From: the human T2T-CHM13v2.0 reference genome, Homo sapiens
NCBI RefSeq assembly: GCF_009914755.1
Contig: NC_060925.1
DNA: 64,000 bases
Reading direction: 5' to 3' (one strand)
The notes below the pieces were generated by a model. It did not search any database. It was not told where the DNA came from and was given only the letters and a program-made list of their open reading frames with translations. Made by a program: the position numbers and the translations under genes. Below, piece by piece: positions 1-64,000 of the stretch (its first letter is position 1; every line of letters begins with the position of its first letter).

Positions 1-224
1 CTTGATTTTCCCTTTGACCCGAAATAGCTGCATCATTGCTTTCAGCCCTGCATTGCTGAAATAGATCACCACATGTTTATTCGCTCAAACAGGTCTGTCT
101 TGTTTGGTTATATTACTTTAGCCAAGGTCAGCTACGTTTTTATTAAGCTGGTAAGTAAAGAAAGCCCATCTATTTGCATTGAGAACACTGCATAAAATCT
201 AGCTGATTCTTGGTTTTTCTCTAG

Positions 225-12430
<12,206 letters not shown>

Positions 12431-12639
12431 TATGGGGTAGCCCTTGCATTGCAAGATGATGATTTGATTATGGACACATTATCAACAGAATTGAATTTGC
12501 ATGGAACTCAAGACACGCTTAAGATCACCACAGCATAACTGCAGATTTCAGGAATTACAGTCATAGAGGGTACATCAACTTGAAGAGTAGATTGAGTCTT
12601 ACAGGAAGTGAGTTACAATAAGTAACATTAAGAGCCCAG

Positions 12640-14007
<1,368 letters not shown>

Positions 14008-14346
14008 TTATTTCATAGTTTTTTTAAATGTCATGTTTCTAATGTTTAGATAATCTTGAAAGAAATTCTCCTCACTTCCCCTTTATCCTCCATCTTTCAT
14101 CAAAGGAAAAAAAATCAAAGCAGTACAAGTACTCCTTTTTTTTTCCCCCAATTAATCCAAGTTCCTTAGAAATGTTGCTGTTTGGGTGAGAATTCTACTG
14201 ATTATCCCGACTTCACAGCCAGCAATGACACTTTCAGCAGAAAGTTTTCTTGGCATAAACTCTTTAGTTCTCAGACTGCTTACTCATAAGTTCTTCTTGA
14301 GAACTTGTCAGCGACGCAATCTGTTTTGTCTTGAAGAGCACAAGAC

Positions 14347-25679
<11,333 letters not shown>

Positions 25680-26276
25680 TGCCGCGCGCGGCCAAGACCT
25701 CACCGACCAAACCGCCCGCGAGGCCGCCGCGATCTGGCTGGTCCCGAACGGCGAGGCGAGTGTGCACGCGCCAGAGCCGGAACCCGAGCCGGCTCAAAGG
25801 TCAGGGGCGCCCTAGGATCAAGGCGGGGGAGGGGCCCCAGGACCTGCCGTGCTCTCCCCTCAACCCCTCTGGACTTCAGCCTCTGGCAAATAGAGTCAGG
25901 CTGGGGGTGCCCACTGGCCGGCACTGTGCCAGGGGTGTCTGCGCCCTGCTCCCCACTGTGGCCTTCAGCAGCCTCTTCTCCCATTCAGAGTAATTGTTTG
26001 TTTTTATAGAGACGGTCTCACTGTGTTGCCCAGACTGGTCTCCAACTTCTGGACTCAAGTGATTCTCCCACCTTGGCCTCCCAAAGTGCTGGGATTACAG
26101 GTGTGAGCCACAGCAGCCACCCCAGAGTAATATTTTTAAAGCCAGAAAGATATGAAGGAAAATGATCTTTCTCTAAGCCAGAAAAATAGGAAATGCATTT
26201 TTTTAAATAATGTATTTTTAAATGTCCAGGGATAGGAATCTCAAGAAGCAGTAAAGTTAGTTAGCTACTTAGCTAG

Positions 26277-26504
<228 letters not shown>

Positions 26505-26573
26505 TAATCCCAGCACTTTGGGAGGCTGAGGCGGGCGGATCACGAGGTCAGGAGATCGAGACCATCCTGGCTA

Positions 26574-26852
<279 letters not shown>

Positions 26853-27659
26853 TTACATCCTCTTTATTTCTAAGGGGAAAGAAAAACACACGTGGAAAGA
26901 AAGAAGTGATTTGTAATGGAATTATGTGAGCCATTTAGCAGTATTATATATATTATTTTTTCTGATCTCTAAATGTTGAGATTGAATGGAAAAGGCTCAC
27001 ATTTGCATTTACGTTGCAACCTCTACACAAAGGTTGCACATTAGGCCAGGCGCGGTGGCTCACACCTGTAATCCCAGCACTTTGGGAGGCCGAGGTGGGC
27101 GGATCATGAGGTCAGGAGATGAGACCATCTTGGCTAACATGGTGAAACCCCATCTCTACTAAAAATACAAAAAATTAGCCAGGCGTGGTGGTGGGCACCT
27201 GTAGTACCAGCTACTCGGGAGCCTGAGGCGGGAGAATGACGTGAACCCGGGAGGGTGGAGTTTGCAGTGAGCCAAGATCGCGCCACTGCACTCCAGCCTG
27301 GGCAACACAGCAAGACTCTGTCAAAAAAAAAAAAAAAGGTTGCACATTAAACCCCACACCACTCCAGCCTCCACTCTGGAGTGGAGCCTCCACTCTGCAG
27401 GTCGGGACAGAGTTTCCTAATGGTCAATTATCAGTGCTTAGTGTTGGCCTTGGGGCAGGTCCCAGCCATTTTCTGGAACAAATGCAACAATCTCTCAGTT
27501 ATTTTTTCCTTTTTTTCTCCCTTATGCCACTTAAAGGGTCTCAGTTATTCTCTTGACTCCCAAATTCAACTGCTATTTCTTTCATGTTGCTTGTCCTGAA
27601 TGTATCATGTTCTTACTCCGGGTTTTTCTTTCATTCAGCTCACAAATATTGAGTGTCCG

Positions 27660-28300
27660 CTATGTGCCAGGCGTTCCAATGAGGTGTCCCCAACATCCAC
27701 TACTGCTGAGCACCCTCTCTCCTTGAAACGTTCCTCAGGCGGCCTCTTGACTGGGACTCCCCTGGTCTCCTTCCACCTTCGTGGCTCCTTCTCGGCTGGC
27801 AATCCCTTTTAATACGGAGGTGATGACTTTCACCCATAGGCAGGTCAACCACAAGCCCAAATCCCAGCCCTGAGCTCCAGGCGACCAATTTCTAACCCTG
27901 ACCTGGATGCTTGACAGCACCTGGGGTGGGCTGCAAGTTCAGCCAGCGACTTTCCACCTCCCTGTCTCTGATCCTGCTCTACGCCCCCAAATTTAAGAAG
28001 TCCTGATGGTTTCCTGCCCCCAAGCCTTCTGCTCATTTCCTCTGCTGTTACTCTGGTCCAGGCCTTCCCACCCCAGCTTTCCAGCTGATCTCACTCTCAC
28101 TAGTATCACCATACATATGCCTGCCCGGTAATGCTTCCTGGAGCCAATTCTTCCTGTGTTTCCCCTTCTGCAGCTCCACGGGCTTGTTCCTCCAGCCCAT
28201 GGTCAGCTGCCTCAGCCCCCACTTTCTTGCCTCCTTTCCTTTGTTCATGCTTTTCTGTCTGCCTGCAGTGCTCCACCCCAGCCCTCAGCTCCACATGTCC
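27660..28300. mobile_element. Degraded L2 LINE fragment
   Basis: The minus strand resembles L2 segments (ctggagctcagg...gtttcaaggagagagggtg). Confidence 0.55.
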
Positions 28301-28703
28301 AATGTTCAGTAGAAGCCCACCCTCAAAAGACCCTGAACTTTTTTTTTTTTTAAGGGAGATAGAAGTCTCGCTCTGTCATGAAGGCTGTGGTGCTGTGGTA
28401 CAGTCATAGCTCACTGCAGCCTCCACCCCCTGGGCTTGAGCAATCCTTCTGCCTCAGCCTCCCAAGTAGCTAGGACTACAGGTGCACACAACTATGCCCA
28501 GCTAATTTTTGTATTTTTTGTAGAAATAGGGTCTCACTGGGTGCGGTGCCTCATGCCCGTAATCCTAGCACTTTGTGAGACCAAGGCAGGCACATGGCTT
28601 GAGTCCAGGAGCTTGAGACCAGCCTGGCCAACATGGGGAAATCCTGTCTCTACAAAGAATACAAAAGTTAGCCAAGACTGGTGGTGCACACCTGTGGTCC
28701 CAG

Positions 28704-29464
28704 TGTATCGAATTGGTGGGTTCTTTGTCTCGCTGACTTCAAGAATGAAGCCACAGACCCTCGCGGTGTTACAGTTCTTAAAGATAGTGTGTCCGGAGTT
28801 TGTTCCTTCAGATGTTCAGATGTGTCCGAAGTTTCTTCCTTCTGCTAGGTTCGTGGTCTACGCTGACTTCAGGAGTGAAGCTGCAGACCTTTGCAGTGTT
28901 ACAGCTCTTAAAGGCGGCGCGTCTGGAGTTGTTCGTTCCTTCACGGTGGGTTCGTGGTCTCGCTGGCCTCAGGAGTGAAGCTGCAGACCTTTGCGGTGAG
29001 TGCTACAGTTCGTAAAAGTGGCGCGTCCAGAGTTGCTGTCCCTCCCAGTGGGTTCGTGGTCTCGCTGGCTTTAGGAGCGAAGCTGCAAAACTTCACGGTG
29101 AGTGTCACAGCTCATGAAGGCGGCACAGACCCAAAGAGTGAGCAGCAGCAAGAGCTATTGCAAAGAGCAGAAGAACAAGGTTTACAAACAACGTTTCCAC
29201 AATTTGGAAGACTCCCCGACCAGCTTGGTGCCGCTGGTTCCGGCAGCCTGCTTTTATTCCCTTATCTGGCCCCACCCACATCCTGCTGATTGGTCCATTT
29301 TACAGAAAGCTGATTGGTCTGTTTAGACAGAGTGCTGATTGGTGCGTTTACAAACCTTTAGCTAGACACAGAGTGCTCATTGGTGCATTTACAATCCTTT
29401 AGCTAGACAGAAAAGTTCTCCAAGTCCCCACCTGACCCAGAAGCCCAGCCGGCTTCACCTCTCA
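28704..29464 (-). mobile_element. Solo LTR12-family (HERV9/ERV9) LTR nested in a plus Alu (28538-28703 + 29465-29600), itself nested in a minus Alu (28339-28537 + 29601-29720)
   Basis: Minus strand begins TGAGAGGTGAAGCC...GGGGACTTGGAGAACTTTTCTGTCTAGCT and ends ...AGAACCCACCAATTCGATACA; 4-bp TSD CCAG/CTAG; tandem CCAAT repeats. Confidence 0.9.
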
Positions 29465-30316
29465 CTAGCTACTCAGAAGGCTGAGATGGGAGCATCACCT
29501 GAGCCCAGGGAGGTAAAGCTGCAGTGAGCTGTGATTGCACCACTTCGTTCCAGCCTGGGAGACAAAGTGAGACCCTGTCTCAAAAAAACAAACCAAAAAA
29601 AGAGATGGTGGGCCTCACTACGTTTCCCAGGCTGGTCTTAAACTCCTGGATGCAAGCAATACTGCTACCTCAGCTTCTCAAAGTGTTGGGAATACAAGTA
29701 TGAGCCACTGTGCTCAGCCTTTTTTTCTTTGTTGTGTGTGTGCCTGTTTTAATTTATAATCCTGTATATATCAACAGATATATCCCACATAACAAAAGCT
29801 TTCTGAGATCCTCAGTAATTTTTTTTAACTTTTTTGAGAGACAGGGTCTGGCTCTGTCTCCCAGGCTGCAGTGCAGTGGTACTGTCGTGGCTCACTGCAG
29901 CCTTGAATCCTAGGACTCAACTGATCCTCCCACCTCAGCCTCCTGAGTAGCTGGGACCACAGGCTCATGCCACCTCAACTGGCTAATATTTTTTAAATTT
30001 TTTTTGTAATTATGAGGGTCTCACTATGTTGTCCAGGCTGGTCTTGAACTCCTCAAGGGATCCTCCCACCTTGGCCTCCCAAAGTGTTAGGATTACAGGT
30101 GTGAGCCACCACACCTGGCCTCAATAATTGTAATAGTGTAAAGGAGTCTTGAGATTTAAAAAAGCGAAAACATCTGAGAACTGCTAGCTTCAGTCAGTGG
30201 TTTCATAGTATTGTTTGTGAGAAACATTTACATCGATTTCCTGGAGTGTCTGTTAAAATTCAGATTCCTGGACCCCATCCCAAACTACAGAATTAGAATC
30301 TATCAAATGTTTTCAG

Positions 30317-32443
<2,127 letters not shown>

Positions 32444-34164
32444 CTAAAACTTGGCCAGGTACAGTGACTCATGACTATAATCCCAGCACTTTGGGAGACC
32501 AAGGAGGGAGGACCTGTTTGAACCCAGGAGTGCAAGACCAGCCTGGTCAACACAGCGAGATGTGAGACGCCATCTCTTTTTTTTTTTTTTTTTTGTTTGA
32601 TACAGTCTTGCTCTGTCGCCCAGGCTGGAGGTCAGTGGTGCGATCTTGGCTCACTTCTACCTCCGCCTCCCGAGTTAAAGTGATTCTCCTGCCTCAGCCT
32701 CCTGAGTAGCTGGGACTATAAGCATGCGCCACCATGCCTGGCTAATTTTTGTATTTATTATTTATTTGTATTTATTTGTATTAATTTTTGTATTATATTA
32801 GCTCAATATTTAATGCTTTCCCTAATAATTTGATTTTTTTCCAAATCATAATTATACAATATGTAGAAAACATCAATTTTTTTCACCAAATCTGATAGGG
32901 ATCCAAACTCCCCCCAGTTAACTTCAGTGAGAGATATAAATTGTATCATTTTCTATGTATGCCATGACAGGAAGAAGGTTGAGAAGTACCCATCTAGTAA
33001 ACTATAATTTCCAATATCTACTTCAACCTTTTGGGTGTCCTCCAAGGGCAGTACCTTGTAAAACACAAGGAATAAATGTTTTGTGAGTGAATGAATGATT
33101 GAACAGATCTTCTAGAACTGTGAAAAGCAGCTCTGGGGTGATGAGTATCTCAGTCAACAAAACTGACAGCCTGAGTGTGGGGAAAACACCGTGTGCATTT
33201 CAGCTGTCTGCATGGATTGATTCCATTTGGCCTGCTGAATGGTGAGGTAAGGGCTCTGCAGAAGGTGTCAACGCTGAACTTGTCTGTGCTTGCGGAAGCT
33301 CAGAAATGATCCTGCCGCAACTCCAGCCTCCCCAGGCTGCCTGGCTGGGGGCTTTCTGTGACACTCATTCGCCTTGCTACAACCTCAACACTCATCTTCA
33401 CCTTCTTTGTCCCCTAGCCCTAAATAAAAATATATTGTTTAGCATGTTCAGAATGCTTTCATCTGTTAAAGGAAAAAATTTCCTGGCCGGGCGCGGTGGC
33501 TCACGCCTGTAATCCCAGCACTTTGGGAGGCCGAGGTGGGCAGATCATCTGAGGTCAGGAGTTGGAGACCAGCCTGGCCAACATGGAGAAACTCTGCCTC
33601 TACTAAAAATATAAAAATTAGCCAGGTGTGGTGGCGTGTGCATGTAATTACTCCCAGCTACTCAGGAGGCTGAGGCAGGAGAATTGCTTGAATCCAGGAG
33701 GCGGAAGTTGCCGTGAGCTAAGATGGCGCCACTGTACTCCAGCCTGGGTGACAGGGTAAGACTCTGTCTCAAAAAAAAAAAAAGAAAAGAAAAAGAATAA
33801 GAAAAAGAAAAAAATTAGCCTGGGCAACATAGTGAGACCCTGTCTCTAAAAAAAAAATATTTTTTTTTTTAATTAGCTGGGCACAGTGGCGCACACCTAT
33901 AGTCCAGCTACTCAGGAGGCTGAGGTAGGAGGATTGCTGGATCCCAGGAGGTGGAGACTGCAGTGAGCTGTGTTTGCACCACTGCACTGCAGCCTGAACA
34001 ACAAATCGAGACCCTGACAAAAAAAAAAAAAAGATAAAAGTATCTAATGATCCTTGTTAAAGCATGGTAAGGAAAAATATTCAGGACCCTTGAGATAGGT
34101 ATAGTGACCACTGCAATGGAATCTTGTAGTTGAGGAGAGCGACTGGACTCTCAACCCAATATAG

Positions 34165-35069
<905 letters not shown>

Positions 35070-35112
35070 TTAAAGCTTGTCAAAATCCCCAGTATTCTAT
35101 TCACTTTGCCTA

Positions 35113-35490
<378 letters not shown>

Positions 35491-35683
35491 TCATTTAAGG
35501 TCAGGAGTTCGAGACCAGTCTGGCCAACATGGTGAAACCCCCATCAATACTAAAAATAGAAAAATTAGCCCAGTGGGGTGGTGTGCACCTGTAATCCCAG
35601 CACTTTGGGAGGCCAAGACAGGCAGATCTCTTGAGGCCAGGAGTTTGAGACCATCCTGGTCAACATGGCGAAACCCGTCTTTA

Positions 35684-35944
<261 letters not shown>

Positions 35945-36112
35945 TCAGAGACCCACCCAGTGAGGCTGAATGTTATGCAGTTTCAGAATCAAGCCAGGAG
36001 AGGGCACAGAAAACTTCTACTTGATGATCTAACAAAGGAAAAAAGATAATTCAGGAAATGGACAGAGTTCTCCTTCAATTAGTCAGGTGACACAGTTTAT
36101 GTCACCTCCTAA

Positions 36113-36439
<327 letters not shown>

Positions 36440-37119
36440 TGATCCACCCGCCTCGACCTCCCAAAGTGCTGAGATTACAGGCATGAGCCACCGCCCCCGG
36501 CCCTCATTTAATTTTTTATTGAAGAAAATATTCAGATTTCTTTCAAGCCCCAGCCAGTCACCTATGCATTCTTTTAGATGGCATTTCGCTTTGCCCAAGG
36601 AGGTCAGCTGCTTCTGAGTAGTCCTTCTTCCTCTGCAAAGTAGGGACTATAACCTTTCCTGACTTTCCAGTGATGATGTTCACCATCAACCTGGTCCTTA
36701 GAGAGGAAGGAAGCATTAGACAAATGCAAGAGCTAATTATTAATTATGAACTATATGCTCTGGGTACATAGATCTGACTCAAGTTATTAGTAAGAATGAA
36801 TACTTGATAATTGATGATTAACAGGACTGTAGCTTAAAACCAAGGTTCTAAAGTGCACAAAGGTCAAGGACATGTAGAAAAATGCTGTTTAGACAAATCC
36901 AAATATAAGCCAACTTGTGCTAGGCAATTAAACCCAGAAAAACATTATTAAGCACTTTTGGAAGGTAAGAATTAATGCTTGAAGTGCAGATATAGACATC
37001 TCATACAAATAAAGCATGTATGATACATTTCCTATAGTATAACATAAATGGTTTGATAAAGTATTTGTTCTCTTCTTTTTTTTTTAGAGACTGGGTCTCT
37101 AAAAAAAAAAAAAAAAAAG

Positions 37120-38380
<1,261 letters not shown>

Positions 38381-39711
38381 AGTGGAGAAGGAAATGGAAT
38401 CTTCCCTTTCGATCAAATAAGCCCCTTTTCTCTTGGAATTGCCCTTTGATTTTTCTCAGTGTTAGTCTTTCTTTTAAAATCTTTAATATTTTCCTGATTA
38501 CACCTAATACATATGTATTGTACAAAGTATAAGTTGACCATAGTCTGCTCCTACTCCTGCTCAAGGTTGTTTGTTTGTTTTGTTTTGTTTTGTTTTGTTT
38601 GAGATGGAGTCTTGCTGTGTTGCCCTGCCTGGAGGGCAGTGGTGCAATCTTGGCTCACTGCAACCCTCCGCCTCCTGGATTCAAGCAATTCTTCTGCCTC
38701 AGCCTTCTGAGTAATTGGGATTACAGGTGCCCACCACCACAGCCAGCTAATTTTTGTATTTTTAGTAGAGAAGGGGTTTTGCCATGTTGGCCAGGCTGGT
38801 CTCGAACTCCTGGCCTCAAGTGATCTGCCCACCTCAGCATCCAAAAGTGCTGGGAAAAAAGTGTGGGGATTACAGGCACCTGGCCTCAAGGTTGTACTTT
38901 AATTCATATGAGACTTTGGAAAAAGTACAGGTTTCTCCTGTACAAATTGTTGGCAATGTGTCCTTTTTTCACCTTAAAATGCCTGGAAATCTTTCAGATA
39001 AGCTTTTTAAAAAAGCTTTTTTTTAGGTGTAATTTACATACCACAAAATTCACCCATTTTTAAGTGTACAAGTTAATGATTTTTCGTCCCCTTGTGCAAC
39101 CATCACAACTCAGTTTTAGAACATTTCTATCACCCCCAAAAGTTCCTTCATGCCTATCAAAGCTTTTTAAAGGGTGCGTTTTTGTGGATAATTACAATCA
39201 TGAGTAACAAGTCCCAGAAATGTCCATTTTGCCTGGCTTCCTTTTGCTGCCGGCAGGCAAAAAGAAAATTGCAAAAGCCCATCAACAAATGTTGGAAGAA
39301 AACACCATAAGCTGATCAACAGCTGTCTGCTAAAAATAGTTTATTCATGCTCTCCAGCTTTTAGTGAATGTCAGCCAAGTGCCAGGCATTGGTTAAGTCT
39401 GTTAGGGATATCAAGACAGGATAATAGCTTCCCCTGGAAGTAATTGGATATGAGTTCAATAGTATACAACCTCACTTAAAACAGTTTCCATATTCAATGG
39501 TTTGGGGTGGTAAAAGTGTGCCAGGTGGGTGTGATATTTGGACTTCCACTTCCAGAACTGAAGATAAACAGGGGCTAGATTTACTTTCCCACATAAACAA
39601 CCAAAATACGGATCCCCAAAATGTAACAAATGGTCTTTAAGACACCGGATATCACGCAACAAAGGACAGAAATCCCTGAAAAAAGTACAAATGGCTGGGC
39701 GCGGTGGCTCA

Positions 39712-40043
<332 letters not shown>

Positions 40044-40291
40044 CTACTGCAAGAAGAGCAAAGTGAGGAAGGGCCTGGTGGAATCCCGGAGCTGAGGAGA
40101 CAGAGCTGAGTCCAGGGAGACCAAGGTAGCCAGATGGAAAGGACAGAGTACCAGAGAAAGAGAGTTGTTCAGACAGAACCCCAGAGATCTGTAAAAGGTC
40201 CCCGCCTCTAGCATTCAGCAGAGTACTGTTCAGGATACATATGTAAGAAAACTACACAAGGCTGGGGAAAGAACCACGTAAAAGGATTACT

Positions 40292-40578
40292 ACAGCGATT
40301 CCTAACCTTTTTGGAGTTTCGGGATGAAACTCTTCCACCTCAGTTCATCAGACGTTCGTTAGATTCTCATAAGGAGTGGGCAACCTAGATCCCTCACGTG
40401 CACAGTTCACAATAGGGTTTGTGCTGCTATGAGAATGGAATACTGCTGCTGATCTGACTGGAGACAGAACTCAGGCAGTAATGCTCGCTCGCCTGCCACT
40501 TACCTCCTGCTATGCGGCCCGGCTCTTAACAGACCACCAACTGGTACTAGTCCGCGGCCTGGAGACTGGGACCCCTGG
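40292..40578. mobile_element. MER1B-like hAT element within an old L1 5' fragment (~39530-40730)
   Basis: tagattctcataaggag...caacctagatccctc...gggacccctg; degenerate 8-bp TSD gattacta/gattagaa. Confidence 0.7.
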
Positions 40579-40681
40579 ATTAGAAGGAATAGTGCCTACT
40601 CCTATGATCCAGATTGGAAAAACTCGTAATGTGTGGGGCATTGGAAAGAGTACTTATGAAGGTCTTGCCTCAGGGGAATAA

Positions 40682-40900
<219 letters not shown>

Positions 40901-41079
40901 TAATTTTAGTAGAGATGGGGTTTCTCCATGTTGGTCAGGCTGGTCTTGAACTTCCGACCTCAGGTGATTCGCCTGCCTTGGCCTCCCAAAGTGCTGGGAT
41001 TACCGGCGTGAGCCACAACGCCCAGCAGTTAAAGACTTTCTAACAACAAAAAGCTTAATACTTTTTTTTTTTCTTTTGA

Positions 41080-41277
<198 letters not shown>

Positions 41278-41296
41278 TGAACTCCTGACCTCGTGA

Positions 41297-41593
<297 letters not shown>

Positions 41594-42104
41594 TGATCCC
41601 CCCGCCTCGGCCTCCCAAGTGCTGGGATTACAGGCTCGAGCTACCACACCCAGCCAGCTTGATATTTTTAAGCCCATTATTTCCAATATTGTGAATTCTC
41701 AGATTTTCAAGTAATAAAATAAGCAAAATGAATCCTTAATAAAAATTCTATCTTGGCAACGCTATTTGTCATTTCCATCCTATGACTTTCTCTTCATATG
41801 TAACTGAAATTTCATAAATATTAAGAAATTGTTGTTTGGGCATAAGAATCAGATATGGAAAGGAGGCAATTGTGCTATTAACCGTGTCACTTAGGGCTAC
41901 TGCTATTTGAGGCGTGCATCACACCAGCAGAATCATATACACCTGGGAGCTTGTCAGAACTGCAGAAATTCTCAGGACCTGCTCCAGACCTAATGAATCA
42001 GAATATACAGTTTAACAAGGTTCCTGGCCGGGCGCGGTGGCTCACGCCTGTAATCCCAGCACTATGGGAGGCCGAGGGGGGTGGATCACGAGGTCAGGAG
42101 TTCA

Positions 42105-43212
<1,108 letters not shown>

Positions 43213-43535
43213 AATTTCTCCGGTCATGTTTCCTTATGTCTGAAAACAAAGGGCACTGAAACCTGTTTGTTCACTTTAGTTCACAGGCTGATTAGAAAAG
43301 TAAGTAAAATCCAATCCAAATATAAATTAAATACACGTGAAATACCAAACCCTCTAGTAAACAGCGAGCTACATACAAGTCCCAGACACTCCACGACCGT
43401 TTCTAGATTGAAAATCCTAGGCCAGGCGCAGTGGCTCACACCTGTAATTCCAGCACTTTGGGAGGCCGAGGTGGGTGGATCACGAGGTCAGGAGTTCAAG
43501 ACTAGCCTGGCCAAGATGGTGAAACCCCGTCTCTA

Positions 43536-43575
<40 letters not shown>

Positions 43576-43949
43576 AGCTAGGCGTGGTGGTGGGCGCCTG
43601 TAATCCCAGCTACTGGGAGACTGAGGCAGAGAACCCGGGAGGCAGAGGTTGCAGTGAGCCGAGACCGCGCCACTGCACTCCAACCTGGGCGACAGAGCGA
43701 GACTCCATTTCAAAAAAAAAAAAAAAAGAATATTTAAGTCTTTTCACTTCTGGGAATACACACACACACACACATATATATTTAATCGAAACACGTTACC
43801 TTTCACTCAACAACTATTCAAGACAGAAACCATTTCGGGTAAGCAGACTCCTACAGGGTCCCTACTGCACATTTCTCATCGGTGGTCAAAGCAACAAAAC
43901 GTGAACTAAGCCACAGGGTAGCTGCAGGAAGCTCTATGCCTGGGACCAC

Positions 43950-44600
43950 TACAGGCAGGCACTAGTTTCCCTGTCCACCACTGCCCGAAATGGAGTCGGG
44001 CCCGGTTCTCCTGAGCTGAGCAGGCCAAAGCAGGGAGTCCGTGAGTGGACCGGGCATAGCCAGAGCGACGCCGCAGCACCCCAGCCGCAGGGTCAGCCCC
44101 AAAAGCAGCAGGGCCCGCTTGATCGCGGATGCCGGGACGCCCTCGTGCAAGCCTCGAAGGGGGGCTGCCACCCCGAACATTCGCCAGAACGAAAGCGGCA
44201 GCCAGGAGAAGCCCTCGCAGGTGCTGTAGGGATCCAAGCGCTTGAGCTGAGTCCGAAACTCGCACAGCAACCTCGGGAGGATAAACTCCAGCAACCAGAA
44301 TCGGGTTGGCGTCGCCTAGCAACCAGGAGCCAAATGCGCGGACGCCAGGCATTGGCCTGCACGTGTCACGTGAGCCAGCGCCGCTGCCCAGTGGGAGATT
44401 ACGCCGCAGGCACGTGATGCGGCGCAACCGCCCTTTGGCAGAGCTTTTCGCGAAGGCAGTTGTGGCTCTGAGCGCATAGGCGAGGCATTCCTGGGGTTTG
44501 CGCCGTATCCTTTTACAAAGTCCTGGCTTTGGCTGGTGCGACCAAAGAAAGGAAACCGGCGCTTGAGACTTGTCTGGGCTGGCTATGGTGAAGCAGTGAA
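43950..44600. promoter_or_regulatory. Orphan CpG-island promoter: RFX X-box GTCGCCTAGCAAC 44311-44323, ATTGG 44351, CACGTG at 44360/44367/44411, E2F-like TTTTCGCG 44445
   Basis: Non-repeat CpG-dense island with clustered canonical promoter motifs; not the promoter of AGMAT or DDI2. Confidence 0.8.
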
Positions 44601-45235
44601 ACGGTGCAGAATTGTGTCAATGAGGCTAGTTCAGTTGTGCAAGAGCATTTCCTCAAAGTAAGACAGAAGCTTTTAGTTACGTCAACACCTGCTAATGTTA
44701 GGCTGGCCAGAAATTTCCTGACAAATAATGGGTGAAGGTCGGGCGTGTGGTCGCTCATGCCTGTAATCTCAGCGCTTTGGGATCACTTGAGGTCAGGAGT
44801 TCGAGACCAGCTTGGCCAACTAGGCGAAACCCCATCTCTACTGAAAGTACAAAAATTAGCCGTGTGTGGTGGCGCGCATCTGTAATCCCAGCTACTCTGG
44901 AGGCTGAGGCAGGACAATCGCTTGAACCCAGGAGGCAGAGGTTGCAGTGAGCTGAGATCACGCCACTTAAAAGAAACGAAACTTTGCTGGTGACCATGTG
45001 GTGATGAAACTGAGCGTTTTGGAGCGCAGCAAGGTGACTCCCCATGTAATTAGTATAGACAGAGAGTTTGTGCTCTAAAGGTTAGAAATAAATGTTTTCG
45101 GCCTGGTGGCTCATGCCTGTAATCCCAGGACTTTGAAAGGCTGAGCCAGGCGGATCACCTGAGGTCAGGGTTCGAGACCAGCCTGGCCAACATGGTGAAA
45201 CCCGTCTCTATTAAAGATACAAAAATTAGCCAGGC

Positions 45236-46040
45236 GGAAGAAGTCACTTAGCTCTTCGCTGGTTGTCACACGTCCGGAGGCCGAGCCGTCGCGTACCTAG
45301 GATACCTGGAAGCCGAAGCCACACCTCCCGCATGGCCCCTCCGGCCAGCCGGGCCCCTCAGATGAGAGCTGCACCCAGGCCAGCACCAGTCGCTCAGCCA
45401 CCAGCAGCGGCACCGCCATCTACAGTTGGCTCTTCTGCTGCTGCGCCCCGGCAGCCAGGTCTGATGGCCCAGATGGCAACCACTGCAGCTGGCGTGGCTG
45501 TGGGCTCTGCTGTGGGGCACATACTGGGTCATGCCATTACTGGGGGCTTCAGTGGAGGAAGTAATGCTGAGCCTGCGAGGCCTGACATCACTTACCAGGA
45601 GCCTCAGGGAACCCAGCCGGCACAGCAGCAGCAGCCTTGCTTCTGTGAGATCAAACAGTTTCTGGAGTGTGCCGAGAACCAGGGTGACATCAAGCTCTGT
45701 GAGGGTTTCAATGAGGTGCTGAAACAGTGCCGACTTGCAAACGGATTGGCCTAATCAAGAAGTTCAACCTGGAGAGATGGAAAATCAGCTCTCATACTAA
45801 TTAATTTAGTATAAAAATAGAATTGGTAGTGAGGGTATAAAGTGTAAGCATCAGTTAAACTTCTCCTGTCATTCCTAGCTTCCTTGCTTCAGAATTGAAA
45901 TGGAAGGGAGGGTGTTCCTACTCTGTAGAATCTGGGACTGGGCAAATGTTTGTGTGGCCTCCTTAAACTAGCTGTTATGATTTTATTCTTTGTGAGTTAA
46001 TTAGAATAAAGTCATTTTCTTCCAAAAAAGAAAAAAAAAA
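45236..46040 (+). pseudogene. CHCHD2P6: Processed CHCHD2 retrocopy (probably CHCHD2P6); ATG>ATA at 45302, open frame 45332-45754 (140 aa)
   Basis: Intronless [10 protein letters not shown]...twin CX9C...RLANGLA*, with 5'UTR, AATAAA 46005-46010, poly(A) 46024-46040 and TSD (aaaaa)tagccaggc inside an Alu linker. Confidence 0.92.
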
Positions 46041-47409
46041 TAGCCAGGCATGGTGGTGCACGCCTTTAATCCCAGCTACTAGGGAGTCCGAGGCAGGAGA
46101 ATCGCTTGAACCTGGGAGGCAGAGGTTGCAGTGAGCCGAGGTGTGCCACTGCACTCCAGCCTGGGCAACAGGATGAGACTCCGTCTCAAAAAAAAAAATA
46201 ATAAATATTTTCACTCCACAACTGTCTTCCAATTTGGAGAGTCTGCCGTTTACTAGCTATGTGAACTCGGGTACATTAATTAAAATCCCCATGCCTCAGT
46301 TTCTTTATCCATGAAATGGGAATGATTACTCACAGTTCCTGTCTCTGAGGACTTCTAGAAGGATGAAATGAGGTCTTACATGTAGCAATATAAACTGGTG
46401 GTGAGGACTGAGCTTGAGTCAGATTACCTGCTTTGAATCCTTGTGCCGTCATGTACTGCTTGTGTATCCTTAGACAAGAGACTGTCCCTCCTCTATCCTT
46501 CAGTTTCATCTGTAAAATGAAGATAATACCTCCTAGGATTTCTGTGAGAATTAAGTGACTCAATACACATAAAGTGCTTAGAAGAGTGTCCGGCACAAAG
46601 TCAATATTTGGAAATGTTAGCAATCATTTGGAAGGTGCTTGACGCACAGCGTTGATCGATAAATGGGACCTATTCTTCTTGGTAGCACTGCTGGTCTAGA
46701 GCAGGATTCTGGTTTCTGAGCTCTCCCTGCTCTCAACCTCCACTCCACCCCATCCTGACTTAAAATTAAGGACTGGAAATATCTCTAGCCATTTATGGTC
46801 ACAGGTAATGGAGGTTCAAAGTGTGTCTCATAGAGTGATGAGAAAAGTAGGAGTCTACACTCTGAGCCAGATCCCAAGACGCTATTGAGCAGAGTCCAAA
46901 AGGGGTGAGGCCCAAGAGGAAAGCAGCTGAGGGGCAGAGCTGTGGGAACTCTGCTACAGAAGTGATTCTCTTAAGAGAGGCAGGGGGTGGTGGGGAGAGT
47001 TCAGTGAGCAGAACTGTGAGCAGGCGGGTCTGCCACAAAAGCTTGTTGGATCTAGGTGGGAGGGTGTTGTAAAATATCCTAAATCCAACCCTAACCCATT
47101 CCAAGGAGTTGAATCTTGGATCTGAATCCTAGTACAACACAGAGTACTTCTTGGATACTGGGATTTATTGATCGTGTATCATTTCTTGGGTTTACTTTCC
47201 CTCAACTCAGAAGTCATTCCTCCCTCTCCCTCATTCTCCAGGTCCAACCCATTGGCAAGTCCTGTTGACTTTTCAAAGTATCTCTCTAATTCACCTGCTT
47301 CTCTCTCTTTTGTCACCACCTTTCTAGCCCCATTAACATTTTTGTGTTTCTCCTTTTGCCCGGTACAACCCATTCTCAACAGCCAGTGTGAACTTTTCAA
47401 AACTAATTT

Positions 47410-50350
<2,941 letters not shown>

Positions 50351-50354
50351 TTTT

Positions 50355-56232
<5,878 letters not shown>

Positions 56233-56374
56233 CCTGGGAACCTGAGCACCACTAGACCAAATATAACAATTAATCAATGATTCAAGCCTCAACTGATTCC
56301 TTGATACCACCACTGGGCAATCCTAGAACATTTCTCAGCTAAACTTGCTTCAATTTGCAATGGTTATTTCAAAC

Positions 56375-57047
<673 letters not shown>

Positions 57048-57919
57048 TGATCCGCCCGCCTTGGCCTCCCAAAGTGCTGGGATTACAGGCGTGAGCCACC
57101 GCGCCCAGCTCCTCTAATTTCTCTTTGTAAAAGCCTTCAGCTGCTAATTCTCCCTTTCCTGCCACCAACAGCCTACTTACTACCTACTTACCTGCACCCA
57201 CAGCCATCTTATTTGCTCCTTCTCTCCTGTTAAAATGGAAAAGGGCTCCCTACCATGGAGGGGGAGTGGGAGTAAATGGAAAGATGCTAATCTGGCATCC
57301 ATTACAAGTTCATCTTTCAGTTTTGGTTTTCTTACTCATCCGCACCTTAGTTCTGGGCCTCTACCACTCATCAGCTGTGTGCCTTAAAAACAGGCCATTA
57401 AAGTAGCAAATATTTATTGAGTAGATTCTAAGCTGTGCCCAAAAAGGCACTGCGCTAGGTGGTAGGAGTTGCTAGGGCTAGGAAACAGACACAGTCCAAG
57501 TAGAGAGAAAATTATTTACAAGACAGGGGAATGGAGCCTTGGAGGAACTGACCTATGTGGCTGGGAGGGCAGAGAATGTGGGAAGAGCTCGGAAGAAGGG
57601 GCTGGGGAGGTAGGCGTGGGCCACAGCCAACTGGCTTCTGTAGACTAGGGAGGGTAATGATTTTGGTTTCAATCCTAAATCACTAAGACAGGAAGTGAAT
57701 TACTCTGTCGGAGCCTCAATTTCTACCTCGAAAAATATGTTTTATTACTAACTCCTGTACTAGATTGAGAGTTACGGAGAAGGATTTATCCTTTTATTCA
57801 TTTCTGCATCGCCAGCGCCCGACACATGGTAGGCGCTTAATCAATGCCTGTTCGGTGAATAAATAAGACCGGGGACTCCTCCACAGACTTCTGTCATTAA
57901 GTCAACCAGTCAGCAGAGA

Positions 57920-58800
57920 TTTCCTTCTCCGCGTTCCTTTCCTTCCCTCCCCTTTTCTTGCCCTTCCTCCCTCTCCTCTTCCACGCCCCCTTCCCACTCC
58001 TCCCCCTCCTATCCTCTCCTGGCTTCCTCCTCCTCTTCCCGGCCCCGCCCCCCGCTGCGTTGCGAAGGCGGGGAAGGCGAGGCGGGCTTTACGGCAGCCG
58101 CGTTGCGGCGGGGCGGGGCGCCGGGCGGCCGGCGCGCTTGGCGGCAGCCGTGGGAGGCAGGCCGGCAGGCAGACGGACTCGCAGGCGTGTGGCGGCGGCC
58201 GTGCTTGCTAGTGAGGGCGGGAGGGAGTGACTCACTGAGCGTGTGTGAGGGAGGGAGCGAGCGAGCGAACGAGCAGCCGGCGCCGTCCTCCCGCAGCACC
58301 AGCCAGGCCACGCCGCCGCCTCTTCCCCTGCGCCCCGCGCCCAGGCCGGGCCGAGCCGAGCCGAGCCGGGTCGGGCCCGGGCCATGCTGCTCACCGTGTA
58401 CTGTGTGCGGAGGGACCTCTCCGAGGTGACCTTTTCCCTCCAGGTCGACGCCGACTTCGAGCTGCACAACTTCCGCGCGCTGTGCGAGCTCGAGTCTGGC
58501 ATCCCCGCAGCCGAGAGCCAGGTACGCCGGGCAGCGAGCCGGGCCTGCCCCGGAGCTAAGCCCTCCCCGCCTCGGGGCCTCACTCCCTCCCTTTGCTACT
58601 GGTGAAGAATTGGGGGCTGGGGGGAGCAAGGATAGCCATTCTCAGGTCACCCCCGCATCCGGAAAGGAGCTGGGGAGCTGGCATCAGTAGCTGCCCTCAC
58701 ACACTCCGAGCATGGGGTGGGGTACGAGGAGAGGGAGCGGAGAACCTGACCGCAGACGCACCCACTGCAGCGTGAGGGGCGCGTGGACTGTTGAGCAGCG
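57920..58800 (+). promoter_or_regulatory. DDI2: DDI2 CpG-island promoter and 5'UTR; pyrimidine tract 57920-58050, GC boxes ~58043 and ~58109, AP-1 TGACTCA 58228-58234, (GCCGA)n ~58350-58369
   Basis: CpG-dense island spanning exon 1; motifs read directly. Confidence 0.88.
58384..58521 (+). CDS. DDI2: DDI2 exon 1, start of the ubiquitin-like domain ([46 protein letters not shown]); gene continues beyond the window
   Basis: gccATG context, CAG|GTACGC donor, 138 nt; recognised DDI2 N-terminus. Confidence 0.95.
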
Positions 58801-59731
58801 CTAACCCTCCCCACCTTTGGCTCTTTGGCCCTTCCCTGTTTCTAATCCCGAGTGTAGGATATCGTTGTGGACCTCAGAAGCAGCCCTGGGTTTGCTAGGA
58901 TTCATACATCCTGCAAACCAGAAATACCAGTTTGGATCACTGTGGTAGATAGATGTTCCTCTGCTTTTTTTTTTTTTTTTTTCTGGAGAGGGTTTCTGCT
59001 TAAATATACGCAGTTTACCTTTAAATGCACAGATTTGCACTTCCGGTGAAAGAAAAAGTTTAAGACTTGCACTACCTCATTTTGGGGTCTTTGGAAATGC
59101 TCTTTACCCACCACATGCGTTTCTGGTTAAATTCTTTTGAAAAACAGTACCTATTGGTTCAACTCAAGCTGTTTGTTTGTTTCGGTTCTACCCTGGTAGT
59201 AAGCCAGAAGGCCCTTTTTCTTTCAGGTCACAGTTCAGAGTTTGGGTCAGTTCAAAGCTCAATGCTTTAAAAGGATATTTGCTTGGAAACGGCCTAGTAT
59301 CAGTGCTGTTTGGTGGTTTCATTTCCCTACTCAGCTTGCTGGAAAGAAGTTCAGCCTCTCATATTTTAACTAAGCAAAGTAATTCTCAAAATGCTTTGGG
59401 GCTGCCCCTAGTCTTTATCAAACAGAATCGGTGACACTAACGCTGTAAACTTTACACTAAAACACTTAGATCATGACTTAATAAATTTAGCCTGGAGGAA
59501 ATAGTCTAAACATTAAGAAAATTATAGAGGTCTCCCAAGTCTCCATCAAGTAAATCTTGATTTTCTACTGCAGTTATGAAATAGTTTACAAAACGATTGC
59601 CCAACTGCAGCTTGTTCTGCTGTCTTATGGTAAACACGTGTCAATACTTTGTTCAGAAGTATGATTCCTTTACACAATGTGAACTTTAGAACCTTGGCAT
59701 AAAGCTGTTCAGAAAGAATTTAAAAAGTTAA

Positions 59732-60379
<648 letters not shown>

Positions 60380-61039
60380 TAGCCAGGATGGTCTCGATCT
60401 CCTGACCTCGTGGTCTGCCCGCCTCGGCCTTCCAAAGTGCTGTGAGCCACCGCACCCGGCCCGATAGTGGCTTTTTCAATTGTTTTTTCCTCTAGCTGTT
60501 ATATTACCCTGGTTATGATCACCGGCTGGTAGGGAAAATAAGAAATTAAAATGTAAATTGATTTTGTTGTTAGGGCTTGGGAAAAGACAGAGGTTGAGGT
60601 TGTTTCCATTCCTGCACTTTTTGTGATGGCTGAAACAAGAAATTTAAGTCAAAGGGATACCTGACACCCCCTTTAATTGACTTAAATTTCTTGTTACAGC
60701 CATCATAAAAGACGATTTATTGTGTGGTCAGCCAGACATTGCCCTCTGCCAGTTGGTAAAGTTAGGAATACCTTAGTAATTGAACATAGGCTAACTCCAA
60801 ATTATTTCTTGTTCATTATGTCAATGTTTCGGCATTTACTTCCTTCCCAAGCCAAATTAGCATATAGAAACTTGGGCTCCAACTGGTGTTAAGCCTGTAT
60901 TAGATAGCCATAAACAGCTCCTGTTTTTCCAGTCTGTTCTGTTGGCTCCATTGTAACCTGACAACACAGTATCTATTTTAAGGTGTCTGGTGGTCGGTTG
61001 TCTTTCACTTGCTTGCTTGCCCATCAGGCAGGAACAGGA

Positions 61040-62770
61040 TCCACCCTAGACACTTGAGTCATTTCCTTTCATCAAATCATAATAGTAAACATCACTATAG
61101 TTTTTACCCATAAATATATCATGTTTACTTACTTGAGTGTCCCCCCCCATTACCTCCCAGGGTTCTCTCATATTACTCATCTTCCCTTCCTTTCCTAGAC
61201 TGTTTAACTCCTCCTCTTGTTTACATTCTCCATTCCCATTCCTTCACCTCTCATTTCTGATTCCATTTCTTCAAGGAAATATATATATTTTTATGTTCTG
61301 GCTATTTTTTCCTGCCACTATGTGTCCACACCACTGGTGTCCAAACTTTCATTCATGTATCCCTATCAGTAAAATGTTTCAGATTATGCTTCTGTTATGT
61401 ATATAATACATTATATACATGAACTGATACGTTGTATACATTATATATGGCCACATGTGCATATAATACACATAACGTGCATTATATGCATATATAATAT
61501 GTTATCTGTAAAGTAACATTGTACACACACAAAATGGAGCTTAAGGAAGGACGAACTAAAATAAATGGAAATGAAAATTCTAATATTTTCAGTTTCTTCC
61601 TCCACCGTTAAAGAATTGTCTTGCATGGCTGCCCTACATTGGTGATCAATGGTTTAGAATTCAGTCTTTCACCTGAGTGTCAATTGCACATAAGCATATA
61701 GTTGGAAAAGGTGTTAATTTTTAACAGCTCTAGTCTGATGATAGTAGTTACAATGCAGTGATAACAAATTTAGAACAAGCCATCTCTGCTTGTACATGTG
61801 ATTAAAGCTGGGCATGTTCTGTCTCTTAATAGAAGTGTGGGCTTGGAAGCCAGTCATGGCTCTGTTTGATGCTTTGATGCAGACTTGCCTGGGTGAACTT
61901 CAAACAGTTATCAGAACTTAGCTTCACTTTAAATTAATGTCTTCATATTTTTGAGACATGATAATTTACCTCTGTAGGTGGCATATGGAAAAAGTAGGCA
62001 CAACATACAAGGACCCTCAAATGAAAGGCAAATAATAGCAGTAATTGTATGATCTTGGAAATGCACACAGCATGATTTGTGGTTTGTAAACCACTATTTT
62101 ATCTTCTGTGTGTTTGTTTTTTTGAGACAGGGTCTTGCTCTGTCACCTAGGCAGTAGTGCGCTCACAGGTCACTGTAGCCTCAACCTCCTGGGCTCAAGT
62201 GATCCTTCCACCTCAGCCTCCTAAGTAGCTGGGACTACAGGTGTATGCTACGACATATGACTAATTTTTTTGTTTTCTTTGGAGATGGGGGTTTCACTGT
62301 GTTGGCCACGCTGGTCTCAAACTCCTGACCTCGGATGATCTGCCTGCCTTGGCCTCCCAGAGTGCTGGGATTACAGGCGTGAGCCACCGCATCCGGCCCC
62401 AAATTGATAATTTTAAAGGCTACATAATATACCATCATATAGATGTGTTGTAATTTAGCAATTTCCCTTTTGTTGAGCATAATATTGGGGAAAATTGGAA
62501 GCAGTTGTAAGTAACATGCCATGAACATCCATATACTTAAGACTGTAGCCTCCATTTCTGTTTTCTCAGGATGAATTCTTAGATATGCAGTTGCCAGATC
62601 AAAAGCATAAAGTCTTTGAAAGGTTTTTAGTAAATTTAGATTATACAAGTCAAATTGGCTATTACATGGGGTAGTATATGTAGATAACTTGGTAGATATT
62701 GGGTATTTGATTAATGGTAATACTATTATGAAGCCATTCAGATGTAATTCCAAATGTTTTGTGGCCGGTT
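61040..62770 (-). mobile_element. Degraded old L1 fragments plus Alus in DDI2 intron 1
   Basis: AT-rich L1M-like 3' segments (gccatgaacatccatatac...gcagttgccagatcaaaag). Confidence 0.5.
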
Positions 62771-64000
62771 TATGGTCCTTATTTTATCTTTATTCTTTAT
62801 ATTTTAGAGATGGGATCTCGCTCTCGCCCAGGCTGGAATGCAGTGTTGCAATCACAGCTCACTGTATCCTCAACATGTTGGGGTCAAGGGATCCTCCCAA
62901 GTAGCTGCGACTTTTTTTTTTTTTTTTTGAGACGAGGTCTTGCCAGTGCTAGGCTTGAACTCCTAACCTCAAGCAGTTCTCCTGCCTCTGCCTCCCAGAG
63001 TGTTGGGATTACATGTGTGAGCCACTGCACCTGGCCTACTAGTTTATGTTCTGTAATGCTAGAAATTTATTGTTAAGCTTTTTGTTAATAGAAGGCTCTC
63101 ATTCAGAGACCAGAAAACACCTGACCTCATGCTTAAAAGTTCTGAAGTTTTATTAATTAGTCTATTGTTAAATGTTGATTAAGATTATAATTCAGTCTCT
63201 GGGGTGCCTCCTCTGGAGTAAGTACCAGCAGTTGTGCCAGTTTTGCTGATTAAGACTCATAGCTGTATACATTTTCTTGTTGTATGTTCTTATAACTGGC
63301 AAAACTTGAATTTTGGGCTTTGTAGCTGTTGAGTTGGGTAACATGAATGGTGGAAGGATCAAGAATGCCGGCAGCGGATCCCCTTTTGTTTTTATTGGTA
63401 GAGATTTGAAGCCATGTCTAATAGATACTGAATGTTTGGTTGGAAGATCACATGGATTTATTTTGGGACTTTTGCTGCAAAATAATTGTCTTTCTTGGAC
63501 TCTTAAGCCTATTTAAACAAAAAGAAATCAGTTCTTTGTGGCAATTACAATTTTAGCTAAGCTTTAGTTGATCTCATTTATGTCCTTAGATTAAAATGGA
63601 GCACAGCTGCTGCTTCGTCAGTGTGAGGAACGTGTGCGCCTCACCCAGGTTCTTCAGTCTAGTGTTTCCAGGAAATTGGCGCTGAAGCAACATTTCATAT
63701 TTCATAGACATGCTCAATGTGGTGGTTATCTAGATTTTACATTTTTATTGTTAGATCATGCTGCCTTCCTTTAAAAAATGCTATTGTCTGCTGAGGAAAT
63801 ATTGTGGCAACTAAGCAGTGATGGAGTGAAGTATGGCATCTGTGAAGTGGGAGTCAGAGCGGGCAGTTGGTGGTGTTTCTTCATGTCCAGGGCATGGGGA
63901 TGCGTTGAGCAGTGGACAGTATTTTGATCCTCTTAGTGGATAGAGTCTCTTAGTGGCAATGGATGGCTTAGTAGTACTTGTTAAAATCACCCAGCTAATT

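What the first reader, a model, noticed from the sequence alone, without database searches (positions are those of the whole stretch)
43962..44330. Fossil coding exon in an orphan CpG island: first exon of a lost protein-coding gene?
Seen: the minus frame from 44294 reads (TTG)LEFILPRLLCEFRTQLKRLDPYSTCEGFSWLPLSFWRMFGVAAPLRGLHEGVPASAIKRALLLLGLTLRLGCCG. Over its first 81 codons I count GC1 50/81 (62%), GC2 40/81 (49%) and GC3 68/81 (84%). That is the periodicity of a real GC-rich coding exon, not the flat profile of a chance CpG-island ORF, and the peptide is Leu/Phe/Trp-rich rather than Arg/Pro/Gly-rich. It begins at TTG (one change from ATG) about 20 nt from an RFX X-box. It is not repeat-derived and I cannot assign it to any family. 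Inference: exon 1 of an ancestral gene between AGMAT and DDI2 that lost its start codon but kept its promoter.
Basis: partly seen in the sequence, partly recalled or inferred. Interest (0 to 1): 0.88.

Follow-up and report, generated by a model that had tools for sequence, protein, structure and literature searches.

The report
Coding-like relic in orphan CpG island
A 260-base stretch in an unannotated CpG island between AGMAT and DDI2 looks statistically like real protein-coding sequence, but it has no start codon, no splice site and no known relative, so it is probably the remnant of an unidentified gene.

Summary
The minus-strand ORF 43962-44294 exists, and GC1/GC2/GC3 over its first 81 codons are 50/40/68 of 81, as stated.

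The signal exceeds chance:
- It is the second-strongest 3-base periodicity peak in the 64 kb window. The other four of the top five are DDI2 exon 1, two AGMAT exons and CHCHD2P6.
- 0 of 60 non-coding CpG-island promoter regions reach its periodicity, though one comes close.
- 0 of 384 chance ORFs from those regions reach its codon-usage score.
- 0 cases with the full signature occur in 12 Mb of simulated island sequence.

The signal is a discrete block (about 44315 to 44040) just downstream of a motif cluster: GC box, three E-boxes, CCAAT and an RFX X-box.

The identity is unresolved. There is no paralogue in the human reference, no Pfam or PDB match, and no named protein of 48-192 aa. Longer proteins and other vertebrate genomes could not be searched. 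The block has no AUG at its head and no usable splice donor.

Best reading (about 0.47): a relic of a coding first exon at a still CpG-rich promoter. Rivals are chance (about 0.27) and a live unannotated small ORF (about 0.15). "Exon 1", "lost start codon" and "ancestral gene" remain untested.

The parts
44052..44315 (-). Coding-like block: 88 codons from just after the in-frame TAG to codon 81 of the ORF. GC3 is 84% over codons 1-81, with preferred-type codons. The signal fades between about 44050 and 44030.
   Evidence: Periodicity chi2 is 21.9-22.1 (243 nt). Codon score is +0.206 bits/codon: +0.29 for codons 1-38, +0.13 for 39-81, -0.18 for 82-110.
43962..44294 (-). The last 29 codons carry no coding signal.
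44316..44318 (-). In-frame TAG that closes the frame upstream. It lies inside the X-box.
   Evidence: (open frame 117 aa)
44178..44180 (-). Codon 39, ATG. By my reading, it is the first AUG on the minus strand downstream of 44350. It is in frame (72-aa ORF), with G at -3 and T at +4.
44311..44323 (+). RFX X-box consensus match (GTCGCCTAGCAAC)
   Evidence: 1 match in the 64 kb window, 3 in 240 kb of promoter loci
44351..44355 (-). CCAAT box
44360..44416 (.). Three CACGTG E-boxes (44360-65, 44367-72 within TCACGTGA, 44411-16)
   Evidence: 3 of the window's 12 matches fall within 57 nt. The window total of 12 compares with 4.2 expected.
44428..44433 (-). GC box (GGGCGG)
43900..44500 (.). CpG island (GC 0.64, CpG o/e 0.76) with no RefSeq gene or functional element, lying between two Alu-type masked repeats
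43794..43802 (-). The only credible minus-strand splice-donor match (AAG|GTAACG, 7.4 bits, 29th percentile of 164 true donors). It lies downstream of the ORF's stop.
43781..43786 (-). ATTAAA polyadenylation-signal match, followed on the minus strand by a (TA)n(TG)n run

Best explanation
The block 44315-44040 on the minus strand is sequence shaped by selection for protein coding. It is most likely the N-terminal coding part of a gene whose promoter is the CpG island directly upstream (GC box, E-boxes, CCAAT, X-box).

In the human reference it is no longer a working first exon. It has no AUG at its head, its coding signal stops without a usable splice donor, and no transcript is annotated. The island probably stays unmethylated because its factor sites are still occupied, and it probably still fires as a promoter, likely in both directions. 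That would slow CpG decay, which may help the GC3-rich codon pattern to persist as a fossil.

Shown here: the coding-type statistics, the block's sharp limits, the motifs, the lack of AUG and donor, and the lack of any copy elsewhere in the genome.

Inferred: that a gene existed, that the block was its first exon, and that the island is active and unmethylated.
For:: second-highest 3-periodicity peak in 64 kb. The other four of the top five are DDI2 exon 1, AGMAT exons 4 and 1, and the CHCHD2P6 retrocopy.

0 of 60 non-coding CpG-island-like promoter regions (48,174 windows) reach chi2 21.86. Their maximum is 18.3, or 13.3 when an open frame is required. 9 of 16 regions with real coding windows reach it.

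codon score +0.206 bits/codon. 0 of 384 chance ORFs of 81 codons or more reach it (maximum 0.158). 4 of 11 real coding chunks score lower. The four other ORFs overlapping the locus all score negative.

in 12 Mb simulated from non-coding island sequence there are 11 clusters at chi2 of 21.86 or more. 5 of these have an open frame and 0 have a codon score of 0.2 or more. Among 39 open frames at chi2 of 18 or more, the best codon score is 0.103.

the signal switches on at about 44320-44295 and off at about 44050-44030, in one frame only.

in 236,052 windows free of annotated coding sequence, the only exceedance (25 windows, L029) is a period-3/6 simple repeat. The candidate has no repeat.

the plus-strand frame that shares third positions has 2 stops and a score of -0.03, so the signal belongs to the minus strand.

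the motif cluster lies directly upstream.
Against: No relative was found anywhere. The six-frame and DNA searches of the reference find only the locus itself. Pfam is blank, PDB is blank, and named proteins of 60-192 aa and 48-154 aa are blank.

No splice donor lies at the end of the block. No AUG is present, and the context at TTG is poor.

With window length optimised for the controls too, one control region (L049, upstream of TSPAN2) reaches 23.8 against 24.1. It has no coding-like open frame. Periodicity alone therefore has a false-positive rate near 1 in 60 islands.

The candidate was picked post hoc by a scan that may cover the whole genome, so a few chance cases are expected genome-wide. 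The codon table rests on only 4,770 codons from chromosome 1.

An unbroken frame of 88-117 codons fits poorly with an ancient loss. From recalled neutral indel and substitution rates, I infer that more than about 90 million years without constraint should have broken it. Yet I recall no gene between AGMAT and DDI2 in mouse or chicken (recalled, not tested).
Confidence: 0.47

Rival explanations
1. Chance: an ordinary open frame in a CpG island that happens to have high GC at every third base and a codon mix resembling human genes. It was noticed only because a wide scan looks at very many islands.
For: The frame is only 117 codons, and several ORFs of 89-173 aa overlap at the same place. Given the positional base composition, the chance of no stop in 117 codons is 0.10. 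One of 60 control regions nearly equals the periodicity once window length is optimised. Real non-coding windows have tails 1.5-3 times heavier than theory at chi2 10-15. No homologue, AUG or donor was found.
Against: The joint signature was never seen in controls: 0 of 60 regions, 0 of 384 ORFs, and 0 in 12 Mb of simulation, where chance frames with strong periodicity reached a codon score of at most 0.103 against 0.206. The near-miss control has no coding-like open frame. In the window itself, every other peak of this strength is real or former coding sequence.
Confidence: 0.27
2. A live, unannotated small protein gene. A short single-exon transcript would start near the X-box and end at the ATTAAA site near 43781. 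It would be translated either from a near-cognate codon (ACG 44312, TTG 44294 or CTG 44291) or from the in-frame AUG at 44180 (72 aa). The product would be a Leu-rich, probably membrane-embedded peptide.
For: The frame is unbroken over the whole coding-like block and beyond. By my reading, the first AUG on the minus strand downstream of 44350 is in this frame (context). An ATTAAA followed by a TG-rich run lies 180 nt past the stop. T makes up 38% of second codon positions and Leu is 19 of 81 residues, as in membrane proteins.
Against: The strongest coding signal (codons 1-38, +0.29) lies upstream of the only AUG. The near-cognate codons have weak contexts. RefSeq annotates nothing here (and the annotation supplied). 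No named protein of 48-192 aa resembles it, so no pipeline has predicted it in any species. An out-of-frame ATG at 44352 would capture ribosomes if transcription starts further upstream.
Confidence: 0.15
3. The block is an internal exon, or a piece of a retrocopy, duplicate or mobile-element gene, rather than a first exon. Alternatively, the coding strand is the plus strand.
For: A weak acceptor-like site (first exon base 44315; 6.0 bits, 10th percentile of 68 true acceptors) coincides with the start of the signal. Some regions of the reference are closed, so a parent there would not be shown.
Against: Only the locus itself matches in the six-frame and DNA searches of the reference. It is not masked as a repeat. 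Pfam is blank. By my reading, there is no A-tail on the minus strand. Plus-strand frames have stops or negative scores. The acceptor-like site is simply the X-box read on the other strand.
Confidence: 0.06

Closest known systems
Unitary pseudogenes (relics of genes lost without a surviving paralogue; the class is recalled from the literature, and no paper on it was read here)
   Same: A coding-type sequence signature without a working ORF, single copy, no parent gene in the same genome.
   Different: A unitary pseudogene is defined by an intact orthologue in another species at the syntenic place. None could be looked for here, and none is recalled for the AGMAT-DDI2 interval. Only one exon-sized block is visible, and the frame itself carries no disabling stop or frameshift.
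Orphan CpG-island promoters (islands away from annotated gene starts that act as promoters of unannotated, often non-coding, transcripts; recalled)
   Same: Island criteria are met. There is no RefSeq gene or element. A dense cluster of GC box, CCAAT, E-box and X-box motifs is present. Positive GC skew to the right of 44300 and plus-strand donor matches at 44587 and 44657 hint at divergent transcription.
   Different: Orphan islands are not expected to hold a codon-periodic block, and 0 of 60 control islands did. Activity (CAGE, methylation) was not testable here.
Non-canonical and micro-protein ORFs (near-cognate starts, Ribo-seq ORFs in unannotated transcripts; recalled)
   Same: Short ORF, no annotated gene, possible near-cognate or internal AUG start.
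   Different: Most such ORFs are young and lack codon periodicity, whereas this one has it. Translation evidence is absent here.
X-box plus Y-box (RFX with NF-Y) promoter modules, as in MHC class II type promoters (recalled; a lead only)
   Same: An X-box is followed 28 nt later, on the plus strand, by an inverted CCAAT (44311-44323 and 44351-44355).
   Different: No S/W box or X2 site was tested. The orientation of such a module would point to plus-strand transcription, away from the ORF. Nothing links this locus to antigen presentation.

Membership tests
Working protein-coding first exon | AUG start codon in a usable context at the head of the coding frame | tested here: not met
   No AUG lies between the in-frame TAG (44316-18) and codon 39. 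TTG 44294 has T at -3 and C at +4.
Working protein-coding first exon | Splice donor at the end of the coding part, or a complete ORF with a terminal signal | tested here: not met
   No minus-strand donor of 4 bits or more lies within 44315-43965. The only one (7.4 bits) has its last exon base at 43800, after the stop. The coding signal ends about 29 codons before the stop.
Working protein-coding first exon | Codon periodicity and codon usage of coding sequence | tested here: met
Working protein-coding first exon | Conservation of the frame across species; transcript and ribosome evidence | not testable with these tools
Unitary pseudogene / fossil exon | Sequence once under coding selection but now unable to make the protein | tested here: met
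   The coding signature is present. AUG and donor are absent. 'Once under selection' is inferred from statistics only.
Unitary pseudogene / fossil exon | Intact orthologue in other species at the syntenic position | not testable with these tools
   Named-protein searches cover only 48-192 aa and were blank. Longer proteins and other genomes could not be searched.
Unitary pseudogene / fossil exon | No functional paralogue or parent in the same genome | tested here: met
   Only the locus itself matches at meaningful E-values. Closed regions are a caveat.
Processed pseudogene / retrocopy | A parent gene elsewhere in the genome; a poly(A) remnant | tested here: not met
   Searches find self only. 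By my reading, there is no T-run on the plus strand left of 43781.
Repeat or mobile-element derived sequence | Masked as a repeat, multi-copy, or tandem structure | tested here: not met
CpG-island promoter | GC above 50%, CpG o/e above 0.6, more than 200 bp | tested here: met
   43900-44500: GC 0.64, o/e 0.76
CpG-island promoter | Transcription start sites, unmethylated state, factor occupancy | not testable with these tools
   Only motif matches are available. RefSeq lists no functional element at the locus.

The most novel reading that the evidence does not exclude
A still-functional human protein-coding gene that every annotation has missed. It would be a compact single-exon unit driven by an RFX/NF-Y/E-box promoter between AGMAT and DDI2. 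It would be translated from a near-cognate start (or the in-frame AUG at 44180) into a small Leu-rich membrane protein with no known relatives. The unbroken frame would be explained by ongoing purifying selection rather than by a recent death.
Probability: 0.13. Interest if true: 0.8.

Novelty: new member of a known kind. Interest (0 to 1): 0.5.

Why it matters
If it is a real relic, it marks a gene loss, or a missed gene, in one of the best-annotated stretches of the human genome. It would also give a concrete case of a promoter outliving its gene, which is one proposed origin of orphan CpG islands.

It also shows that a simple joint test can single out candidates that homology-based annotation cannot see. 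That test combines periodicity, codon score and an open frame, measured against matched non-coding islands.

If it turns out to be chance, it calibrates how far such statistics can mislead in a genome-wide scan.

Tried and rejected
- **Copy of another human sequence:** rejected. The six-frame protein search and the 1,004-base DNA search of the reference return only the locus itself. The two other protein matches have E of 4.4 and 9.6.
- **Known protein family:** Pfam is blank for this ORF and for two overlapping ORFs at E up to 10. PDB sequences are blank at E up to 10.
- **Named proteins:** blank for the 110-aa ORF (2 candidates shared words and none scored; 63 unnamed-source candidates were left out). 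Also blank for the 88-aa block (3 unnamed-source candidates left out). These searches see only proteins of 0.55-1.75 times the query length, so a longer parent protein is not excluded.
- **Repeat-made periodicity:** rejected.
- **Known RNA family:** one sub-threshold match only (psbNH, 16.7 bits against a gathering score of 45, E 0.44). I take it for chance.
- **Plus-strand coding:** rejected.
- **Continuation of the coding signal in another frame after about 44040** (a frameshifted fossil): not seen. Scores below about 43950 are unreliable, because the background model is for GC-rich DNA.
- **Bacterial-type promoter/terminator scan:** irrelevant to a human locus.
- **Literature:**
  - Passages mentioning lncRNAs RP3-467K16.4 and AL121992.3 of this BAC clone give no coordinates.
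  - 'AGMAT, DDI2, pseudogene' returned 1 unrelated paper, seen in the listing only.
  - The phrase 'between AGMAT and DDI2' returned 0. 'Unitary pseudogene' with '1p36.21' returned 0.
  - Passages on CHCHD2P6 in 4 of 6 listed papers say nothing on this island, and one array signal maps to the parent gene's chromosome.
  - Supplements were closed. Tables of novel coding regions or unitary pseudogenes could bear on the claim.
- **Second fossil exon:** the peak at 28084-28326 (chi2 15.0) has no convincing frame and is within chance for 64 kb.

Full report
**What is there.** The frame is open for 117 codons between an upstream TAG (44316-44318) and the terminal TAG.

The surrounding 600 bases (43900-44500) have GC 0.64 and CpG observed/expected 0.76. 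The unique stretch 43741-44744 lies between two masked repeats and carries no RefSeq gene or functional element. The window's only annotated elements are at the AGMAT and DDI2 promoters.

**Is the periodicity more than chance?** I scanned the whole 64 kb with a chi-square for 3-base periodicity of G+C in 243-nt windows. The five strongest peaks are:

| Peak | chi2 |
|---|---|
| DDI2 exon 1 coding part | 27.1 |
| This locus | 22.1 |
| AGMAT exon 4 | 20.3 |
| AGMAT exon 1 | 19.6 |
| CHCHD2P6 retrocopy | 16.9 |

The next peak (28084-28326, 15.0) has no convincing frame.

For a matched control I drew 120 gene starts of chromosome 1 at random and could fetch 80 three-kb regions. Of the 80, 60 had at least 100 windows with GC of 0.58 or more, no annotated coding sequence or pseudogene, and under 20% repeat.
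- None of those 60 regions (48,174 windows) reached 21.86. The maximum was 18.3, or 13.3 when an open frame in the right phase was required.
- 9 of 16 regions with real coding windows reached it.
- Over all 236,052 windows free of annotated coding sequence, the only exceedance (25 windows) is a (CTT/CTCCTT)n simple repeat in L029. The candidate has no tandem or internal repeat.

When window length (150-360) is also optimised for the controls, the candidate reaches 24.1 and one control (L049, upstream of TSPAN2) reaches 23.8, with the next at 18.9. That control has no open frame of 81 codons with a coding-like score. Periodicity alone is therefore matched by about 1 island in 60.

**A second, partly independent test.** I compared it with triplet frequencies in 53,725 bases of non-coding island sequence.

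The candidate scores +0.206 bits per codon over its best 81 codons.
- 0 of 384 chance ORFs of 81 codons or more from the controls reach that (maximum 0.158).
- 1 of 384 reaches its whole-ORF score of 0.106.
- 4 of 11 real coding chunks score lower than the candidate.
- The four other ORFs overlapping the locus score -0.07 to -0.24.

I also simulated 12 Mb of island-like sequence with a third-order Markov model.
- 11 clusters reached chi2 21.86. Of these, 5 had an open frame in phase, 4 had the order GC3 > GC1 > GC2, and none had a codon score of 0.2.
- Among 39 open, strongly periodic frames (chi2 of 18 or more), the best score was 0.103.

So the codon mix adds information beyond periodicity, and the joint signature is rarer than about one per 12 Mb of island sequence under this model.

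Caveats: the model is homogeneous. Real non-coding windows have tails 1.5-3 times heavier at moderate thresholds. The training set is small. The finding was selected post hoc by a scan that may span the genome, so a few chance cases genome-wide cannot be excluded.

**Anatomy.** The signal is a discrete block.
- It switches on between 44320 and 44295 and fades between 44050 and 44030, in one frame, with no continuation in another frame.
- Codons 1-38 score +0.29, codons 39-81 score +0.13, and codons 82-110 score -0.18.
- The plus-strand frame sharing third positions has two stops and a score of -0.03, so the signal belongs to the minus strand.

Upstream on the minus strand lie, in order:
- a GC box (44428-33);
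- three CACGTG E-boxes (44411, 44367 within TCACGTGA, 44360), which are 3 of the window's 12, against 4.2 expected for the whole window;
- a CCAAT box (44351-55);
- an RFX X-box (44311-23), the only match in 64 kb, with 3 matches in 240 kb of promoters.

There is no AUG at the head. TTG (44294), CTG (44291) and ACG (44312) are each one change from AUG, and any eight codons are likely to hold such a codon, so this argument is weak. The contexts are poor, except for G at -3 of the ACG.

By my reading, the first AUG downstream of 44350 on this strand is codon 39, in frame. An out-of-frame ATG lies at 44352.

A position matrix built from 164 annotated donors finds no donor of 4 bits or more inside the block. 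The only one (7.4 bits) has its last exon base at 43800, beyond the stop. An ATTAAA followed by a TA/TG run lies at 43781-86.

**Identity.** Nothing was found.
- The reference holds no other copy at protein or DNA level (closed regions are a caveat).
- Pfam and PDB are blank.
- Named proteins of 60-192 aa and 48-154 aa are blank.

Proteins longer than 192 aa, which is the expected case for a first exon, could not be searched. Neither could other vertebrate genomes. The literature searches gave nothing on the locus, and supplements were closed.

**Interpretation.** The most likely reading is that the block was shaped by coding selection and is now a relic at the head of a still CpG-rich promoter (confidence about 0.47).

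One tension remains. From recalled neutral substitution and indel rates, I infer that an 88-117 codon frame should not stay unbroken for much more than some tens of millions of years without constraint. So either the loss is fairly recent, in which case non-primate mammals should have the gene, though I recall none between AGMAT and DDI2. Or the frame is still constrained, which is the live-gene rival (about 0.15). Or the whole thing is chance (about 0.27).

These are that it is exon 1, that the start codon was lost at TTG, and that an ancestral gene lay between AGMAT and DDI2. The missing donor counts mildly against 'exon 1 as it stands'.

**Novelty and score.** If real, it is a new member of a known kind: a unitary-pseudogene-like relic, or a missed small gene, at an orphan island. 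It is not a new kind of element. A few public-data look-ups would decide it. Interest 0.5.

Noticed in passing
window 44300-44800 (+): The island may fire rightwards too. GC skew turns positive from 44300 to 44800. The X-box then inverted-CCAAT order on the plus strand points that way. Plus-strand donor matches lie at 44587 and 44657 (5.5 and 5.9 bits). The CHCHD2P6 retrocopy starts about 0.8 kb downstream on the same strand (45239) and could borrow this promoter.
   Followed up: partly
window 28084-28326: This is the sixth-strongest periodicity peak of the window (chi2 15.0, GC 0.54, unmasked), upstream of AGMAT. Open frames of 73-85 codons exist on both strands but none looks protein-like. 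It is within what chance gives in 64 kb.
   Followed up: partly
L049:1700-2150 (upstream of the TSPAN2 start, chr1:115,101,150-115,101,600): This non-coding control region has 3-base periodicity nearly equal to the candidate's (chi2 23.8 at the best window length). It has no open frame of 81 codons, and its best codon score is 0.02. The cause is unexplained.
   Followed up: partly
L029:744-898 (NEXN / NEXN-AS1 promoter): A (CTT)n/(CTCCTT)n simple repeat gives the highest periodicity of all non-coding windows (chi2 29.2). It shows that period-3 repeats mimic the signal.
   Followed up: yes
window 43758-43786: On the minus strand, ATTAAA is followed directly by a (TA)n(TG)n microsatellite. This arrangement resembles a poly(A) signal with a GU-rich downstream element, 180 nt past the ORF's stop.
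   Followed up: no
window 45239-46025 (CHCHD2P6): One array probe signal for CHCHD2P6 in an endometrial eQTL table maps to a variant on chromosome 7 near the parent gene (passage in PMC6065421). Reported 'expression' of this pseudogene may therefore partly be cross-hybridisation.
   Followed up: no
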